Shown one piece after another: positions 1-64,000 of a stretch of DNA of 64,000 nt. The notes beneath the pieces were generated by a model. It made no database searches. It worked only from the letters and a program-made list of their open reading frames with translations, and had not been told where the DNA came from. This DNA is from Terriglobia bacterium (lineage in GTDB: Bacteria; Acidobacteriota; Terriglobia; UBA7540; JAPUME01). Positions within the stretch are counted from its first letter, which is position 1. Every line of letters starts with the position of its first letter. The stretch spans positions 710,132-774,131 of the forward strand of contig CBDEGR010000002.1 in the NCBI GenBank assembly GCA_965237895.1, given 5' to 3'. Made by a program: the position numbers and the translations under genes.

Positions 1-2
1 CC

Positions 3-1955
3 AAGCCTTCCGGCGAGATCATCGAATCTCCGATTACGGCCAACTTCCGTGAAGGACTGAACGTGTTGCAGTACTTCATCTCGACGCACGGCGCCCGCAA
101 GGGACTGGCCGACACGGCCTTGAAAACGGCCGACTCCGGCTACCTGACCCGGCGGCTGGTGGACGTAGCGCAAGATGTGATCGTGAGTGAGATGGACTGC
201 GGCACGGTGGACGGCATCTATGTCACACCGATCGTCGAAAGCGGCGAGGTGATCGAGCCGTTACGGGACCGCATTGTCGGACGCGTTTCGCTTGAGCAGA
301 TCAAAGACTACGAAGGAAAAATCATCGTCGAGGTGAACCAGGAAATCAACGAGGACTTGGCGAACGCCGTTCAGGGGGCCGGAATCGAGCGGGTGAAAAT
401 CCGCTCGGTGCTGACGTGCGAAACACGGCGCGGGGTCTGTATTCGCTGCCACGGGCGGAATCTGGCGACCGGCCGTATGGTGGAGATGGGCGAGGCCGTG
501 GGTGTCATCGCCGCCCAGTCCATCGGTGAGCCGGGCACGCAGCTTACCATGAGAACGTTCCACATCGGCGGTACGGCCAGCCGGGTCGCCGAGCAGACGA
601 CGCTCGAAATCAAAAATTCCGGGTTCCTCAAGTACCAGAACCTGCCCACGGTGAAGAACAAAGTGGGTCTTTTCGTGGCCATGAACCGGAACGGTTCGGT
701 AGCCGTGGTGGACGAAAAAGGCCGCGAGCGGGAGCGCTACGCGGTGGTCTACGGCGCGAAGATCAAAGTGGCCGACGGCGACCCGGTGCAGATGGGTCAA
801 GTGGTGGCCGAATGGGACCCGTTTACCTTCTCCATCCTTACGGAGTTGGGTGGTACGGTAAAATTCAAGGACCTGCAGGACGGCACCACGGTACATGAGG
901 AAGTTGACGAGGTGACGGGGCTTTCACAGTCGGTCGTCACCGAATCGGACGACGAAAAACATCAGCCGCAGATCATCATCAAACCGGAAGGGAAAAGTTC
1001 GGGTAGGTCCGGGTCAAGGACTTACTTGATGCCTTCCCGCGCCCACTTGATGGTGAGCGACGGCGATGCGGTTCAGCCGGGCGACGTGCTGGCAAAGATT
1101 CCTCGAGAGACGACCAAGACCAAGGACATCACGGGCGGCCTGCCGCGCGTGGTGGAATTGTTCGAGGCGCGCCGCCCTCATGAAACGGCCGTGATCGCGG
1201 AAATCGACGGCATCATTCATCACGGCGACCTGACGAAGGGCCAGCGCAAAATTGTGGTTACGCCCGACGTCGGGGAGGCAAAGGAGTACCTGCTGCCTCG
1301 CGGCGTACATATCTCGGTGCAGGAAGGGGAGCGCGTCCAGGTCGGGGAGCCACTCATGGACGGCCCGCGCAATCCGCACGACATCTTGGCCGTTCTCGGC
1401 GAAAAGGAACTTCAGGCTTACCTGGTCGATGAGATTCAGGAAGTCTACCGCCTCCAGGGCGTCACCATCAACGACAAGCACATTGAGGTGATCGTCCGGC
1501 AGATGATGCGCTGGGTGAAGGTTGAAGACGTGGGCGATACAGCGTTTCTCCTCGACCAGCAGGTGGATAAGTTCACCTTCAACGAAGAGAATGAGCGCGT
1601 GCGAGCCGAGGGCGGAAAGCCGGCGACGGGCCGTCCGCTGCTGCTCGGAATCACGAAGGCGTCGCTCTCGACCGACTCGTTCATCTCTGCCGCCTCCTTC
1701 CAGGAGACCACGCGCGTGCTGACGGAGGCCTCCATCCGCGGGAGTGTGGACCACCTGCGAGGCTTGAAGGAAAACGTCATCATGGGGCGGCTGATTCCGG
1801 CCGGGACCGGCCTGGCACACTACCGGAACTTTAAGCTGCTGACCGAGCCGGAGATTCCCGAAGTGGCCGAAGGTCTCCCCGAAGAGGTGGAACCCGCAGC
1901 GGGGATGCCGGCGCCCGAGGTGACCGACGAAGACGAAGCCCGGGTGCAGACATAA
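3..1955 (+). CDS. rpoC: DNA-directed RNA polymerase subunit beta-prime, C-terminal ~650 aa (5' end outside window)
   Basis: Frame is open from nt 3. Translation [55 protein letters not shown]... is the conserved beta-prime C-terminal region. TAA stop at 1953-1955. Confidence 0.97.
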
Positions 1956-2000
1956 TCACTTCCTTTCGGCCGTAGGTTGCAGGTTCCGTATTGAGTTGCG

Positions 2001-2300
2001 ATGCGATTTAGCTGCTGGAAGTGTGGCGAGTCGATGGAGCGGTTTGGTGGGGAACGGGTGGGAAGGCAAGAGGCTTGCCCGCGCTGCGACGCAGACCTCC
2101 ACTGTTGCCGCAATTGCCGCTTCCACGACCCCGGGGCCCACAACCAGTGCCGGGAGACGCAGGCCGAGTGGGTCAAAGAGAAGGACCGGGCCAACTTCTG
2201 CGACTACTTCGAACCGGTCGAGGTGGTCGGCGCGCGCGGGAGGTCCGCCAACACCCCCGAGGACGTCAAGAAAAAGTTCGACGACCTATTCAAGGTTTGA
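2001..2300 (+). CDS. small cysteine-rich (zinc-ribbon-like) protein, function unknown
   Basis: 99-aa ORF with paired Cys motifs (CWKC, CPRC, CCRNC, plus further Cys/His). Compact, with coding-like composition. Confidence 0.6.
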   Translation: MRFSCWKCGESMERFGGERVGRQEACPRCDADLHCCRNCRFHDPGAHNQCRETQAEWVKEKDRANFCDYFEPVEVVGARGRSANTPEDVKKKFDDLFKV

Positions 2301-2579
2301 TCGTATCCACTCTATAACCCAATATTGGCCATCGCTGACCGGCTAACAGGCCGAATGAGCGGCGTGGCCAGTCCCATAACTCCGGCACGCTATGACCCGA
2401 AGGCTACAGCATCTCATTTAGGTTCCGCACCCGGTTACATCCTGCCCCTTGAAGAACAGGGCCACGTCCGCTTCCTTCGGGAGTTAGATTTCGTGTGTGG
2501 CCTTGCCGCCAGAAGCTTCAACCCCCTCCTATTTTCCGGGGATCATGATGTGGGCCACTGACGTGCCTGCAAACATCAA

Positions 2580-3071
2580 CTACGGACGGTAGTGGCTCGG
2601 CGTGGTTGTGAGCCCAGTGGACTCGGAGGTTGCACCCGGCAGGTAAACCGTCGTCAGCGGCAGTGCGTTCTGCAGCTCGGCCCCGCGAATAGTGTATGTC
2701 ACGACGCGGTCTGGCACGCGCACTTTGCCCGACGTCACCTCGGCGCTGATGATGTCCCGAAGCTCGCCTTCGGCCAAGCCCTCCGCTTGCAGTTGGGCGA
2801 CTCGCGCGCGGTAACCTTCAAGAACTTTGGGGTAGCACCGAACAGAGAATCCGTCCTCAGGGCTGTCTGCTGTGCACATAATGTTGCTCGTGCCTTCCCG
2901 GAGCACCACCTTCTTGCCTCTCGTGTCATAGCCGATCACGGTCGCGCCGGCTCGCAGGTCGTCTGGCAAGGGCATCAGCGCCTCGGCGATCTGCTGCTCG
3001 ACGGACCTCTCCTGGGCGTGCGCGATTCCTACAACCGCTAGCAAGATCGCCGGTAAAAAGAATCTCGTCAT
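2580..3071 (-). CDS. secreted hypothetical protein
   Basis: The internal ATG at 3071 gives a signal peptide, MTRFFLPAILLAVVGIAHAQE. The upstream part of the 210-aa ORF looks non-coding. Confidence 0.6.
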   Translation of the reverse strand: MTRFFLPAILLAVVGIAHAQERSVEQQIAEALMPLPDDLRAGATVIGYDTRGKKVVLREGTSNIMCTADSPEDGFSVRCYPKVLEGYRARVAQLQAEGLAEGELRDIISAEVTSGKVRVPDRVVTYTIRGAELQNALPLTTVYLPGATSESTGLTTTPSHYRP

Positions 3072-3270
3072 GTCCGTCCTCCTATGAATGACATCCAACT
3101 CTTGTTTAGGCTGACCCGCATAAAACCCGTTCTTGTCACCATAACATGAACCCGCCGAAGACGGGATGCGGCTAAAACTACATACCTGGAAATGTGCCCG
3201 CGCAAACAGCAATGAGGAGAATAAAATAGCATTTTACTAGTGAACGAGTACACTCGCTGGCTTGAATTTC

Positions 3271-4737
3271 TCAGGCAAGATCGAACCCACCGGCTTTTTC
3301 GAAGGCGCGGGCGAGTTGCAGGAGCCGCGCTTCTTCAAAGTGGGGGGCGATGAGCTGCATACCGACCGGCAGCGAGGGCTTCCCGTATTTCGAGGCCGTC
3401 TTTCCGCACGGGACGGAGATGCCCGGCAGGCCGGCCAGGCTTGCCGTGACCGTGTAGATATCGGCCAAGTACATCGTCAACGGGTCGTCGAGTTTCTCAC
3501 CGAGCTTGAAAGCGGGGAAAGGGCTGGTGGGTGTGAGGACGATGTCCACTTCCTCGAAGGATTCCAGAAAGTCCCGCGTGACCAGCGTGCGCACTTTTTG
3601 GGCTTTCCGGTAGTAGGCGTCGTAGTAGCCGGAACTCAAAGCATAGGTCCCGAGCATGATGCGGCGCTTCACTTCCGCGCCGAAGCCGCCGTCGCGCGTC
3701 TTGCGGTACATGTCGCGCAGGCCGTCGTAGGCATTCTCCTGAATGCGGAAGCCGTAGCGGATGCCGTCGTAGCGGGCCAGGTTCGAGCTCGCCTCCGCCG
3801 TGCAGATGATGTAGTAGCAGGCGATGGCGTACTCGGTGTGGGGCAGGCGAATGGGAACGAGCTTCGCGCCCTGCTTTTCGAGCAGGGCCAACCCTTTTTG
3901 GATGTTGTCGCCGATGCGCGGTTCCAGGCCTTCAAAGCACTCTTTTGGGATTCCGATTCTTACGCCATCCACTTTGTTTTCAATGGTTTCCATGTAATTC
4001 GGGACAGGGGCCTGTGCGGCGGTGGAGTCCATCGGGTCGGCGCCGGAGATGGCCTGGAGCACGTGCGCCAGGTCGCGCACCGTGCGGCCGAACGGGCCGA
4101 TGTGGTCGAGGGAAGAGGCGAAGGCCACCAGGCCATAGCGCGAGACGCGTCCGTAGGTGCCCATCATACCGGGCACGCCGCAGAAGGCGGCCGGCTGGCG
4201 GATGGAGCCGCCCGTATCCGAGCCCAGCGATGCGACGGCCATGTGGGCCGCCACAGCAGCGGCCGACCCGCCGCTTGAGCCGCCCGGCACGCGCTCGGGG
4301 TCGTGCGGATTTCTGGTCGCGAAGTAGGCGGAGTTTTCGGTGGAGGAGCCCATCGCATACTCGTCGCAGTTGAGTTTGCCCAGAAAAACGGCGCCGGCAC
4401 GGTCCAGCCGCTCGACGGCAGTGGCGTCGTAAGGGGGAACGAAATGTTCCAGCATCTTGGAGGCGCAGGTGGTGCGAATGTCGCGGGTAAAAATTACATC
4501 TTTGATGCCCATCGGCACGCCCGCCAGAGGCGGCAGTTTCTCTCCGGCGGCGAATTTTTTATCGACGCGCTTGGCTTGCTGGAGCGCGCGGTCTTCGCCG
4601 AGCGTCAGGTAGGCGCGGATTTCCGGGTCCCGGCGGCGAATCTTTTCAAAATGCGCCTCGGCGAGCTCCACGGCGGAGATTTTCCCTTCGCCCAGCAGGC
4701 GGGAGATTTCGTCAATATTCAGTTCGGTGGGGTTCAA
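3271..4737 (-). CDS. gatA: Glu-tRNA(Gln)/Asp-tRNA(Asn) amidotransferase subunit A
   Basis: 488 aa with the amidase signature GGSSGGSAAAVAA and a GatA-like N-terminus. Sits immediately downstream of gatC. Ends in TGA. Confidence 0.95.
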   Translation of the reverse strand: MNPTELNIDEISRLLGEGKISAVELAEAHFEKIRRRDPEIRAYLTLGEDRALQQAKRVDKKFAAGEKLPPLAGVPMGIKDVIFTRDIRTTCASKMLEHFVPPYDATAVERLDRAGAVFLGKLNCDEYAMGSSTENSAYFATRNPHDPERVPGGSSGGSAAAVAAHMAVASLGSDTGGSIRQPAAFCGVPGMMGTYGRVSRYGLVAFASSLDHIGPFGRTVRDLAHVLQAISGADPMDSTAAQAPVPNYMETIENKVDGVRIGIPKECFEGLEPRIGDNIQKGLALLEKQGAKLVPIRLPHTEYAIACYYIICTAEASSNLARYDGIRYGFRIQENAYDGLRDMYRKTRDGGFGAEVKRRIMLGTYALSSGYYDAYYRKAQKVRTLVTRDFLESFEEVDIVLTPTSPFPAFKLGEKLDDPLTMYLADIYTVTASLAGLPGISVPCGKTASKYGKPSLPVGMQLIAPHFEEARLLQLARAFEKAGGFDLA

Positions 4738-4738
4738 G

Positions 4739-5041
4739 TTACTCTTTCTCGATCACCAGGGGAACTTTGAAATAACCCGGACCGGGTTCGGGGGCATTCT
4801 TCAGCGCCGTCTCGGAGTCGAACGTTTTTCGTGAGGCGTCGGGGCGGATTGCGGGGTTCGCAACCGCAGTGTGCGTTACCTGGGCCATTGGCTCGAAGGC
4901 GGTGGTGTCGAGTTCGTTCAGCTTTTCCACGTACTTCAGAATCGAGTCGAGTTGCGGGATGAACTTTTTTAGCTCGTCTTCGGTCAATTCCAGATGGGCA
5001 AGGTCCGCTACGTAACGGGCGTCCTTCTCTCTCAGAGCCAT
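4739..5041 (-). CDS. gatC: Glu-tRNA(Gln)/Asp-tRNA(Asn) amidotransferase subunit C
   Basis: 100 aa; MALREKDARYVADLAHLELTEDELKKFIPQLDSILKYVEKL is typical GatC. Abuts gatA. Confidence 0.9.
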   Translation of the reverse strand: MALREKDARYVADLAHLELTEDELKKFIPQLDSILKYVEKLNELDTTAFEPMAQVTHTAVANPAIRPDASRKTFDSETALKNAPEPGPGYFKVPLVIEKE

Positions 5042-5544
5042 CAGCGGTCTTCCCCTGGGGAACGCGCGAAATACTTTGCGCGCGAATTTTGAAATACCTT
5101 CCGAAGTTCCGGTTCCAAATCGGAGTCCAAATCAGAGTCGGCGGCCGGCCCGGTCGCGGGCGGAGGCGCATTTGGCGGCACGGAAGGTTGGGACCGAACG
5201 GCCGCCGCGCCGGGGAGCTTGCCCGCGTCATCCTTATGGCCCGGCTCCATGTCCGGCCAGGAGCGATAGTGAAACCCGATCCTTTCAACAGTTTGGCATC
5301 CCAAGAAAGAGTTTACGGCGGTGCGAATCTCCTCCACCACTTGGTGGAGTTGGAGGTTCCAGGTAGGGCAGTTTACTTCCAGGGTCAACGTGCCTTTTCG
5401 GAACGCTATGGGCCGGGTGTGCTCCGCCACGGGCCCGCCGACCACCAGGGGCCACACCCCCTCCAGGACGGATGGCAGGGGCGTACCCGATTTTTTCATC
5501 TGCGAGTTCAGGATGTCGGGGACAACATTGCCGATGCGGTCCAT
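5041..5544 (-). CDS. DUF721 (DciA-like) protein
   Basis: The pattern VLEGVWPLVVGGPVAEHTRPIAFRKGTLTLEVNCPTWNLQLHQ matches the DUF721 core. Has a low-complexity Pro/Ala/Asp tail. Its stop overlaps the gatC start. Confidence 0.7.
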   Translation of the reverse strand: MDRIGNVVPDILNSQMKKSGTPLPSVLEGVWPLVVGGPVAEHTRPIAFRKGTLTLEVNCPTWNLQLHQVVEEIRTAVNSFLGCQTVERIGFHYRSWPDMEPGHKDDAGKLPGAAAVRSQPSVPPNAPPPATGPAADSDLDSDLEPELRKVFQNSRAKYFARSPGEDR

Positions 5545-5848
5545 AAGCGCCTTTTTCTTGGATCACTTAATCCCGAAGGGGAGAAGGCAGTTTAGCACAG
5601 GCCCCCTGCTGGGGTGAATCCCTCCGCTCTTTCATTCCCTGCCCGGTAATGCTGCGGAAATGTAGAGGGACTTGACTTGAGTTATAAAGCCGGAAGGAAG
5701 CCGAGCCTGTTGTGATTTCCTCGTAAACGTGGGAGAATAGATGAAACCCTTTCCGAACAGTTCTGATCACCCGCTCAAGGTGGAATGCATCTTCCGCAGG
5801 GGGTTTCTTTACTTGGAAATTTCGTGATCGTTCTCCAGGGAGGAGACT

Positions 5849-6055
5849 ATGCGACGAATCTCATTCGTTATTGTTTCTTTGGGCCTGTGTGCCCTTGCAT
5901 TTCTTATCTTGCAATTCGGCAGTCGGCCTGCACCTCAACTTGACGGTGAATTAACAGATAATCCCTTTATCTTAAAATTATTTCTCCCCGGTCCTCTGGG
6001 CCGTAGAATTTTTTGTCCTGTCCGTTTTGTTGACACAGTGAAGGGCAAAATGTAG
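5849..6055 (+). CDS. small membrane protein (hypothetical)
   Basis: GGAGGAG Shine-Dalgarno just upstream of the ATG and one N-terminal TM helix. No recognisable family. Confidence 0.3.
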   Translation: MRRISFVIVSLGLCALAFLILQFGSRPAPQLDGELTDNPFILKLFLPGPLGRRIFCPVRFVDTVKGKM

Positions 6056-6120
6056 GATTCGGGGGCGGCTGTGCCAGTACTAATGCAAGTGGCGGCGCGC
6101 CAGAGATAGGCTGAAAAACC

Positions 6121-6900
6121 ATGAAAATTGCGGTAGCATTAAAGCAGGTTCCGGCGCGTGGTGCGATTCTCCGTCTCAACGGGGAAAAGACCTGGATCGA
6201 CGAAAAGGATGTGAGCTTCGGGGTCAACGAGCCGGACACCTACGCGCTGGAAGAGGCGCTGGCGCTCAAGGAGAAGTACGGCGGCGAAGTGCTGGTCTGC
6301 TCGCTGGGGCCGGCTCGCGTTCGGCAGGCCATTAAGGAGGCTCTGGCGAAAGGGGCCGACCGCGCTGTTCACTTCGAGGACGCCGCGTTCCACGCCCTCG
6401 ACGCCCACACGACCGCGCTTGTTCTGAGCAAAGTTCTTGCCGAGGAGAAGCCTGATCTGGTCCTGACCGGCTTGCAGTCGGACGATGCCGGTTACGCGCA
6501 GACGGGGGTTATTCTGGCCGAGCTGCTGGGCTTGCCGCACGCGACCATCGTCATGGAGACACAGGTGGACGGGCGGAAGCTTCGCGTCAAACGGGAACTC
6601 GAAGCCGGCTGGTTTCAGTGGGTGGAGATGGAGTTGTCGGCAGTGCTCACGATTCAGTCCGGCATCAACAAGCCGCGCTATGCGAGCCTGAAGGGAATTA
6701 TGCAGGCGAAATCGAAACCGATTGAGAAGAAGAGCGCCGCGGACCTGGGCCTTTCAGCCGCCGAACTGAAGCCCCGGCAGAAGGTTTTGCGGCTCTATGT
6801 GCCTGAAAGGAAAGGGGAAACGGAGTTCCTGGAAGGCAAACCGAAAGAAGCGGCGGCCAAACTGGTCGATAAGCTGCGCAACGAAGCGCGGGTTCTTTAA
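6121..6900 (+). CDS. etfB: electron transfer flavoprotein subunit beta
   Basis: MKIAVALKQVP...EPDTYALEEALALKEKYGGEVLVCSLGP is ETF-beta-like. Followed by etfA. Confidence 0.93.
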   Translation: MKIAVALKQVPARGAILRLNGEKTWIDEKDVSFGVNEPDTYALEEALALKEKYGGEVLVCSLGPARVRQAIKEALAKGADRAVHFEDAAFHALDAHTTALVLSKVLAEEKPDLVLTGLQSDDAGYAQTGVILAELLGLPHATIVMETQVDGRKLRVKRELEAGWFQWVEMELSAVLTIQSGINKPRYASLKGIMQAKSKPIEKKSAADLGLSAAELKPRQKVLRLYVPERKGETEFLEGKPKEAAAKLVDKLRNEARVL

Positions 6901-6932
6901 ATGTACGGATTTGAACTGCGGGTTCCGAATTT

Positions 6933-7940
6933 TTGCCCGAAATTATGAAAGACGGCGTTCTGGTATTCATCGAGCAGCGTGACGGCAAGCCGGAGCGGGC
7001 TGCCTGGGAAGCTCTGGCCGGCGGTCAGACGCTGGCGGCGGACCTCGGTTGCGGCGTCTCTTGCGTCGTGCTAGGGAAATCGGCATCCGCGGCTGCCGGG
7101 GAGGTGGTGGCCTCGGCAAAAGTCTCTCAGGTGTATGTGGCCGAAGCCGATGCCTTAAACGCCTACACGCCGGAAGGCTACGCAGCAGCCCTTAAGGAAG
7201 TTATCGGCGCGGTCGAACCCGCCTGGGTTGTCTTCAGCCATACCTATCAGGTGCGGGACTTTGCCCCCAAGCTTGCGGCTGAGTTAAGCTCCACGCTGGC
7301 GGGAGACTGTATCGGTTACCGGGTAGAAGACGGGAAGGCCATCCTGGTCCGTCAGGTCTTTCAAGGGAAGTACGCTTGCGATGTTGAAGTTGAAGGCTCG
7401 CCTCGACTGGTGAGTTTCCAGGCTGGAGTCTTCCGCAAAGATGCCGTCGAGAAGCAGGAGGCAAAGGCTCCCGTTGAGACCGTTCAGGTTCAGCTTGCAG
7501 CCGATCAGATTCGCAGCCGTCCGGAGGAACCCTTCCGTGAGGCCAAGCAGGCGATCGATTTGACCCAAGCGGAGATGATCGTCGCGGTAGGGCGAGGCAT
7601 CAAAGGGCCGGAGGCGATGGATGCCGTCAAGAAGCTCGCGAAAGCTCTCGGGGCGGAGATCGCCGCCTCACGCCCGGTGTGCGACAGCGGGTGGCTGCCG
7701 ATGGACCGGCAAGTGGGCAGTTCCGGCCAGACCGTCGCGCCGAAGCTCTATCTGGCACTCGGCATCTCCGGCGCCATTCAGCATCAGGTGGGCATGAAGG
7801 GGTCGAAGACGATCGTCGCGGTCAATAAAGACGCCGAAGCGCCCATCTTTGAAATCGCCTCCTATGGGATTGTGGGAGACTTGTTCGAGGTCATGCCGCC
7901 GCTGACCGAAGAACTCGAAAAGCTGAAATCCTCCAGCTAG
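6933..7940 (+). CDS. etfA: electron transfer flavoprotein subunit alpha
   Basis: 335 aa with the C-terminal FAD-binding region ...SGQTVAPKLYLALGISGAIQHQVGMKGSKTIVAVNKDAEAPIF. The start could instead be the ATG at 6945. Confidence 0.93.
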   Translation: MPEIMKDGVLVFIEQRDGKPERAAWEALAGGQTLAADLGCGVSCVVLGKSASAAAGEVVASAKVSQVYVAEADALNAYTPEGYAAALKEVIGAVEPAWVVFSHTYQVRDFAPKLAAELSSTLAGDCIGYRVEDGKAILVRQVFQGKYACDVEVEGSPRLVSFQAGVFRKDAVEKQEAKAPVETVQVQLAADQIRSRPEEPFREAKQAIDLTQAEMIVAVGRGIKGPEAMDAVKKLAKALGAEIAASRPVCDSGWLPMDRQVGSSGQTVAPKLYLALGISGAIQHQVGMKGSKTIVAVNKDAEAPIFEIASYGIVGDLFEVMPPLTEELEKLKSSS

Positions 7941-7999
7941 CCAAACGCCACAGATATTGTTTAATCCGAAACCACCTTGTTGATCCTCTTCATCCGTTT

Positions 8000-9652
8000 A
8001 TGACTGATTTCGAACGCGAAACACTGGAAGCCGAGGTTGTCATCGTCGGCGCCGGACCGGCCGGGCTGGCCTGCGCTCTCCATCTGGTCGAGATGTGCCG
8101 AAGTAAGGATAAGTTCCATCCGGAAAATATCTACGTTCTGGAAAAGGCCGGCGAAATCGGCGGGCATAATCTCTCAGGCGCGGTCCTCGATCCGCGTTCG
8201 CTTCGTGAACTCATCCCCGACTTCGAGCAGGCCGGAGCGCCGCTCACTCCCGTCAAGAAAGACGCGGTCTATCACTTCACCCAAAACCGCGCTTTTCGAT
8301 TTCCCATCGAGCCTCCCTTCCTGCGTAATCATGGGAACTACGTCACCTCCGTCAACCGTCTGGTGAAGTGGCTGGGGGCGCGCGCCGAACAGGCCGGGGT
8401 CAGTCTGTTTCCCGGGTTTGCCGCCGCCGGACTTCTGATTGAAGGCGCCCGCGTGGTGGGCGTCCGCACCGACGACAAAGGCGTGGGCCGCGAGGGAAAG
8501 CGGAAGAGCAACTTTCAGCCCGGTTTCGATTTGCGCGCCAAGGTGGTGGTGTTTGCCGAAGGAGTGCACGGATCTTTAACGAAACAGCTTATTCAGCAAT
8601 TTCAGATCGACCGGGACTTGAATCCTCAAGTCTATGCGGTGGGAGTCAAAGAGCTTTGGGAGATTCCCAAAGGGCGTATCGAAGCCGGAGAGGTGATCCA
8701 CACCGCCGGATGGCCGCTGACTACTCAACAGTTCGGCGGCGGCTTTATCTACGGGCTTTCGGAGACGGAAGTCTCGCTCGGCTTGGTCGTGGGGCTTGAT
8801 TATGACGACCCGCGCTTTGATCCGCATGAAGCGTTTGGAAGGTTCAAGATGCACCCGTTCGTCCGGCGGCTGCTTGAAGGCGGGCAGATGATCCGCTACG
8901 GCGCGAAGGCGATTCCCGAAGGCGGCTACTTTTCGCTGCTCCCGACGGCAGTGGAAGGGGCGCTGACGGTGGGTGACGCGGCCGGATTCTTGAATTCGCA
9001 GCGGCTGAAGGGAATCCACTTGGCGCTCAAGACCGGAATGCTGGCGGCGGAAACGATTGCCGAAGCCATGGCGGCGAATGATTTTTCCCTCGCCAGACTC
9101 CAAAGGTTCGAAACCAAGTGGAAAGCGAGCTGGGTGTACAAGGAACTCTGGAAGGTACGGAATTACCATCAAGGCTTCGAGGGCGGATTTTTCAAGGGAA
9201 TGCTTCACACGGCGCTGCAGATGGTAACCTGCGGGCGGGGCCTCTATTCCCGCTACCGATCCAAACCCGGTCATAAACAAATGAAGCGGCTGGCAGAACT
9301 TTCCTCCACTCCACCGCCCAAGCTGAAGCCGGATAACCGTTTCACCTTCGACAAGCTAAAGAACGTCTACCACTCCTTGACCGGCCACGAGGAGGATCAA
9401 CCGGCCCACCTTCGCATTGCAGACTTTGACATTTGCAACACGCGCTGCACCGAAGAGTACGGCAACCCTTGCCAATACTTCTGCCCGGCAGCCGTGTATG
9501 AAATCGAAAGCGCTGCGGACGGCACAGGAAAATTGAAGTTGAATCCTTCCAACTGCGTCCACTGCAAGACCTGCGACATCATGGACCCCTACCAGATTAT
9601 CGACTGGGTCTGCCCGGAAGGCGGCGGCGGACCGAGCTATGATGGACTCTAG
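8000..9652 (+). CDS. electron transfer flavoprotein-ubiquinone oxidoreductase
   Basis: 550 aa with an N-terminal FAD fold (VVIVGAGPAGLACA) and a C-terminal 4Fe-4S ferredoxin-like Cys cluster (CQYFCPAAVY...CVHCKTCDI). Adjacent to etfBA. Confidence 0.92.
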   Translation: MTDFERETLEAEVVIVGAGPAGLACALHLVEMCRSKDKFHPENIYVLEKAGEIGGHNLSGAVLDPRSLRELIPDFEQAGAPLTPVKKDAVYHFTQNRAFRFPIEPPFLRNHGNYVTSVNRLVKWLGARAEQAGVSLFPGFAAAGLLIEGARVVGVRTDDKGVGREGKRKSNFQPGFDLRAKVVVFAEGVHGSLTKQLIQQFQIDRDLNPQVYAVGVKELWEIPKGRIEAGEVIHTAGWPLTTQQFGGGFIYGLSETEVSLGLVVGLDYDDPRFDPHEAFGRFKMHPFVRRLLEGGQMIRYGAKAIPEGGYFSLLPTAVEGALTVGDAAGFLNSQRLKGIHLALKTGMLAAETIAEAMAANDFSLARLQRFETKWKASWVYKELWKVRNYHQGFEGGFFKGMLHTALQMVTCGRGLYSRYRSKPGHKQMKRLAELSSTPPPKLKPDNRFTFDKLKNVYHSLTGHEEDQPAHLRIADFDICNTRCTEEYGNPCQYFCPAAVYEIESAADGTGKLKLNPSNCVHCKTCDIMDPYQIIDWVCPEGGGGPSYDGL

Positions 9653-9675
9653 GGACTGGCGAGGGGGGTTGAACG

Positions 9676-10378
9676 TTAATTTGCCGGCAGGAAGCGGTCG
9701 CGGGCCGACTCGCGCAGGTGGGTGATGTACTCGCGGCGGGAGCGTGAGAGCGGCACGGTGGTCTGCAACTCCTTCACAATGCGTTCGGTGGTGAGGCGCG
9801 GAGCGTTTTCGGCCAACATGCCGTAGAGGATGGTGACGATCACCTGTTCGATTTCGGCGCCGCTGAAGCCGTCGGAGGCTTCGGCCAGCGCGTCCATGTC
9901 GAATCCGGCGGGGTCCTGCTTCCGCATGTTGAGGTGGATGAAGAAGGTCCCGCGCCGCTCTTCGAGATCGGGAAGATCGACGAAGAAGACTTCATCAAAG
10001 CGGCCCTTGCGAAGCAGTTCGGGCGGGGTGTTGGTGATGTCGTTGGCGGTGGCGGCGACGAAGACGGTCTCCTTTTTCTCCTGCATCCAGGTAAGAAACG
10101 CGCCGAAGATTCTCCGCCCCAGACCGGCATCGGCGTTTGAGGTGGATGAGCCGGCAAAGGCATTTTCGATCTCGTCAATCCAGAGGATGACGGGCGCGGT
10201 GGCTTCAGCCAGCTCAAACGTGTGTCGCAGGTTTTTTCCGACTCGCTGACGAATTTATCCATCAGCCGCCCGGCCTCAAGTCGCAGCAGCGGCAACTCCC
10301 ATTCGCGCGCAATGGTCTTCGCCGCCAAGCTCTTGCCGCAACCCTGTACGCCGACCAGCATCACGCCGCGCTGCGGTG
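9676..10378 (-). pseudogene. AAA+ ATPase remnant: N-terminal domain missing, -1 frameshift in an A6 run
   Basis: Walker A ([15 protein letters not shown]) lies in one frame. Walker B ([14 protein letters not shown]) and the C-terminal lid (FVAATANDI...[16 protein letters not shown]) lie in the -1 frame. The switch is at GAAAAAAC (plus-strand T6, 10232-10237). Nothing resembling the usual N-terminal half is found upstream of about 10378. Confidence 0.8.
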
Positions 10379-10938
10379 CCGATGGCGGCTCCAAGAGCGG
10401 CTCCGATGACGGCACGCTTGACGCGGCTGCCGGAAGTCTTGATTTCGCCTTCCTTGCCGGTGACCTTCGCCACGTCCTTATCTCCATGGACGCCCACGAC
10501 GGTCGCGACCAAAGGAGCCTTGGTTTTACCGGCTTTGATCTCCTCGAAACGAAGCATCATTCGATTATGGCGAACATGCGATACGCGCCCTTTGATTTTG
10601 GACCGGGCGGGCAGAACGCTTCCGTCTTCCGTTTCAATCGGTTCCACCGTCCAGGCTTTGAATTTCTTCCCTCTTTTGGTCTTATCGGCGTCGAGTTTCG
10701 TACGAAGCTCGATCAGGATACGGGTTCCTTCCCGCACCACCGCGGTGGAGTTTCGCGCCAGCAGCGCGGAATCAACGATAAAGATGAGAGCCATCAGCCA
10801 AGCAGCGACGATTACCGTATTTCGTTTCAAGGTATTACTCTTTCCCGTGTTTTGGATTACCTCGCAAGCGGCCCGGAGCGCAGCCTTCTTCCCGCAGAGG
10901 TTTGAAGGACCCGAGGGCGGAACCTCACTAGCCTTCAT
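10276..10938 (-). CDS. membrane-anchored glycine-zipper protein whose 3' end reads into the AAA remnant (possibly a pseudogene)
   Basis: N-terminal TM helix, a beta-rich domain, then [21 protein letters not shown]. This resembles the C-terminus of the BON protein at 58641-59642. After about 10376 the frame runs out of frame through AAA-ATPase sequence to a fortuitous stop. Confidence 0.5.
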
Positions 10939-11042
10939 CGGGTACTTCCGGAGCGGGCTTTAGGCGGGGCGGTTCGGGCCGCCCCGCCAACCCCTATCGA
11001 ACGGGTACTTTTGGCCGCCGGAGACCTGTGCTATAAGGGTGG

Positions 11043-11855
11043 ATGCCAAATTCCCCCAACGGTTTACCCGAGAAGGGAAAACCCGCGAAACAGGACGGCC
11101 CGGAAGAGAGACCTGGGCGGCGTTTTACGCTCCGCCAACGCTTGCTAATCTTTCTTGCCAAATGGGTGGGATATGCGGTGCTGGCCTTCCTCGGCCGGAC
11201 GTTGCGTTGGGAGGTGGTGGGCTGGGAAAACTGGAAAGGAATCTCCGCGGGCGGCCGGCGCGCGATCTACACGAGCTGGCATCGCGCCCTCCTTCCCGCC
11301 ACTTGGTTTTGGCGCGGCCGGGGAATCGTGGTGATGTCGAGCTTGGGCTTTGACGCAGAAGTGCTGGACGGGATCCTCGATCGTTGTGGCTACCGAAGGG
11401 CGCGCGGTTCGAGTTCACGAGGGGCTTCCCGGGCGCTGATCGAAATGGCGCGCCGGCTGCAGCAAGGTGTCGAGGTCGGTTTTACGATTGACGGGCCGCG
11501 CGGCCCCCGCTATGTGGCGAAACCCGGCCCCGTTCTTCTCGCCAAGAAAACCGGCAATCCGATCTTCTGTTTCTACATCTCCCCCGAGAGGGCGTACACC
11601 TTCCGCAAGAGCTGGGATTTGTTTCAGGTTCCCTATCCGTTCGCGCGCGCGGTCGTTCTCATGGCCCCGCCCATCTATGTTCCCGCCGACGCGGATCAGG
11701 CAGCCATGGACGAAAAGCGCTGCGAAATGCAGGAGACGCTGGATCGAATTCGTCTTGAAGGAGACGGATGGTGGGAGCGGAAGCGCGCCCGGCCGGCTAA
11801 CTCGACGGCCGGCTCGACTTCTAACTCTCCTGTGGAAAACGAAGCAACCCGCTAA
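11043..11855 (+). CDS. DUF374 lysophospholipid-acyltransferase-like protein
   Basis: Motifs WH...SSLGFDAEVL...RGSSSRGASRAL...TIDGPRGPRY...GPVLLAKKTGNPI match the DUF374 family. Confidence 0.8.
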   Translation: MPNSPNGLPEKGKPAKQDGPEERPGRRFTLRQRLLIFLAKWVGYAVLAFLGRTLRWEVVGWENWKGISAGGRRAIYTSWHRALLPATWFWRGRGIVVMSSLGFDAEVLDGILDRCGYRRARGSSSRGASRALIEMARRLQQGVEVGFTIDGPRGPRYVAKPGPVLLAKKTGNPIFCFYISPERAYTFRKSWDLFQVPYPFARAVVLMAPPIYVPADADQAAMDEKRCEMQETLDRIRLEGDGWWERKRARPANSTAGSTSNSPVENEATR

Positions 11856-12444
11856 GCTGCGCGTGGACCTCCTCCACTTGCCGGCGGGTTTCCTCTAGCG
11901 TGCCGGAACAGTCGATGACATAATCCGCCCGGCGGCGTTTTTCCTCGTTCGGGAGTTGGCCGGCGATGCGGCGGCGCGCCTCTTCGAGCGTCAGGCCGTG
12001 GTCTTGCGTCAGTAGTTCTTCTTGCCGGGCGGGCGGGCACCACGCCGTGATGATCCGGTCAAACCACGAATCCAACTTCGCTTCATAGATCAACGCGGCT
12101 TCCACAAGCAGAATGCTTTCCGGGTAGGCTACGGCCATCTTTTCGCTGTAATAGTTCAGGCGTTCGATGATGCGGGGATGGACGATGGCGTTGAGCCGCC
12201 GGAGTTTTTCCCGGTCGGCGAAGACGATTTCGCCCAGGCGGCCCCGGTCGATCTCTTCGTCTTCTCCGAGCAAGCTTTTTCCAAAACTTTCAAGAATTTC
12301 TTCGTAGGCGGGTTCTGGTTTGCGGATGACTTCGTGGCCTACCGCATCGGCGTTGATCAGCTTCGCACCCAGCTCGCCGAACATATGCGCGACGGTGGTT
12401 TTTCCGCACCCGATGCCGCCGGTGAGTCCTACGCGCAACATCAT
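11821..12444 (-). CDS. coaE: dephospho-CoA kinase
   Basis: P-loop GLTGGIGCGKTTVA and a CoaE-like length of 207 aa. 4-nt overlap with folD. Confidence 0.9.
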   Translation of the reverse strand: MMLRVGLTGGIGCGKTTVAHMFGELGAKLINADAVGHEVIRKPEPAYEEILESFGKSLLGEDEEIDRGRLGEIVFADREKLRRLNAIVHPRIIERLNYYSEKMAVAYPESILLVEAALIYEAKLDSWFDRIITAWCPPARQEELLTQDHGLTLEEARRRIAGQLPNEEKRRRADYVIDCSGTLEETRRQVEEVHAQLSGLLRFPQES

Positions 12445-13385
12445 GAACGCCGGGCGGAGGCGAGACGGACGCTGCGGCGCATCCGCGACGCGTGGACCGT
12501 ATTGGCCATCAGCATGGCAATCGTAAGCGGACCCACGCCGCCGGGCACGGGCGTGTAGGCGCCGGCCCTTTCCTTCACGTCTTCTGGGTGGACGTCTCCG
12601 ACCAGTACGCTGCCCGTGGCCTGGAGTTTTCCCAGGCGCTCGCCCGGGTCACGATAGATCTTCTTGACCTCCTCATTTTGGGTCAGCCGGTTGATTCCCA
12701 CGTCGATCACGGTCGCGCCGGGGCGGATGAAGTCTCGGGTGACCAGCGCCGGGCGGCCGATGGCGGCCACCAGGATGTCGGCTGTCGAGGCCACCTCGGC
12801 CAGGTTGGGGGTCTTCGAATGACAGACGGTAACGGTGGCGTGGTTGTGCATCAGGAGCATGGCGACGGGTTTGCCGACCATGTCGCTCCGGCCGACGACC
12901 ACCGCCCGCTTGCCGGAAATCGGAACGTTGCTGCGGCGAAGAATTTCAATGATGCCCGCCGGGGTGCAGGGGACCAGCCCTTCGCGCCCGCTCACCAGCC
13001 GGCCGATGCTCACCGGATGCAACCCGTCAACGTCTTTATCGGGAGCAATCGCTTCCAGCACACGCTTGACGTCGATCTCGCCGGGAAGGGGAAGCTGAAT
13101 CAGAATGCCGTCGATGTTGTCCCGCCCGTTGAGGCTGGAGACAAGATAAAGCAGGTCGTCGGTCGTCGAGTCCTTAGGTAGGTCGAAGGATTCACTGAAG
13201 ATGTTCAGCGATTCGCAGGCCTTGATCTTGTTTTCGACGTAGATCTTGGAAGCGGAGTCGTTGCCCACCAGGACCGCTGCCAAGCCGGGGCGGATTCCCA
13301 ATTTTTCAAGGGCGGAGACTTCATCGCGGAGCTCATCAATGATCTCCTGGCGAATCTTTTTTCCGTCTAGGATGCGAGCGCTCAA
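12441..13385 (-). CDS. folD: bifunctional methylenetetrahydrofolate dehydrogenase/cyclohydrolase
   Basis: MSARILDGKKIRQEI...VLVGNDSASKIYV...VVVGRSDMVGKPVAMLL...PVPGGVGPLTIAML is canonical FolD. Short basic C-terminal extension. Confidence 0.95.
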   Translation of the reverse strand: MSARILDGKKIRQEIIDELRDEVSALEKLGIRPGLAAVLVGNDSASKIYVENKIKACESLNIFSESFDLPKDSTTDDLLYLVSSLNGRDNIDGILIQLPLPGEIDVKRVLEAIAPDKDVDGLHPVSIGRLVSGREGLVPCTPAGIIEILRRSNVPISGKRAVVVGRSDMVGKPVAMLLMHNHATVTVCHSKTPNLAEVASTADILVAAIGRPALVTRDFIRPGATVIDVGINRLTQNEEVKKIYRDPGERLGKLQATGSVLVGDVHPEDVKERAGAYTPVPGGVGPLTIAMLMANTVHASRMRRSVRLASARRS

Positions 13386-13818
13386 TCGGTTTCATCCTCC
13401 TAGGGTGAAATGACCCCCCATGATATAGCAAAAGGACGGCGCGGCGGACGGCGGAGTGGAAAATTGTGTTGTGTCCCTTGGGGTGGCCGGACGGCTGGAA
13501 GCGGACCCCACAAATCTTCACACCGGACTACAGCTTGCATGCGAGCTGGCCGCGGTGACCGACGCGCTCGAAATCCACCAGGGAAACGTCGCCCCCGGTA
13601 CGAGAGCAAGCGCTTGGCCGCTCAGCTCAAGCGCGATGCCCAGGAGTACCGTAGCCTGCTCCGGTGGTGGCGCGCACACTTGATCGGGATTGCCGAGCGA
13701 CAGGACCAAGCCGCGCCGGTAGACTCGGCATCGAGCAGACTCTTCCGCTGCCGAGGAAGTGCTTGCTCAAACCGAACGGCCGACAAGGGTATGAATCGTA
13801 CGGGTCCGTTTTGTTCAG

Positions 13819-14307
13819 TTAAGTCGAGGGCGGGGTTTCTTCTCGGTCTTTCCCTTTCGATTTCAACAGCTCGTTCAACTCTTCTTTAAACTCGCTCACA
13901 TCCTTGAAATCCAGATAGACCGAGGCGAAGCGTACGTAGGCAACCTTGTCGAGCTGCCGCAAACGGCTCATGATCAGTTCCCCGATTTTGGAGCTGGGGC
14001 GCTCCCGGTCGGGCGAATCCGCCACGTGTGACTCGGCGTCGTTGACGATCCGTTCCAGCCGCAGCATGCTCACCGGACGTTTCTCGCAGGCTTTCAGTAT
14101 TCCGGTCAGCACTTTCTGTCGGTCGAATTTCTCCCGGCGGCCGTCTTTCTTCACCACCATCGGAGGGATTTCGTCGATCCGTTCGTAGGTGGTAAAGCGC
14201 CGATCGCACTTCAGACATTCGCGGCGGCGGCGGACGATGTTGCCTTCCCGCACCGTGCGCGAGTCCATCACTTTGTCTTCTTCATGCGCGCAGTAAGGAC
14301 ATTTCAT
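13819..14307 (-). CDS. nrdR: transcriptional repressor NrdR
   Basis: MKCPYCAHEEDKVMDSRTVREGNIVRRRRECLKCDRRFTTYE (zinc ribbon) followed by an ATP-cone. Confidence 0.95.
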   Translation of the reverse strand: MKCPYCAHEEDKVMDSRTVREGNIVRRRRECLKCDRRFTTYERIDEIPPMVVKKDGRREKFDRQKVLTGILKACEKRPVSMLRLERIVNDAESHVADSPDRERPSSKIGELIMSRLRQLDKVAYVRFASVYLDFKDVSEFKEELNELLKSKGKDREETPPST

Positions 14308-14328
14308 GGTTCGCTTCCCGGGGGCCCC

Positions 14329-15431
14329 TCATCGTCCTACTCCGGCCTGCCGGTCCTCGGAAAGGGTTTCTTTCTCTTCGGCCCAATGGCGCAATTTCCC
14401 ATAAGAGAGTCCCTCCCGGAACATCCAGACGGCGCCGACCAGGGTCGCCGGCACCATGATGACAACCCAAGTTAGCAGAGCGACGGCGGTGGCCGCGACC
14501 GGCTCCAGGCCTACAATCTCCTTCAATGTGATTGCCACGGCCACTTGGAAGCCTCCGCCGATTCCCGGCACTTGTACCGTTAGGCCGAGGACGCTCGAAA
14601 AGACGGCAATAAAGGTTCCGTACCAAGTGAGGCGGTCGGCTCCGCCCCCCCAGCCCCTGCGCCACCAGCCAGAAGACGGAGACATTGGCGGTCCAGACCA
14701 AGATGGAATAACCGAGGCTCGAAAGAAGTACCTGCCCTTTGCCGATGGTTCCCAGGCCGATGGAGAAAGATTCGGCCACACCGAGCAGCCATTTTTTTTC
14801 TTCGTTCGGAAAGCAGAGGGATCGGCTTCGAGCTGGAAAGATGGGAGATGGCCCCTTCCGCCTTCATTTGAAAATAAATCAATCCGACGATGAGGATCAG
14901 CAAGAGAAACAGCAGCCCGCGGCTTGAAATTTCCAGAGCCCGGATGAAGGCGCTGTCCTGCGGGCGGGTCGGGTCGATGCCGCCCAGCGACAATCCCAAA
15001 CCGAGGATCAGAAAGATGAAGACCGAGTCATACACGCGTTCCAGCAGCCAGACGGCCGCCATGGAGACAAAGGGAACTCCGCCGCGCCGGGCCACGTAAG
15101 CGGGACGCACCAACTCCCCGGCGCGCCCGATGAGATACACCGTGCTGAAGCCGATGAACTGGCCCGCAACCAAGGTCTTCAAGGGAACATGAACAATGTG
15201 CTCGAGAAAGGATCTCCAGCGGAGGGCGCGCAAAAGATAGGTGCTGAGCGAAACGGCGACGGCAGCCAGCAGAAAACCCAGGTACACCTGCCTGAAAATT
15301 TTCCAAAGATGATCCCAGCGAAACGCCCGCCACTCTTCGCTCGCCGTCAGATGGCGGGCGATCAGCGCCAGAACCGCACCCACGGCCAAGAGCCACAGCA
15401 CACGCTTCCAGATTCGTGGAGAAATTTTCAA
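14329..15431 (-). pseudogene. LPG-synthase-TM (UPF0104) family membrane protein, reading frame broken twice
   Basis: Family-like sequence continues across three frames: LRALRWRSFL..., then ...WLLGVAESFSIGLGTIGKGQVLLSSLGYSILVWTANVSVFWLVAQGLGG, then ADRLTWYGTFIAVFSSVLGLTVQVPGIGGGFQVA.... The switches coincide with a T8 run (14792-14799) and a C7 run (14645-14651). Confidence 0.75.
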
Positions 15432-15492
15432 TCAAACCCTCAAGAAGGAGAACAGATATCACGAACGGAGAATGAATGACAGAAGAAAAAAA

Positions 15493-16797
15493 TTACCGCA
15501 CCAGTTTTTTCAAAGTCTTATAGAAATCGGGGTAGGAGATGGCCGCCGAGCGGCTGCCGAGGATCGTGGTCGGTTCGGAGCCTTCGGCCACAAGTCCGGC
15601 GACGGCGAAGGCCATGGCAATGCGGTGGTCCCCTTCCGGTTTGATCTGGGCTCCACGGAGCTTCTGCCGGCCGGGAACCCGGAAGCCGTCGGGAAATTCC
15701 TCGACTTCCGCGCCCATGCGGCGCAGATTTTCCGCCACGGTCCGGATGCGGTCGCTCTCCTTCACGCGCAGCTCTTCGGCCCCCTGTACTTCGAATCCAT
15801 CTTCCGTCTGCGTTCCCAGAATTCCCAAGACGGGCACCTCGTCGATCAGCGAAGGCACTTTCTCTTTGGGTACCGCAAGGGCGGTCAGGCGGCTGGAGCG
15901 GACGTGCAGGTCGCCGACCAATTCGCCTTGCATCATCTCCACGTTCAAAATCTTGAGGTAGCCTCCGGCACCGACCAGAAGGTCGAGCAGGGCCGTGCGC
16001 GTCGGGTTCAACCCGACGTTTCGCAACGTCAGGTCGGAGTCGGGCGTGATGAGCGCCGCCGCGATCCAAAAAGCCGCCGAAGAGAGATCGCCCGGCACGT
16101 GCAGTGATTGGGCTTTGAGCTTCGGGCGGCCCTCGACGGCAATGGTCAGGTCGTGACGGCCCACCTCCGCGCCGAACTGCTCGAGGGCGATCTCCGTATG
16201 GTCGCGCGTGGGGAGCGGCTCGACGACTTGCGTCACCCCCTCGGCAAAGAGTCCCGCCAACAGAACGGCCGACTTTACCTGCGCGCTGGCCACTGGAAGC
16301 TCGTAACGGAGCGCGGTGAGCGCACCGCCCCGAATGGTAAGCGGCGGCCGGCCGTCCTCGGCCGACTTGATTTCAGCGCCCATCTGTTCGAGCGGCGAGA
16401 TGACGCGCGACATGGGACGGCGGGAGAGCGACTTGTCCCCTTGGATCACGGAGCGGAAACTCTGTCCGGCGAGGATCCCCGCCGCCAAGCGCATCGTGGT
16501 GCCGGAGTTTCCGGCGTACAGTTTGGAGCGGGGGGCGCGAAGACCCGCCAGCCCGCGTCCTTCGATCTTCACCGTCTCGCCCACCTTCGAAGCTGTCACG
16601 CCCAGTTTCCTCAGGCACTCAAGGGTACTTTCGCAATCCCGGCTGGGCGAGTAGCCGCGAATCTCCGTCATTCCTTCGGCCAGCGCGGCCAGCAGGGCGT
16701 AGCGGTGCGAGATGGACTTGTCGCCCGGAACCGGCAGCATTCCTTGGAGGGACTTTGCCTGGTGTATGATTTCCCTATCGCGTGAGAAAATTTTCAT
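15493..16797 (-). CDS. aroA: 3-phosphoshikimate 1-carboxyvinyltransferase (EPSP synthase)
   Basis: From the ATG at 16797: MKIFSRD...LPVPGDKSISHRYALLAALAEG..., with EPSPS motifs throughout. The upstream 30 codons of the ORF overlap the rnpB 3' region and are not used. Confidence 0.93.
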   Translation of the reverse strand: MKIFSRDREIIHQAKSLQGMLPVPGDKSISHRYALLAALAEGMTEIRGYSPSRDCESTLECLRKLGVTASKVGETVKIEGRGLAGLRAPRSKLYAGNSGTTMRLAAGILAGQSFRSVIQGDKSLSRRPMSRVISPLEQMGAEIKSAEDGRPPLTIRGGALTALRYELPVASAQVKSAVLLAGLFAEGVTQVVEPLPTRDHTEIALEQFGAEVGRHDLTIAVEGRPKLKAQSLHVPGDLSSAAFWIAAALITPDSDLTLRNVGLNPTRTALLDLLVGAGGYLKILNVEMMQGELVGDLHVRSSRLTALAVPKEKVPSLIDEVPVLGILGTQTEDGFEVQGAEELRVKESDRIRTVAENLRRMGAEVEEFPDGFRVPGRQKLRGAQIKPEGDHRIAMAFAVAGLVAEGSEPTTILGSRSAAISYPDFYKTLKKLVR

Positions 16798-16819
16798 TAG
16801 GCTTAGATAAAAGGAGTTT

Positions 16820-17279
16820 GGGAAGAACAAGCCTGTAAGCCGAATTTTGTCTCCACGGCGGCTTACGCCGCCGCGGAGGGTGATCATTCCTCTAGGCCCG
16901 ACATTGCTGCGGGGCTCAAGCGACCTACCCGGGAGTCGCCCCCGGCCTCTTGCGACGCCGCGTTGCGGAACGGGCGGTTCCTCCTCCCCTATTTGGTCTT
17001 GCTCCGTGTGGGGTTTGCCGTGCCCTTCGCCTCACGACGAAGGCGGTGCGCTCTTACTTTAAGTCCGCCTCCCGGCGGACCGCACCATTTCACCCTTACC
17101 TGTGCCCCTTACGGGGCCATCGGCGGTATGTTTTCTGTTGCACTTTCCGTAGCCGCACCGTCTCCGGCGCGACTCCTCGCCGTTAGCGAGCACACTGCCC
17201 TGCGGAGTTCGGACTTTCCTCTCCCCCACCGAAATCTTGCGACTCCGGCGAGGCAGCGATCACCCGACTTGTTCTTCCC
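16820..17279 (-). ncRNA. rnpB: RNase P RNA, bacterial type A
   Basis: The minus strand carries GAGAGGAAAGUCCGAAC (P4 5' strand), GCAACAGAAAACAUACCGCC, GGUAAGGGUGAAAUGGUGCGG and ACAAAAUUCGGCUUACAGG. The terminal P1 pairing is GGGAAGAACAAGUC with GGCUUGUUCUUCCC. Ends are approximate (within about 10 nt). Confidence 0.88.
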
Positions 17280-17496
17280 AAAATCCTTCGATTGATCATA
17301 GCCGTCGGCGCGGGCCGGGTCAAATAAAGAGGAGATTCCGCCTATTAATATTTGGATCAGAGCCGGCCATAAGGAATGTTGCTTTGGTACTTTCTCCAGG
17401 AGAACAGCGCCGAGAGCAGGATGAACAGGCCCGTCAAGCATGCTGCGCGCCCCCTCCCCGGCCGCATTCGGTTGGCGATGGAAGACGAACCGTTGG

Positions 17497-19683
<2,187 letters not shown>

Positions 19684-19722
19684 CTAGCCTTAATCAATTG
19701 GGAAATTCAGGTGGCAATGGTT

Positions 19723-20097
19723 ATGAAGTACGCAATCCTATCCCTTACGTGCCTGTTGGGGATGACACTCACGGCAGGGGCGCAGAAGGTGGGCGGCGAT
19801 TCGGCCCCGGTGCGCTTCGGCAACCCGACGGGTACGGCGCGCCCTTTTCAGAATTTAATTTACGGTGTGGTCAAGAAGATCACCGAGAGCGAGATCGTGC
19901 TGACAAAGACCCAGCACGGGTTCGACCAGACCTTTCAACTGGTAAAAAAAACCAAGTATTTCCGTGATGGAAAGCCCACGGCGCTCGATTCCATCAAAGA
20001 GGGTGAATCGGTCTATGTGCGCCAGAAAAAAAAGAAGAAGGGCGTGGTGATCGCTGAGCGCGTTACGACAGGAATCCTTGCCACACAGACGCGCTAG
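19723..20097 (+). CDS. small secreted protein (hypothetical)
   Basis: MKYAILSLTCLLGMTLTAGAQ signal peptide, with AGGTGG 8 nt upstream. The start could be 19717. Confidence 0.55.
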   Translation: MKYAILSLTCLLGMTLTAGAQKVGGDSAPVRFGNPTGTARPFQNLIYGVVKKITESEIVLTKTQHGFDQTFQLVKKTKYFRDGKPTALDSIKEGESVYVRQKKKKKGVVIAERVTTGILATQTR

Positions 20098-20171
20098 CCA
20101 TTCATAATTTTATTTATTTGTTTGCTACCGCTTCCCTATAAGATTCCCGAAAAGTATGATGAACCTTCCCT

Positions 20172-21191
20172 ATGCCTCCCGCCTCTAGCCCGGAAAAAAA
20201 GTATGGGCGGGCCGTTCTGATCTACAATCCAGTGGCTGGCGGAAATCCCCGGAAAAAGGAGCGGCAAATCCGTAAGGTCGCCGCGGTCTTGACCCGGCAG
20301 GTTTCCGAGCTTGAAATCGCTCCGACCCGTGGGCCGGGCCAAGGCCGCGAGCTTGCCGCCTCGACGGTGCAAAAGGGCGCCTCGGTGATCTTCGTCTGGG
20401 GTGGGGACGGAACCATCAACGAAGTCGTCAACGGAATGGCCGGGTCGCGGGTTCCCTTGGCGGTGTTGTCCGGAGGTACGGCGAACATACTGGCGCGGAC
20501 CCTGAAGATGCCCCGTTCGCCGGTCCGTGGCGCGCGTGCCTTTTTGAACTGGGAGCCGCGGCGCATCGGGCTGGGATGCGTCACGTGGTTCAACCCCGAT
20601 CAAGGAAAGAGATTTTTCCTGAGCGTGGCCGGTGTGGGATTCGACGGCGCGGTGATCCGCAATCTTTCCTCGAAAAGTAAAAGGTATTTGGGGAAGGTGG
20701 CCTACGGGCTGGAAGGTCTTCGGCAGTGGTGGCGGCGGAATATTGTCCCCTTTGAAATCGTCGTGGGCGGCAACGTCCGGCGCACCGCATTTGTCGTGCT
20801 GGGGCGCGCTCCGAAGTACGGCGGCGGGTTTCGTATCACGCCCGGGTCCAGCATCTTTTCGGATAAGATGATCGCGACTGTTTTTCGTGGGACGCGGCGG
20901 CGTGATTACTTGAAGTATCTTGCGGGCATCGTGACGGGCCTGCATCCGAATTTCAACGACGTGGACGTGGAACCGGTCGTGAGCCTGGAGTGTCGAGTGC
21001 CGGCCGTTGACGTTGCATCTTCCGGCGAAGTTGAAGAGAACGTGGAAGTAGGAGTGGAAGTGGAAGTGGAAGTGGAAGTGGAAGTGGAAGTGGAAGTGGA
21101 AGTGGATGGAGAGCTGGTGGGAAATCTCCCGGCCCGCATCGAACTTTTGCCCGATATGCTGACGCTTCTGGTGCCGCCGGATTCAGGTTGA
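20172..21191 (+). CDS. diacylglycerol-kinase-family lipid kinase (YegS/BmrU-like) with an internal Val-Glu repeat
   Basis: VWGGDGTINEVVNG motif and a C-terminal ...DGELVGNLPARIELLPDMLTLLVP. (VE)8 is inserted just before the DGE motif. Confidence 0.85.
   Translation: MPPASSPEKKYGRAVLIYNPVAGGNPRKKERQIRKVAAVLTRQVSELEIAPTRGPGQGRELAASTVQKGASVIFVWGGDGTINEVVNGMAGSRVPLAVLSGGTANILARTLKMPRSPVRGARAFLNWEPRRIGLGCVTWFNPDQGKRFFLSVAGVGFDGAVIRNLSSKSKRYLGKVAYGLEGLRQWWRRNIVPFEIVVGGNVRRTAFVVLGRAPKYGGGFRITPGSSIFSDKMIATVFRGTRRRDYLKYLAGIVTGLHPNFNDVDVEPVVSLECRVPAVDVASSGEVEENVEVGVEVEVEVEVEVEVEVEVDGELVGNLPARIELLPDMLTLLVPPDSG
21042..21107 (+). repeat. coding hexanucleotide tandem repeat: (GTGGAA)8 perfect at 21054-21101, with degenerate flanking copies
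   Basis: Direct reading gives GTGGAA GTAGGA, then GTGGAA x8, then GTGGAT. This encodes VEVG(VE)8VD. Confidence 0.97.
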
Positions 21192-21229
21192 TGACGGAAT
21201 AATTTCCACAACGGGGGAAGAACACCGGA

Positions 21230-22291
21230 ATGGAAAATCTGACGCATACTCTGGTGGGCGTGGCCCTTTCGCAGGCAGGCCTCAAGAGGCTTACCCCCTA
21301 CGCCACGCTCAGCCTGATCATCGGGGCCAACTTGCCCGACATCGACGTCGTCACGCGAATGGAGAGTACGGCGAACTATCTGAAATACCATCGCGGCATC
21401 ACGCATTCGTTTGTCGGCGCGACGGTGCTAGGATTGGCCCTGGCCGTTGCCGTGTGGGGAACGGTTCACGTAGCGGCCAAGATTCGCCGCCGGCCTCCGC
21501 CGAATTTGAAAATACTTCCGCTGTTTCTAGTCTGCTGGGTCGGGACCGCGAGCCATCTGTTGCTGGACTTTACCAACTCTTATGGCGTTCGCCTTTTCCT
21601 GCCGTTCAGCGGGCGGTGGATTGCCTGGGACGTCATGTACGTCTTCGACCCGATTCTCTTGCTGGCGCTCCTTGGCGGGTTGATACTTCCCGCGCTTTTC
21701 CGGCTGATTTCCGAGGAAGTGGGCGCAAAAAAAACGGAGTGCCGCTGGGGGGCGGTTGCGGTGCTGGTCTTCCTGATTGCCTGGTGGGGACTTCGGGATG
21801 TGGCGCACCGGCGCGCTCTTGAGATGCTGGAAGATCAGAGCAGCTACGGACCTGAGACGGTGCTCAGCCGCGGGGTTTTTCCCTCACCGGCCAATCCCTT
21901 TTTCTGGAATGGGATCGTGGAAACGCCGGCGGCCTTCTATTCTGTTCCCCTCAATCTCCTCGACTCCGGTTTCACCGACACCCTTCGCGTCTTTCGCAAA
22001 CGCCCGCCGCAAGGAAAACTGATTCTCGTTTTCGCCGCGGCGGAGAAGACCCAGACCTTTCAAATTTTCTCCGACTTTGCTCGCTATCCATGGAGCGTGG
22101 GTTTCAACGACCCGGAAGGGTTTAAGGTTGAGGTGCGCGACTTGCGGTTTCTCCCGGCCACGCGTGACCGCCAAGGATTCATTACCACGATCGAGTTGGA
22201 CCGCCATCTGGCTGTTGTGCGGGAAGAGTTCGCGTTCGATTCGCAACCCTTGCCCTCCATGGTCGGGTCAAGACGAAGGTGGATTCGGTGA
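21230..22291 (+). CDS. membrane-bound metal-dependent hydrolase (YdjM/DUF457-like)
   Basis: MENLTHTLVGVALSQAGL...GANLPDIDVV...YHRGITHS motifs and several TM helices. Confidence 0.75.
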   Translation: MENLTHTLVGVALSQAGLKRLTPYATLSLIIGANLPDIDVVTRMESTANYLKYHRGITHSFVGATVLGLALAVAVWGTVHVAAKIRRRPPPNLKILPLFLVCWVGTASHLLLDFTNSYGVRLFLPFSGRWIAWDVMYVFDPILLLALLGGLILPALFRLISEEVGAKKTECRWGAVAVLVFLIAWWGLRDVAHRRALEMLEDQSSYGPETVLSRGVFPSPANPFFWNGIVETPAAFYSVPLNLLDSGFTDTLRVFRKRPPQGKLILVFAAAEKTQTFQIFSDFARYPWSVGFNDPEGFKVEVRDLRFLPATRDRQGFITTIELDRHLAVVREEFAFDSQPLPSMVGSRRRWIR

Positions 22292-22909
22292 TTCGGGGCC
22301 GGAGCCTGAGTTGGAGTTGGGGTCGGAGTTGGGGCGGAAGCGCCGGAAGATGAAAGCGGTCAGTACGAACACGGCAACAGCCGCCAAGGAAACCCAGGCA
22401 AGATTGTCGCGCAGGAGGATTTCGGCTTCCTTCCCGTAGCGGGCGCTTACGTAGGCGATGCCGGCAAAGCGGAGCGAACGCCCCACGGCCAATCCGGCCA
22501 GAAACTGAAGGACGGGAAAGCGGAAGACTCCCGAAGCCAGCAGAAAGAGCTTGAACGGCGCAGGCGGCGGAAGCAACGACATGATCACCATGGAGAGAAA
22601 GCCGTTTTTATCCAGCCACGGCTTGGCCTGCGCAATCCCCTTGAGCGTACCTTTCTTTTTGAGCGCCAGCTTGCTTCCGCTGCGGGCGAACCAGTAGAGG
22701 ACCAGCGAGCCGGAGAGCGACCCGGCCGTGGCCAGCGCGGCAAAGAGCGGAGCCGTAGCCGGTTGGCTGGCGCACAGGTAGATCAGCAGGGCGTCATTCA
22801 AGCCCGGCAAGGGAACGAAAGAAGAGTCGAGAAAGGAGATTGCGAAAAGTCCCGACGGACCGTAAGAGACAAGAAATGTCCCCAATTTTTTTGTGAGGCC
22901 TCGAAGCAT
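22268..22909 (-). CDS. DedA/YqaA-family membrane protein
   Basis: GLFAISFLDSSFVPLPGLNDALLIYL..., a multi-TM protein with a low-complexity Ser/Pro/Asn tail. Confidence 0.75.
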   Translation of the reverse strand: MLRGLTKKLGTFLVSYGPSGLFAISFLDSSFVPLPGLNDALLIYLCASQPATAPLFAALATAGSLSGSLVLYWFARSGSKLALKKKGTLKGIAQAKPWLDKNGFLSMVIMSLLPPPAPFKLFLLASGVFRFPVLQFLAGLAVGRSLRFAGIAYVSARYGKEAEILLRDNLAWVSLAAVAVFVLTAFIFRRFRPNSDPNSNSGSGPESPNPPSS

Positions 22910-23057
22910 ATTTCTTAGAAGGGTATCTTACTTGCTGGAGATCAGATTGCCAAGAAACACGAAGAGATCTATTAAAATCGAAAAGCCGCAACCGGGCCGG
23001 GGCGATTCGCGCCCGCCAACTGGTAACCTGCGGATGATGTGAAAAGGAGAGGCCCCA

Positions 23058-23483
23058 GTGTCCGAAAACCTCTATCGCAGCAGGAGCCGTAAACCGGAGT
23101 GGAGTGAGTTGATGCGCATGGCCGGCGACCGCGCGGCCATCCTCTGCTACGATCTGCGGAGCCGCGTCGGGGAGTGGGAGGACGTCCGGGAGGAACTTCA
23201 CTACTTCGGTCCCGCTTGGGGGTGGGCGCCGCGCTACCGGGTGGGCGGGACGACGCTCTGCATCATCCATCTGCTGCCGGGAAAGATTGAGGTGACGCTC
23301 CCCATCGGGAAAGCCGCCGAAACCCGGCTTCTGGCTTCCCGCCGACTCTCGGCGGGGCTGAAGCGCGCCATCCGCATGACCCCCCCTGCCCATCGGAATG
23401 AAAAGAACGTCCGCCTGCCGCTGCGCAGCGCCGCCGCGGTGGACGCGGTGGCCCGCGTTCTGGACCTGCAACACAATTGGTAA
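23058..23483 (+). CDS. DUF3788-like hypothetical protein
   Basis: 141 aa. The pattern ...EELHYFGPAWGWAPRYRVGGTTLCIIHLLPGKIEVTLPIG... resembles DUF3788. The assignment is tentative. Confidence 0.5.
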   Translation: MSENLYRSRSRKPEWSELMRMAGDRAAILCYDLRSRVGEWEDVREELHYFGPAWGWAPRYRVGGTTLCIIHLLPGKIEVTLPIGKAAETRLLASRRLSAGLKRAIRMTPPAHRNEKNVRLPLRSAAAVDAVARVLDLQHNW

Positions 23484-23506
23484 AATTTTACGAGGATGGA
23501 AACGGT

Positions 23507-24688
23507 CTACGAATCGGCCGGTTGGGTGTCCGGGAGAAGGGAAAATTCCGGGACGAAATCTCTCTGCCGGCCGGCGTCAAAGCGGTGGTCCAGATAAGCT
23601 GACGGAATTTCTTTGAGTAGAGCCTTGGCCGAATGGCGCAGGCTGTTGTGGATAAAGCAGACATGAGTGCACCAGCACTGGTCGCGGACGATCGCGTCCA
23701 ATTCTTCCTGCCGTTCGTGAGTCTCCCAAAATTTTGAGAAATCACAGTCGAAGTCGCGCACATTGCCGATTTTTCCGCGCAGCTCGCAGGCGCGCACATC
23801 GCCGTTAAAGTCAATGACGGCGGCGGTCTCGCCCGCTGTGCAGGGCATCGGCCAAGGGTGCGGGCCGTTGAAATTTTCGAGCTGCACCTTATTGTGGAAG
23901 GCGAGGAGTCCTTGGTAGTAGGCCTGGGCGATTTTCTTCTTGGCGCCGGTGTAGCGGCGCAGAGCGCGCGGGGCGTAGTATTCGTAGACCTTTTGGGCTT
24001 CACGGTAGAGGTGAGGCAGGCGGTCGCTGGGAATCTTCTTGAGTGCAGGGTCCTTGGCGTTGCCGCGGATGATGTTGAAATAATGGCCGTCGACGGCGCA
24101 GTTCTTCTTGACGAAGTCGGAGATCTCGAGCGTGTGGTTGAAGTTTTCAGCGCACACGACGGTGTTGATATTCACCCGGAAGTTCGGGAAGTCGCGACGG
24201 CAGGACTCGACGGCCTCGATGGTATCCAGCGTCTTCTGAAAATTGCCGGGCACGGCGCGGATGGAGTCCTGCATCTCATGCAGGCCGTCCATGGCGACGT
24301 TCAGATCGAGAACCAACTCCGGATTTTCCTTCAGAATTCTCCGGACCCATTCTCCCGTCCGCTCCGGCAGCAGACCGTTCGTCGGCAGGTTAGTCCATCG
24401 GATACCGTTGTTTACGTAGAAGAGATGAATAATATCCGTCAGTTCGCGCCGCAGCATCGGCTCGCCGCCCGAAAGCCAGAAGTCGGTAAACTGCGGCATG
24501 GTTTCGCTGAGCCGGCGAATCTCGTCCCAACTCAGGTTGCCCTTTTGGTTGAGTTCCTGCCAGTAGAAACAGGTACGGCAGCGGGCGTTGCAGACCGAGG
24601 TGACGAAGAAAATCACCAGGGAGAGCCGTCGCCGCCGGGTGAGGGATTGGTAGATTTTGAAAAGATCGTTGCCGTTGCCAGTAGACAT
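23507..24688 (-). CDS. radical SAM enzyme with a SPASM/twitch-like C-terminal Cys domain, substrate unknown
   Basis: CNARCRTC (CxxxCxxC) near the N-terminus and a GGEP motif. C-terminal CTAGETAAVIDFNGDVRACE...CWCTHVCF. Confidence 0.85.
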   Translation of the reverse strand: MSTGNGNDLFKIYQSLTRRRRLSLVIFFVTSVCNARCRTCFYWQELNQKGNLSWDEIRRLSETMPQFTDFWLSGGEPMLRRELTDIIHLFYVNNGIRWTNLPTNGLLPERTGEWVRRILKENPELVLDLNVAMDGLHEMQDSIRAVPGNFQKTLDTIEAVESCRRDFPNFRVNINTVVCAENFNHTLEISDFVKKNCAVDGHYFNIIRGNAKDPALKKIPSDRLPHLYREAQKVYEYYAPRALRRYTGAKKKIAQAYYQGLLAFHNKVQLENFNGPHPWPMPCTAGETAAVIDFNGDVRACELRGKIGNVRDFDCDFSKFWETHERQEELDAIVRDQCWCTHVCFIHNSLRHSAKALLKEIPSAYLDHRFDAGRQRDFVPEFSLLPDTQPADS

Positions 24689-24799
24689 TGCGAGCCTTGC
24701 CCTCCCGGAATTCCAATCGAAGAGGGTGGTTACACTAGAGCACAGGTGCGCTCTCTTCGTAAAGGAAAAAGAGGCTTTCGGGAAGTGGAAAAAGGAGGG

Positions 24800-24839
24800 G
24801 CGGGCTACCGGCGTCCAGAGGAGGACACCGGTAGCCCGC
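24800..24839 (-). terminator. long GC hairpin downstream of nrdJ (candidate intrinsic terminator)
   Basis: GCGGGCTACCGG / CCGGTAGCCCGC form a perfect 12-bp stem, extended by GTCC/GGAC. On the minus strand it is followed by CCCUCCUUUUUCC. The U-tract is not directly adjacent to the stem, so the call is only moderate. Confidence 0.4.
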
Positions 24840-25025
24840 TAATTGGATTCGCTGCGGTATAAGCGGAGACAGGCGTTTGACTCGGTTGGGGGGCTAACGA
24901 ACAGCCCCGCCGAGTCGGCGGTAAGACGGAGGTATATACCTCCTGGGTGGTAGGATTCCATTGGGGTGGGAATTTGTGCATAAGGGAAGAACTCACCTTG
25001 ATCTTCGCAATTTTTGTTATGCTGC

Positions 25026-27923
25026 CTAGGAGCATCCGGATGTACTCCCGCAGTTGAGGCATTTGTAGCAACTTCCGTTGCGTAGCATTAGGGCACCGCA
25101 GTCGGCGCAGGAGGGGGCGTCGGCGGTCAGCAACTGATGGGCGGAAAAACTCCGCCCTGCTCCGTTCTGGTTCCCCTCCCGGCTTTCCCCTGCTGCTTGG
25201 CTTGAGGGGGCAGACTGGGCGGATGCTTGGGCCTGGGAAGGCTGCGAAGCGTCCGGCAGAAACTTCAGCGCAAGCCAGCGGAAGATATAGTCAATAATAG
25301 ATTTAGCGTAATTAATGTTCGGGTTGTTGGTCCACCCGCTGGGCTCAAAGCGCATGTGGGAGAACTTGTCGCACAGGACCCTCAGCGGAACACCGTACTG
25401 GAGAGAGAACGAGATGGCCCGGGCAAAGCAGTCCATCAGTCCGCTGACCGTGGAGCCCTCCTTGGCCATCGTCAGGAAGATTTCGCCCGGGGAGCCGTCC
25501 TGGTAGAGGCCCACCGTCAGAAATCCTTCGTGGCCGCCGACGGAGAACTTGTGGGTGATCGCCTGCCGCTCGTTGGCGAGCTTGCGGCGATAAGGCTGGC
25601 CGACGGCGGAAGATTCCCGAGCCGCGCCGGGAGGAGTTTCGGCCTTCGAAGCGGGGGTTGTCGCCGAGTCCACTTTCGTCGTATTCAACGGCTGGGTGCG
25701 TTTCGACCCGTCGCGATAGATGGCAATGGCCTTGACGCCGAGCCGCCAGGCCTCCGTATAGGTGCGGATAATCTCTTCTGGTGTCGCTGATTCGGGCATG
25801 TTCACCGTCTTGGAGATGGCGCCGGAGAGGAACGGCTGCACGGCGGCCATCATGCGAATGTGGCCCATGTATTGAATCGACCGCACTCCTTGGGCCGGTT
25901 TGAGCGAACAGTCAAAGACGGGCAGATGCTCCTCCTGCAAAAACGGCGCGCCCTCGATGGTGCCGTGCTGGTCGATGTAGCTGACGATTTCGGAGGCCTG
26001 TTCTTCGGAGTAGCCCAGGCGGAGCAGAGCCGTCGGCACGACGTTGTTGACGATTTCAATCATCCCTCCGCCGACCAGCTTCTTGTATTTCACGAGAGCC
26101 AAATCGGGCTCGACGCCGGTCGTGTCGCAGTCCATCATGAAGCCGATGGTGCCGGTCGGAGCCAGCACCGTCATCTGAGCGTTGCGATAGCCGTGCCGGA
26201 CGCCGCTGTCGTAGCACTCCTCCCAAACCTGCTGTGCCGCCGCCCACATTCCCTCCGCCATGGCGCCGACGCGAGCCGGAGGATTCAGGTTTTTCAGCGA
26301 GGCGCGGTGCATGGAGATGACTTCCAGAAAACTGTCCCGGTTCTTCTGGTAGCCGGCGAACGGACCGAGCTCGGCGGCCAGGGCCGAGCTGGTCAGATAG
26401 GCCTGTCCGTGCATCAAGGCCGTCACTGTGGCGGCAAACTCGCGGCCCGCTTCCGAGTCATAGGGATGCCCGTAGGACATCAGCAGCGCGCCCAGATTGG
26501 CGTAGCCGAGCCCCAGCGGGCGATAGTCGTGCGAGTTGCGGGCAATCTTTTCGGTCGGGTAATTGGCGTTATCCACCAGGATTTCCTGAGCGATGATGAC
26601 GACCTCGACGGCGTGGCGGAAAGCTTCCACATCGAAGCGCCCGTCCGGCGTGAGGTAGCGCATCAGGTTGAGCGAGGCGAGGTTACAGGCCGAGTCGTCC
26701 AGGAACATGTACTCGCTGCACGGGTTCGAGGCGTTGATCGGTCCCGTCACTTTGCAGGTGTGCCAACGGTTGATGATCGTATCGAACTGCATGCCCGGGT
26801 CGCCGCACTGCCAAGCGGCGTCAGCGATCTTCTGCATCAGGCCACGGGCGGGATAGATATTGTCCGCCAGGCCGGAGACCACCGCCTGCGTGGACCAGTT
26901 GCGGCCCTCAACCACGGCGTTCATAAACCCGTCGGTGACGCGAACGCTGTTGTTGGCGTTCTGGAAAAAGATGGAGCTGTAGGCTTCGCCGTCGAGCGAC
27001 GCGTCGTAGCCGGCTTCGACCAGCGCCCAGGCCTTGCGCTCTTCCTTTGCCTTGCACTCGATGAATTCCACAATGTCCGGGTGGGAGATGTTTAAGATGA
27101 CCATCTTGGCCGCGCGTCGCGTCTTGCCGCCGGACTTGATGACGCCGGCAAAGGCGTCATAGCCGCGCATGAAGCTAAGCGGGCCCGAAGCGCTGCCGCC
27201 GCCCGAAAGGCTTTCGCTGGCCGAGCGCAACGAGGAGAGGTTCGTGCCGGTTCCCGAACCCCATTTGAAAAGCATTCCTTCCGTCTTCGCCAGGCCGAGA
27301 ATGCTCTCCAGGTCGTCCTGTACGGAGTTGATGAAGCAGGCCGAACACTGCGGGTGACGGTACGCTTCGCTCTCCTTCGCCACCGTGCGGGTAAAGGAAT
27401 CCCAGTACCATCCGGAGCCCTTCAGGGAACGGTTATACTTTTGCCACAGCCCGCAGTTGAACCAGACCGGAGAATTGAAGGCTGCCTTTTGACGGACGAG
27501 CAGATGGGTCAACTCGGCGCGGAAGGCTTCGCCATCGGCTTCGGTCTTGAAGTAGCCGCCGTGGCTCCCCCAATCGGCAATGGTATCGGCAACGCGGGAG
27601 ATGAGCTGCTTCAGACTGGTTTCCCGCTCTGGCGTTCCCAGCTTCCCGTGGAAATATTTGGAGGCCACGATGTTGGTGGCCGTCTGGGACCAGTCTTGGG
27701 GAACTTCGACCCCGGTCTGCTCGAAGAGCGATTTCCCCTTCTCGTTCTGGATGGAGGCGGTACGAAGCACCCATTCCACCTCGTCGAAGGGGTGCACCCC
27801 GGGCGTGGTAAAGAACCGCTTGAGAGAAAGCCCCTTCTTTGTCTGCACCTGCTTTCCGGAACCGTTTCCGGTTGCCACTGATGCAACCCGATCTTTTACA
27901 GGGACAAAATTCTGCTCCGCCAT
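25026..27923 (-). CDS. nrdJ: adenosylcobalamin-dependent (class II) ribonucleotide reductase
   Basis: 965 aa with an RNR large-subunit core (...NPCSEYMFLDDSACNLASLNL...) and a C-terminal Cys-rich tail, CADCGALMLRNGSCYKCLNCGSTSGCS. Confidence 0.93.
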   Translation of the reverse strand: MAEQNFVPVKDRVASVATGNGSGKQVQTKKGLSLKRFFTTPGVHPFDEVEWVLRTASIQNEKGKSLFEQTGVEVPQDWSQTATNIVASKYFHGKLGTPERETSLKQLISRVADTIADWGSHGGYFKTEADGEAFRAELTHLLVRQKAAFNSPVWFNCGLWQKYNRSLKGSGWYWDSFTRTVAKESEAYRHPQCSACFINSVQDDLESILGLAKTEGMLFKWGSGTGTNLSSLRSASESLSGGGSASGPLSFMRGYDAFAGVIKSGGKTRRAAKMVILNISHPDIVEFIECKAKEERKAWALVEAGYDASLDGEAYSSIFFQNANNSVRVTDGFMNAVVEGRNWSTQAVVSGLADNIYPARGLMQKIADAAWQCGDPGMQFDTIINRWHTCKVTGPINASNPCSEYMFLDDSACNLASLNLMRYLTPDGRFDVEAFRHAVEVVIIAQEILVDNANYPTEKIARNSHDYRPLGLGYANLGALLMSYGHPYDSEAGREFAATVTALMHGQAYLTSSALAAELGPFAGYQKNRDSFLEVISMHRASLKNLNPPARVGAMAEGMWAAAQQVWEECYDSGVRHGYRNAQMTVLAPTGTIGFMMDCDTTGVEPDLALVKYKKLVGGGMIEIVNNVVPTALLRLGYSEEQASEIVSYIDQHGTIEGAPFLQEEHLPVFDCSLKPAQGVRSIQYMGHIRMMAAVQPFLSGAISKTVNMPESATPEEIIRTYTEAWRLGVKAIAIYRDGSKRTQPLNTTKVDSATTPASKAETPPGAARESSAVGQPYRRKLANERQAITHKFSVGGHEGFLTVGLYQDGSPGEIFLTMAKEGSTVSGLMDCFARAISFSLQYGVPLRVLCDKFSHMRFEPSGWTNNPNINYAKSIIDYIFRWLALKFLPDASQPSQAQASAQSAPSSQAAGESREGNQNGAGRSFSAHQLLTADAPSCADCGALMLRNGSCYKCLNCGSTSGCS

Positions 27924-28133
27924 CGTGGCGCCTCCGCCGAAGTTGGGTTTGCTGTAACTCGATGTATAAATGATTAACGACTTCAGGCGCTATTCCCGCT
28001 TGGCTCCAGGCACGGAGAAAATCCCTTTACCTATGCCCGCTGCCATCCAAGATTTTATTTCAGGGGATCACTCCCCGTACGCCTGTACCAGCGTGACTTT
28101 AAGAGAGGCCTGTTTCTTTGTCAAGGAAAAAAG

Positions 28134-28179
28134 CCACTAAATATAGTGGGGCAAAATTTACATACTCAAAATGTTGTGG
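28134..28179 (-). promoter_or_regulatory. tandem NrdR boxes overlapping a candidate nrdJ promoter
   Basis: Box 1 is CCACTAAATATAGTGG (28134-28149; 13/16 to the recalled palindromic consensus acaCwAtATaTwGtgt). Box 2 on the minus strand is CCACAACATTTTGAGT (28164-28179; about 12/16). Centres are 30 bp apart. On the minus strand, TTGAGT, 18 nt, then TATATT lie inside the two boxes. The nrdR gene is in the same window. Confidence 0.7.
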
Positions 28180-28424
28180 AAAAGATGTTGAAAGCAGGCC
28201 TTAACCTGTTTAAATCTCTATTTAAGCTGTGGATTAAATTGTGCAAGGTCTGTGTAGTTTATTCAGCCTGGTAGAGGGAAGAAAGACAGCAGAGAGCAGT
28301 AGCGATTGATTAGGACGAAGTCGTTTGAGCCACTTTCCTTGAGATTGGTGGTAAGGAGCAGATTTAGGGCCTGGGAATGGTGAATCCCGGCCTTGGAGGG
28401 TGAAACCGTTGTCCTAAATGGGGG

Positions 28425-28934
28425 CTAGTTGGGAAGAAGCGGTTTTAGGTTTGCCTTGGTAACGACTTTGGTGAGCATCACTTCGGCATCTTCGCGGGAA
28501 GATTTCTTGACCGTGGCGATCTCTTCCACCAGGAGTTGCCAAGCCCGCTCCAGCATCTTCTTTTCCCGGAAGGAGATGGCTTTATCCCGGTTTAGGGTAA
28601 GGAGTATTTTCAGGACCTCGGCGACGTGGCGGAGCTCTCCGGTCCGCATCTTGTCGCAATTTTCCTTATAGCGCCACTTCCAGTTCCTAGCCATCTCACA
28701 AGCGCCGTTCTGCATGAAATCGAGAACGCTGGTGATTTCACGGTTTTTGGCGATGCGACGCAGCCCGACGTTTTCAGCGCTGTTGAAAGGAACAATGACC
28801 CGCATGCTGTTGGATCGAATCCGAAGTAGGTAGTAGCCTTCAGGCTGGCCATTGAGGGATTTCTGTGAGATTTGCTCAATGGTTCCGACTCCATGGTTGG
28901 GGTATACAACCTTCTCGCCTAACTGAAATTCCAT
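28425..28934 (-). CDS. carD: CarD/CdnL-family RNA-polymerase-binding transcription factor
   Basis: MEFQLGEKVVYPNHGVGTIEQISQKSLNGQPEGYYLLRI... is a typical CarD N-terminal Tudor-like domain. Confidence 0.9.
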   Translation of the reverse strand: MEFQLGEKVVYPNHGVGTIEQISQKSLNGQPEGYYLLRIRSNSMRVIVPFNSAENVGLRRIAKNREITSVLDFMQNGACEMARNWKWRYKENCDKMRTGELRHVAEVLKILLTLNRDKAISFREKKMLERAWQLLVEEIATVKKSSREDAEVMLTKVVTKANLKPLLPN

Positions 28935-29007
28935 GATTGGTCTCCTGGAAGTGATCTAGGCTAAGAGTGCTCTAATCTATTTTACAAGTCCCTTAAAGTC
29001 AATGGTT

Positions 29008-29804
29008 TTAGTAGAGTCCCCGTCCTCCCTTTCGCGTTTCGCCCACCAACTGCCGCACCGTATCGCGCGCCGAGCGGAGCAGGAGGCGGCTTTCCGAACC
29101 CACCATCAGGAATTTCATTCCCATTTCCCGAAACTTTTTGGCGGATTCAAGATTCGGAGCATGAATCGCCGGGGAGACTCCGTTCTGGGGACAGACCTCA
29201 AAGATGCGCTTTAAAGCCTCCTCCACGCGGGGGTGTTCGAATTCACCCGGAACACCGAGGGAAATCGAAAGATCATTGAGGCCTACCAGGGAAACATCCA
29301 CTCCGGGCACGCCGGTGATCTTTTCCAGATTCTCCACGGCTTGACCGCTCTCCACCTGAAGGATGACGAGCGTGTTCTCATTCGACCATTCGATGGCCTC
29401 GCGGACGGTTGTCGGCTCGTAGTCGGTGATGACGGGTCGCATCCCAAAGCCTCTGCGCCCGACGGGGGGATACTTCACGGCGGCCACAGCCCGCTCGGCT
29501 TCCTCCTTGGTGTCTACCCGGGGCACCATGACACCCATGACCCCCAATCCAGGATGCGGGCGATGATGAAGTACTCATTATCGGTCACGCGCGCCAGGGG
29601 AACCAATCCTGCCGATTTTGCCGCCCGGGTGATGTTTTGCAGCGTTTCGGTATCCGGAGAGGCATGTTCGGTATCGACCAGCAGGAAGTCCATTTCCGCG
29701 GCCGCCAGCAAGTAGGCGATTTCGGGATTTCGCGCCTCATTGATCATGGTCCCGACGACGGACTCGCCCGACTTCAGGGCCTCTTTGACCCGATTCGTTT
29801 TCAT
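29008..29804 (-). pseudogene. HpcH/HpaI-family aldolase with one frameshift
   Basis: The N-terminal 96-aa ORF (...LVDTEHASPD...ARVTDNEYFIIARILD) and the 179-aa ORF (GVMGVMVPRVDTKEEAERAVAAVKYPPVGRRG...) are consecutive parts of one aldolase. The frame changes at GATTGGGGGTC (plus-strand C5 run, 29541-29545). Confidence 0.8.
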
Positions 29805-30067
29805 CGATTCTTCCTAAGGCGTGTTCTGGTTCCGACCCGCGACAAATCGGCAAACTCATCGTGTTTTGCCGTCGAAACAGGGGGCCCTCGGGTGAAGATT
29901 CGGATACCGAAAGGATAAATTAAATTATACCGTATTTTGCCTAAAACGGCGAATTTACGACCTTCGACATTCCTTTGAGCCGTGCGGGAACCTATGATTC
30001 ACGGCGGGCTGGGAGTAGAATAGCCCTCGACAGGATTTCCGATAATTACAACCAAGGAGAGACAAAG

Positions 30068-31024
30068 ATGAAATGGCCGGTATGGGTCCTTCCTGTTTTT
30101 CTGGGGATGGGACTCTGGGGAATGGTTGAAGTTTCGGGGAGTAGAGGTGCCGAGTCCTACCAGGTCGTGCACGGCTGGCCTGAGCTTCCCGAGGGGTTTG
30201 CTTTGGGACAGGTCTCGGGCGTGGAGGTGGACTCGCACAACCACGTTTTTGTCTTCCATCGGGGCGCCCGCCCCATTCTCTGTTTTGAAGCCGATACGGG
30301 AAAGATCATCACCTCCTGGGGAGACGGGATGTTCGCCTCTGCGCACGGCCTTGACGTCGATTCTGAGGACAACGTCTGGGTGACCGACTCTGGCCGCCAC
30401 CAGGTCTTTAAGTTCAGCCACGAAGGCAAGCTGCTGTTGACGCTCGGCACGCAAGGCATCGCGGGCCTCGACGGCAAACATTTCGACGGACCCACGGACA
30501 TAGCCGTCACACCCGGCGGCGAGTTTTACGTTGCCGACGGGTACGGGAACAGCCGCGTCGCGAAATTTTCCGCCCAAGGAGATTTTCAGTTCGACTGGGG
30601 GCAAAAGGGAACGGGACCGGGAGAGTTTGACCTTCCTCACGGCATTACGCGTGACGCCCAGGGACGCATTTACGTCGCCGACCGTTCCAATCTCCGCATT
30701 CAAGTCTTTGAGCCCAACGGTAAGTTCCTCCACCAGTGGAAAAGCGACGAGCTGGGCAGGCCGTGGGGGCTGGACGTCGGAAAGGACGGATTCCTGTATG
30801 TGGTGGACGGGGGCGACTTGAACCCGGCGCCACCCGACCGTGGCCGCATCCTGAAACTCGACCTGAAAGGAAATATCCTCGACGCGTGGGGTTCCTTCGG
30901 CAGCTACGACGGCCAACTCTACTATGGTCATGACGTCAGCGTCGGTGAGGACGGGGCTGTCTATGCCACGGATGTCCATCTCGGCATGCGCGTCCAAAAG
31001 TTCGTTCCGAAAGAGCGGAAATAA
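30068..31024 (+). CDS. secreted NHL-repeat beta-propeller protein
   Basis: ATG at 30068 with a GGAGAG SD and signal/TM MKWPVWVLPVFLGMGLWG. Repeated ...VTDSGRHQVFKF.../...YVADGYGNSRVAKF.../...YVADRSNLRIQVF... NHL blades. Confidence 0.85.
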   Translation: MKWPVWVLPVFLGMGLWGMVEVSGSRGAESYQVVHGWPELPEGFALGQVSGVEVDSHNHVFVFHRGARPILCFEADTGKIITSWGDGMFASAHGLDVDSEDNVWVTDSGRHQVFKFSHEGKLLLTLGTQGIAGLDGKHFDGPTDIAVTPGGEFYVADGYGNSRVAKFSAQGDFQFDWGQKGTGPGEFDLPHGITRDAQGRIYVADRSNLRIQVFEPNGKFLHQWKSDELGRPWGLDVGKDGFLYVVDGGDLNPAPPDRGRILKLDLKGNILDAWGSFGSYDGQLYYGHDVSVGEDGAVYATDVHLGMRVQKFVPKERK

Positions 31025-31067
31025 ACCGGACGGAAGAAGCCGGCTCACGGGGTCCGACTTCGCTTGT

Positions 31068-31527
31068 TTAGCTTTTCCGTCGCAGCCGCAGTTGGGGCTG
31101 GTCTTTGACTCTCGGGTTGGCCAGGTAGGTGGGAAACCCCCCTGCAAGTATTTGGCAGACGTGGAGGGAAATTTTCCGCCCCATGTCGGCATAGGACTCC
31201 AGGCTGCAAGAGGCGTAGTGGCAGGTGAGCACTACGTTTTCAAGATCAAAGATAAGGGTGGGGTCCCTGCTGAGGCTCTTTTTGAAGGACGTCCAATCCC
31301 GCCCCGCCCAACCGTCCCTCCTTCAGCGCCTCCAGTAACGCCGCTTCGTTGACCAGTGGGCCGCGTGAGGTATTGATCAAGAGGGCGCCGGGTTTTATCT
31401 GTTTCAAGAAGTCGGAATTGAGGAGGTTTCGGGTCGCCGCCAGCAGCGGCAGGTGGAGGGAGACGATGTCGGCCGTGTTCAGGAGTTCGTCCAGTTCGAC
31501 GAGCCGGACATTTGCTTCGCCCTGCAT
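31068..31527 (-). pseudogene. D-isomer-specific 2-hydroxyacid dehydrogenase remnant: C-terminal ~150 aa only, frameshifted
   Basis: [69 protein letters not shown] lies in one frame. [27 protein letters not shown]... continues in another frame down to the stop at 31068. Only about 120 nt separate it from the thiE stop, so the substrate-binding domain and the GxGxxG region are absent. Confidence 0.75.
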
Positions 31528-31645
31528 GGGGAGCGATCGGATGGGTGCTGGCCGTTCCGATTACGGCCGCCTTCAAGTCCGTCTGCGACAACATGGAGAG
31601 CTTGAAACCGGGGGGCGATTTCCTCGGCGAAGCCTGACTTTTTTC

Positions 31646-32293
31646 TCAAAGCCGGACGGAACCGAGCACGCCGCGGATCTCTTCTATTCGTCGGAGAAGC
31701 GAGGGACAGGTTTGGAAAAGCGAGATTCCCGCCACCCCTTGCGCGCCCGCCTCCCGGCATCCTGCGATTCGCTCCACCGTGATCCCGCCGAGCGCGAGAA
31801 CCGGAACCCGAACCTGATTGCAGACCCGCCGTAATCCTTCCAGGCCCAGCATCGTGCCGGAACTCTTTTTTGAGAAAGGTTCGAAAATCGGCCCCAGAAG
31901 GATGTAGTCGGCTTCGGCCTGCTCGGCGGCCTGTGCTTGGTCGAGCGAGTGGCAAGAGACGCCGATGAGGATGCGGCGCCGCCTTTCAGGGCGGAGTCCG
32001 GCGCGGACTGCCGCAGGCGGCGCCGACCGGCCGCCCAAGTGGACCCCGTCGGCGCCGGAAGCCAAAGCGATGTCCAAACGGTCATTGACGAGAATTCGGG
32101 TCGGTCCGGAGGACGAGCTTTCCACCGCAGAGAGGGTTAGCTGGAGGAGTTCGGCCGAGCCCAAGTCCTTTTCCCGTATCTGGATCATCGGCAGCGAAGC
32201 GTCGATGGCTTCCTGAATTTTTGCAAGAAGTGTGCCGGGCGGAAGGCTACTGCGGTCGGTAATGTAGCAGAGGCTGAAAACCCGCTCGTTCAT
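31646..32293 (-). CDS. thiE: thiamine-phosphate synthase
   Basis: From the ATG at 32293: MNERVFSLCYITDR...MIQIREKDL...VNDRLDIALASGADGVHLG...GPIFEP...ALGGI. Confidence 0.88.
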   Translation of the reverse strand: MNERVFSLCYITDRSSLPPGTLLAKIQEAIDASLPMIQIREKDLGSAELLQLTLSAVESSSSGPTRILVNDRLDIALASGADGVHLGGRSAPPAAVRAGLRPERRRRILIGVSCHSLDQAQAAEQAEADYILLGPIFEPFSKKSSGTMLGLEGLRRVCNQVRVPVLALGGITVERIAGCREAGAQGVAGISLFQTCPSLLRRIEEIRGVLGSVRL

Positions 32294-32322
32294 ACCAGAA
32301 TACTCAAGGGTTCTTCCAACCC

Positions 32323-32562
32323 TCAATCTTTTTTAAAATGCCAAATTTCCCAGAATGCCAACGAAAGGTTCAGCCAGCCCAGGCCAGAGACCGCCCCGCG
32401 GACGAAATAATTCATCGCTACCGTGTCGACCCACGAATACTCCTGGACGAAATAGTTTCGGCTCCAGATGGGAAGCCAGGGGAAAAACAGCAGAAGGAAT
32501 CCCAATTGGAAGTAGATGGGGATCGGGAGAAAATCCAGAACCCCTTCTTGCCAAGGGTGCAT
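32323..32562 (-). CDS. small two-TM membrane protein (hypothetical)
   Basis: 79 aa, hydrophobic and Trp/Phe-rich. Lies 30 nt upstream of thiE on the same strand. Confidence 0.45.
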   Translation of the reverse strand: MHPWQEGVLDFLPIPIYFQLGFLLLFFPWLPIWSRNYFVQEYSWVDTVAMNYFVRGAVSGLGWLNLSLAFWEIWHFKKD

Positions 32563-32615
32563 GGGGGAATCGGAACCGGAGGCGTTGGGCTTGGGCGGAG
32601 CGACTGGCGTTGGGG

Positions 32616-33107
32616 CTACAGACCCTTCTTCAACTGCAATGATTGGATCCTTTCGGAGACATCTCGGTAATCGATGTTTTGGCTGTAGACTTCGGTAAAG
32701 TTTTCCAGCGCGGCTTGAAAATCGGAGGCATATTCATAGGCATTGCCCAGGCCGTACTGCAGCGCCATGATCGTTTCCGAATCCAACTGCGGAATCTTCA
32801 ACGCGCGTATGTACCATTTGACGGCCACCGGCGCAATTCCCTTTTCCATAAAACAGAGCGCCAGAATGTGACAACTGTTCAGCAGGTTCGCGTGAATTTC
32901 CGTCTTATTGGTTTTCGTGCTCATTACGACTTTCTGGAATTCGCTGATGGCCTCATCCAGAAGTCCCATCTCCCGAACTTTGAATTCGAACCCAAGCCCA
33001 CCCAGAAGGTCCAAGTGACTGGTGTCAAATGGGTTGCCCTTGTCAACCACCAAAATTTCGTGTTTTCCCGGCTTCCATGGATTAATGCCAACCTGCCTTT
33101 TGTGCAA
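32616..33107 (-). CDS. TPR-repeat protein
   Basis: KVREMGLLDEAISEFQKVV...ALCFMEKGIAPVAVKWYIRALK...GLGNAYEYASDFQAALENFTEVYSQNIDYRDVSERI are TPR helices. GC is lower than in the flanks. Confidence 0.7.
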   Translation of the reverse strand: MHKRQVGINPWKPGKHEILVVDKGNPFDTSHLDLLGGLGFEFKVREMGLLDEAISEFQKVVMSTKTNKTEIHANLLNSCHILALCFMEKGIAPVAVKWYIRALKIPQLDSETIMALQYGLGNAYEYASDFQAALENFTEVYSQNIDYRDVSERIQSLQLKKGL

Positions 33108-33303
33108 TTGTGGGGGTAATAAGTTGGAATGTAAAGAGCCGGGATGGCCTAGGCCTTAATATTTCCCGAATTAGAATCAATATCCATATTTTTATTCCCG
33201 ATTTGGGAATAAGATGGGGACTTAACGCATGCTGAATTCATCAACTTTAGGGACGGTGGAGGAGTATTGGGCATGAATAGGGAAAACGTCGGCAGTCGGT
33301 TCC

Positions 33304-33867
33304 CTAGGTCAGGGCGGGACCGAGAGCCATGACGGCGGCGGCCAATTCGTTGAGTTGTAGCCGGGTGAAATTCGGCCCTACCACATCTCTGGCCGTGGCC
33401 TTACGGCTTACCTGGACTACGCCGCCGACGTCGTCATTGGCCAGCACCGGGCAACTCATAATTTTCCGGATCGGCGCCGGGGGAGTTTCCGACGATAGCG
33501 GGACGGCTTCGAACACGGTGAGGTGCTTATAGGTGGAGAAGTTGTTGACGATCTCTCCACGCCGCTCGCGAACCGTCTTCACCGCCAGAGAACCGGTGGT
33601 GGTGAAGATCGGGATATTTCCTACATTTGCCATTTTTTAGGGGTAGAGGAAAGAAAGGTTTTTTCCGTCCGAGGATACACGGAGCAGAGCGACTTCGTCG
33701 GGCCGAGTGCCGAAGGACTTGCCGATCAGAGACGCGATGTTTTCGATGTCCTGATCGGTCAATTTTCCGCCCGGCTGGTTGGCGGCTTGAATGACGATGC
33801 GGTTCAGGTCTTTGTAAAGCTGACTGTCGGCCATGCTGATTTCCCCCCTGCGAAACGGACGCCGCAT
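33304..33867 (-). pseudogene. GAF-domain protein interrupted by one in-frame TAA
   Basis: The 76-aa and 109-aa ORFs are in the same frame and 2 codons apart: ...KNLSFLYP-TAA-K-MANVGNIPIFTTTGSLAVKTVRERRGEIVNNF.... Together they form a single GAF-like domain. The stop is at 33637-33639. Confidence 0.7.
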
Positions 33868-34211
33868 TATACCGGTAGGCGGGAGAGGGAATCAAATCCC
33901 AGTTTTCCGGTGGTCGGGTTCGCCGAATCTCTTGAATTCCCCGGGAGGCGATGCTAACTTCTTAAGGCTCTGTCCGCGGGAAGGGAATCGGCGGAATCAT
34001 GGAATGACAGCCCCACCCTTCGGTCCCGGCATGCCAACCCAGGCTGTTCCCGCCGGGTTGCCCTCTGTTCCCCCTGCGGGGATGTCTTCTTCGGATGGGC
34101 GCGGAAAAGCGCGGAAAAACAACGTCCGGCAACTGCAGGCTGCCCGCTCGGCGTGAATCGTCGAAGCGGTTTCTTTCCAGGTATGCGGAGTGCCGAATCA
34201 TGAGGTAAGGG

Positions 34212-36944
<2,733 letters not shown>

Positions 36945-37107
36945 GCCGGCCCCCCCATCGAGTCGATAGTTTGATGCGACTTTTATTGTGATCGTGGTCT
37001 CAATCTCCGGTGTCCCCCGGTCTTGGTCCCACAACCTTGCTGGAATAGAATGAAATTCTCAGGACATGCGCGCTTTTTCGTGAGTTCCCCTTGAGGTGTT
37101 CTTGGCA

Positions 37108-38523
37108 ATGAAATCATTCAATGGTGTTGAGGTTCCTTCCGAAGGCGAGACCATCACTTCCAAAGACGGAAAACTTGAAGTTCCACCGAACCCGATCGTT
37201 CCTTTTATCGAAGGCGACGGCACGGGCCGCGACATCTGGAAAGCCTCGCGCCGGGTCTTTGACGCGGCTGTCGAGAAGGCTCTCGGTGGAAAGCGCAAGA
37301 TCGTCTGGTATGAGATCTTCGCCGGGGAGAAGGCGTTCAAGAAGTTCGGCGAGTGGCTCCCGACCGATTCGGTGGAAGCCATCCGGGAATTCCGCGTCGC
37401 CATCAAAGGCCCGCTGACGACGCCCGTGGGCGGCGGCATCCGCAGCCTGAACGTCACGCTGCGCCAAGTGCTGAACCTCTACGCCTGTGTGCGCCCGGTG
37501 AAGTATTACCATGGCGTGCCTTCGCCGGTGAAGGCGCCCGAACGCATGAACGCGGTGATTTTCCGCGAAAATACCGAGGACGTCTACGCCGGAATTGAGT
37601 GGCCCGAAGGGTCTCCCGAGGTGGCCGCGGTCATTGCATTCTTGAATAGTCGTCTCGCTGCCGACGGTTCTACAAAGAAGATCCGCGCGGATTCGGGAAT
37701 CGGCATCAAGCCGATGTCAGTGCTGGGAACCAAACGGCTGGTGCGGAAAGGAATTAAATACGCAATCGAGCGGGGACGGAAGAGCGTCACGCTGGTCCAC
37801 AAAGGCAACATCATGAAGTTCACCGAGGGCGCGTTCCGGGACTGGGGCTATGAGTTGGCGCGGACCGAGTTCCGGAGTGAGATGGTCAGCGAGCGCGAGA
37901 GCTGGATTCTCGGCAATAAAGAGAAGAACCCGAAGCTGAGCGTCGAGGAGAATGCGGCGATGACCGAGCCGGGCTTCGCGCACGGCTCAAAAAAGTATCA
38001 GGAAGGAATCATTGCGGAAGTAAAAGGCTGCTTGGACGCGATCTGGGCCACGCACGGCGACGGCAAGTGGAAGCGGAAGATCATGATCAAGGACCGCATT
38101 GCCGATTCGATGCTCCAGCAGATTCTAACGCGCGCCGACGAGTATGACGTGGTCTGCACGCCGAACCTGAACGGCGACTATCTCTCCGACGCCTGCGCGG
38201 CGCAGGTAGGCGGACTGGGCCTTGCGCCCGGCGCGAATATCGGCGACGAGCACGGGCTGTTCGAGGCGACGCACGGCACCGCGCCCAGGTACGCCGATAA
38301 AGACCTGATCAACCCGAGCGCGGTCATCATGGCCGGCGCGCTGATGTTCGAGTTCCTCGGCTGGGTCGAGGTCCACCACCTGATTGAGAAATCACTGGGC
38401 GAGACGATCAAGCAGCGCCGCGTGACCTATGACCTCGAAAGGTTGATGAAGATGGACGGCGTCCCCGACGTTCAAAAACTCGGCACCGCGGCTTTCGCCG
38501 ACGCCATTATCGGAAATATGTAA
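37108..38523 (+). CDS. icd: NADP-dependent isocitrate dehydrogenase
   Basis: [14 protein letters not shown]...[20 protein letters not shown]...[27 protein letters not shown]. Confidence 0.95.
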
Positions 38524-38562
38524 AACATGGACCGCGTCAAAGCCCGTGCGGCTTAGCCCCCT

Positions 38563-40317
38563 ATGGCAGTGGCCGAGGACATGGCAACCAAAGAGCAAGT
38601 CCAAAGTTGGATTCAATGGTCGCGGTACGATCTGCCTCGAACAGGGGACTACCCGAAGATTAACATCGTAGAGATTAACAGGGTGACATGTCCGTGGCAG
38701 GAGGGAATCTCCGACCTTTTCGAGAGGTCTGACAGAAAATCACAAGGCGAATTGCTTACTTTGTTCGAAGATCAGCTTTCTCGCGACCCTGGCGACATCA
38801 GTAGCAGGCTCACAGCGCTGAGTCTACATTACGCATTATCTCATTACGATTCTATCTTAATTGAAGATCTCGTTGAGGAACCACGCGTCGACTTTACCAA
38901 AAACCTTGGTTATTTTGTGCGCTTGCTGCCAGTCGAGGAGTGCGCGGACTGGCCAACCATTTGTTGGGAAATATCCAACACATACGCAATTCTGGATTGG
39001 GATCGCGCATCGAGGCTATATAAGCACCTAGAAGCTCTCGGCTTAAGGGACGCAGTCAAATTACGGGTGCTGCGAGGACAATTTAATTTTCTAGTTGTTT
39101 ATGATTCAGAATTTGATCCCATTGACTGGGAGCCAAAAATCTATGATTCCACAGATGCCGTTCAGGAATTTCTTATTATTTTGTGGGGTCTCACCGAGAA
39201 GGACAAGAAGGAGTCCAATTTACAAGAGGCAGACCGGGACAGGATATATGACGCAGCAAACGATCTTGAGAAGGCGTTGAACAAACGCAGCGACTTGTCA
39301 CCGGCGTACCAGTCTCTGTTAGCGAAGTGCTACTTTGCGAAGCAGGATTTTCATAATGCCGCCAAGAACTACCAGCAACTTCTCACAATCCTCAAGAATC
39401 ACAGCGTATTCGGCCAAAGCTGAGTCGTCTCTATCCTAAAATCACGAGTCTATAGGGCAGTTGCAAGGAGCTACCAGCTCGCAGGCGAAGCAGAAAAAGC
39501 AATCGATGTACTACACCGATATGCCAATGAGTTTCCCAATGAGAGGGGAATTTACGAGCAGTTGGCCAAGGTCCAAGCTCAAGAAGGACAGTCCTTCGCC
39601 GCTTATGACAGCTTGAACAAGGAGTTGGAGCGTAACCCAGCCTTTGATGAGGACTTGGGGATTTCAATGTCATTAGCCTTGGGAAATTTGGCTCGCCAAG
39701 CTGAGCAAATCGCAACAAAGGTGAAGAGCTACCTGAGGTCAAATCCCGTACGCTTTGAGGCGATAGATTCTCTTCTGAAGGTGTATTGGTCTTCGCTCGT
39801 TAATTTGGACAAGCCAGCACGGGAAGACTGGATTGGCGGCAGCCACTTGATGTTGTCTCTACCCGCAGATTCACAACTCCGCAGGGTTCAAGCGGAGGCG
39901 GCAGCGAACATGTTTGCCAAGGCGGTCGAGCTCGAACTCAAGTCAAAGGTGTTCGAGAAATTTCGGGATTACGTCTCACAGCCCCCTGATTTACGTTCAC
40001 TAGCCAAACAGGAGGGTTCTCTTCCTGACTGTAAGCTGTTCTGTCAGTTCCTTTTCAAGAAAATCCCAATTACCCTCGGCCAAATGCACTATGTCCTTAA
40101 GGACTGCGAAAACTCTAAGCGAGGTATATTGATACAATTCAATCGATGGGTTCAAAAAAGGCAATCTCCGCTTCTAAAAAACCTCTGGTTGTTAGGGAAA
40201 ATCTGCGACATTCGCAGACCTGCTGCGCATGAGAGTATTTCGATAGAAGATGCCGAAAGAATGCATGGGTTATGTCGGGGTCTCCTCCAGGAGTTATTGC
40301 CTATGTCCACACCCTAA
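38563..40317 (+). pseudogene. lower-GC TPR protein with a C-terminal HEPN-like (Rx4H) domain. One ~584-codon frame interrupted by a single TGA at 39421-39423
   Basis: ORFs 38563-39423 and 39562-40317 share a frame, and the only stop between them is the TGA. Codons 39424-39561 continue TPR-like helices (VYRAVARSYQLAGEAEKAIDVLHRYANEFPNERGIYEQLAKVQ). The C-terminus has AKAVELELKSKVF and LGKICDIRRPAAHES. Composition is clearly AT-richer than icd and mdh. Confidence 0.65.
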
Positions 40318-40337
40318 AACAAAGTGACAGAGCTTAG

Positions 40338-41291
<954 letters not shown>

Positions 41292-41398
41292 GCGCGCCTG
41301 CTCTTTTCCCGCCGCCCCGCGGAGGAAACGAAACTCCGTTTTACCTTTCAAAAGAGGGCGCCAATTTTCGCGGAAGCGGAGAAGGGAAACGGAGCGGG

Positions 41399-42883
41399 TC
41401 AGTCGATATAGCCAAGAGACCGCAGGACTTCGATATCTTTCTTTTTCATTTTGGTGGGTTTATGTACGTGGCGGTTGGTGGACTCGAACCAGAGTTTTAG
41501 ACCGTTGATACTGCTTTTGTACTGGCCGTTGGGCTTGCCGGCAAAGATGGGTTTCATCTCCTTGCGGTCCAGCCGGAGGTTGTACTCTTCGATCTTGTTT
41601 CGTGCGGGAGTCCAGATGATCTTCCGGTCACTGCGGATGTGGCCTATTTTCAGAGGCAGGTGCTTTTCGGAGGAGGAGTACCAGAGCCAGCGAAGCCACT
41701 TCGGCGCAATTCCGGGCTTTCCCGAAAACGTGACGATGTAGGTATCGCGGGCGGGCGGCGGTGAGCTGTTGAGGTAAGAACGCAGCGACCTTCCTTGCAA
41801 CGGGAAAGGCGGTTTGATTCCCACCAGATCGAGAATCGTCGGCATTACGTCTACCAAAGATACCCTCTCGTTCACGATTTGCCCGGCGGCCACCGCGGGC
41901 GGGTAGGAGAGAATCAACGGTATTTGGGAGATGTATTCGTAGATATGATTTCCGTGGCCGACGTAGCCTTTCTCTCCCAGGCTCTCACCGTGGTCGGCCA
42001 TGACGATCACCACGGTTGAGTCGCGCAGGCCGAGCTTTTCAAGCTCATCGAGCAGAAGACCCACATGGTGGTCGGTATGGGCGATTTCGCTGTCGTAGCT
42101 CCGGATGCGGGTCGCCATCTCCTTATTCAAGGCGGTTGTCTTCAGCGTACCGGAGGGGTTCAGAGGATGATCGGCGTACTTTTCCTTAAGTTCGTAAGGC
42201 GAGTGCGGGTCAAAGAAGTGGACCCAGAGGAAGAACGGGCGCTTCTTTTTCATCCGCGACTTCATCTGCAGCCAATGGATGGCCTTCGGGGTTACATCTT
42301 CGGCCGGGCGGTACGAACTGATCAATTGAAACGTTTTGGTGAATTTCTCGTTATAGACATCAAAGCCGCGGCGCAGATGGGTCAGGCGATCCTTGAGCGG
42401 CCAGGCGCTGACGAAGGCGCCCGTACGGTATCCGTTCCTTTTGAGAATTCGCTGCAGCGGCAGCACGCGGGGGTCGTTGGCCATCGGCTGGCCGTTGACC
42501 CGGGCGCCGGTCTCCTGCGGGTAGCGGCCCGTGAGGAGGCTGGCGTGCGCCGGCCCGGTTTGCGGAACCGTCGTATAGGCGCGGTCGAAGCGGGCCCCTT
42601 GGCTTGCAAACCGATCAATCCGGGGTGAAGTAATTTTATGGTATCCGTAGCAAGAGAGGTGGTTGGCGCGGAGTGTGTCTATGGTGATCAGCAAAACGTT
42701 CGGGCGAAGCACGGGTTGCTTGGCGCCCGAGGTTTTCCTGGCAACAGCCGGTTTCTTGGCCACAGACGCGACCGCCGGCCCGAGGATAACCCCCAACGCC
42801 AACATCAAGAGCAGAAACCGTTCTTTGAAGTTTACTGCTGAATGCATGAGGCAATAAATAGCACTTTTCCACCCTTCAGTCAA
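41399..42883 (-). CDS. secreted sulfatase / alkaline-phosphatase-superfamily hydrolase
   Basis: Signal/TM then NVLLITIDTLRANHLSCYGY...GPAHASLLTGRYP...VVIVMADHGESLGEKGYVGHG. Confidence 0.8.
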   Translation of the reverse strand: MTEGWKSAIYCLMHSAVNFKERFLLLMLALGVILGPAVASVAKKPAVARKTSGAKQPVLRPNVLLITIDTLRANHLSCYGYHKITSPRIDRFASQGARFDRAYTTVPQTGPAHASLLTGRYPQETGARVNGQPMANDPRVLPLQRILKRNGYRTGAFVSAWPLKDRLTHLRRGFDVYNEKFTKTFQLISSYRPAEDVTPKAIHWLQMKSRMKKKRPFFLWVHFFDPHSPYELKEKYADHPLNPSGTLKTTALNKEMATRIRSYDSEIAHTDHHVGLLLDELEKLGLRDSTVVIVMADHGESLGEKGYVGHGNHIYEYISQIPLILSYPPAVAAGQIVNERVSLVDVMPTILDLVGIKPPFPLQGRSLRSYLNSSPPPARDTYIVTFSGKPGIAPKWLRWLWYSSSEKHLPLKIGHIRSDRKIIWTPARNKIEEYNLRLDRKEMKPIFAGKPNGQYKSSINGLKLWFESTNRHVHKPTKMKKKDIEVLRSLGYID

Positions 42884-43417
42884 ACGCCGACTCCATATGG
42901 CGTAGCGAGCTTAGGGGAATTTATCCTAACATTTTCAAGACTCTCTTTCCGTCCTTGAGACGGGGGAAATAAATTTACGGCCGCAAGCGGCAACACCGCC
43001 CGGCCGGCGGACCTACTGCGGTGGCCGCGGCCACTGCCGCCTGCGTCGTATTTGTTTACGACCGTCCCCTTAGAGTCGTCTTCGGTTTATTGGCGGTGGC
43101 GGCCTATGCGGGTCAGGACAGGCTGGGCGGTGGGAACGACAGGTATCGATTCGCCGTTGAGATCATCGGTGCGCTGGCGATGAGTTCTACGGCCGCCGCC
43201 GTCGCCTTTCTTCCTTTCACCCTCTGCGTGCTGGGGTGGCTGGTCGCCCCGCCGAGGGCTTTAAAAGTTCGGCGGCTGGGTTCTGCTTCTTCGGTCCGAG
43301 GAGCTGCCGGACTTGACTTCCAAGTAATCCTACTTCGCCGGAAAAATTTCCCCCGTTCGGGTAAATTATTAGTAAGGTAGTTCGTCGAGCAGGTAAACTT
43401 CACGGGTTCCGGGCTTC

Positions 43418-45325
43418 ATGGATTCCGGGCGATGCGGCGGGGAGCTGTTTGCGCGGTCCGGCCCGACGCGCGGCGGTGATCTCGCCGGAGAAGCGGAGGT
43501 AATCACGGGGATAAATAAAAGAGTGCGTCGGAAATATTACGTTGCCGTACTGAGTCTTGGTGCGGCGCTCGCAGGCGTTGCGAGTCCCGGCCCCGCCGAA
43601 GACTCTTCTTCGCCGGCCCAGCCGGTCTTTCCTCACGCCGCCCCGGGCGCGAAAGTAGGGGAAGTCACTTCCGAGGCCGCAATCATTCATAGTTATCTGT
43701 TAACCCGTTCCCCGGAACCCTTGTTGCAACAACCCTACGTCGAGCGGAAGTACGTAGGGATGCGCGGCGAGGTGGCGGTGGAGTACACCTCATCGGAGGC
43801 GAGTGAATTTGAGAGCCGGAGTTTACCCTTTTCTCCGGAAAATTTTCGCCGTTATCGTGCCGGCCTGCAGAACCGCCGCTTTACTCGGTGGTGGAAGGTT
43901 CCTCAGAATCACACCCTCACTTTAAATTCTCACGACCTGGCCTCAGTGGAGCGTCTGCGGGAAGCGAAGGCCGGCGATTACTCCGTCCGAATCCGCCTTG
44001 AGGGTCTCGAAGCGGCGACCCGATACCGTTTTCGATTGTGGGTGCGGGCGGGGGAGAACGCGCAGGTGCGGTCCGGGGCGGTGCAGGAATTTTCCACGGC
44101 TCCCGCTGCCGACGACCCCGCCGACGTCGGCTTTCTTGCCGTCACCTGTTTTAATTACGGCAAGATGAAGGACGTGCGGGATGGCAAGTGGCCGGTCGAG
44201 GGGTTTCGCCTTTTTCGGGCGATCCTGGACCGGGTCAAGGCCGGAAAGCTTTCCTTCGATTTTGCCGTCTTCAACGGGGACACCGTTTACCTTGACAAGC
44301 AGGGCCGGAACTACCGTAAGGGACGAGCCCGGCAGCCGGACCAGATGCGAGACCGGTATTTCGATTCCTACTTAACGCCTCTCGCCCGCGAATTTTTCGC
44401 TCGTTTCCCGGCCTACTTCCAGAAGGACGACCACGACTGGCGGTTCAACGACGCCGACCCGATCTTCAACCCACGAGCCCATGCCGGGAAAAAGATCGTC
44501 TCCGTCGGCAAGTACTATCGCGGTGAGCCGTCCGGTTGGCTGGGCAAGATGATCTTCGAGGAGATGCATCCGGTCGAGCGCGGCGCGGACCACCCCCCGT
44601 ATCGAACCTTCCGATGGGGGAAGGGCCTTCAGATCTGGATCCTCGAATCGCGCGAATGCCGCCACCCGAACGCGCGCCGGTTGCGGCGGTACGATATTCC
44701 GGGACTCCGGTTGCCGGACGCCTCCACCGGAAACTCTTACCTCTATTATCCGGATTACTGCGGCGAGGCCGGCGTAGAGGACCTGTGGGGTAAAAAGCAG
44801 ATTGCTTGGCTGCTCAGGACCTTGAAGGAGAGCGATGCCTACTTCAAAATAATCGTTTCGCCCACGCCCGTCTTGGGGCCGGACCAGAAGATCTATCCTC
44901 AGTTCGCCGCCAATCCTTTCCGCCGCAAGCAGGATAACCACGTCGTGCGTTTCCGTGAGGAATTCGGCCGGCTCCTTGATGCGCTCGAGCGGGAGAAGTT
45001 GCGGAACGTCTACTTTGTCTCCGGCGACCGTCATTTCATCTGGCACAGCCGCTACCGGCGCACGGAGGGGGACTTTGCGTTGGAGGAGTTCGGCAGCGGC
45101 CCGTTCGCCGACGACATTCACGCTTCCGGGAAGTTGCTCTATAAGGACGAGCAGGGAACCGGCGAAGTGGTGAAAAAGCTCAACAACCCCGGATTTCTTC
45201 ACGTGCAGGTGAAAAACGTTGCCCTCCAGCCCCGCCTGGTGGTCGAATGGTACGCGGTGAAGGATTGGGAAGCGCCGTCGATCCGGCTCTGGGGGCATCG
45301 GTTCGAGGCGCCCTATCTGCCTTAA
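43418..45325 (+). CDS. PhoD-like metallophosphatase (secreted)
   Basis: ...FAVFNGDTVYLD..., ...QKDDHDW..., ...VSGDRHFIWHS... metallophosphatase motifs. The true start is probably downstream, with a signal-like VAVLSLGAALAGVASP near 43540. Confidence 0.75.
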   Translation: MDSGRCGGELFARSGPTRGGDLAGEAEVITGINKRVRRKYYVAVLSLGAALAGVASPGPAEDSSSPAQPVFPHAAPGAKVGEVTSEAAIIHSYLLTRSPEPLLQQPYVERKYVGMRGEVAVEYTSSEASEFESRSLPFSPENFRRYRAGLQNRRFTRWWKVPQNHTLTLNSHDLASVERLREAKAGDYSVRIRLEGLEAATRYRFRLWVRAGENAQVRSGAVQEFSTAPAADDPADVGFLAVTCFNYGKMKDVRDGKWPVEGFRLFRAILDRVKAGKLSFDFAVFNGDTVYLDKQGRNYRKGRARQPDQMRDRYFDSYLTPLAREFFARFPAYFQKDDHDWRFNDADPIFNPRAHAGKKIVSVGKYYRGEPSGWLGKMIFEEMHPVERGADHPPYRTFRWGKGLQIWILESRECRHPNARRLRRYDIPGLRLPDASTGNSYLYYPDYCGEAGVEDLWGKKQIAWLLRTLKESDAYFKIIVSPTPVLGPDQKIYPQFAANPFRRKQDNHVVRFREEFGRLLDALEREKLRNVYFVSGDRHFIWHSRYRRTEGDFALEEFGSGPFADDIHASGKLLYKDEQGTGEVVKKLNNPGFLHVQVKNVALQPRLVVEWYAVKDWEAPSIRLWGHRFEAPYLP

Positions 45326-45513
45326 GTCCGAAGCCCCCGCGGCGGCGGGGCTGGGCAAAAATTCATTGGCACTTTTTTCAATGTTCTGTTACGTTACGTT
45401 TCCTGAACGTTTATGTTGGAAAGTGCGCCGAAAAAAACCTTCCCTTCGAAGTCCAAATCGAAGTTGACGGCCACGACAAGTCGTCCGAACCGGCGCCGGA
45501 GTGATAGGTTCGA

Positions 45514-46068
45514 ATGTTTGTCGCCAAGAAAATTTTCCTGACCAAAGGTGTGGGCCAAAGCCGCGAGAAACTCAGTTCCTTTGAATTGGCGCTGCGCTCG
45601 GCGGGAATCGCCGCCTACAATCTTGTCCGCGTCTCCAGCATCTTTCCGCCCCGCTGCCGGCTGATCGGCCGCACGCAGGGAATGAAGATGTTGAAGCCCG
45701 GGCAGGTGGTCTTTTGCGTGATGAGCGAGAACGCCACGCGCGAGCCGCACCGCCTGATGGCCGCCTCGATCGGCCTGGCCCTCCCGGCCGATAAGAACAT
45801 GTACGGGTATCTCTCCGAGCACCACTCCTTCGGCCAAAACGAGGAAGTAGCCGGCGAGTATGCCGAAGAGCTGGCCGCCGAGATGCTCGCCACCACCCTC
45901 AACGTCGAGTTCGACCCGGAGCATAGCTGGGACGAAAAGAAAGAGATCTACCGCATTTCCAACCGCATCGTCCGCACGATGGAGGTCACACAGTCGGCGA
46001 TTGGAGATAAAAAAGGCCTATGGACCACCGTCCTGGCCGCCGCCATCATGCTGGGGAGTGAAGATTGA
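45514..46068 (+). CDS. pdaD: pyruvoyl-dependent arginine decarboxylase
   Basis: MFVAKKIFLTKGVGQSREKLSSFELALRSAGIAAYNLVRVSSIFPP, including the Ser-Ser self-cleavage site context. 184 aa. Confidence 0.88.
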   Translation: MFVAKKIFLTKGVGQSREKLSSFELALRSAGIAAYNLVRVSSIFPPRCRLIGRTQGMKMLKPGQVVFCVMSENATREPHRLMAASIGLALPADKNMYGYLSEHHSFGQNEEVAGEYAEELAAEMLATTLNVEFDPEHSWDEKKEIYRISNRIVRTMEVTQSAIGDKKGLWTTVLAAAIMLGSED

Positions 46069-46126
46069 CCTGGGGAGTGAAGATTGACCTGGGGAGTGAA
46101 AATTGCCCCGGGGAGTGAAAATTGAT
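46051..46126 (+). repeat. 19-bp direct tandem repeat x4 spanning the pdaD stop and the SD/start of the next gene
   Basis: The four copies are CTGGGGAGTGAAGATTGAC (46051-46069), an identical copy (46070-46088), CTGGGGAGTGAAAATTGCC (46089-46107) and CCGGGGAGTGAAAATTGAT (46108-46126). Confidence 0.97.
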
Positions 46127-47285
46127 GGATAAGAAAAACCCCACCAGCTCGCTTCCGACTTCGACCCCCGCGGCGCCTTCCTCCACACCGGGTCCCGCAC
46201 CTGACCCTGCATCTGATGAAGCTGAAATCTTTCTGACGGCGGAAGACGCCACCGAAAAAGCCGACCTTCTCTCCGTTCCCACCCGGCCCGTGAAGATCGA
46301 CGAAAACAAGAGCGTCCGCGGGCTGCTCGAAAAGATGGAAGGCATCTCCTTCCAGGGGCGGAACCTGGGACGCGCGCACCAGGTTTGGCGCGCCATGCTG
46401 AGCGAGCCGGTTATGATTATGATGGGCTTGGCCGGGGCGATGATCCCCGGCGGCATGCGCGAACTGGTCGTCTACATGATTCGGAACCGGCTGATCGATT
46501 GTGTGGTCGCCACCGGCGCGAATTTCTTCCACGACATTCACGAATCGCTGGGACGTTACCACTATCAGAGCAGTCCGGAAGCGGATGACGTACTGTTGCG
46601 GGACAATATGGTTGATCGCATGTACGACACGCTGCTCGACGAAGAAGAGTTCCGTGAACAGGATTCCTGGATTGGGCATTTTGCCGAGACGCTCGACGCC
46701 TCGCGGGCCTACACGACGCGCGAATTCCTCAATCTACTGGGCAAGGAGGCGGCAAAGATTTCCAAAGTGGACGGCATTGTGACCGCCGCGGCCAAGGCGG
46801 GCATACCGCTGTTTTGTCCTGCCATTGGGGATTCCTCCATCGGCATCGGCATCGCCGAGAACCGTAACCTGGGAAAGAACCGGCTGATGTTTGACGTCAT
46901 CGGCGACGTGGTGGAGACCTGTTACTTGGCGGGGGGTTCGCCGGTCTCCGGCGTTATCTATTTCGGCGGCGGCACGCCGAAGAATTTTATTCAGCAGAGC
47001 GAGGTCACGGCCACCTTTGAGCATGAAGCCAAGGGCGGGCACAAGTACGCGCTGCAGATCATTACCGACTCGCCTCACTGGGGCGGGCTTTCCGGCTGCA
47101 CGTTCGAAGAGGCCCAGAGTTGGGGCAAGATTCAGGATGGGGGCCAAATGGTGACGGTCCACTGCGACACCACCATTGCCATGCCGATGCTGGTGACGGC
47201 GCTCTCCGAGGATGAAGAGTTGATCCGCAACCGCAAGAAGCCCACGTTCGAGATGGGCCGGGAATTGAAATTCTGCTTCGACTGA
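46125..47285 (+). CDS. deoxyhypusine-synthase-like protein (candidate homospermidine synthase)
   Basis: ...GRNLGRAHQVWRAML...MGLAGAMIPGGMRELVVYMIRNRLIDCVVATGANFFHD... is a DHS-family core, with a low-complexity Pro/Ser/Thr N-terminus. ATG at 46125 (TTG at 46122 in the track). Confidence 0.82.
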   Translation: MDKKNPTSSLPTSTPAAPSSTPGPAPDPASDEAEIFLTAEDATEKADLLSVPTRPVKIDENKSVRGLLEKMEGISFQGRNLGRAHQVWRAMLSEPVMIMMGLAGAMIPGGMRELVVYMIRNRLIDCVVATGANFFHDIHESLGRYHYQSSPEADDVLLRDNMVDRMYDTLLDEEEFREQDSWIGHFAETLDASRAYTTREFLNLLGKEAAKISKVDGIVTAAAKAGIPLFCPAIGDSSIGIGIAENRNLGKNRLMFDVIGDVVETCYLAGGSPVSGVIYFGGGTPKNFIQQSEVTATFEHEAKGGHKYALQIITDSPHWGGLSGCTFEEAQSWGKIQDGGQMVTVHCDTTIAMPMLVTALSEDEELIRNRKKPTFEMGRELKFCFD

Positions 47286-47336
47286 CATTCCATCGCCGGT
47301 CCCTCGAAGGCAGACAGGCAAAGGGTTCACCTCATT

Positions 47337-48227
47337 ATGCTCAGCGGTTATCCCGCCCGATGCCCGGAAACGTTTGCCGGGCTGCCGCCGGCTCAATCCG
47401 ATTACCAGACTTCACCCATCGTCATCTGGCCGATTCCTCTCGACCGCACCACTTCCTATAAAGCCGGAACGCGCTACGGGCCGCGCGCCCTGCTGGAAGC
47501 CTCGCGCAACATGGAGACCTTTGACGAAGAAATTTGGGCGGAAGTCTGCGAGCGCGGTATTGCGACGCTGCCGGAGATGGAGACCGAAGAGGGCAGCCTC
47601 AACCAGGTGATGGCCAACATCCGCACCGTGGCCGGGCAACTGGCGAGGGAGGGAAAATTCACCGTAGCGCTCGGCGGCGAGCACTCGCTGACCGGGCCGA
47701 TCGTCTCCGCCTTTGCGAAAAAGTTTTCGGATTTGACGGTGCTGCAAATCGACGCTCACGCCGACCTACGCGAAGCCTATCAGCAGAAGCCGCACAGTCA
47801 CGCCTCTGTCATGCGCCGCGTGGTGGAGATTTGCCCGGCCGTGCAAGTCGGCATCCGCAGCCTTTCCCAGGAGGAGGCGGATGTTCTGGATCAACTGCCG
47901 ACGAAAATCTTCTGGGCCAAGGACCTACGCTCGCGTCCCGCCGCCGAGTGGGCCGAGGAGATCGTCAAGGATTTGAGCGACCATGTCTACATGACGATCG
48001 ATCTTGACGGCTTCGACCCGGCCTACCTACCCGCCACGGGAACGCCCGAACCGGGCGGGCTCGACTGGTATCAGGTGACCGACCTGGTGCGTGCCGTGGC
48101 CGCGAAGAAGAAGATTGTATCGATGGACGTCGTCGAACTCCTGCCTCAGCCCGGCCATCATGCCTCGGACTTCCTCGCCGCCAAGCTCATCTATAAGTGC
48201 CTGGGGACCATCTTCGGCCGAAGGTAG
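47337..48227 (+). CDS. speB: agmatinase (arginase family)
   Basis: ...ALGGEHSLTGPIV...QIDAHADLR...HASVMRR...MTIDLDGFDP...TPEPGGL... are Mn-binding arginase-fold motifs. Confidence 0.88.
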   Translation: MLSGYPARCPETFAGLPPAQSDYQTSPIVIWPIPLDRTTSYKAGTRYGPRALLEASRNMETFDEEIWAEVCERGIATLPEMETEEGSLNQVMANIRTVAGQLAREGKFTVALGGEHSLTGPIVSAFAKKFSDLTVLQIDAHADLREAYQQKPHSHASVMRRVVEICPAVQVGIRSLSQEEADVLDQLPTKIFWAKDLRSRPAAEWAEEIVKDLSDHVYMTIDLDGFDPAYLPATGTPEPGGLDWYQVTDLVRAVAAKKKIVSMDVVELLPQPGHHASDFLAAKLIYKCLGTIFGRR

Positions 48228-48340
48228 ATTGGATCCTACGCGGTTGCCTCCCAGGATTGATCCTGCCGGCTGTCGCGTCCTTTCTCCCTGGGCGCGGGAA
48301 ACTAATGCTTTTGACTGAAAAGTATTTCGAACGGAGGTCT

Positions 48341-50245
48341 ATGAGTACTCCTTCCCGGCGGTTTCGATTCAAAGTAAAGTCAGGGTTCAAGCTCCCATCC
48401 AAAAGGTTTCTTCCCGCTCTCCTGCTGGCGGGCTTTCTTCCTCTCTTCTTCCCCCTTCAGGCCGGCCCTCTGGGGCGAAAAAATTCCGGATTTTCCGCCG
48501 ACCGTTACTTGGCGGACGTGCAGAAGCTTTCCGGCGAAGAATTTCAAGGCCGAGGAAACGGAACGGCGGAGTTGAACGCGGCGGCCCGGTTTCTGGCCCG
48601 GCGGTTCCGCAAAATCGGCCTCAAGCCGTTGCCAGCCGGCGGCGACTATCTGCAACGTTTCCTCATCACCACCAGCGCCAAGCAAGGAAAAGGAAACACG
48701 CTCCACCTCACCGGCGCTGGTGGGACTTTGCGGTTCGAACCGAAAAAGGATTTCCGGCCCCTTAGTTTTTCCTCGAACGGCGAGGCGGAAGGCGGCGTGG
48801 TCTTCGCCGGGTACGGCATCACGGCTGACGAGTACGGCTATGACGACTACCAAGGGTTGGATGTGGAGGGGAAGTTCGTCATCGTTCTCCTCCACGAGCC
48901 GCAAGAGCACGACGAAGACGGAGTTTTTCAGGGCCGTCAATTCACGGCCCACAGCCGGGCCGTCCACAAGGCCATCAACGCTAAGAATCGCGGAGCCGCC
49001 GGATTGATTCTGGTTTCCGACGTCGGCAATCATTCCCCCCACAGCGGCGGGCTCTTACGCTTCGGGACGTTTTCCGGTCCGCCGGCCGTCGGAATTCCGG
49101 CGATTCAATTGCGAATCGACGTCGTGGAGAGATGGTTCAAGGCCGCGGGCAGGTCCGAGACGGTCCAAAGTCTCCGCGAGGCCATCGACCGCGACCTCGA
49201 AACCCGCTCCTTTTCTCTTGGGGACGAACTTCGGGTTGCTCTGGAGACGGAGGTGGAGCAGATTTGCCGGGAAGTGGCGAACATCGTTGGGTACTTGCCG
49301 GGCTGGGACCCGCGCCGCAAGGAAGAATACATCGTGATCGGCGCCCACTACGATCATCTGGGGATGGGTGGGAACATGTCGCTTGCCGGCCCCGGAACAC
49401 GCGAGGTCCATTACGGAGCCGACGACAATGCCTCGGGAACGAGCGGCTTGCTGGAGCTGGCGCGACGCTTTGCGGGGGAGAAGAGGCGATGGGCGCGGTC
49501 GGTGATCTTCGTGGCCTTTGCGGCCGAGGAGTTGGGAATTCTCGGTTCGAACTACTACACGTCGAACCCCCCGGCGCCGCTCAAGAAGACCGTGGCCATG
49601 CTCAACATGGACATGATCGGGCGCGTAAAAAAGGGGCGGCTCTATGTGGGCGGGACCGGCAGTGCGTCCGAGTTTCGCTCTCTTCTGGAGGATGCGAACC
49701 GGGAGGTGGGCCTCGATCTGAAGTTTTCCATCTCCGCTTACGGCGCCAGCGACCACACCTCCTTTGCGGTGAAGGGCATTCCGGTGCTCTTCTTTTTCTC
49801 GGGTCTCCATCGCGACTACCATCGCCCGTCCGATACCTGGGAGAAGATCGACGCCCAGCAGAGCGTCCGCGTGCTGGACTTGGTCTATCGCGTGGCCGGA
49901 ACATTGAACCGTCGGCAGGAGCGGCCGCGGTTCGTCCGCGCCGCAGAGCCTTCGCATGCGTCGCCAGGAAGCGGTGGCGGTTATGGACCATATTTCGGGT
50001 CGGTGCCGGACTTCGGCGAGGTTGAAAGCGGCGTCCGATTCGCCGACATCCGCGACGGTAGCCCGGCGGAGAAAGCCGGATTTCGTGCCGGGGACGTGCT
50101 GGTGGAGTTCGACGGAAAGAAGATTGAAAACCTGTACGATTTTACCTACGCACTGCGCGCCTGCAAGCCGGGAGATCGGGTTCGGGTCATGGTCCGGCGC
50201 GGCGAAGAGACGGTTACGGCCCAGGTTACGCTCGCAGTCCGTTGA
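48341..50245 (+). CDS. secreted M28-family aminopeptidase with a PA domain and a C-terminal PDZ domain
   Basis: ATG at 48341 with a GGAGG SD. Motifs HYDHLG, GADDNASGTSGLLELAR, FVAFAAEELGILGS. C-terminal GSPAEKAGFRAGDVLVEFDGKKI is the PDZ domain. Confidence 0.85.
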   Translation: MSTPSRRFRFKVKSGFKLPSKRFLPALLLAGFLPLFFPLQAGPLGRKNSGFSADRYLADVQKLSGEEFQGRGNGTAELNAAARFLARRFRKIGLKPLPAGGDYLQRFLITTSAKQGKGNTLHLTGAGGTLRFEPKKDFRPLSFSSNGEAEGGVVFAGYGITADEYGYDDYQGLDVEGKFVIVLLHEPQEHDEDGVFQGRQFTAHSRAVHKAINAKNRGAAGLILVSDVGNHSPHSGGLLRFGTFSGPPAVGIPAIQLRIDVVERWFKAAGRSETVQSLREAIDRDLETRSFSLGDELRVALETEVEQICREVANIVGYLPGWDPRRKEEYIVIGAHYDHLGMGGNMSLAGPGTREVHYGADDNASGTSGLLELARRFAGEKRRWARSVIFVAFAAEELGILGSNYYTSNPPAPLKKTVAMLNMDMIGRVKKGRLYVGGTGSASEFRSLLEDANREVGLDLKFSISAYGASDHTSFAVKGIPVLFFFSGLHRDYHRPSDTWEKIDAQQSVRVLDLVYRVAGTLNRRQERPRFVRAAEPSHASPGSGGGYGPYFGSVPDFGEVESGVRFADIRDGSPAEKAGFRAGDVLVEFDGKKIENLYDFTYALRACKPGDRVRVMVRRGEETVTAQVTLAVR

Positions 50246-50464
50246 TCGCGCGCCGGGAGTTCTATTTCTATTTTGAATCCGAGCCCCGGTGCTGGTACTC
50301 CCATCGAGGTGCCGGTATTCTTGGCCGGCAGCAGCGGCGGCGGTTCGGGGGTCGCCGATATTTCAGATGGGGAGAACATCAGGGCCCTGCTTGCGCATTA
50401 TACAGTATTGAAACGTTCCTTCTTGAGGTTGGGGGGAATCGGAAGCCGGGAGTAAGCGCGAAGA

Positions 50465-51276
50465 ATGAATCCCTTGCGAAAACTGAGCAGTTGGCTCGGC
50501 ATGCAACCCGGCGAAGAGCGGGTCGGGTTCGCTCTGTTTCTCTACCTGTTCGGAGTGATTACTTGCTATTTGATGTTGAAGCCGGCGCGAGACGGTTTGT
50601 TCATTTCGCAATATGGTTCGGAGAATTTGCCGGTCGTGATGATTGCGACATCTCTCGCCGCCGCACTCACCGTTTCCGCTTACCTGTACCTGCTGCGACA
50701 CTTTACCTTGGTGGGATTGACGTACCTTACTCTGGGTTTTTTTCGTCCAATGTTCTCATTTTTTGGCAATTATCGAACTATCGCTTCGAATGGGTCAATT
50801 TTGCCTTTTATGTTTGGACGGGAGTATTCGGAGTCATTGCTCCCATGCAGGTTTGGTCGCTGGCGAATCGTCTTCTGACGACCCGGCAGGCAAAACGGCT
50901 CTTCGGTGTGATCGGAGCCGGGGGTATATTAGGCGGCAGCACCGGAGGATTCATCGCCTATAACCTGGCGAAATCGCGCGGCCCCGAATTTATTGAATTT
51001 CTCCTTCTTGCCGTGGCCGGAGGGCTGATGGTTTGTATGCTCCTGGTTTTGTTGGCCACCTTAGCCCGTCGGGAGCAGGCAGAATCGATGGTGGCGACAG
51101 AACAACCCAAGGAGACGGCCCGCCCGGGTTTTTTTCAGAGTATCCGCTGGATCCGTGCATCGCGTTATTTGTTGTTGATTACCGGTTTGATTATTTTCTC
51201 GCGCGTCACCTCGTATTCGGCAAGAACGGAGGCGACGGTCCCGGATAGGTTTTCCATGACGGTTCCTTTTCACTGA
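50465..51276 (+). pseudogene. MFS/nucleotide-transporter-like membrane protein: frameshifted and 3'-truncated
   Basis: MNPLRKLSSWLGMQPGEERVGFALFLYLFGVITCYLMLKPARDGLFISQYG... continues in another frame as ...VLIFWQLSNYRFEWVNFAFYVWTGVFGVIAPMQVWSLANRLLTTRQAKRLFGVIGAGGILGG.... The switch is at a T7 run (50737-50743). Family-like sequence ends near 51195 after about 270 aa. Confidence 0.65.
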
Positions 51277-51341
51277 GGTACGTGCTTGAAGTATGATACG
51301 GATGCAGACTATTTTACGTTATCCGCCGGGATATTTCGTTC

Positions 51342-52463
51342 ATGAAGTTCACCCCCCAGACAATTAAAACCGCTGCGGGATTCGTCACCCTTACGGCTTT
51401 GATTTTTCTCGCCTTCCCATTCGGGCGGACCAGCCTCAAGGCCCAAGGCGTGGGGAGCGCCGGGCCGAAGGTGCAGGGCGCGAAAGGAGACCCTCTGCGC
51501 GACCCGAGAGAAACGCATCTTCGCAACCTTCGCCAACTGACGTTCGGGGGAACCAACGCGGAAGCCTACTTCAGCTTTGACGGGCTGCGGTTGGTCTTTC
51601 AGGCCACACGGGAGGGCTTCGGTTGCGATCAGATCTTCGTCATGGACCTTGGGGAACCCGAGCCGAAACTTGTTTCAACCGGCAAGGGCCGCACCACCTG
51701 CGGCTACTTTTTCCCTGACGGTGAGCACGTCCTCTACGTTTCGACGCACTTGTCCGGCGACGACTGCCCGCCCCGTCCAGACTATTCGCGCGGGTACGTC
51801 TGGCCCGTCTATCCCAGCTACCAAATTTTCCGGGCTGCGGTGGAAGGCGGCAGTGTGGAACCGTTGACCCACGCCGCAGGGTACAACGCCGAAGCGACGC
51901 TCTCACCCGACGGCACACGGATGGTCTTCACCTCGACCCGGGACGGCGACCTGGACCTCTATGAAATGGATCTTGCATCCCGCCAGGTCTCGCGGCTTAC
52001 CGATGAAGTCGGCTACGACGGCGGGGCGTTCTATTCGCCCGATGGAGAATGGATCGTCTATCGTGCCCATCATCCGACATCTCCTCGGGACCGAAAGCAC
52101 TACCGGGATTTGCTGGCGGCGAACCTGGTGGAGCCGATGCAGATGGAATTGTTCGTTATGCGAGCGGACGGCTCCGGGCGGCGGCAGATCACCCGTCTCG
52201 GCAAGGCCAACTTCGCTCCCTTCTGGCTGCCGGACGGGAAACGCGTTATCTTTTCTTCGAACTTCGAATCGGAATCCCCGCGCCAATTCGAACTCTACAA
52301 GGTCGGGCTCGACGGCGGCACCCCCGAGCGCATCACCTTCACGGGCGGCTTCAATTCTTTTCCTATGTTGTCCCCCGACGGGCGGAGGCTGGTCTTCAGC
52401 TCGAACCGCAACGCCCGCAGCCCGCGGGAGATCAACGTATTCGTCGCCGACTGGGTTCCGTGA
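51342..52463 (+). CDS. TolB-like PD40 beta-propeller protein (secreted)
   Basis: Signal peptide followed by repeated ...SPDGTRMVFTSTRDGDLDLYEMDL.../...SPDGEWIVYRA.../...LPDGKRVIFSSN.../...SPDGRRLVFSSNR.... Confidence 0.85.
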   Translation: MKFTPQTIKTAAGFVTLTALIFLAFPFGRTSLKAQGVGSAGPKVQGAKGDPLRDPRETHLRNLRQLTFGGTNAEAYFSFDGLRLVFQATREGFGCDQIFVMDLGEPEPKLVSTGKGRTTCGYFFPDGEHVLYVSTHLSGDDCPPRPDYSRGYVWPVYPSYQIFRAAVEGGSVEPLTHAAGYNAEATLSPDGTRMVFTSTRDGDLDLYEMDLASRQVSRLTDEVGYDGGAFYSPDGEWIVYRAHHPTSPRDRKHYRDLLAANLVEPMQMELFVMRADGSGRRQITRLGKANFAPFWLPDGKRVIFSSNFESESPRQFELYKVGLDGGTPERITFTGGFNSFPMLSPDGRRLVFSSNRNARSPREINVFVADWVP

Positions 52464-52535
52464 TCCATGTTTGATTTCTGCGGTGATTCTGGTGCGGGCT
52501 TGGGGCGGAGATATCGAAATCGGTTAAGAAAAACT

Positions 52536-53346
52536 TCAGCGTGCCCAGCCGGGCAATCCGCCGCTGCGGCGCAGTTTTTCCTGCGCCTGTGCCAAGCTGA
52601 TTTTTGCGGCGTTCCGTTGGCGGTTGACCTCGAGCATTCTCTCTTCCAGGTCCCCGGCCAGCGCGAGATAGAAATAATCGAACGGGTAATTCGGGTGCGG
52701 GGAATACTGAAGTCTCCGCATGCGGGCAAGGTCCAGCCCCTCTTCCAGGTGGCGGAGTTCTTTGGTGAGCGCGGCGATTTCTGCCCAGTAGGAAGCGAAC
52801 CGCCTCCTGCTCGGCTTCCTCTGCGGCCCAGATTGCCGCCTGCCGTTCCTTCGTCTTCCACGCCTCATCCAGCTTGGTGTGCATCGGCGAATGGTGCGGC
52901 AGCGGCCGGAACCAGCCCGGCAGGGCTCGGTGGCGACGGCCCTCTTCCCGTAGGGCTTCATGTTCTTCGGCGGCATCTTTCTTGAGTTGTTCGATCCCGT
53001 CCCGCAGTTCATGAATTTCAAGCGGCAGGACGGCGTCGCCGGGCGGCAGCTCCACCGCAACGCCCAGAAAATCCTCCGGTGTAAGGTCGAACCGCAGACG
53101 AAGCAGGCGTACCAGTTGCGCTTTCCGCCAGGCAATCTCTTTGTTGTAACGGGTGTCGATTTCGCGGGCGCGCAACCGTCAGTAGATTTCTCCCGTCATC
53201 GGGATCGGCGGAGCAGGCTTCGGGGCGGAGAAGATGTCCGAGGCGGGCGCGAAGGGCTGGATTTCCCCCTGCCCTCAGTTGCTCCAGGCAAGAGAGGGCA
53301 AAGCGCTGATTCCCAGGATAATGGCCACGGCAGCCCGCAGGTGCAT
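52536..53346 (-). pseudogene. signal-peptide plus coiled-coil protein disrupted by two in-frame TGA codons and one frameshift
   Basis: One minus-strand frame reads MHLRAAVAIILGISALPSLAWSN-TGA(53275-53277)-GQGEIQPFAPASDIFSAPKPAPPIPMTGEIY-TGA(53179-53181)-RLRAREIDTRYNKEIAWRKAQLV...EEAEQEAVRF. Protein-like sequence then continues in the +1 frame (ASYWAEIAALTKELRHLEEGLDLARMRRLQYSPHPNYPFDYFYLALAG...) from about 52795. Confidence 0.5.
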
Positions 53347-53729
53347 ACCCTTGGTAAGATGCCGGCTTAGGTCTTCGGGATAGCCGCTTGCCGGTTTTTG
53401 CAGCCCGGCTAACTTCGTGTTGTGATTGAACTTCAATTCATTTCTTTACGAGGTTCGCAATGCCGCTCTATTTTTCTTCCCTTACCACGGCTTGCCTTAC
53501 CCGGCAGGCGAGACTCAAATTAGTTCAGGATCTGATGGCCGACCGGGAGGTGGCCGTGCGCCGCACACCCGCGGGCAGATTGCCGGCCGCATGCTGACCG
53601 AGATCGAAGCTCCGGATCAGCCGACGCTCGAAAAATGGTTCGGGAAGGGGAACGTCAATATCGATTGGATGATGCGGATTGATCTTGATGCCAAGAACGG
53701 CAAGGTGAAAGAGTTTTAAGGTTCTTGCG

Positions 53730-55652
53730 CTACCCAGCGGACGTGCCCCAGCGGTCATGCCATAACTGAAACATCAGCAATGCCCAGAGGCCCCGTCGAT
53801 GGTCGGCGCGGCGGCTCCAGTGCTCTTCGAGCAACCGGTGAACCGTGTCGGGGTCGAGGATCCCCTCCCGCTTCAATTTATCCTTTGAAAATATTTTTTC
53901 CACCAGTGGCCTTAGCTCGCCGCGAATCCATTCGGCCGTGGGAACGGAGAATCCCCGTTTCTGCCGGGCCAGGATGTTCGAGGGAATCCGGCCGCGTAAA
54001 ACTTTTTTGAAAAGATATTTCGTCTTGAAGCCGCGCAGCTTCAGGTCCGAGGGCAAACCGGTCATGAACTCGACCAGCCGTTGATCAAGGTACGGCGTGC
54101 GAAGTTCAAGCGAGCAGGCCATGCCGGCGCGGTCGATCTTTACCAGCAAATCGTCGGCCAGGTACAAATGAAAATCCGCATAGAGAAGGCGCATCAAATT
54201 CTCTTCGAAGGCAGCTCCTCGGAGAACGTTTTCAACCGGTTCGAAGAGTTCCGTGTGGCCGTGCCGCGCCCGCCAATCTTGAGAAAACAGTCCCGCGACG
54301 ACGGCAGGCGGAAACGCGCCGAACCAGATGTGATGGCGTCGGGCAGGCTCCTCGTCCGCGTGTTCGAGAAAGCGGCGGACGAAGAGGCTGAACGAGACCG
54401 CCCCGGTCGAGCCGGGCAGCCGCCGGGCCAGCCGTAAAAGCAATCCGCGCCGAAGGGCTTGGGGAATCTTCAGCAGGTATTCTGCCGCCCGATATCCCGG
54501 ATAGGTGGGATAGCCGCCGAAAATTTCATCCCCGCCTTCTCCGCTCAAAGCCACTTTGACGCGCTGCCGGGCGAATTTCGAAATCAGATAAGTCGGAAGC
54601 AAGGCGGGGTCGCCGAGCGGTTCGTCCATGAAGCCGGCGAGGAAATCGAGCGCCTCGCGGAGTGCCCCCTCCGTGGCGGTGACGACATGATGCCGGGTTC
54701 GGAAATGGCGGGCGACCTGGTCGGCGTACGTGACTTCGTTGAACGACGCTTGAGGAAAAGCGATGGTGAAGCTGGTAACGTTGCCGGGCGACAGCTCGCT
54801 CATCATGGCGACGAGCGCGGAAGAGTCCACGCCGCCGCTCAAGAACACCCCCAGCGGCACGTCGCTTACCAGGCGCGAGGTTGCCGCATCCCACAGCTTC
54901 TCATGAAGTTCTTTGCCGATCTCGGTTTCGTTTATTTCCCGCGATCCGCCTTTCTGAGGTCTCGGCAGGTAGTGCCGCATCTCCCAGTAAGGGGAACTGT
55001 GAATGCTTCCCTTGTCACAATCCACAATCATTCGGTGAGCGGCGGGAAGCTTTTTGATTTCCGCGAAGCCCGTGTGGGGCGAAGGAATGTAGCCGTAGAG
55101 CAGGAGGCGCTCGACGGCGGCGGGGTTGAGCGTGCGGCGAATGCGGGAGCATTCCAGTAACGCCTTGATTTCCGAGGCGAAGATCAGCTCCTGGCCCGAT
55201 TGCCAAAAAAAAAGCGGCTTTTCTCCGGCACGGTCGCGCGCAAGTAGCAGCCGCCTTCGGCGCTCGTCCCAGAGCGCAAGGGCAAACATGCCGTTCAGCT
55301 CGCCCAGGCAGTCCGCACCCTGTTCTTCGTAGAGATGGCAGATGACCTCGCCGTCCGACTTGGTGTGGAAGCTGTGGCCGCGGGCGATCAAGTCCTTGCG
55401 AAGTTCCCGATAGTTGTAGATTTCGCCGTTGTAGACCAGCGTTACGTCGCCTGCTTCGTTCGCGAGCGGTTGATCGCCGGTCGCAAGGTCAATAATGCTC
55501 AAGCGGCGGACGGCCAGCTCGACACCGGGACGGCGAAACACTCCGTCCGAGTCCGGCCCGCGATGGGTGAGCCGCGACGACATCCGCCCGAGCAGGCCCG
55601 CGTCCGGGGGCGGCTGGAGATTAAGATTCAAATAACCGCAGATTCCACACAT
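53730..55652 (-). CDS. asnB: asparagine synthase (glutamine-hydrolysing) family amidotransferase
   Basis: MCGICGY N-terminal nucleophile and the SGGVDSS PP-loop. 640 aa. Confidence 0.9.
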   Translation of the reverse strand: MCGICGYLNLNLQPPPDAGLLGRMSSRLTHRGPDSDGVFRRPGVELAVRRLSIIDLATGDQPLANEAGDVTLVYNGEIYNYRELRKDLIARGHSFHTKSDGEVICHLYEEQGADCLGELNGMFALALWDERRRRLLLARDRAGEKPLFFWQSGQELIFASEIKALLECSRIRRTLNPAAVERLLLYGYIPSPHTGFAEIKKLPAAHRMIVDCDKGSIHSSPYWEMRHYLPRPQKGGSREINETEIGKELHEKLWDAATSRLVSDVPLGVFLSGGVDSSALVAMMSELSPGNVTSFTIAFPQASFNEVTYADQVARHFRTRHHVVTATEGALREALDFLAGFMDEPLGDPALLPTYLISKFARQRVKVALSGEGGDEIFGGYPTYPGYRAAEYLLKIPQALRRGLLLRLARRLPGSTGAVSFSLFVRRFLEHADEEPARRHHIWFGAFPPAVVAGLFSQDWRARHGHTELFEPVENVLRGAAFEENLMRLLYADFHLYLADDLLVKIDRAGMACSLELRTPYLDQRLVEFMTGLPSDLKLRGFKTKYLFKKVLRGRIPSNILARQKRGFSVPTAEWIRGELRPLVEKIFSKDKLKREGILDPDTVHRLLEEHWSRRADHRRGLWALLMFQLWHDRWGTSAG

Positions 55653-55703
55653 GAGATTGCCGACGAAAAGGTGCTCGAAGCTACTTGATTTGGGGAGTGA
55701 CGG

Positions 55704-57524
55704 CTACGGCCTGAGCTCTGCCGGGGGCACGCGCCAGACCGAATATGTCCAGTCCTGATACTTCCAGTCCTGCCGGAGTGGCTCGGCCCGAGGCAACGCC
55801 TGAAGCATACTGGAAATATTCTCGTGGCGGGACAAAATCAAGAGGGGTTTCGAATTGGTCTTGGCCAGCCACGCCACATGCTCGAGGCGATGCAACGTCG
55901 TGCCCGGCTTTTCGAGAAACTCCTCCAGGCGGCTCACAATGTAGTTGCTGGTCAGTTCGCTCCCGCCGGTGGTAATCACATGGACGGGACGGCGCAGATA
56001 GAATCCCAAGCCCGTACGGAAACAGTAATACCCGTAAACGGGGTTCCCGGCGTACGGGCTTGTTTCGATTTTTTCGGCGAGAGCCTTGCTGGAATTGGAA
56101 GCCGCGTAGGTTTGGAGCGTCGGCCAGCCGCGGACCAGCATCAGCGGAAACGCCAGCAGCAGCAAGAGGAGCGTCAGGTGAGAGCCCTGCGGGCGGTGTG
56201 ACATGTGCCGCCCCAGCACGCTGAGCGCGGCCAGAATCAAGCCCCAGGAGATCAACGTCGCTCCCAACTGCCCCGCCAGCAGCGGCCCGACTTTTTCGGC
56301 CAGTGCATTCTGCTGCGGAGTCATGCGATGAATCCACGGAACCGCGGCCATCAGTAATCCTAAGATGCCCAACGCCCAAAAGCCTCGGCGGGTCCAGGCG
56401 GGAGACTCCGAGGAGTGATCCCGTGCGGGCCACTCACTCCACAATTTTGCCGTGAGCAGACTGAGAGGAGTAAAGGCGGGGAGCAAATAGCCGGGCAGCT
56501 TCGACCGCGAAATGGAAAAGAAGACAAAGACGACTGCCGTCCAGCAAAGAAGGAAAAGTGCATTCCGATTTTCCTCGTCACGAAGTTTTCGCCAAGCGCG
56601 CAGCCGGCCGGCGTATCCCGTCACCAGAAAGAGGCTCCAGGGCAGAAAACCGAAAAGAAATACTGGCAGGTAGTAATACAGCGGCCCGCTGCGCCGCGCG
56701 CTGCCCGTGGTGAAGCGCATCAAGCTCTCATTCCAGAAAGCGTAGCGGGGAAAGTCGGGATTCTCCCAGGAGACGGCCAGGAACCAAGGCAGCGTGGCGG
56801 CCATAAATATTGCCGGCCCGACGGCCCAGCGAAGTCGTTTGAGTTCCGATAAACGCCCGGAAAAACCCAGATAGGCCAGCACCGTAAGCCACGGCAGCAG
56901 GAACCCGACCGGACCTTTGGTGATCGTCGCGATTCCCATGGAGCCGAAAAACAGAAGCGTGTGGCGGAGGCTGCGGAACGCCGACCGCTGAAGAAACCAA
57001 AAGCTGATGAGGGAGAGCGAGACCAGAAAGTGCAACGTCATATCGAAAATTACAATGCGGGAGAAGACCATCATAAAAGGCGTGGAAGCCAGGATGAGCG
57101 CCGCCGTGACCCCGCGTCTTCCGTTTCCCTTTCCCTTTTCTTCGGCGCGCCTTCCCCAAAGCCACGCCAGCAATACCGTCGCCAAGCCGAGCAACGCCCC
57201 CGGCAGACGCGCCGACCACTCCGAGGATCCGAAGAGAGTAAAGCTGGAGGCGACCATCCAGAAATAGACGGGCGGCTTGTCCAGATACGTCAGATTGTTG
57301 TAGTGTGGCGTGACCCAATCCCCGGTCTCTACCATCTCGCGCGCCACTTCCGCATTCCGGCCCTCGTCGGGTTCGAGGAGCGGAAGTTGTCCGAGTCCTG
57401 TGAAGAAAAGAACGGCGGCAAACAGAAGTGGCAGCAACAATTCCGGGAGGCGGTATTTTTTCGTCGCGGAAAGGCCATTGGTCTCGGGAGAACCGGGCGG
57501 TGGGGTTGTTGCCGGGGAGTTCAA
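55704..57524 (-). CDS. GT39/ArnT-like membrane glycosyltransferase
   Basis: ...LLEPDEGRNAEVAREMVETGDWVTPHYNNLTYLDKPPVYFWMVA..., a multi-TM protein of 606 aa. 4-nt overlap with the upstream GT2 gene. Confidence 0.85.
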   Translation of the reverse strand: MNSPATTPPPGSPETNGLSATKKYRLPELLLPLLFAAVLFFTGLGQLPLLEPDEGRNAEVAREMVETGDWVTPHYNNLTYLDKPPVYFWMVASSFTLFGSSEWSARLPGALLGLATVLLAWLWGRRAEEKGKGNGRRGVTAALILASTPFMMVFSRIVIFDMTLHFLVSLSLISFWFLQRSAFRSLRHTLLFFGSMGIATITKGPVGFLLPWLTVLAYLGFSGRLSELKRLRWAVGPAIFMAATLPWFLAVSWENPDFPRYAFWNESLMRFTTGSARRSGPLYYYLPVFLFGFLPWSLFLVTGYAGRLRAWRKLRDEENRNALFLLCWTAVVFVFFSISRSKLPGYLLPAFTPLSLLTAKLWSEWPARDHSSESPAWTRRGFWALGILGLLMAAVPWIHRMTPQQNALAEKVGPLLAGQLGATLISWGLILAALSVLGRHMSHRPQGSHLTLLLLLLAFPLMLVRGWPTLQTYAASNSSKALAEKIETSPYAGNPVYGYYCFRTGLGFYLRRPVHVITTGGSELTSNYIVSRLEEFLEKPGTTLHRLEHVAWLAKTNSKPLLILSRHENISSMLQALPRAEPLRQDWKYQDWTYSVWRVPPAELRP

Positions 57525-58432
57525 GGTTTCAGAACCGACGCTCGGGTGGTTACGTCGCCAGTCCTATCGGAAGTCCCCTGGGGAGATTCTGGGGGCGTTG
57601 CCGGGTGATCGTACTCCTCCAGAACCGCCTCCAGCGCAATCCGATTCCGCTTCATCCAACGGACGGCCAAGCAGTCGCCCATCCCTTTCCAGATGCGGTT
57701 CCGGGCGTTGTACTTCGTTTTGCCGTAGAGGCGGGGCGAGTGTGAGACGGGCACCTGGGTGACGCGCCAGCCGCGCATTTTGATCAGCGTCGGCAGGAAG
57801 CGGTGCAGACCGCGGTAGAGTTCCAGGTCCTGAACGCACTCCCGCCGATACACTTTCAGCGTGCAGCCGGTATCGACGATATCGTCCCGGGTGACCCAGT
57901 TCCGGAACCCGTTGCCGATTTTCGACGAGAGGCGGCGGAACCAGTTGTCGTTGCGCCGGGCGCGGATGCCGCAGACCGCGTCCCAGCGGTCGAGCAGAGG
58001 AAGCAGGCGAAGGATGTCCTCCGGGTTGTTCTGCAGGTCGGCGTCGAGCGTGGCGACGGCCTGGCCCCGTGCCAGACGGAATCCGGCGGCCATGGCGTGC
58101 GTCTGGCCACGGTTCTCGGCAAAGCGGCCCACGCGCAGGCAGGGGTCGGTCTGCTGGGCTTGGCGGAGACGCTCGAAGGTGCCGTCGGTCGAGCCGTCAT
58201 CGACGACGATGATTTCATAGGGGAACCCCTGTTTTTTCAAGGCTTTATGGATGCGTTCAAGCAGCGGCGCGACGTTCTCCCGCTCGTTGTAGGCGGGAAC
58301 GACGACGCTGAGGGCGGGCGCGGCGCCCTCGCCGGACGGCCTGATGGGAGACGAACCCCTTTGAGAAGTCACGATTTCGCCATTGTACCATGAGACTTCA
58401 CGGCAACTTCCTGTCTGTAAAGGAGTTTTCAA
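57521..58432 (-). CDS. GT2 polyprenyl-phosphate glycosyltransferase (ArnC / DPM1-like)
   Basis: LSVVVPAYNERENVAPLLERI...YEIIVVDDGSTDGT...TLDADLQNNP, with C-terminal TM helices. The start is uncertain. Confidence 0.85.
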   Translation of the reverse strand: MKTPLQTGSCREVSWYNGEIVTSQRGSSPIRPSGEGAAPALSVVVPAYNERENVAPLLERIHKALKKQGFPYEIIVVDDGSTDGTFERLRQAQQTDPCLRVGRFAENRGQTHAMAAGFRLARGQAVATLDADLQNNPEDILRLLPLLDRWDAVCGIRARRNDNWFRRLSSKIGNGFRNWVTRDDIVDTGCTLKVYRRECVQDLELYRGLHRFLPTLIKMRGWRVTQVPVSHSPRLYGKTKYNARNRIWKGMGDCLAVRWMKRNRIALEAVLEEYDHPATPPESPQGTSDRTGDVTTRASVLKP

Positions 58433-58640
58433 TAGCCGAAGAAATTAAGGCATCTTCCGGCAGGGTTTGTGAATCTCACTGAATAGGTTATAACTGGCGA
58501 CGAACCTACCTTCCGGGGTTATAATCTGGCGATTTCGTATGAGGGTCTGGGCGTGGATGGTGATGTCGGCTTCACGGCTAGGCAGAGATCCTCACAGTTA
58601 TCTCAGGCTATTTTTAACTTGCAAGGAAAGGGGTAGAGGG

Positions 58641-59642
58641 ATGAAGAAGGCATGGAGTTTTTTGTGGATTTTAGGATTGGCGGTCCTGTTGGGGGCGCCG
58701 GCCTGTAATACGGCCCAAGAGCCGAACGATCAGGAGATCGTCAAAGAGATTCAATCGGAACTGTTCGCCAACTCTGACTTAAAGGGCCGCGATATCAGCG
58801 TTGAGTCTGAAGACGGGTCGGTGACCCTCAGCGGTACCGTGGCGAGCGACGCCGAGCGGACGGAAGTGGCCGTGCTGGTCCGTGAGGTGGAAGGCGTCAA
58901 GCAGGTGACGATCATGCTTGATGTGGCCGAGCCGGAAACGGAAGAAGTGGCCCCCGCCCCCAGGCGGTGGAAGACTCCCGTTCGCAGGGTTTCGGCTCCC
59001 AGGCCGCAGCCGGTCCGCGAGCCCGCGCCCGCGCCGGCCCCGGTTGTTGCGCCTGAGCCTGCACCGGTCCGCGCAGCCGCGGTTACCCCAAAACGGGCTC
59101 CTCAGCTGCTGCCTCCGGTGCGGCTGGAAATTCCGGCGGGAACACTGGTCTCGATTCGCTTGATCGACACGATTGACGCGGCAAAAAATCAACCCGGCGA
59201 GGAGTTTGCCGCCAGCTTGGTGGCCCCGCTAACGGTAAGCGGCCGTATGGTTGCCGACCAGGGTTCGGATGCCGTGGTGAAGCTGGTGGACTCGAAGACG
59301 TCGGGCCGCATAAAGGGGCGCTCGGAGCTGGTTGTCGAACTGGCAACGATTACGGTCGCAGGGCGTGAGTCTTCGGTCCAGTCGGACAGCCACGTTCATC
59401 AGGGCGGCTCGCGCGGCAGGAATACGGCCAAGAAGGTCGGCGGGGGCGCGGTGCTCGGTTCGGTGATCGGCGCGATTGCCGGCGGCAGAAAGGGCGCGGC
59501 GATCGGCGGCGCCATCGGCGCCGGCGCCGGTACGGCGGCCCAAGCGGCGACCAAAGGCAAGCAGGCGCGGCTGGAATCGGAGACCCGCCTGGACTTCACG
59601 CTGGAGGCGCCGGTTTCGGTGACGCTGGCGCCCGGAAGGTAA
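58641..59642 (+). CDS. BON-domain lipoprotein with a Pro-rich linker and a C-terminal glycine zipper
   Basis: ATG at 58641. Lipobox-like LLGAPAC. BON domain (LKGRDISVESEDGSVTLSGTVASDAERTEV...VEGVKQV). C-terminal GGGAVLGSVIGAIAGGRKGAAIGGAIGAGAGTAA. Confidence 0.8.
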   Translation: MKKAWSFLWILGLAVLLGAPACNTAQEPNDQEIVKEIQSELFANSDLKGRDISVESEDGSVTLSGTVASDAERTEVAVLVREVEGVKQVTIMLDVAEPETEEVAPAPRRWKTPVRRVSAPRPQPVREPAPAPAPVVAPEPAPVRAAAVTPKRAPQLLPPVRLEIPAGTLVSIRLIDTIDAAKNQPGEEFAASLVAPLTVSGRMVADQGSDAVVKLVDSKTSGRIKGRSELVVELATITVAGRESSVQSDSHVHQGGSRGRNTAKKVGGGAVLGSVIGAIAGGRKGAAIGGAIGAGAGTAAQAATKGKQARLESETRLDFTLEAPVSVTLAPGR

Positions 59643-59688
59643 CAGGAAGGTAACAGACTTTCGACGTATCTCCTCCAATCATAAAGGT

Positions 59689-59722
59689 CCATCTCGGGAT
59701 TCCCATGAGGTGGGCTTTTTTT
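59689..59722 (+). terminator. rho-independent terminator after the BON gene
   Basis: CCATCTC (59689-59695) pairs with GAGGTGG (59707-59713), giving a 7-bp stem with one G-U. It is followed by GC and a T7 run (59716-59722). Confidence 0.7.
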
Positions 59723-60276
59723 GCCACAGTTTGATTCCGACCAGATCAAGGCGTATTAACGGGGAAATGGACCGAGTGCAATTAACTCCTCGGTATGCGT
59801 ATGGTAGGGAAGAAAGCCGAGGAACAGTCGGGATGCCGATCTCTCTATCACAGGATGGGAAAGAGAAGTTGAGGCGCCACGGGAAGACGATGGCCGCGGT
59901 GACTTGGGCCAACAGTCTCTCCTCGGTTTGTGTGGTGGCGTTTCTCCTCTATGCCGGAGGGCGGTTGCCGGCGGAGCTCGGCTCCGAACTCCTGATCTAT
60001 TTTGTTTCGGCCATGATCTTTGGGTTTGCCGTGCTGAGCCATCGGAAACTGGCCGGGCGTCGCCGGCGGGTGCGGACGGACCTGGAGGGGGGAGTGGCCG
60101 AAGAGATCCTCGGGCCGATGGAAAAAATCAAGGCTGCGGGCGGATACGCGTTGAAGATTGGCGAACAGAAATTCGTCGTGGACGAAGAGATGGGGAGCGA
60201 TCTGCCTGGGGAAGGCAACGTGCGCCTTCTCTACGCGCCCCAATCGCGTGTGGTGCTTTCCGTAGAGTCTCTCTGA
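59710..60276 (+). CDS. hypothetical membrane protein
   Basis: Two predicted TM helices (SLSSVCVVAFLLYAGG, LLIYFVSAMIFGFAVL) followed by a soluble tail. The start is uncertain (alternative ATGs at 59767 and 59890). No family recognised. Confidence 0.4.
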   Translation: MGFFCHSLIPTRSRRINGEMDRVQLTPRYAYGREESRGTVGMPISLSQDGKEKLRRHGKTMAAVTWANSLSSVCVVAFLLYAGGRLPAELGSELLIYFVSAMIFGFAVLSHRKLAGRRRRVRTDLEGGVAEEILGPMEKIKAAGGYALKIGEQKFVVDEEMGSDLPGEGNVRLLYAPQSRVVLSVESL

Positions 60277-60382
60277 GCGATTCGGATCTCGTGCCCCGCC
60301 CGATGGACGGCCGATTGGGAGCCGATGGATGGATTGACCTGTTCTCTCCTCCCGTACCGGCAGGGCGCGTCCGGTTTTTGTC

Positions 60383-61078
60383 ATGGCGGAGTCCTCCATT
60401 TTGCTTGAGGGGCGGATTCGAGTGCCGCTCCACCGTCATCTGCTGGTTCTCTACCACGAGGAGCGGGAGCATTTTCGTTGGGCCGGGTTTCTCATCGAGG
60501 GGCTGCGGCAAGGAAGCGTCTGCGTGCATCTGGCGCCGCAGGAGGCCCAAAGGCGGATGCTGGAGATTCTCCGTGCGAGGCGGAAGGAGAGTGAAGTCCT
60601 CGGGAAGGAGGAAGGAACCCTCTTCTTTCCTCAGGCGGCGAGGGGCAGGCTGGAGCTGTGGAACATTGCCAATGGTTACTTGCTGGATGCCGAAAAGCAG
60701 GGCGCTCCGGATGTTTGTTGGCTGGAAGAGCTGGATTGGCTTCAGTCTACGGACGGCTCTTTCGAGGAGCATTTCGAATTTGAAGCCAAGCTGAATCTGC
60801 TGGTCAAGCTTTACCCGACTCTGGCGCTCTGCCAATGCCAGATCGACCGGATCAAATCCGTCGTTGGGCTCTCGGTGCTGGCTTTGCATCGGCATCTGCT
60901 GATCGGCGATGAGCTGATCGAAAACAATCCCCCCTACATCCCCCCGGAGCACTTCCTGGCGATGAGCCGGAAGGCGCGTGATGCGGAACTGTTCGACCTG
61001 ATGCGCCAATTCGGCTTTGACATGGACCGGTTGGTGGAGAGCCTTCGCGGCTACGGCCGGCTCAGGGCTGAGGGTTGA
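60383..61078 (+). CDS. MEDS-domain protein (putative sensory/regulatory)
   Basis: HLLVLYHEEREHFRWAGFLIEGLRQGSVCVHLAP...LCQCQIDRI...ALHRHLLIGDELIENNPPYIPPE matches the MEDS pattern. Confidence 0.6.
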   Translation: MAESSILLEGRIRVPLHRHLLVLYHEEREHFRWAGFLIEGLRQGSVCVHLAPQEAQRRMLEILRARRKESEVLGKEEGTLFFPQAARGRLELWNIANGYLLDAEKQGAPDVCWLEELDWLQSTDGSFEEHFEFEAKLNLLVKLYPTLALCQCQIDRIKSVVGLSVLALHRHLLIGDELIENNPPYIPPEHFLAMSRKARDAELFDLMRQFGFDMDRLVESLRGYGRLRAEG

Positions 61079-61236
61079 AGCTTCCGCCCCTTCTATCCTG
61101 TTGATGCGCAAAGAGTTCCTCGAGCGCCGCTTTTCCTCGATCGTTCCCGCGCCGGGCGCGAATTGTTTCCGTATGGTCAGCCTTAAACCGAATGGGGTAA
61201 GATAATAATCTTGTACCCTGACCCGACGAATTTCCC

Positions 61237-62166
61237 ATGGATTTTGATCAACTTGCCGGCTTTCTGGAAGTAGCGAAGCATCAAAGCTTTTCTCGAGCCG
61301 CGCAGAATCTCTACCGGACCCAGCCGGCCATTAGCGCCCAGGTTCGGCTGCTGGAGCAGGAGTTCGGCGAAAGGCTCTTCGACCGAAGCGGTAAGAAGGT
61401 TCTCTTGACCCCGGCCGGAGAGATACTGCGAGGATATGCGGAAAAGCTTCACCAGGTTCAACGCGAGGCGCTGCAAGCCGTGGCGGAGATGCACCGGAGG
61501 CCGCGCGGCAAGCTCCACATCGGCGCCAATGAGGCGACCTGCCTTTACGTTCTGCCCCGCGCCTTCGCCCAATTTAAAGCGCAATATCCGGAGGTGCAGA
61601 TCAACATCTTACGGAATTTCAGCCATAAGATTCTCCAGAAGGTGCAGGACGGAGTTGTGGACCTCGGCATCCTGACGCTTCCCTTGAAGGCGAACCATGT
61701 CAATGTGGAGGTGCTGCCGATCTTCAAGGACGAAATCCGGGTGGTGGTCCCGCCCGACCACCCCTTGGCCAGGAACAAGAAGGTCTCCGTCGAACAGATG
61801 GCCGGGCACCCGCTGATTATTCCCAAGACAGGGCACACGCGGCACATGCTTGAGCGGATGCTGCGCCCCTACCGCAACCGGTTGCAGATTTCGATGGAGC
61901 TGGCCAGCGTCGAGACCATCAAGAAATTCGTCGGCGCCGGACTGGGCATCTCCGTCATCAGCCACAGCTATGCGCTTCCGGAAGTCGAGGCCGGGTTGCT
62001 GCGGCTCATTCCGTTTGAGGGAATCAAGCTGTTCCGGGAACTGGGTCTGATCTACCGCAATGATCGGAACCTGTCGCTGCCGGCCAAGGCCTTTATTGAA
62101 GTGATTCGCCAGGTCCGGTCGGTGCCTGAGGTCTCCACGAAATCCAAGAAAGCGACTTCCGCGTAA
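61237..62166 (+). CDS. LysR-family transcriptional regulator
   Basis: N-terminal wHTH (MDFDQLAGFLEVAKHQSFSRAAQNLYRTQPAISAQVRLLEQEFGERLFDR) plus a LysR substrate-binding domain. Confidence 0.93.
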   Translation: MDFDQLAGFLEVAKHQSFSRAAQNLYRTQPAISAQVRLLEQEFGERLFDRSGKKVLLTPAGEILRGYAEKLHQVQREALQAVAEMHRRPRGKLHIGANEATCLYVLPRAFAQFKAQYPEVQINILRNFSHKILQKVQDGVVDLGILTLPLKANHVNVEVLPIFKDEIRVVVPPDHPLARNKKVSVEQMAGHPLIIPKTGHTRHMLERMLRPYRNRLQISMELASVETIKKFVGAGLGISVISHSYALPEVEAGLLRLIPFEGIKLFRELGLIYRNDRNLSLPAKAFIEVIRQVRSVPEVSTKSKKATSA

Positions 62167-62262
62167 CCGGAAGCGAACGAAAACGGCGGCGAACGGATTT
62201 TAGAACCGTGCCCGCGGTGAAGGAAGGGAGCTGTTTTTAAGCGAAAAATTATACCAGGAACG

Positions 62263-63684
62263 ATGACGAAAGAAAGAAAGCATTTGCGAGTTATGAAATT
62301 CGGAGGCACCTCCGTGGCCGATGCCGACGGTTTCGCGCGCGTCTTGGCTCTGATTGCCGATGGTAGGAAGAAACGGCGCGTTGCGGTCGTCGTTTCGGCC
62401 CTCGGCGGCGTGACGGACGCCTTGGTTCACGCCGCCACGGTTGCCGCGCGCGGAAAAAAATCGGCTTGGCGAACCGCGAAGCAGGAGATTGAGACGCGGC
62501 ACGCCCGTATTGCCGAGAAGATGCTTACCGGCGAAGAGCAGGTCCGGGTATCGGCGCGGCTGCGGGGTTGCTTGGCGCAGCTTGAGGCTCTTTGCACGGG
62601 CGCTTCCTTGATGCGGGAAGTCACTTTGCGCGCCATGGACGCCATCTCCAGTCTCGGAGAGGTGATGTCTTCTGCCCTGCTGGCCGGCGTGCTCCGCTCG
62701 CACGGAATCCCGGCCGAGGCGATTGACGGAATGGAGATCGTGGTGACCGACGACCGCTTCGGTGACGCCGCTCCTTCCTTCGATGGGACCCGGGAGCGTA
62801 CGCGGAAGCGCGTGTTGCCGCTCTTCGAAGCCGGCATTCTTCCGGTGATTACGGGTTTTCGGGGCGCCACGGAAAAGGGCATTTGTACGACGTTGGGACG
62901 CGGCGGCTCCGACTTCACCGCCACGTTGGTCGGCTCGGCACTGGACGCTCACGAAATTTGGATCTGGACGGACGTTGACGGCGTGATGACGGCGGACCCG
63001 CGTCTGGTGAAGGACGCCAAGATCATCGATTCGCTCTCTTACCGGGAAGCGATGGAACTTTCCTTTTTCGGCGCCAAGGTGCTCTACTATAAGACGCTTC
63101 AACCGCTTCTTCGCAAGAAGGTGCCGGTCTGGATCAAGAATTCTTTCGCGCCCTCGGGTCGGGGCACTCGGATCGGCATGCGTGCCGGCGCAAAATCGAA
63201 AAGCTCGGGTGGAGTCAAGGCCATTACGTCGGTCATCAAGGCGGACCTGATCACTTTGAGTGGAAGCGATACGCTGAGTTTTCCCACCATCTCCGCCAAG
63301 ACGTTTTCAGCTCTCTCGAGCCAGAGCGTGCCGACTCTCATGGTGACCCAATCGTCGGCGGATAACGTGCTCTGCTTTGCCGTCCATCATGCGGACCTCG
63401 CGCGCGTCAAGTCGATGCTCGAGAAGTCTTTCGAACTGGAACTGCTGCACGGTTACATGAATCCGATCGAGGTGATGTCGCAGGCGGCGATTGTGGTGAC
63501 CATCGGAGAAAATATGAAAGGAATCCCGGGCATCGCCGGGCGTGTTTTCGGGGCTCTGGGCGGGCGGAAGATCAACGTCATTGCCATCGCACAGGGTTCT
63601 TCCGAGCTGAGTATTTCGTTTGCCGTAAAATCGTCGGACGTGAAAGGCACCGTGCAAGCGCTTCATCGCGAATTTCGGTTGTAG
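62263..63684 (+). CDS. lysC: aspartate kinase
   Basis: MKFGGTSVADADGF..., ...TLGRGGSDFTATLVG..., and C-terminal ACT domains. The start may be the ATG at 62293. Confidence 0.93.
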   Translation: MTKERKHLRVMKFGGTSVADADGFARVLALIADGRKKRRVAVVVSALGGVTDALVHAATVAARGKKSAWRTAKQEIETRHARIAEKMLTGEEQVRVSARLRGCLAQLEALCTGASLMREVTLRAMDAISSLGEVMSSALLAGVLRSHGIPAEAIDGMEIVVTDDRFGDAAPSFDGTRERTRKRVLPLFEAGILPVITGFRGATEKGICTTLGRGGSDFTATLVGSALDAHEIWIWTDVDGVMTADPRLVKDAKIIDSLSYREAMELSFFGAKVLYYKTLQPLLRKKVPVWIKNSFAPSGRGTRIGMRAGAKSKSSGGVKAITSVIKADLITLSGSDTLSFPTISAKTFSALSSQSVPTLMVTQSSADNVLCFAVHHADLARVKSMLEKSFELELLHGYMNPIEVMSQAAIVVTIGENMKGIPGIAGRVFGALGGRKINVIAIAQGSSELSISFAVKSSDVKGTVQALHREFRL

Positions 63685-63695
63685 CTTCGATTCTT

Positions 63696-64000
63696 ATGTC
63701 ACGAGCCTACCTGCAATGCATCGACGAGGAGTGCGGCCGGCCGCTGGAGTCGGACCAGGACACCTTCGCCTGTCCGAAGTGCGGCGGGCTGGTCGAGGTC
63801 CGTTATAAATTTGAGCAGATGGACGCCGAGAAAGTCCGCACCGAATGGCACCAGCGGCGACTGAGCGGCGAACCCATCGACCGCAGCGGCGTCTGGCGTT
63901 TCCGTGAGCTGTTGCCTTTTCTGGAGGAAAGCACCCGGATTATTTCGCTTTCCGAAGGCAATACGCCGCTGGTCGGTGCGCGGCGCACCGGTTGGTGGGC
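63696..64000 (+). CDS. thrC: threonine synthase, N-terminal part (3' end outside window)
   Basis: My own translation from the ATG at 63696 gives MSRAYLQCIDEECGRPLESDQDTFACPKCGGLVEVRYKF...SGVWRFRELLPF...ISLSEGNTPLV. The frame stays open to the window end, so it is absent from the ORF track. Confidence 0.85.
   Translation, partial: MSRAYLQCIDEECGRPLESDQDTFACPKCGGLVEVRYKFEQMDAEKVRTEWHQRRLSGEPIDRSGVWRFRELLPFLEESTRIISLSEGNTPLVGARRTGWW

Follow-up and report, generated by a model that had tools for sequence, protein, structure and literature searches.

Between the genes for isocitrate dehydrogenase (icd) and malate dehydrogenase (mdh) in the window, i.e. the whole 64-kb stretch of DNA that was analysed, lies a gene that is preferably read as an inactivated copy belonging to a three-part protein family without annotation, the intact relatives of which would be ligand-triggered RNase effectors of the HEPN type; the chances of this reading as a whole are put at slightly better than even. 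The architecture of the family is fixed, with a conserved helical N-terminal domain followed by TPRs and an all-helical C-terminal domain of ~190 aa. The window gene itself no longer works and calls for annotation as a pseudogene, and in this respect the practical outcome is modest. If, on the other hand, the C-terminal domain turns out to be an active HEPN RNase, a family of considerable size, in which one protein is both sensor and effector, has been missed by PADLOC, Pfam and NCBIfam, and such modules would occur beyond classical defence islands, within a TCA-cycle gene cluster.

The gene, its flanks and its insertion site

As proposed by a first-pass annotation of the sequence, this is one gene split by a single TGA. 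Frame 1 comprises 584 codons plus the stop (38563..40317, + strand), and an intact allele of 584 aa (P0045) is found in a near-identical strain (L017). The two mechanically called ORFs (38563-39423 and 39562-40317) share this frame, and the TGA at 39421-39423 (codon 287) is its sole internal stop. The true start is more likely ATG 38581 (Met7) than 38563, since the N-termini of homologues (M-x-x-R-E-Q-V-Q-E-W-I) align with M7-ATKEQVQSWI.

The placement between icd and mdh is as tight as first described. Upstream, after a spacer of 39 bp, lies icd (37096..38523, +; Pfam Iso_dh, E 1.1e-82), itself preceded by the aconitase gene acnA (34212-36944); downstream, after 47 bp, lies mdh (40365..41291, +; Pfam Ldh_1_N/Ldh_1_C). 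Neither a terminator nor a promoter-like site was found at the junctions of icd, the TPR gene and mdh, and on the + strand a terminator-like site comes only at 41283-41298. The TPR gene is probably co-transcribed within the icd-mdh unit.

With a GC of 0.480 (GC3 0.54), the gene has the lowest GC of the whole window; segments of the same length (1755 bp) elsewhere in the 64 kb average 0.594 (sd 0.020), with a minimum of 0.516 outside the gene. This windowed check confirms the lower GC that had been reported relative to the flanks. GC3 of acnA, icd and mdh is 0.76-0.82. The whole family shares this low GC, with a GC3 of ~0.53 whatever the host and at either of its two genomic positions, also in hosts whose own GC3 is near 0.8.

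The gene is an old insertion that separated icd from mdh, which were ancestrally adjacent. The same icd-mdh site is occupied in genomes whose flank proteins share only 75-85% identity. In L006, at the same site, the protein is 55% identical, compared with 75-83% for the flanking proteins; in L001, where mdh alone is in common, it is 52% identical, compared with 83% for mdh. No flanking direct repeats were found between 38300 and 40600; there is no integrase, transposase or tRNA gene, and icd and mdh directly bound the gene. Nor were homologues found on plasmids, phages or IMG/VR contigs. A recent mobile-element insertion was rejected on these grounds, together with the common position at this level of flank identity. 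Of the single-gene insertion proposed at first pass, the insertion stands against the ancestral adjacency of icd and mdh; to call it recently acquired would mislead, in view of the shared site, the missing mobility marks and the family-wide low GC.

The related genomes that carry the gene are described as MAGs of Terriglobia/Acidobacteriota; the literature yielded no papers on 'Versatilivorator', a genus name given to two related MAGs. In other genomes, the neighbours encode a GFO_IDH_MocA-NHL protein and octopine dehydrogenase, and relatives adjoin a HigB/HigA insertion, Vsr with DUF2357/PDDEXK_7, or IS110, CHAT-TPR and ArdC. No antitoxin or partner gene was found in the contexts of the homologues. 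In other Acidobacteriota lineages, the icd-mdh spacer contains a PIN toxin or a RibD_C protein, so that accessory genes have repeatedly settled in this spacer in Acidobacteriota. Faster divergence than the flanks, the GC3 value and the HigB/HigA, Vsr and IS110 neighbours were counted towards a conflict gene; the lack of a partner gene and of plasmid or phage homologues was counted against a defence role.

The premature stop and its allelic series

Judged from the alleles, the TGA at codon 287 (39421..39423, +) is a real nonsense mutation by which the gene was inactivated in the recent past. This is concluded because the codon is CGA (Arg) in the intact allele, converted to TGA via C->T at 39421, and because further or different lesions are present in other alleles. 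Both L017 and L018 have C at 39421, and the intact allele of L017 reads ...FGQSRVVSIL around Arg287. In L103 (ERZ23495085) and L104 (ERZ6111505), which are independent short-read assemblies from two other samples, the same TGA is joined by another stop at codon 69. Yet another strain is disrupted at codon 249 (TAC->TAA) and, by a 2-bp deletion, at codon 300, and the P0027 lineage has a split version, too. The near-identical strains thus form a clear allelic series (intact, one stop, two stops, different stop plus frameshift), a natural record of the loss of an accessory effector. The sole possible product of the window allele would be the 286-aa N-terminal fragment, which lacks the effector domain. 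That sister strains have lost the gene more than once, independently, suggests that this population can do without it or pays for keeping it.

Apart from R287, seven residues distinguish the window copy from P0045. Two substitutions of the window allele, F83L and R250Q, are derived, judging from the alignments, and fall on conserved positions. Codon 83 (38809..38811, +) is CTC (Leu), with TTC (Phe) in two sister strains and Phe in 64/67 family sequences; codon 250 (39310..39312, +) is CAG (Gln), with CGG (Arg) in sister strains, a position that close homologues conserve to at least 90%. The three near-identical strains show 1 synonymous and 7 nonsynonymous changes in the gene, compared with 11 and 17 in the flanks; these numbers are too sparse for a raised substitution rate or dN/dS to be claimed, and only the stops and the frameshift stand out.

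Inactivation and leaky readthrough had both been offered as explanations of the TGA at first pass; the allelic evidence upholds the former, and readthrough finds no support. That the gene is still functional is very improbable, whether by readthrough or recoding of the TGA, giving a little full-length protein, or by the making of two polypeptides, namely the 286-aa N fragment and a C fragment re-initiated at TTG 39562 or at the ATG of codon 369. The frame does remain open past the TGA with the R, H and E residues intact, a GAGAGGGGA stretch lies 12 nt 5' of TTG 39562, and family database entries of 190-240 aa correspond to the C-domain alone. Many short family entries (e.g. P0043, P0044, P0047, P0059) may, however, be fragments of disrupted genes, and the affected codon, an ordinary Arg codon in the intact allele, falls in a variable loop of the family. 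Moreover, TGA is an ordinary stop here, terminating 10/27 long high-GC3 ORFs in the window, no Rfam family matches at the locus, and the second stop, the unrelated stops and the frameshift seen elsewhere are a pattern of decay, not of programmed recoding. Recoding, including that to selenocysteine, was rejected accordingly. Less probable again, and scarcely credible, is an assembly or sequencing error in a gene that is intact in the organism: the difference from the intact allele is a single base, but the same TGA occurs in both L103 and L104, and it is a substitution rather than a homopolymer indel. An assembly error was therefore discarded as well.

Domain architecture of the family

The family appears, from its sequences, to consist of cytoplasmic proteins of ~580-600 aa without annotation. 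Nearly all of the 40 close homologues have ~555-635 aa, a few being partial and shorter, and a profile of the C-domain finds 512 clusters (50% identity) at E<=1e-3 among 1.84e9 representatives. Pfam and NCBIfam give no match at curated threshold for the family, nor does any source provide a functional name. In PADLOC-DB 2.0, the full window protein matches 0 families, and the isolated C-domains of 38 relatives show scattered single-member matches (E 0.002-0.03). A homologue search with a diverse C-domain alignment returned 4 proteins only, none of them annotated. As neither Pfam nor NCBIfam matches it at curated threshold and PADLOC gives weak single-member matches only, the earlier view of the element as undescribed is supported.

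The N-terminal region (aa 1-225; 38563..39237, +), which had been described as matching nothing recognisable over ~230 aa, is instead a conserved, family-specific helical domain with a TPR-like appearance, found in 58/58 distant relatives of at least 550 aa. Its AF2 model (m5fcbf02318a6; pLDDT 78) is all helical, and a Foldseek search with a model of the N-terminal 286 aa has TPR proteins as top matches, at probabilities of 0.92-0.98 but E-values of 0.07-0.4. Conserved polar residues are D78, R82, D129, E136, N139, R171 and Q173, with R82 and E136 invariant. The central TPR region (aa 226-395; 39238..39747, +) matches Pfam TPR_14 at 295-336 with 23.4 bits, against a cut-off of 23.5, and weaker TPR families; relatives match TPR_2 and TPR_14 down to E 1e-11. 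Together, the profile matches and the helical solenoid fold identify a TPR repeat protein, in agreement with the first assignment.

The C-terminal domain (aa 396-584; 39748..40314, +) is all helical, HEPN-like and ~190 aa long, and is untranslated in the window allele. Its AF2 model (m6e7348deb869; pLDDT 90.2) has 11 helices. Both motifs reported earlier were found: AKAVELELKSKVF, with the E-x3-[KR] motif E456-L-E-L-K460 in a long helix (39928..39942, +), and LGKICDIRRPAAHES, with the Rx4H motif R551-R-P-A-A-H556 in the turn that joins the last two helices (40213..40230, +). Among 153 family C-domains, numbered within the domain, the His of the motif (H165) is invariant (153/153) and the acidic residue E65 nearly so (152/153), followed by E67 (143/153), N161 (116/153) and R160 (111/153). 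E65 stands in the context A-V-E-x-E-L-[KR], with K or R four residues further on. Two extra N-terminal helices carry the invariant Trp18 and Trp32. The residue after the motif Arg is again Arg in the window copy, as in 10/153 family domains, the consensus being N.

The HEPN signature combines Rx4-6H with an upstream acidic residue, typically in E-x3-[KR] (Anantharaman et al. 2013, PMC3710099), and in the HEPN model this Glu is the acidic residue assisting catalysis (PMC3710099). The family shows Rx4-6H, a polar residue (N, D, H) after the Arg and an acidic residue in E-x3-[KR]. In terms of fold, a HEPN domain was defined here as a four-helix up-and-down core of two alpha-hairpins that has an insertion between its second and third helices and bears the motif at the last one. 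The Arg of the motif is replaced by His in ~30/153 family domains, mostly those of the group found at the other genomic position, where P0033 keeps the Arg. As these genes stay intact, the substitution speaks against canonical catalysis as a strict requirement.

Neither fold nor profile comparisons give a significant match. Foldseek searches of PDB and BFVD with the C-domain found nothing significant, the best E being 0.23; the PDB entry with the highest probability (0.63) is 2q00 (HEPN-T PaREP1), and TM scores of these non-significant matches are 0.33/0.47 for 2q00 and 0.33-0.39 for Roquin entries. C-domain profile searches against PDB sequences were empty. No Pfam HEPN family reaches its gathering score in the window protein, its relatives or the C-domains. 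Below threshold, the top families for the family consensus are HEPN_Swt1, RiboL-PSP, MAE_28990, HEPN, DUF4145 and Abi_2, with scores (bits, versus cut-off) of 18.8/27.5 for HEPN_Swt1, the best, 16.3/22 for HEPN and 16.2/25.6 for Abi_2. Mutation of R, N and H to Ala abolishes these weak matches, except for PF05168 (one consensus, E 0.008), so they are not independent of the motif; a reversed consensus gave a spurious COG5_C match with E 2.5e-6. On both counts, the sub-threshold matches were discarded as independent evidence. The same applies to Abi_2 (PF07751), which the family consensus alone matches (E 0.014), the window protein itself giving no match and the motif mutant losing it; the suggested kinship with Abi_2/AbiD-F proteins is thus not sustained. 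Assignment to Abi_2, HepT, Swt1, DUF4145, LA2681 or other Pfam HEPN families was likewise rejected, none being matched at its gathering score.

Since no profile or fold match is significant and the weak matches are motif-driven, membership of the C-domain in the HEPN superfamily is put no higher than probable. Of the HEPN-like C-terminus claimed at first pass, the conserved motif and acidic helix are retained, in keeping with the published definition; a match by profile or fold is not.

Proposed mode of action and comparison with known systems

In characterised HEPN RNases (RNase L/Ire1 KEN, PrrC/RloC, RnlA, HepT, Csm6, Cas13), the active site needs two HEPN domains together. By analogy, the N-domain and TPR solenoid of intact relatives would bind a protein or peptide ligand and keep the C-domain inactive. 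Ligand binding or oligomerisation would then pair two C-domains, which would cut RNA without metal by means of the invariant His together with Arg and Glu, and RNA cutting would lead to growth arrest in response to stress or as part of conflict or defence. A role of the family in conflict or defence would be plausible; defence genes do not typically reside for long in a housekeeping gene cluster. A more far-reaching proposal is advanced tentatively, as possible rather than probable: the intact relatives may be a widespread new family (>500 clusters at 50% identity) of one-protein immune or stress effectors that combine a new ligand-binding N-domain and TPRs with an RNase of a new HEPN family, need no NTPase or antitoxin, are kept at low expression by AT-rich coding, reside in insertion-prone spacers of core operons and are repeatedly lost when costly.

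The main alternative to an RNase, unlikely but to be taken seriously, is that the C-domain is a new helical domain mimicking the HEPN signature. The protein would then be a non-nucleolytic TPR scaffold or adaptor in the course of being lost, such as a lineage-specific factor for regulation or protein interaction in host-associated Acidobacteriota. The failure to match any HEPN family significantly, the dependence of the weak matches on the motif, and the intact domains with His for the catalytic Arg all point this way, as do the stable residence and probable co-transcription inside the icd-mdh unit; the invariant polar residues R82 and E136 of the N-domain could be a real functional site. Against this, the invariant Glu of E-x3-[KR] in a long helix, combined with R-N-x3-H before the last helix, is the exact published HEPN diagnostic, HEPN families are mutually undetectable by sequence, and the top-probability fold match is still a HEPN entry, 2q00. 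The RNase-effector reading is preferred.

The closest known proteins are those of the HEPN superfamily, especially the Swt1-like/DUF4145/RiboL-PSP/Abi_2 group. Shared features are an all-helical domain with E-x3-[KR] on an early long helix and R-N-x3-H just before the last helix, extra helices between core helices, fast evolution, atypical composition, and fusion to a repeat domain as a possible sensor. In contrast to HEPN families, the domain is larger (~190 aa), carries the Trp18/Trp32 helices, has a large subgroup with His for Arg, and scores below every threshold. TPR fusions are listed for LA2681-type and C6orf70 (DUF4209)-type HEPN proteins (PMC3710099, table 1), which likewise join TPRs and a HEPN-like domain in one polypeptide without an NTPase; unlike in these, a conserved domain of ~225 aa precedes the TPRs here, and the window protein, 41 whole relatives and 38 isolated C-domains gave no LA2681 or DUF4209 Pfam match at E<=10. 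HepT/MntA (HEPN/MNT) type VII toxin-antitoxin systems resemble the family in their Rx4H motif, dispensability and frequent loss-of-function alleles, but the present family has no adjacent MNT or partner gene, its proteins are about five times larger, and a HepT-like profile matches one family member only (E 0.12). Finally, STAND/Avs NTPases with TPR sensors and HEPN effectors follow the same principle, a nuclease effector linked to a repeat sensor. Here, unlike in STAND/Avs proteins, it would operate without an NTPase domain, no P-loop NTPase (NACHT/NB-ARC/AAA) having been found by Pfam or NCBIfam in the window protein or 40 homologues, and with the sensor at the N-terminus and the effector at the C-terminus.

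Reading frame and loss of the gene

The gene between icd and mdh forms one 584-codon frame (38563–40317, + strand, frame 1) whose sole interruption is a TGA at 39421–39423 (codon 287). Since both mechanically called ORFs lie in this frame, the first-pass annotation's reading of a single split gene stands. Alignment with homologues makes the ATG at 38581 the more likely start. The gene is preceded by aconitase (acnA; 34212–36944, +) and, after a 39-bp spacer, by isocitrate dehydrogenase (icd; 37096–38523, +); a 47-bp spacer separates it from malate dehydrogenase (mdh; 40365–41291, +). No promoter-like sites were found in 36900–41600, and no + strand terminator-like sites from icd through the gene to mdh; the first such site lies at the end of mdh. 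Neither flanking repeats nor an Rfam match were found at the gene.

The 286-aa N-terminal ORF is itself an entry in a public protein collection, and its 90% cluster includes an intact 584-aa version, P0045, with Arg at codon 287 (...FGQS-R-VVSIL). P0045 is encoded on a 1.16-Mb contig (L017) in the same acnA-icd-X-mdh context, and a three-way nucleotide alignment identifies a C→T change in the window at 39421, converting CGA to TGA. The third near-identical strain in this alignment, L018, is damaged in two other places: codon 249 has changed from TAC to TAA, and 2 bp are missing at codon 300. Two short-read contigs from two further samples (L103 and L104; 99.7% identity to the window) share the window's TGA and have a second stop at codon 69. 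The lineage of a more distant homologue, P0027, also includes a split version (P0059 + P0047).

The first-pass annotation had offered two meanings for the TGA, inactivation or leaky readthrough, and only inactivation survives. Recoding is rejected: the intact allele has CGA, other strains have additional or different stops, and TGA is an ordinary stop here, used by 10 of the window's 27 long high-GC3 ORFs. Assembly error is rejected too, because the same TGA recurs in L103 and L104 from other samples. The TGA is thus a nonsense mutation and the gene a pseudogene, whose relatives have been knocked out repeatedly. The window allele also has derived changes at conserved sites, namely F83L (Phe in 64/67 of the family) and R250Q. 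The three near-identical strains differ by too few substitutions to reveal whether the gene's rate departs from that of its flanks. L103 and L104 both end inside the gene at exactly the same base (window 39772), which hints at heterogeneity between strains or at trouble with a repeat or with coverage immediately beyond it.

Family architecture and the C-terminal domain

A word-indexed search returned 40 homologues, of which 38 are 46–53% identical to the query and two about 29%. The 38 are mostly full-length (about 555–635 aa); a few are shorter and partial. None of the 40 bears a functional name, and their precomputed Pfam domains are TPRs only. When a profile built only on the C-terminal 193 aa was run exhaustively against 1.84 billion cluster representatives, 512 proteins matched at E≤1e-3, 240 of them at E≤1e-10, and most were about 600 aa long. 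All 58 distant relatives of at least 550 aa have the N-terminal domain of about 200 aa; the three-part architecture of helical N-domain, TPR region and all-helical C-domain is therefore a fixed family feature. The N-terminal ~230 aa, earlier said to match nothing, are better described as a conserved, family-specific TPR-like domain. For the first 286 residues the predicted structure is all helical (pLDDT 78), and its resemblance is to TPR solenoids (PTPIP51, KLC-like, MamA), at probability 0.92–0.98 but E of only 0.07–0.4. Within the domain, R82, E136, N139, D78, D129, R171 and Q173 are near-invariant. The window protein has no NTPase domain, no PADLOC match and, by eye, no obvious signal peptide.

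The HEPN superfamily is diagnosed by an Rx4-6H motif whose Arg is followed by a polar residue (N/D/H), together with an acidic residue farther upstream, within E-x3-[KR] (PMC3710099). The family motifs agree with this: of 153 near-complete domains, all have the His, 111 the Arg (30 have His instead), 116 the Asn in the next position, and 152 the first Glu of A-V-E-x-E-L-[KR]. The window copy retains Arg, His and Glu, with Asn replaced by Arg, and all of these positions lie downstream of the TGA. An AF2 model of the C-domain (pLDDT 90.2) is all helical, with E-x3-K placed in a long helix and RRPAAH in the turn that joins the final two. Foldseek matches in the PDB include several Roquin entries, which contain HEPN domains. 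The top probability, 0.63, belongs to 2q00 (HEPN-T/PaREP1; PMC3710099); nothing in the PDB or BFVD reached E<0.2, and PDB sequence-profile searches with the C-domain were empty.

For two family consensus sequences and several members, the top sub-threshold Pfam matches fell in HEPN families (HEPN_Swt1, E 0.002; RiboL-PSP, 0.003; MAE_28990, 0.003; HEPN, 0.011; DUF4145, 0.014; Abi_2, 0.014; HepT-like, 0.12), none at gathering score, and no member significantly matches any Pfam HEPN family. Changing R, N and H to Ala removed all of these HEPN matches except PF05168 with one consensus, and a reversed HMM-consensus gave a spurious COG5_C match above gathering score (E 2.5e-6). The profile matches therefore mostly restate the motif, and E-values from consensus scans of such helical, charge-rich domains are not to be trusted without controls. 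Membership in Abi_2, to which the domain was first likened, or in any other named HEPN family is rejected on these scores. What holds of the HEPN-like proposal is the family-wide motif set, set against the lack of a significant profile or fold match; on balance we favour, with moderate confidence, a new, divergent HEPN family.

About 30 of the 153 domains, mainly from a second genomic site, have H-N-x-A-K-H for R-N-x-A-x-H (alignments A1/A4, codon 551). Their genes are nevertheless full-length and conserved; these domains have either a changed catalytic set or no catalytic role.

Genomic sites and history

As first noted, the gene is lower in GC than its flanks. Its GC of 0.480 is the lowest in the 64 kb (other 1755-bp windows: mean 0.594, sd 0.020, minimum 0.516), and its GC3 is 0.54 against 0.76–0.82 in acnA, icd and mdh. 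The family gene keeps a GC of 0.48–0.51 and a GC3 of about 0.53 at both sites and in all genomes examined, against a flank GC of 0.58–0.65. Low GC is therefore a family trait and no sign of recent arrival, contrary to its first interpretation; it may reflect selection, for instance to keep expression low, or recurrent replacement by copies from a pool of lower GC. Just one further 1-kb bin of the window falls below 0.50 (28001–29000; 0.485); it holds a 169-aa ORF (28425–28934, −) that by eye looks like a CarD/CdnL-type transcription factor and adjoins a 965-aa ORF (25026–27923, −).

On a 4.04-Mb chromosome (L006/L015; MAG labelled Terriglobia), icd and mdh likewise flank a homologue, P0023, and P0027 is directly upstream of mdh in locus L001. 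Between the window, L006 and L001 genomes, flanking proteins are 75–85% identical and the family protein only 48–55%. Scanning JGI metagenomes with the window's Mdh returned more distant Acidobacteriota-like loci, 51 of which extend far enough upstream; in 37 of the 51, icd directly precedes mdh on the same strand, with a gap of 24–200 bp in 33 of the 37 and no homologue in any. The gene is thus an insertion into an ancestrally tight pair, as proposed; judging from these comparisons it is an old one, occupying the same site in related genomes. Four of the JGI loci have gaps of 640–820 bp: L080:4178–5001 (PIN-domain, VapC-like toxin, minus strand), L060:2679–3455 (RibD_C protein), L027:1406–2171 (250-aa ORF) and L052:2024–2662. 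Accessory genes therefore seem to have landed in this spacer more than once.

The second conserved site, in another MAG group (Terriglobia or unlabelled contigs, apart from two labelled Candidatus Versatilivorator), has a GFO_IDH_MocA-NHL gene on one side and an octopine-dehydrogenase gene on the other. There, in some genomes, a Gp49/HigB-like and HI1420/HigA-like pair with a 216-aa ORF is inserted directly upstream of the homologue (L008:4342–5718; also L009, L010); in L102:5176–5541 only an antitoxin-like remnant of the pair is present.

No homologues were found on plasmids, phages or IMG/VR contigs. Two distant relatives have contexts that, anecdotally, resemble defence or mobile regions: P0040 (JGI 3300050821 contig) is near Vsr and a DUF2357/PDDEXK_7 gene, and P0141 (L020) near an IS110 transposase, a CHAT-TPR protein, ArdC and DUF6615. 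All named hosts are Acidobacteriota/Terriglobia with one exception: a 5.5-kb contig binned as Gammaproteobacteria (L016; VXUA01000033.1) carries at its end a partial homologue (54% identity over 174 aa), which could reflect mis-binning or transfer.

Possible function and relation to known systems

HEPN RNase active sites form when two HEPN domains meet. Characterised HEPN RNases are metal-independent, with His and Arg catalytic (PMC3710099). By analogy, a single-chain sensor-effector is the likeliest working model for the intact relatives. Its N-domain and TPR solenoid would bind a protein or peptide trigger and govern whether the C-domain dimerises or is unmasked, and the C-domain would then cleave RNA, leading to growth arrest. 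A non-catalytic or regulatory role is also conceivable, in keeping with the His-for-Arg subgroup, the lack of a partner or antitoxin gene and the gene's long stay among housekeeping genes. For the window's own genome the question is moot because codon 287, where translation ends, precedes most TPRs and the entire C-domain.

The window copy is dead and by itself of little note; the decay alleles in near-identical strains form an instructive series, and the family may be a class of single-protein effectors that has been missed. The element belongs, as a pseudogenised copy, to an unannotated N-domain–TPR–HEPN-like family. HEPN effectors fused to repeat sensors are of a kind already known, and the element does not constitute a new kind of system.

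What the first reader, a model, noticed from the sequence alone, without database searches (positions are those of the whole stretch)
46051..46126. 19-bp tandem repeat (x4) built from the pdaD stop and the ribosome-binding site/start of the DHS-like gene
There are four head-to-tail copies of CTGGGGAGTGAAGATTGAC. The first two are identical and the last two differ at 2-3 positions each. Copy 1 supplies the last codons and the stop of pdaD (LGSED-TGA). Copy 4 supplies GGGGAG plus the ATG (46125) of the next gene. Every copy carries an SD-like GGGGAG and one or two TGA triplets. The unit length is not a multiple of 3. A repeat exactly at a stop/restart junction inside an operon is unusual. It could tune translational coupling or reinitiation spacing, vary in copy number by slippage, or be a duplication scar.
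Basis: seen in the sequence. Interest (0 to 1): 0.6.

Follow-up and report, generated by a model that had tools for sequence, protein, structure and literature searches.

The report
Variable repeat born from gene overlap
The 19-base repeat between two polyamine-synthesis genes is real: it arose when the original four-base stop/start overlap was copied in tandem, and near-identical wild relatives of this uncultured soil-type bacterium carry 1 to 10 copies, so it changes quickly and probably, though this is untested, alters how much of the second enzyme is made.

Summary
Observation confirmed. There are four head-to-tail 19-bp units at 46051-46126, where 0 are expected by chance, and this is the only such site in the 3.0-Mb genome.

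Three sister genera carry one unit. In them the pdaD stop TGA overlaps the TTG start of the DHS-like gene (GGGGAG-N6-TTGA). The array is therefore an in-situ amplification of a translational-coupling junction, not an inserted element.

Independent metagenome contigs encoding the identical PdaD protein carry 1, 2, 4, 5, 6, 7 or 10 units. Five contigs with no differences in the adjacent ~580 nt carry 2, 4, 5, 7 and 10 units. It is a hypermutable VNTR, not assembly stutter.

Every unit keeps an SD, a TTG and TGA stops. The relic starts open 9-17-codon mini-ORFs that end 6 nt before, 1 nt into or 8 nt into the real start. The DHS-like gene stays intact and under purifying selection.

An effect on translation is plausible but untested. 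No CsrA gene, Rfam family, promoter or unusually stable RNA fold was found. The closest analogue is MIRU-VNTR, but the array fails MIRU membership because it is single-locus, 19 bp and locally derived.

Verdict: a new variant of a known kind, of moderate interest.

The parts
45514..46068 (+). pdaD, pyruvoyl-dependent arginine decarboxylase, 184 aa. Its last five codons plus the stop lie in unit 1.
   Evidence: ORF. Pfam PF01862, E=5e-59. The identical protein is encoded on 13 public contigs.
46051..46069 (+). Unit 1, CTGGGGAGTGAAGATTGAC. It holds the PdaD C-terminus LGSED, the stop TGA at 46066-46068, and the relic ancestral start TTG at 46065-46067.
   Evidence: It equals the single unit of one-copy alleles L037, L039, L041 and L130 and matches the G001-G003 junctions.
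46070..46088 (+). Unit 2, a perfect copy. It carries SD GGGGAG and relic TTG at 46084-46086.
   Evidence: The number of perfect units is what varies between alleles: 2, 3, 4 or 8.
46089..46107 (+). Unit 3, degenerate, CTGGGGAGTGAAAATTGCC. The TTGAC-type TGA is lost. It carries relic TTG at 46103-46105.
   Evidence: The same unit is penultimate in the 5-, 7- and 10-copy alleles L134, L043 and L036.
46108..46126 (+). Unit 4, CCGGGGAGTGAAAATTGAT. It supplies the working SD (46110-46115) and the DHS-like start: TTG at 46122 (ancestral) and ATG at 46125 (derived).
   Evidence: The 16S 3' end is GGATCACCTCCTTTCTA, so GGGGAG can pair with the anti-SD. The spacer from SD to TTG is 6 nt.
46065..46118 (+). 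Mini-ORF 1, from relic TTG1, which overlaps the pdaD stop. It encodes MTWGVKIDLGSENCPGE* (17 codons). Its stop TGA at 46116-46118 starts 6 nt before the DHS TTG.
   Evidence: This is inferred from sequence; translation has not been shown.
46084..46125 (+). Mini-ORF 2, from relic TTG2. It encodes MTWGVKIAPGSEN* (13 codons). Its stop TGA at 46123-46125 overlaps both TTG 46122 (TTGA) and ATG 46125 (TGATG).
46103..46132 (+). Mini-ORF 3, from relic TTG3. It encodes MPRGVKIDG* (9 codons). Its stop TAA at 46130-46132 lies 8 nt inside the DHS-like ORF, out of frame.
46122..47285 (+). Deoxyhypusine-synthase-family gene, a predicted homospermidine-synthase-like enzyme of 386/387 aa. It has an N-terminal P/S/T-rich extension of about 45-65 aa.
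   Evidence: Pfam PF01916, E=1.2e-86, domain at residues 67-359. It is intact in all alleles, with dN/dS 0.05-0.12 overall and 0.12-0.27 over the first 65 codons. No other in-frame start lies upstream of the conserved LLSVPTRP motif.
47337..48227 (+). Agmatinase (arginase family), the third gene of the polyamine operon. It starts 51 nt after the DHS-like stop.
   Evidence: Pfam PF00491, E=2.2e-70. The same gene order is seen in all longer contigs.

Best explanation
The array is a hypermutable variable-number tandem repeat. It was born in place by tandem duplication of the ancestral pdaD/DHS-like junction.

In the ancestral state one 19-nt segment holds three things: the last PdaD codons, which double as the Shine-Dalgarno GGGGAG; the TTG start of the DHS-like gene; and the pdaD stop TGA, which overlaps that TTG by TTGA. 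This is a classic termination-reinitiation coupling junction.

The duplicated segment contains the stop, the SD and the start. Duplicating it therefore changes neither protein: unit 1 still ends PdaD and the last unit still starts the DHS-like gene. Such duplications are tolerated. Once two identical units exist, replication slippage or unequal recombination adds and removes units quickly (shown: 1-10 units in one species).

Each added unit pushes the two cistrons 19 nt further apart. The distance from the stop to the TTG is 53 nt in this window and 167 nt in the 10-copy allele. Each added unit also brings another full SD-TTG-TGA module.

Inferred, not shown: direct stop/start coupling is lost. 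It is replaced by independent initiation at the last unit, helped in multi-copy alleles by a new ATG. Ribosomes may also be relayed through 9-17-codon mini-ORFs, whose stops fall at -6, +1 and +8 nt from the real start. Under this reading copy number shifts the DHS-like:PdaD (and possibly agmatinase) ratio quantitatively. Neither the direction nor the size of that shift is known.
For: - **Origin.** G001, G002 and G003 (three other genera of the same family) and L045 have a single unit...CT(C/T/G)GGGAG(T/C)GAA(G/A)ATTGAA..., with TGA overlapping TTG. Conspecific contigs L037, L038, L039, L041 and L130 also have one unit.
- **Locus.** The motif occurs at only one locus in the genome.
- **Variation.** Units number 1, 2, 4, >=4, 5, 6, 7 and 10 in contigs from different samples and assemblies that encode an identical or >90%-identical PdaD.
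- **Speed of change.** WIN, L134, L043, L036 and L035 have no differences in the 530 nt upstream (351 nt available for L134) and 48 nt downstream, yet carry 4, 5, 7, 10 and 2 units. Flank identity over the available flank, up to about 5 kb, is 99.6-99.9%.
- **Pattern of change.** Alleles with 4, 5, 7 and 10 units share the same two degenerate 3' units. They differ mainly in the number of perfect 5' units, as slippage predicts.
- **Not stutter.** Units carry specific substitutions. The 2-copy allele sits on a 2.9-Mb contig and the 10-copy allele on a 1.16-Mb contig at 17.7x.
- **Downstream gene.** It is intact and constrained in all alleles, and the array-end start is the only usable one.
- **Relay geometry.**
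- **Anti-SD.** The 16S 3' end is canonical.
- **Literature.** Coupling by reinitiation needs an overlap or a very short distance, and short ORFs can deliver ribosomes to a downstream gene (review PMC12548453).
Against: - No expression data of any kind exist. The effect on translation is inferred from geometry only.
- The wide spread of copy numbers in otherwise identical backgrounds fits near-neutral drift as well as tuning.
- Predicted RNA structure gives no help. The fold of the region is not more stable than shuffles (z=-0.98). Predicted accessibility of the last SD changes erratically with copy number.
- Some short-read contigs are low coverage (L043 at 2.8x; L129 and L131 break inside the array), so individual counts could be off by a unit.
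- The link between ATG and high copy number rests on one or two lineages.
Confidence: 0.8

Rival explanations
1. Neutral duplication scar. The array is a slippage-prone repeat that persists only because it harms nothing. The last unit's SD and start give normal, copy-number-independent translation of the DHS-like gene, and the relic units are ignored or irrelevant. This differs from the best explanation only in denying any quantitative effect on expression.
For: Many copy numbers coexist in identical backgrounds. The DHS-like gene is equally intact and constrained with 1 or with many units. The genome has other short arrays that begin on a stop codon (C2:668436 and C2:664167), which suggests a general tolerance filter rather than a purpose. 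No special RNA structure was found.
Against: Moving a coupled start 19-171 nt from the upstream stop, and adding up to nine competing SD-TTG sites, would be expected to change initiation, given what is known of coupling (PMC12548453). All alleles with >=4 units have acquired an ATG start, and the penultimate-unit TGA loss keeps the mini-ORF stops next to the real start. This may be coincidence.
Confidence: 0.35
2. Assembly artefact. The true sequence has one unit and the assembler stuttered.
For: Tandem repeats are error-prone in assemblies. Several short-read contigs break inside the array (L129, L131, L044). Reads could not be checked.
Against: Units 3 and 4 differ from units 1 and 2 at defined positions, and the same degenerate units recur in four other independent assemblies. 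Multi-copy alleles occur on megabase contigs. Alleles of 2 units occur with three different second-unit sequences.
Confidence: 0.03
3. Inserted mobile repeat (MIRU- or MITE-like) that landed on the start codon and brought its own SD and mini-ORF.
For: The position and the ORF overlaps resemble MIRUs (PMC12548453; PMC3184786).
Against: The unit is the native sequence of the junction in single-copy orthologues, including the conserved PdaD C-terminus LGSE(D/N). There are no other copies in the genome. The unit has no inverted repeats and no target duplication other than the unit itself.
Confidence: 0.01
4. Binding platform for an RNA-binding regulator: repeated GGA/GGGGAG motifs spaced 19 nt apart, as for CsrA-type or TRAP-like proteins, or a riboswitch-like element.
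For: Each unit has a GGA-containing purine motif at regular spacing.
Against: The 99.4%-complete genome has no CsrA family gene, while the controls did hit. There is no Rfam match at E<=1. Single-copy relatives have only the ordinary SD. No fold stability was found.
Confidence: 0.02

Closest known systems
MIRU-VNTR loci of mycobacteria (e.g. the senX3-regX3 intergenic repeats; Supply et al. 1997, as summarised in PMC12548453 and PMC3184786)
   Same: Both are tandem units that sit between two genes of one operon. Both contain short ORFs whose ends overlap the stop and start of the flanking genes at -4 nt spacing. Both are thought to pass ribosomes on so that the downstream gene is still expressed. 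In both, copy number varies between strains.
   Different: MIRUs are 40-100 bp, occur at about 40-50 loci per genome and look like inserted, possibly mobile, elements. This unit is 19 bp and present at one locus. It is demonstrably the native junction sequence, amplified in place, and lies in an uncultured Acidobacteriota lineage.
Bacterial simple-sequence or VNTR contingency loci (slipped-strand mispairing repeats in or near genes of Haemophilus, Neisseria and others; named from general knowledge)
   Same: Head-to-tail identical units, a very high rate of gain and loss relative to point mutation, and a position where unit number can alter expression of an adjacent gene.
   Different: Classical contingency repeats are 1-8 nt units. 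They lie in coding regions, giving frame on/off switching, or in promoters, changing spacing. They are found mostly in host-associated bacteria and affect surface or restriction genes. Here the unit is 19 nt and sits at an intercistronic translation junction of a housekeeping polyamine operon in an environmental bacterium. No phenotype is shown.
Translational coupling by termination-reinitiation at 4-nt overlaps (ATGA/TTGA/GTGA; reviewed in PMC12548453, with Huber et al. 2019 and 2023 cited there)
   Same: The one-unit ancestral allele is a textbook case: the SD lies inside the upstream gene's last codons and the stop overlaps the start.
   Different: In the window allele the stop and the real start are 53-56 nt apart. 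Direct coupling is not expected at that distance. Only a relay through mini-ORFs, or independent initiation, could serve.
Junction-born tandem arrays noted earlier in this scan (e1-2345696: 13-bp unit from an ATGA overlap, 2 versus 9 copies; e1-1522412: 26-bp unit at soxB/soxD, 1-5 copies). These are unchecked AI notes.
   Same: The same logic applies: the unit is a copy of a stop/SD/start junction, copy number varies between close relatives, and mini-ORFs are rebuilt in each unit.
   Different: They involve different genes, unit lengths and phyla. The present case has the broadest allele series (1-10 units) and single-copy outgroups in three genera.

Membership tests
Variable-number tandem repeat (VNTR / minisatellite-like locus) | Head-to-tail repeated units well above chance | tested here: met
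   TRF period 19, 3.9 copies, score 122. Four matches against 0 in 100 shuffles.
Variable-number tandem repeat (VNTR / minisatellite-like locus) | Copy number differs between closely related genomes while the flanks are conserved | tested here: met
   1, 2, 4, 5, 6, 7 and 10 units. Five contigs with identical adjacent sequence carry five different numbers. Flank identity is 99.6-99.9%.
Variable-number tandem repeat (VNTR / minisatellite-like locus) | Heterogeneity within a population or sample at read level | not testable with these tools
Indirect hint only: sample ERZ25083856 yielded two different allele fragments, L044 and L131.
MIRU (mycobacterial interspersed repetitive unit) | Dispersed family with tens of loci per genome | tested here: not met
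   The motif occurs only at this locus in the 3.0-Mb genome.
MIRU (mycobacterial interspersed repetitive unit) | Unit of about 40-100 bp that is foreign to the insertion site (an empty site exists without the unit sequence) | tested here: not met
   The unit is 19 bp. The 'empty' sites in orthologues still contain exactly one unit as native coding and RBS sequence.
MIRU (mycobacterial interspersed repetitive unit) | Intercistronic position with internal ORFs overlapping the flanking stop and start codons | tested here: met
   perfect units form 13-codon ORFs, each with a TGA that overlaps the TTG two units on. The first TTG overlaps the pdaD stop.
Termination-reinitiation coupled gene pair | Same-strand genes with an overlapping stop/start or a gap of very few nt, and an SD inside the upstream gene | tested here: not met
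   This is met in one-copy alleles and sister genera (TTGA overlap). In the window allele the gap from the stop to the TTG is 53 nt.
Termination-reinitiation coupled gene pair | Downstream translation depends on upstream translation | not testable with these tools
   This needs reporter fusions or ribosome profiling.
Phase-variable contingency locus | Repeat-number change measurably switches or grades expression of the linked gene | not testable with these tools
   Only the geometry and inconclusive folding are available.
CsrA-type regulator binding site array | A cognate RNA-binding protein is encoded in the genome | tested here: not met
   PF02599 is absent from the 99.4%-complete genome. 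It was found in 3 of the 14 control genomes, among them E. coli, B. subtilis and T. maritima.

The most novel reading that the evidence does not exclude
The array is a selectively maintained, slippage-adjustable translational relay. It would be a chain of SD-TTG-TGA mini-cistrons that hands ribosomes from pdaD to the DHS-like gene. Unit number, and its parity and phase (19 = 3x6+1), would set the dosage of the homospermidine-synthase-like enzyme relative to arginine decarboxylase. That would make it a contingency-type rheostat for polyamine metabolism in a free-living environmental Acidobacteriota population. In this reading the TTGAC-to-TTGCC change in the penultimate unit and the new ATG are compensatory adaptations that keep every copy-number state productive. 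Together with similar arrays seen elsewhere in this scan, it would define a general, unnamed class of self-generated junction relays.
Probability: 0.15. Interest if true: 0.7.

Novelty: new variant of a known kind. Interest (0 to 1): 0.45.

Why it matters
The locus gives an unusually clean natural history of how a tandem repeat is born in a compact bacterial operon. Ancestral one-unit states exist in three genera, and a 1-to-10-unit allele series exists inside one species.

It shows that a stop/SD/start overlap is one of the few places where a duplication of non-multiple-of-3 length leaves both proteins untouched. That may explain why such arrays recur at gene junctions.

If unit number changes downstream translation, the allele series becomes a ready-made natural experiment on the distance dependence of translational coupling and on ribosome relay by mini-ORFs. 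It would also extend contingency-type variation from pathogens to housekeeping polyamine metabolism in environmental bacteria.

If unit number has no effect, the array is simply a good strain-typing marker for this uncultured lineage.

Tried and rejected
- **JGI metagenome scan** with ATCATGCTGGGGAGTGAAGATTGA: 0 hits. The lineage is absent from that collection, and a second scan was judged pointless because every allele starts with this string.
- **Search of the full records behind L035 and L036** to compare other repeats: the records are not held.
- **Comparator array.** The 18-mer array at C2:668436 is identical in G000 and in the contig that carries the 10-unit allele. Not every array in this species is equally unstable, but this rests on a single comparator.
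- **CsrA-type platform:** rejected, no csrA gene.
- **Known RNA family or riboswitch:** none at E<=1.
- **Internal promoter from the TTGAC boxes:** no sigma-70-like site. The hexamer spacings are also wrong.
- **Special RNA structure.** The fold z-score is -0.98. The alifold SD/anti-SD pairing across genera is weak, at -3.9 kcal/mol with a 32-nt loop. Per-allele SD accessibility is erratic. I treat all of this as inconclusive.
- **Programmed +1 frameshifting of the RF2 type at GAU-UGA-C.** I considered this from the sequence and rejected it. The P-site codon GAU cannot re-pair in the +1 frame, and the +1 frame does not lead into the DHS frame.
- **PdaD-DHS fusion by read-through:** rejected, because every frame is closed within two units.
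- **Mobile-element insertion:** rejected.
- **Agmatinase look-up for further alleles:** no new contigs.

Full report
**1. The observation**

The window carries four head-to-tail 19-bp units at 46051-46126:
- units 1 and 2: CTGGGGAGTGAAGATTGAC
- unit 3: CTGGGGAGTGAAAATTGCC
- unit 4: CCGGGGAGTGAAAATTGAT

TRF scores the array 122. None of 100 dinucleotide-preserving shuffles gave a single match. The core motif occurs nowhere else in the 2,997,092-bp, 99.4%-complete genome.

The flanking ORFs are as follows:
- a PhoD-like phosphatase, 43418-45325
- pdaD, 45514-46068 (PF01862, E=5e-59)
- a deoxyhypusine-synthase-family gene, 46122/46125-47285 (PF01916, E=1.2e-86)
- an agmatinase, 47337-48227 (PF00491)

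Unit 1 encodes the PdaD C-terminus LGSED and its TGA stop. Unit 4 supplies GGGGAG and the start of the next gene.

**2. Where the unit comes from**

All 41 genomes searched, the window's own and 40 relatives from the same family and order, have pdaD. In the three other genomes of the same family (three assemblies, two other genera; L006-L008) and in L045, the junction is a single unit. It reads ...CTSGGGAGYGAARATTGAAG..., and the pdaD stop TGA overlaps a TTG by TTGA.

In two of those three genomes, and in the window's own species, that TTG is the only in-frame start upstream of the conserved (I/L)LSxPTRP motif of the DHS-family protein. In G003 an in-frame ATG at +99 is also possible.

The ancestral junction is therefore a standard termination-reinitiation junction. 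The SD (GGGAG) is made of the last PdaD codons and lies 6 nt from a TTG start that overlaps the stop. The organism's 16S rRNA ends in GGATCACCTCCTTTCTA, so it has the canonical anti-SD.

The 19-bp unit is exactly this junction. The array is an in-place amplification of it, not an inserted element.

The nearest named genomes are uncultured Acidobacteriota/Terriglobia MAGs.

**3. Copy number in the population**

An exact look-up of the window's PdaD protein returned 13 public contigs, of which 10 were shown. Look-ups of the other members of the PdaD and DHS 90% clusters added more. Counting units in each contig gives:

| Units | Contigs |
|---|---|
| 1 | L037, L038, L039, L041, L130 (and L125, L126, a more distant relative at about 86-89% flank identity) |
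| 2 | L035 (2.9-Mb contig), L040, L044, L042, L127 |
| 4 | the window |
| at least 4 | L129 (contig ends inside the array) |
| 5 | L134 |
| 6 | L128 |
| 7 | L043 |
| 10 | L036 (1.16-Mb contig at 17.7x) |

WIN, L134, L043, L036 and L035 show no differences in the 530 nt upstream (351 nt available for L134) and 48 nt downstream of the array. They nevertheless carry 4, 5, 7, 10 and 2 units. Over the available flank, up to about 5 kb, they are 99.6-99.9% identical.

The 4-, 5-, 7- and 10-unit alleles share the same two degenerate 3' units. They differ mainly in the number of perfect 5' units (2, 3, 4, 8). This is the pattern expected from slipped-strand mispairing among identical units.

More divergent contigs, at 92-98% flank identity, have 1 or 2 units. 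L129 is the exception. Three different second-unit sequences exist among the 2-unit alleles, so duplication has probably happened more than once.

These facts rule out assembly stutter as the general explanation. Individual low-coverage short-read counts such as L043 (2.8x) could still be off by a unit.

A comparator array, an 18-mer repeated 4.3 times at C2:668436, is identical between this genome and the contig with the 10-unit allele. The pdaD array is therefore not just one of many equally unstable repeats, but this is a single comparison.

**4. What each unit contains and what follows from it**

Each unit has GGGGAG, a 6-nt spacer, TTG, and two TGA triplets in different frames. Because 19 = 18+1, successive units shift the frame by +1, and all three frames are closed within two units. 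No PdaD extension or PdaD-DHS fusion can arise.

In perfect units the TTG of unit k opens a 13-codon ORF, MTWGVKIDLGSED*. Its TGA lies in unit k+2 and overlaps that unit's TTG. The result is a chain of stop/start-overlapping mini-cistrons that begins at the pdaD stop.

In the window allele:
- TTG1 (46065) gives a 17-codon ORF that ends at TGA 46116-46118, starting 6 nt before the real TTG. It reads past unit 3 because that unit has lost its TGA (TTGCC).
- TTG2 (46084) gives a 13-codon ORF that ends at TGA 46123-46125. This stop overlaps both TTG 46122 and ATG 46125.
- TTG3 (46103) gives a 9-codon ORF that ends at TAA 46130-46132, inside the DHS ORF and out of frame.

The same three end points (-6, +1, +8) hold for the 5-, 7- and 10-unit alleles.

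All of this is read from the sequence. Whether the relic starts are used is not known.

**5. State of the downstream gene**

The DHS-family ORF is intact in every allele. Between the window and one-unit alleles, dN/dS is 0.05-0.12 overall and 0.12-0.27 over the first 65 codons. One in-frame 3-nt indel is present. The gene is therefore functional and is translated from the start at the end of the array, whatever the unit number.

All alleles with at least 4 units have TTGATGG, a new ATG one codon after the TTG. Among 2-unit alleles 2 of 5 have it. Among 1-unit alleles none of 5 do. This would fit compensation for lost coupling, but the multi-unit alleles belong to one or two lineages, so it is weak evidence.

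**6. Most likely mechanism**

Shown:
- The array is a junction-born, hypermutable VNTR.
- It is tolerated because the duplicated segment rebuilds the stop of the upstream gene and the SD and start of the downstream gene.

Inferred:
- The review of coupling (PMC12548453) states that coupling by reinitiation needs an overlap or a very short distance. It also states that a short upstream ORF can deliver ribosomes to a gene.
- By that standard the 53-nt (window) to 167-nt (10 units) separation should abolish direct pdaD-to-DHS coupling.
- It would be replaced by de novo initiation at the last unit's SD and ATG, with or without relay through the mini-ORFs.
- Competing relic SD-TTG sites and the +8 overlapping mini-ORF could also interfere with initiation.

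I therefore expect unit number to change the DHS-like:PdaD ratio, but I cannot say in which direction. My odds are:
- about 0.95 that the origin and VNTR status are right
- about 0.5-0.6 that unit number measurably changes translation
- about 0.15 that the variation is selectively maintained as a rheostat

**7. Rivals tested**

- CsrA-type binding array: no csrA gene in the genome, while the controls were positive.
- Known RNA family: none.
- Promoter made of the TTGAC boxes: none.
- Stable RNA structure: z=-0.98.
- SD/anti-SD pairing conserved across genera: weak, 6 pairs, -3.9 kcal/mol.
- Per-allele accessibility of the last SD: erratic.
- Mobile MIRU-like insertion: rejected, because the unit is native sequence and occurs at a single locus.

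**8. Comparison with what is known**

The closest described system is MIRU-VNTR. These are tandem units between operon genes, with internal ORFs that overlap the flanking stop and start at -4 nt, thought to preserve downstream expression (PMC12548453; PMC3184786).

The present array works like one in position, ORF overlaps and variability. It fails the defining features of the family: a dispersed multi-locus distribution, 40-100-bp units, and units foreign to the site.

It is a VNTR by every testable criterion. It resembles contingency loci in mutability, but no expression effect is shown.

Two earlier AI notes of this scan describe the same kind of junction-born array in unrelated genomes (e1-2345696 and e1-1522412). 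I did not test them. They suggest the phenomenon recurs.

**9. Verdict**

The feature is real, and its origin and instability are unusually well documented. Its functional meaning is unproven. I rate it a new variant of a known kind, with interest 0.45.

Noticed in passing
L064, L067 (=L020), L076 (=L028), L060, L054, L056: first ~150 nt after the pdaD stop: In the sister family of Terriglobia MAGs, the 100-150-nt pdaD-to-DHS spacer often begins right after the stop with heptamer tandem repeats (GTGAAGT x5.9, AGGAATT x4.3, CAGCAAT x5.6, GAAGCAA x4.4). In three of them (L064, L067, L076) the reverse complement of the heptamer recurs 60-100 nt downstream, which gives long hairpins built of 7-mers. 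The unit differs in each genome. About 7 of 53 loci show this.
   Followed up: partly
L135:4537-4613 (own genome C2:668436-668512): An 18-mer array, GTGAATAGACTCCCGGGG x4.3, has a first unit that holds the TGA stop of a 236-aa LTXXQ/Metal_resist-family ORF. This is another repeat that starts exactly on a stop codon. It is identical in contig ctg495241.
   Followed up: partly
L135:268-323 (own genome C2:664167-664222): An 11-mer array, GCGGGTAAGAG x5.1, begins on the TAA stop of the ORF at C2:663506-664174.
   Followed up: no
L136:223-277 (own genome C2:587322-587376): A 14-mer array, CTCTGAAACTGAAC x3.9, ends 2 nt before the ATG of a 125-aa ORF. No obvious SD is present.
   Followed up: no
window 21027-21106: A hexamer repeat, GAAGTG x13.3, lies in frame inside the 339-aa ORF at 20172-21191. 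It encodes a (VE)n run near the C-terminus (...EVEENVEVGVEVEVEVEVEVEVEVEVDGELVG...). It is likely another slippage-prone repeat, this one coding.
   Followed up: partly
window 46122-46320; L006-L008: In this family the DHS-like protein carries a low-complexity N-terminal extension of about 45 aa that reaches back to the pdaD stop. The sister family starts about 45 residues later, at MRKHEILSxPTxP, after a 100-150-nt spacer. G003 (L006) still has an in-frame ATG at that later position (+99). The former spacer seems to have become coding.
   Followed up: partly
L009, L010, L015, L018, L024, L025, L031-L033 and others: about 100-150 nt upstream of the pdaD start: A nearly invariant block of about 35 nt lies upstream of pdaD across many genera of the sister family. 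It appears as its reverse complement in the output: GTAACGTAACAAAAAGCCGAGAAAAGTGTCAACGGATTTT. On the coding strand this reads TTGACAC-N16-TTACGTTAC. It could be a conserved promoter or operator of the polyamine operon.
   Followed up: no
L044 and L131 (both from sample ERZ25083856): Two different allele fragments of the array come from one sample, and both contigs break at or next to the array. This hints at co-existing alleles that defeat short-read assembly.
   Followed up: no
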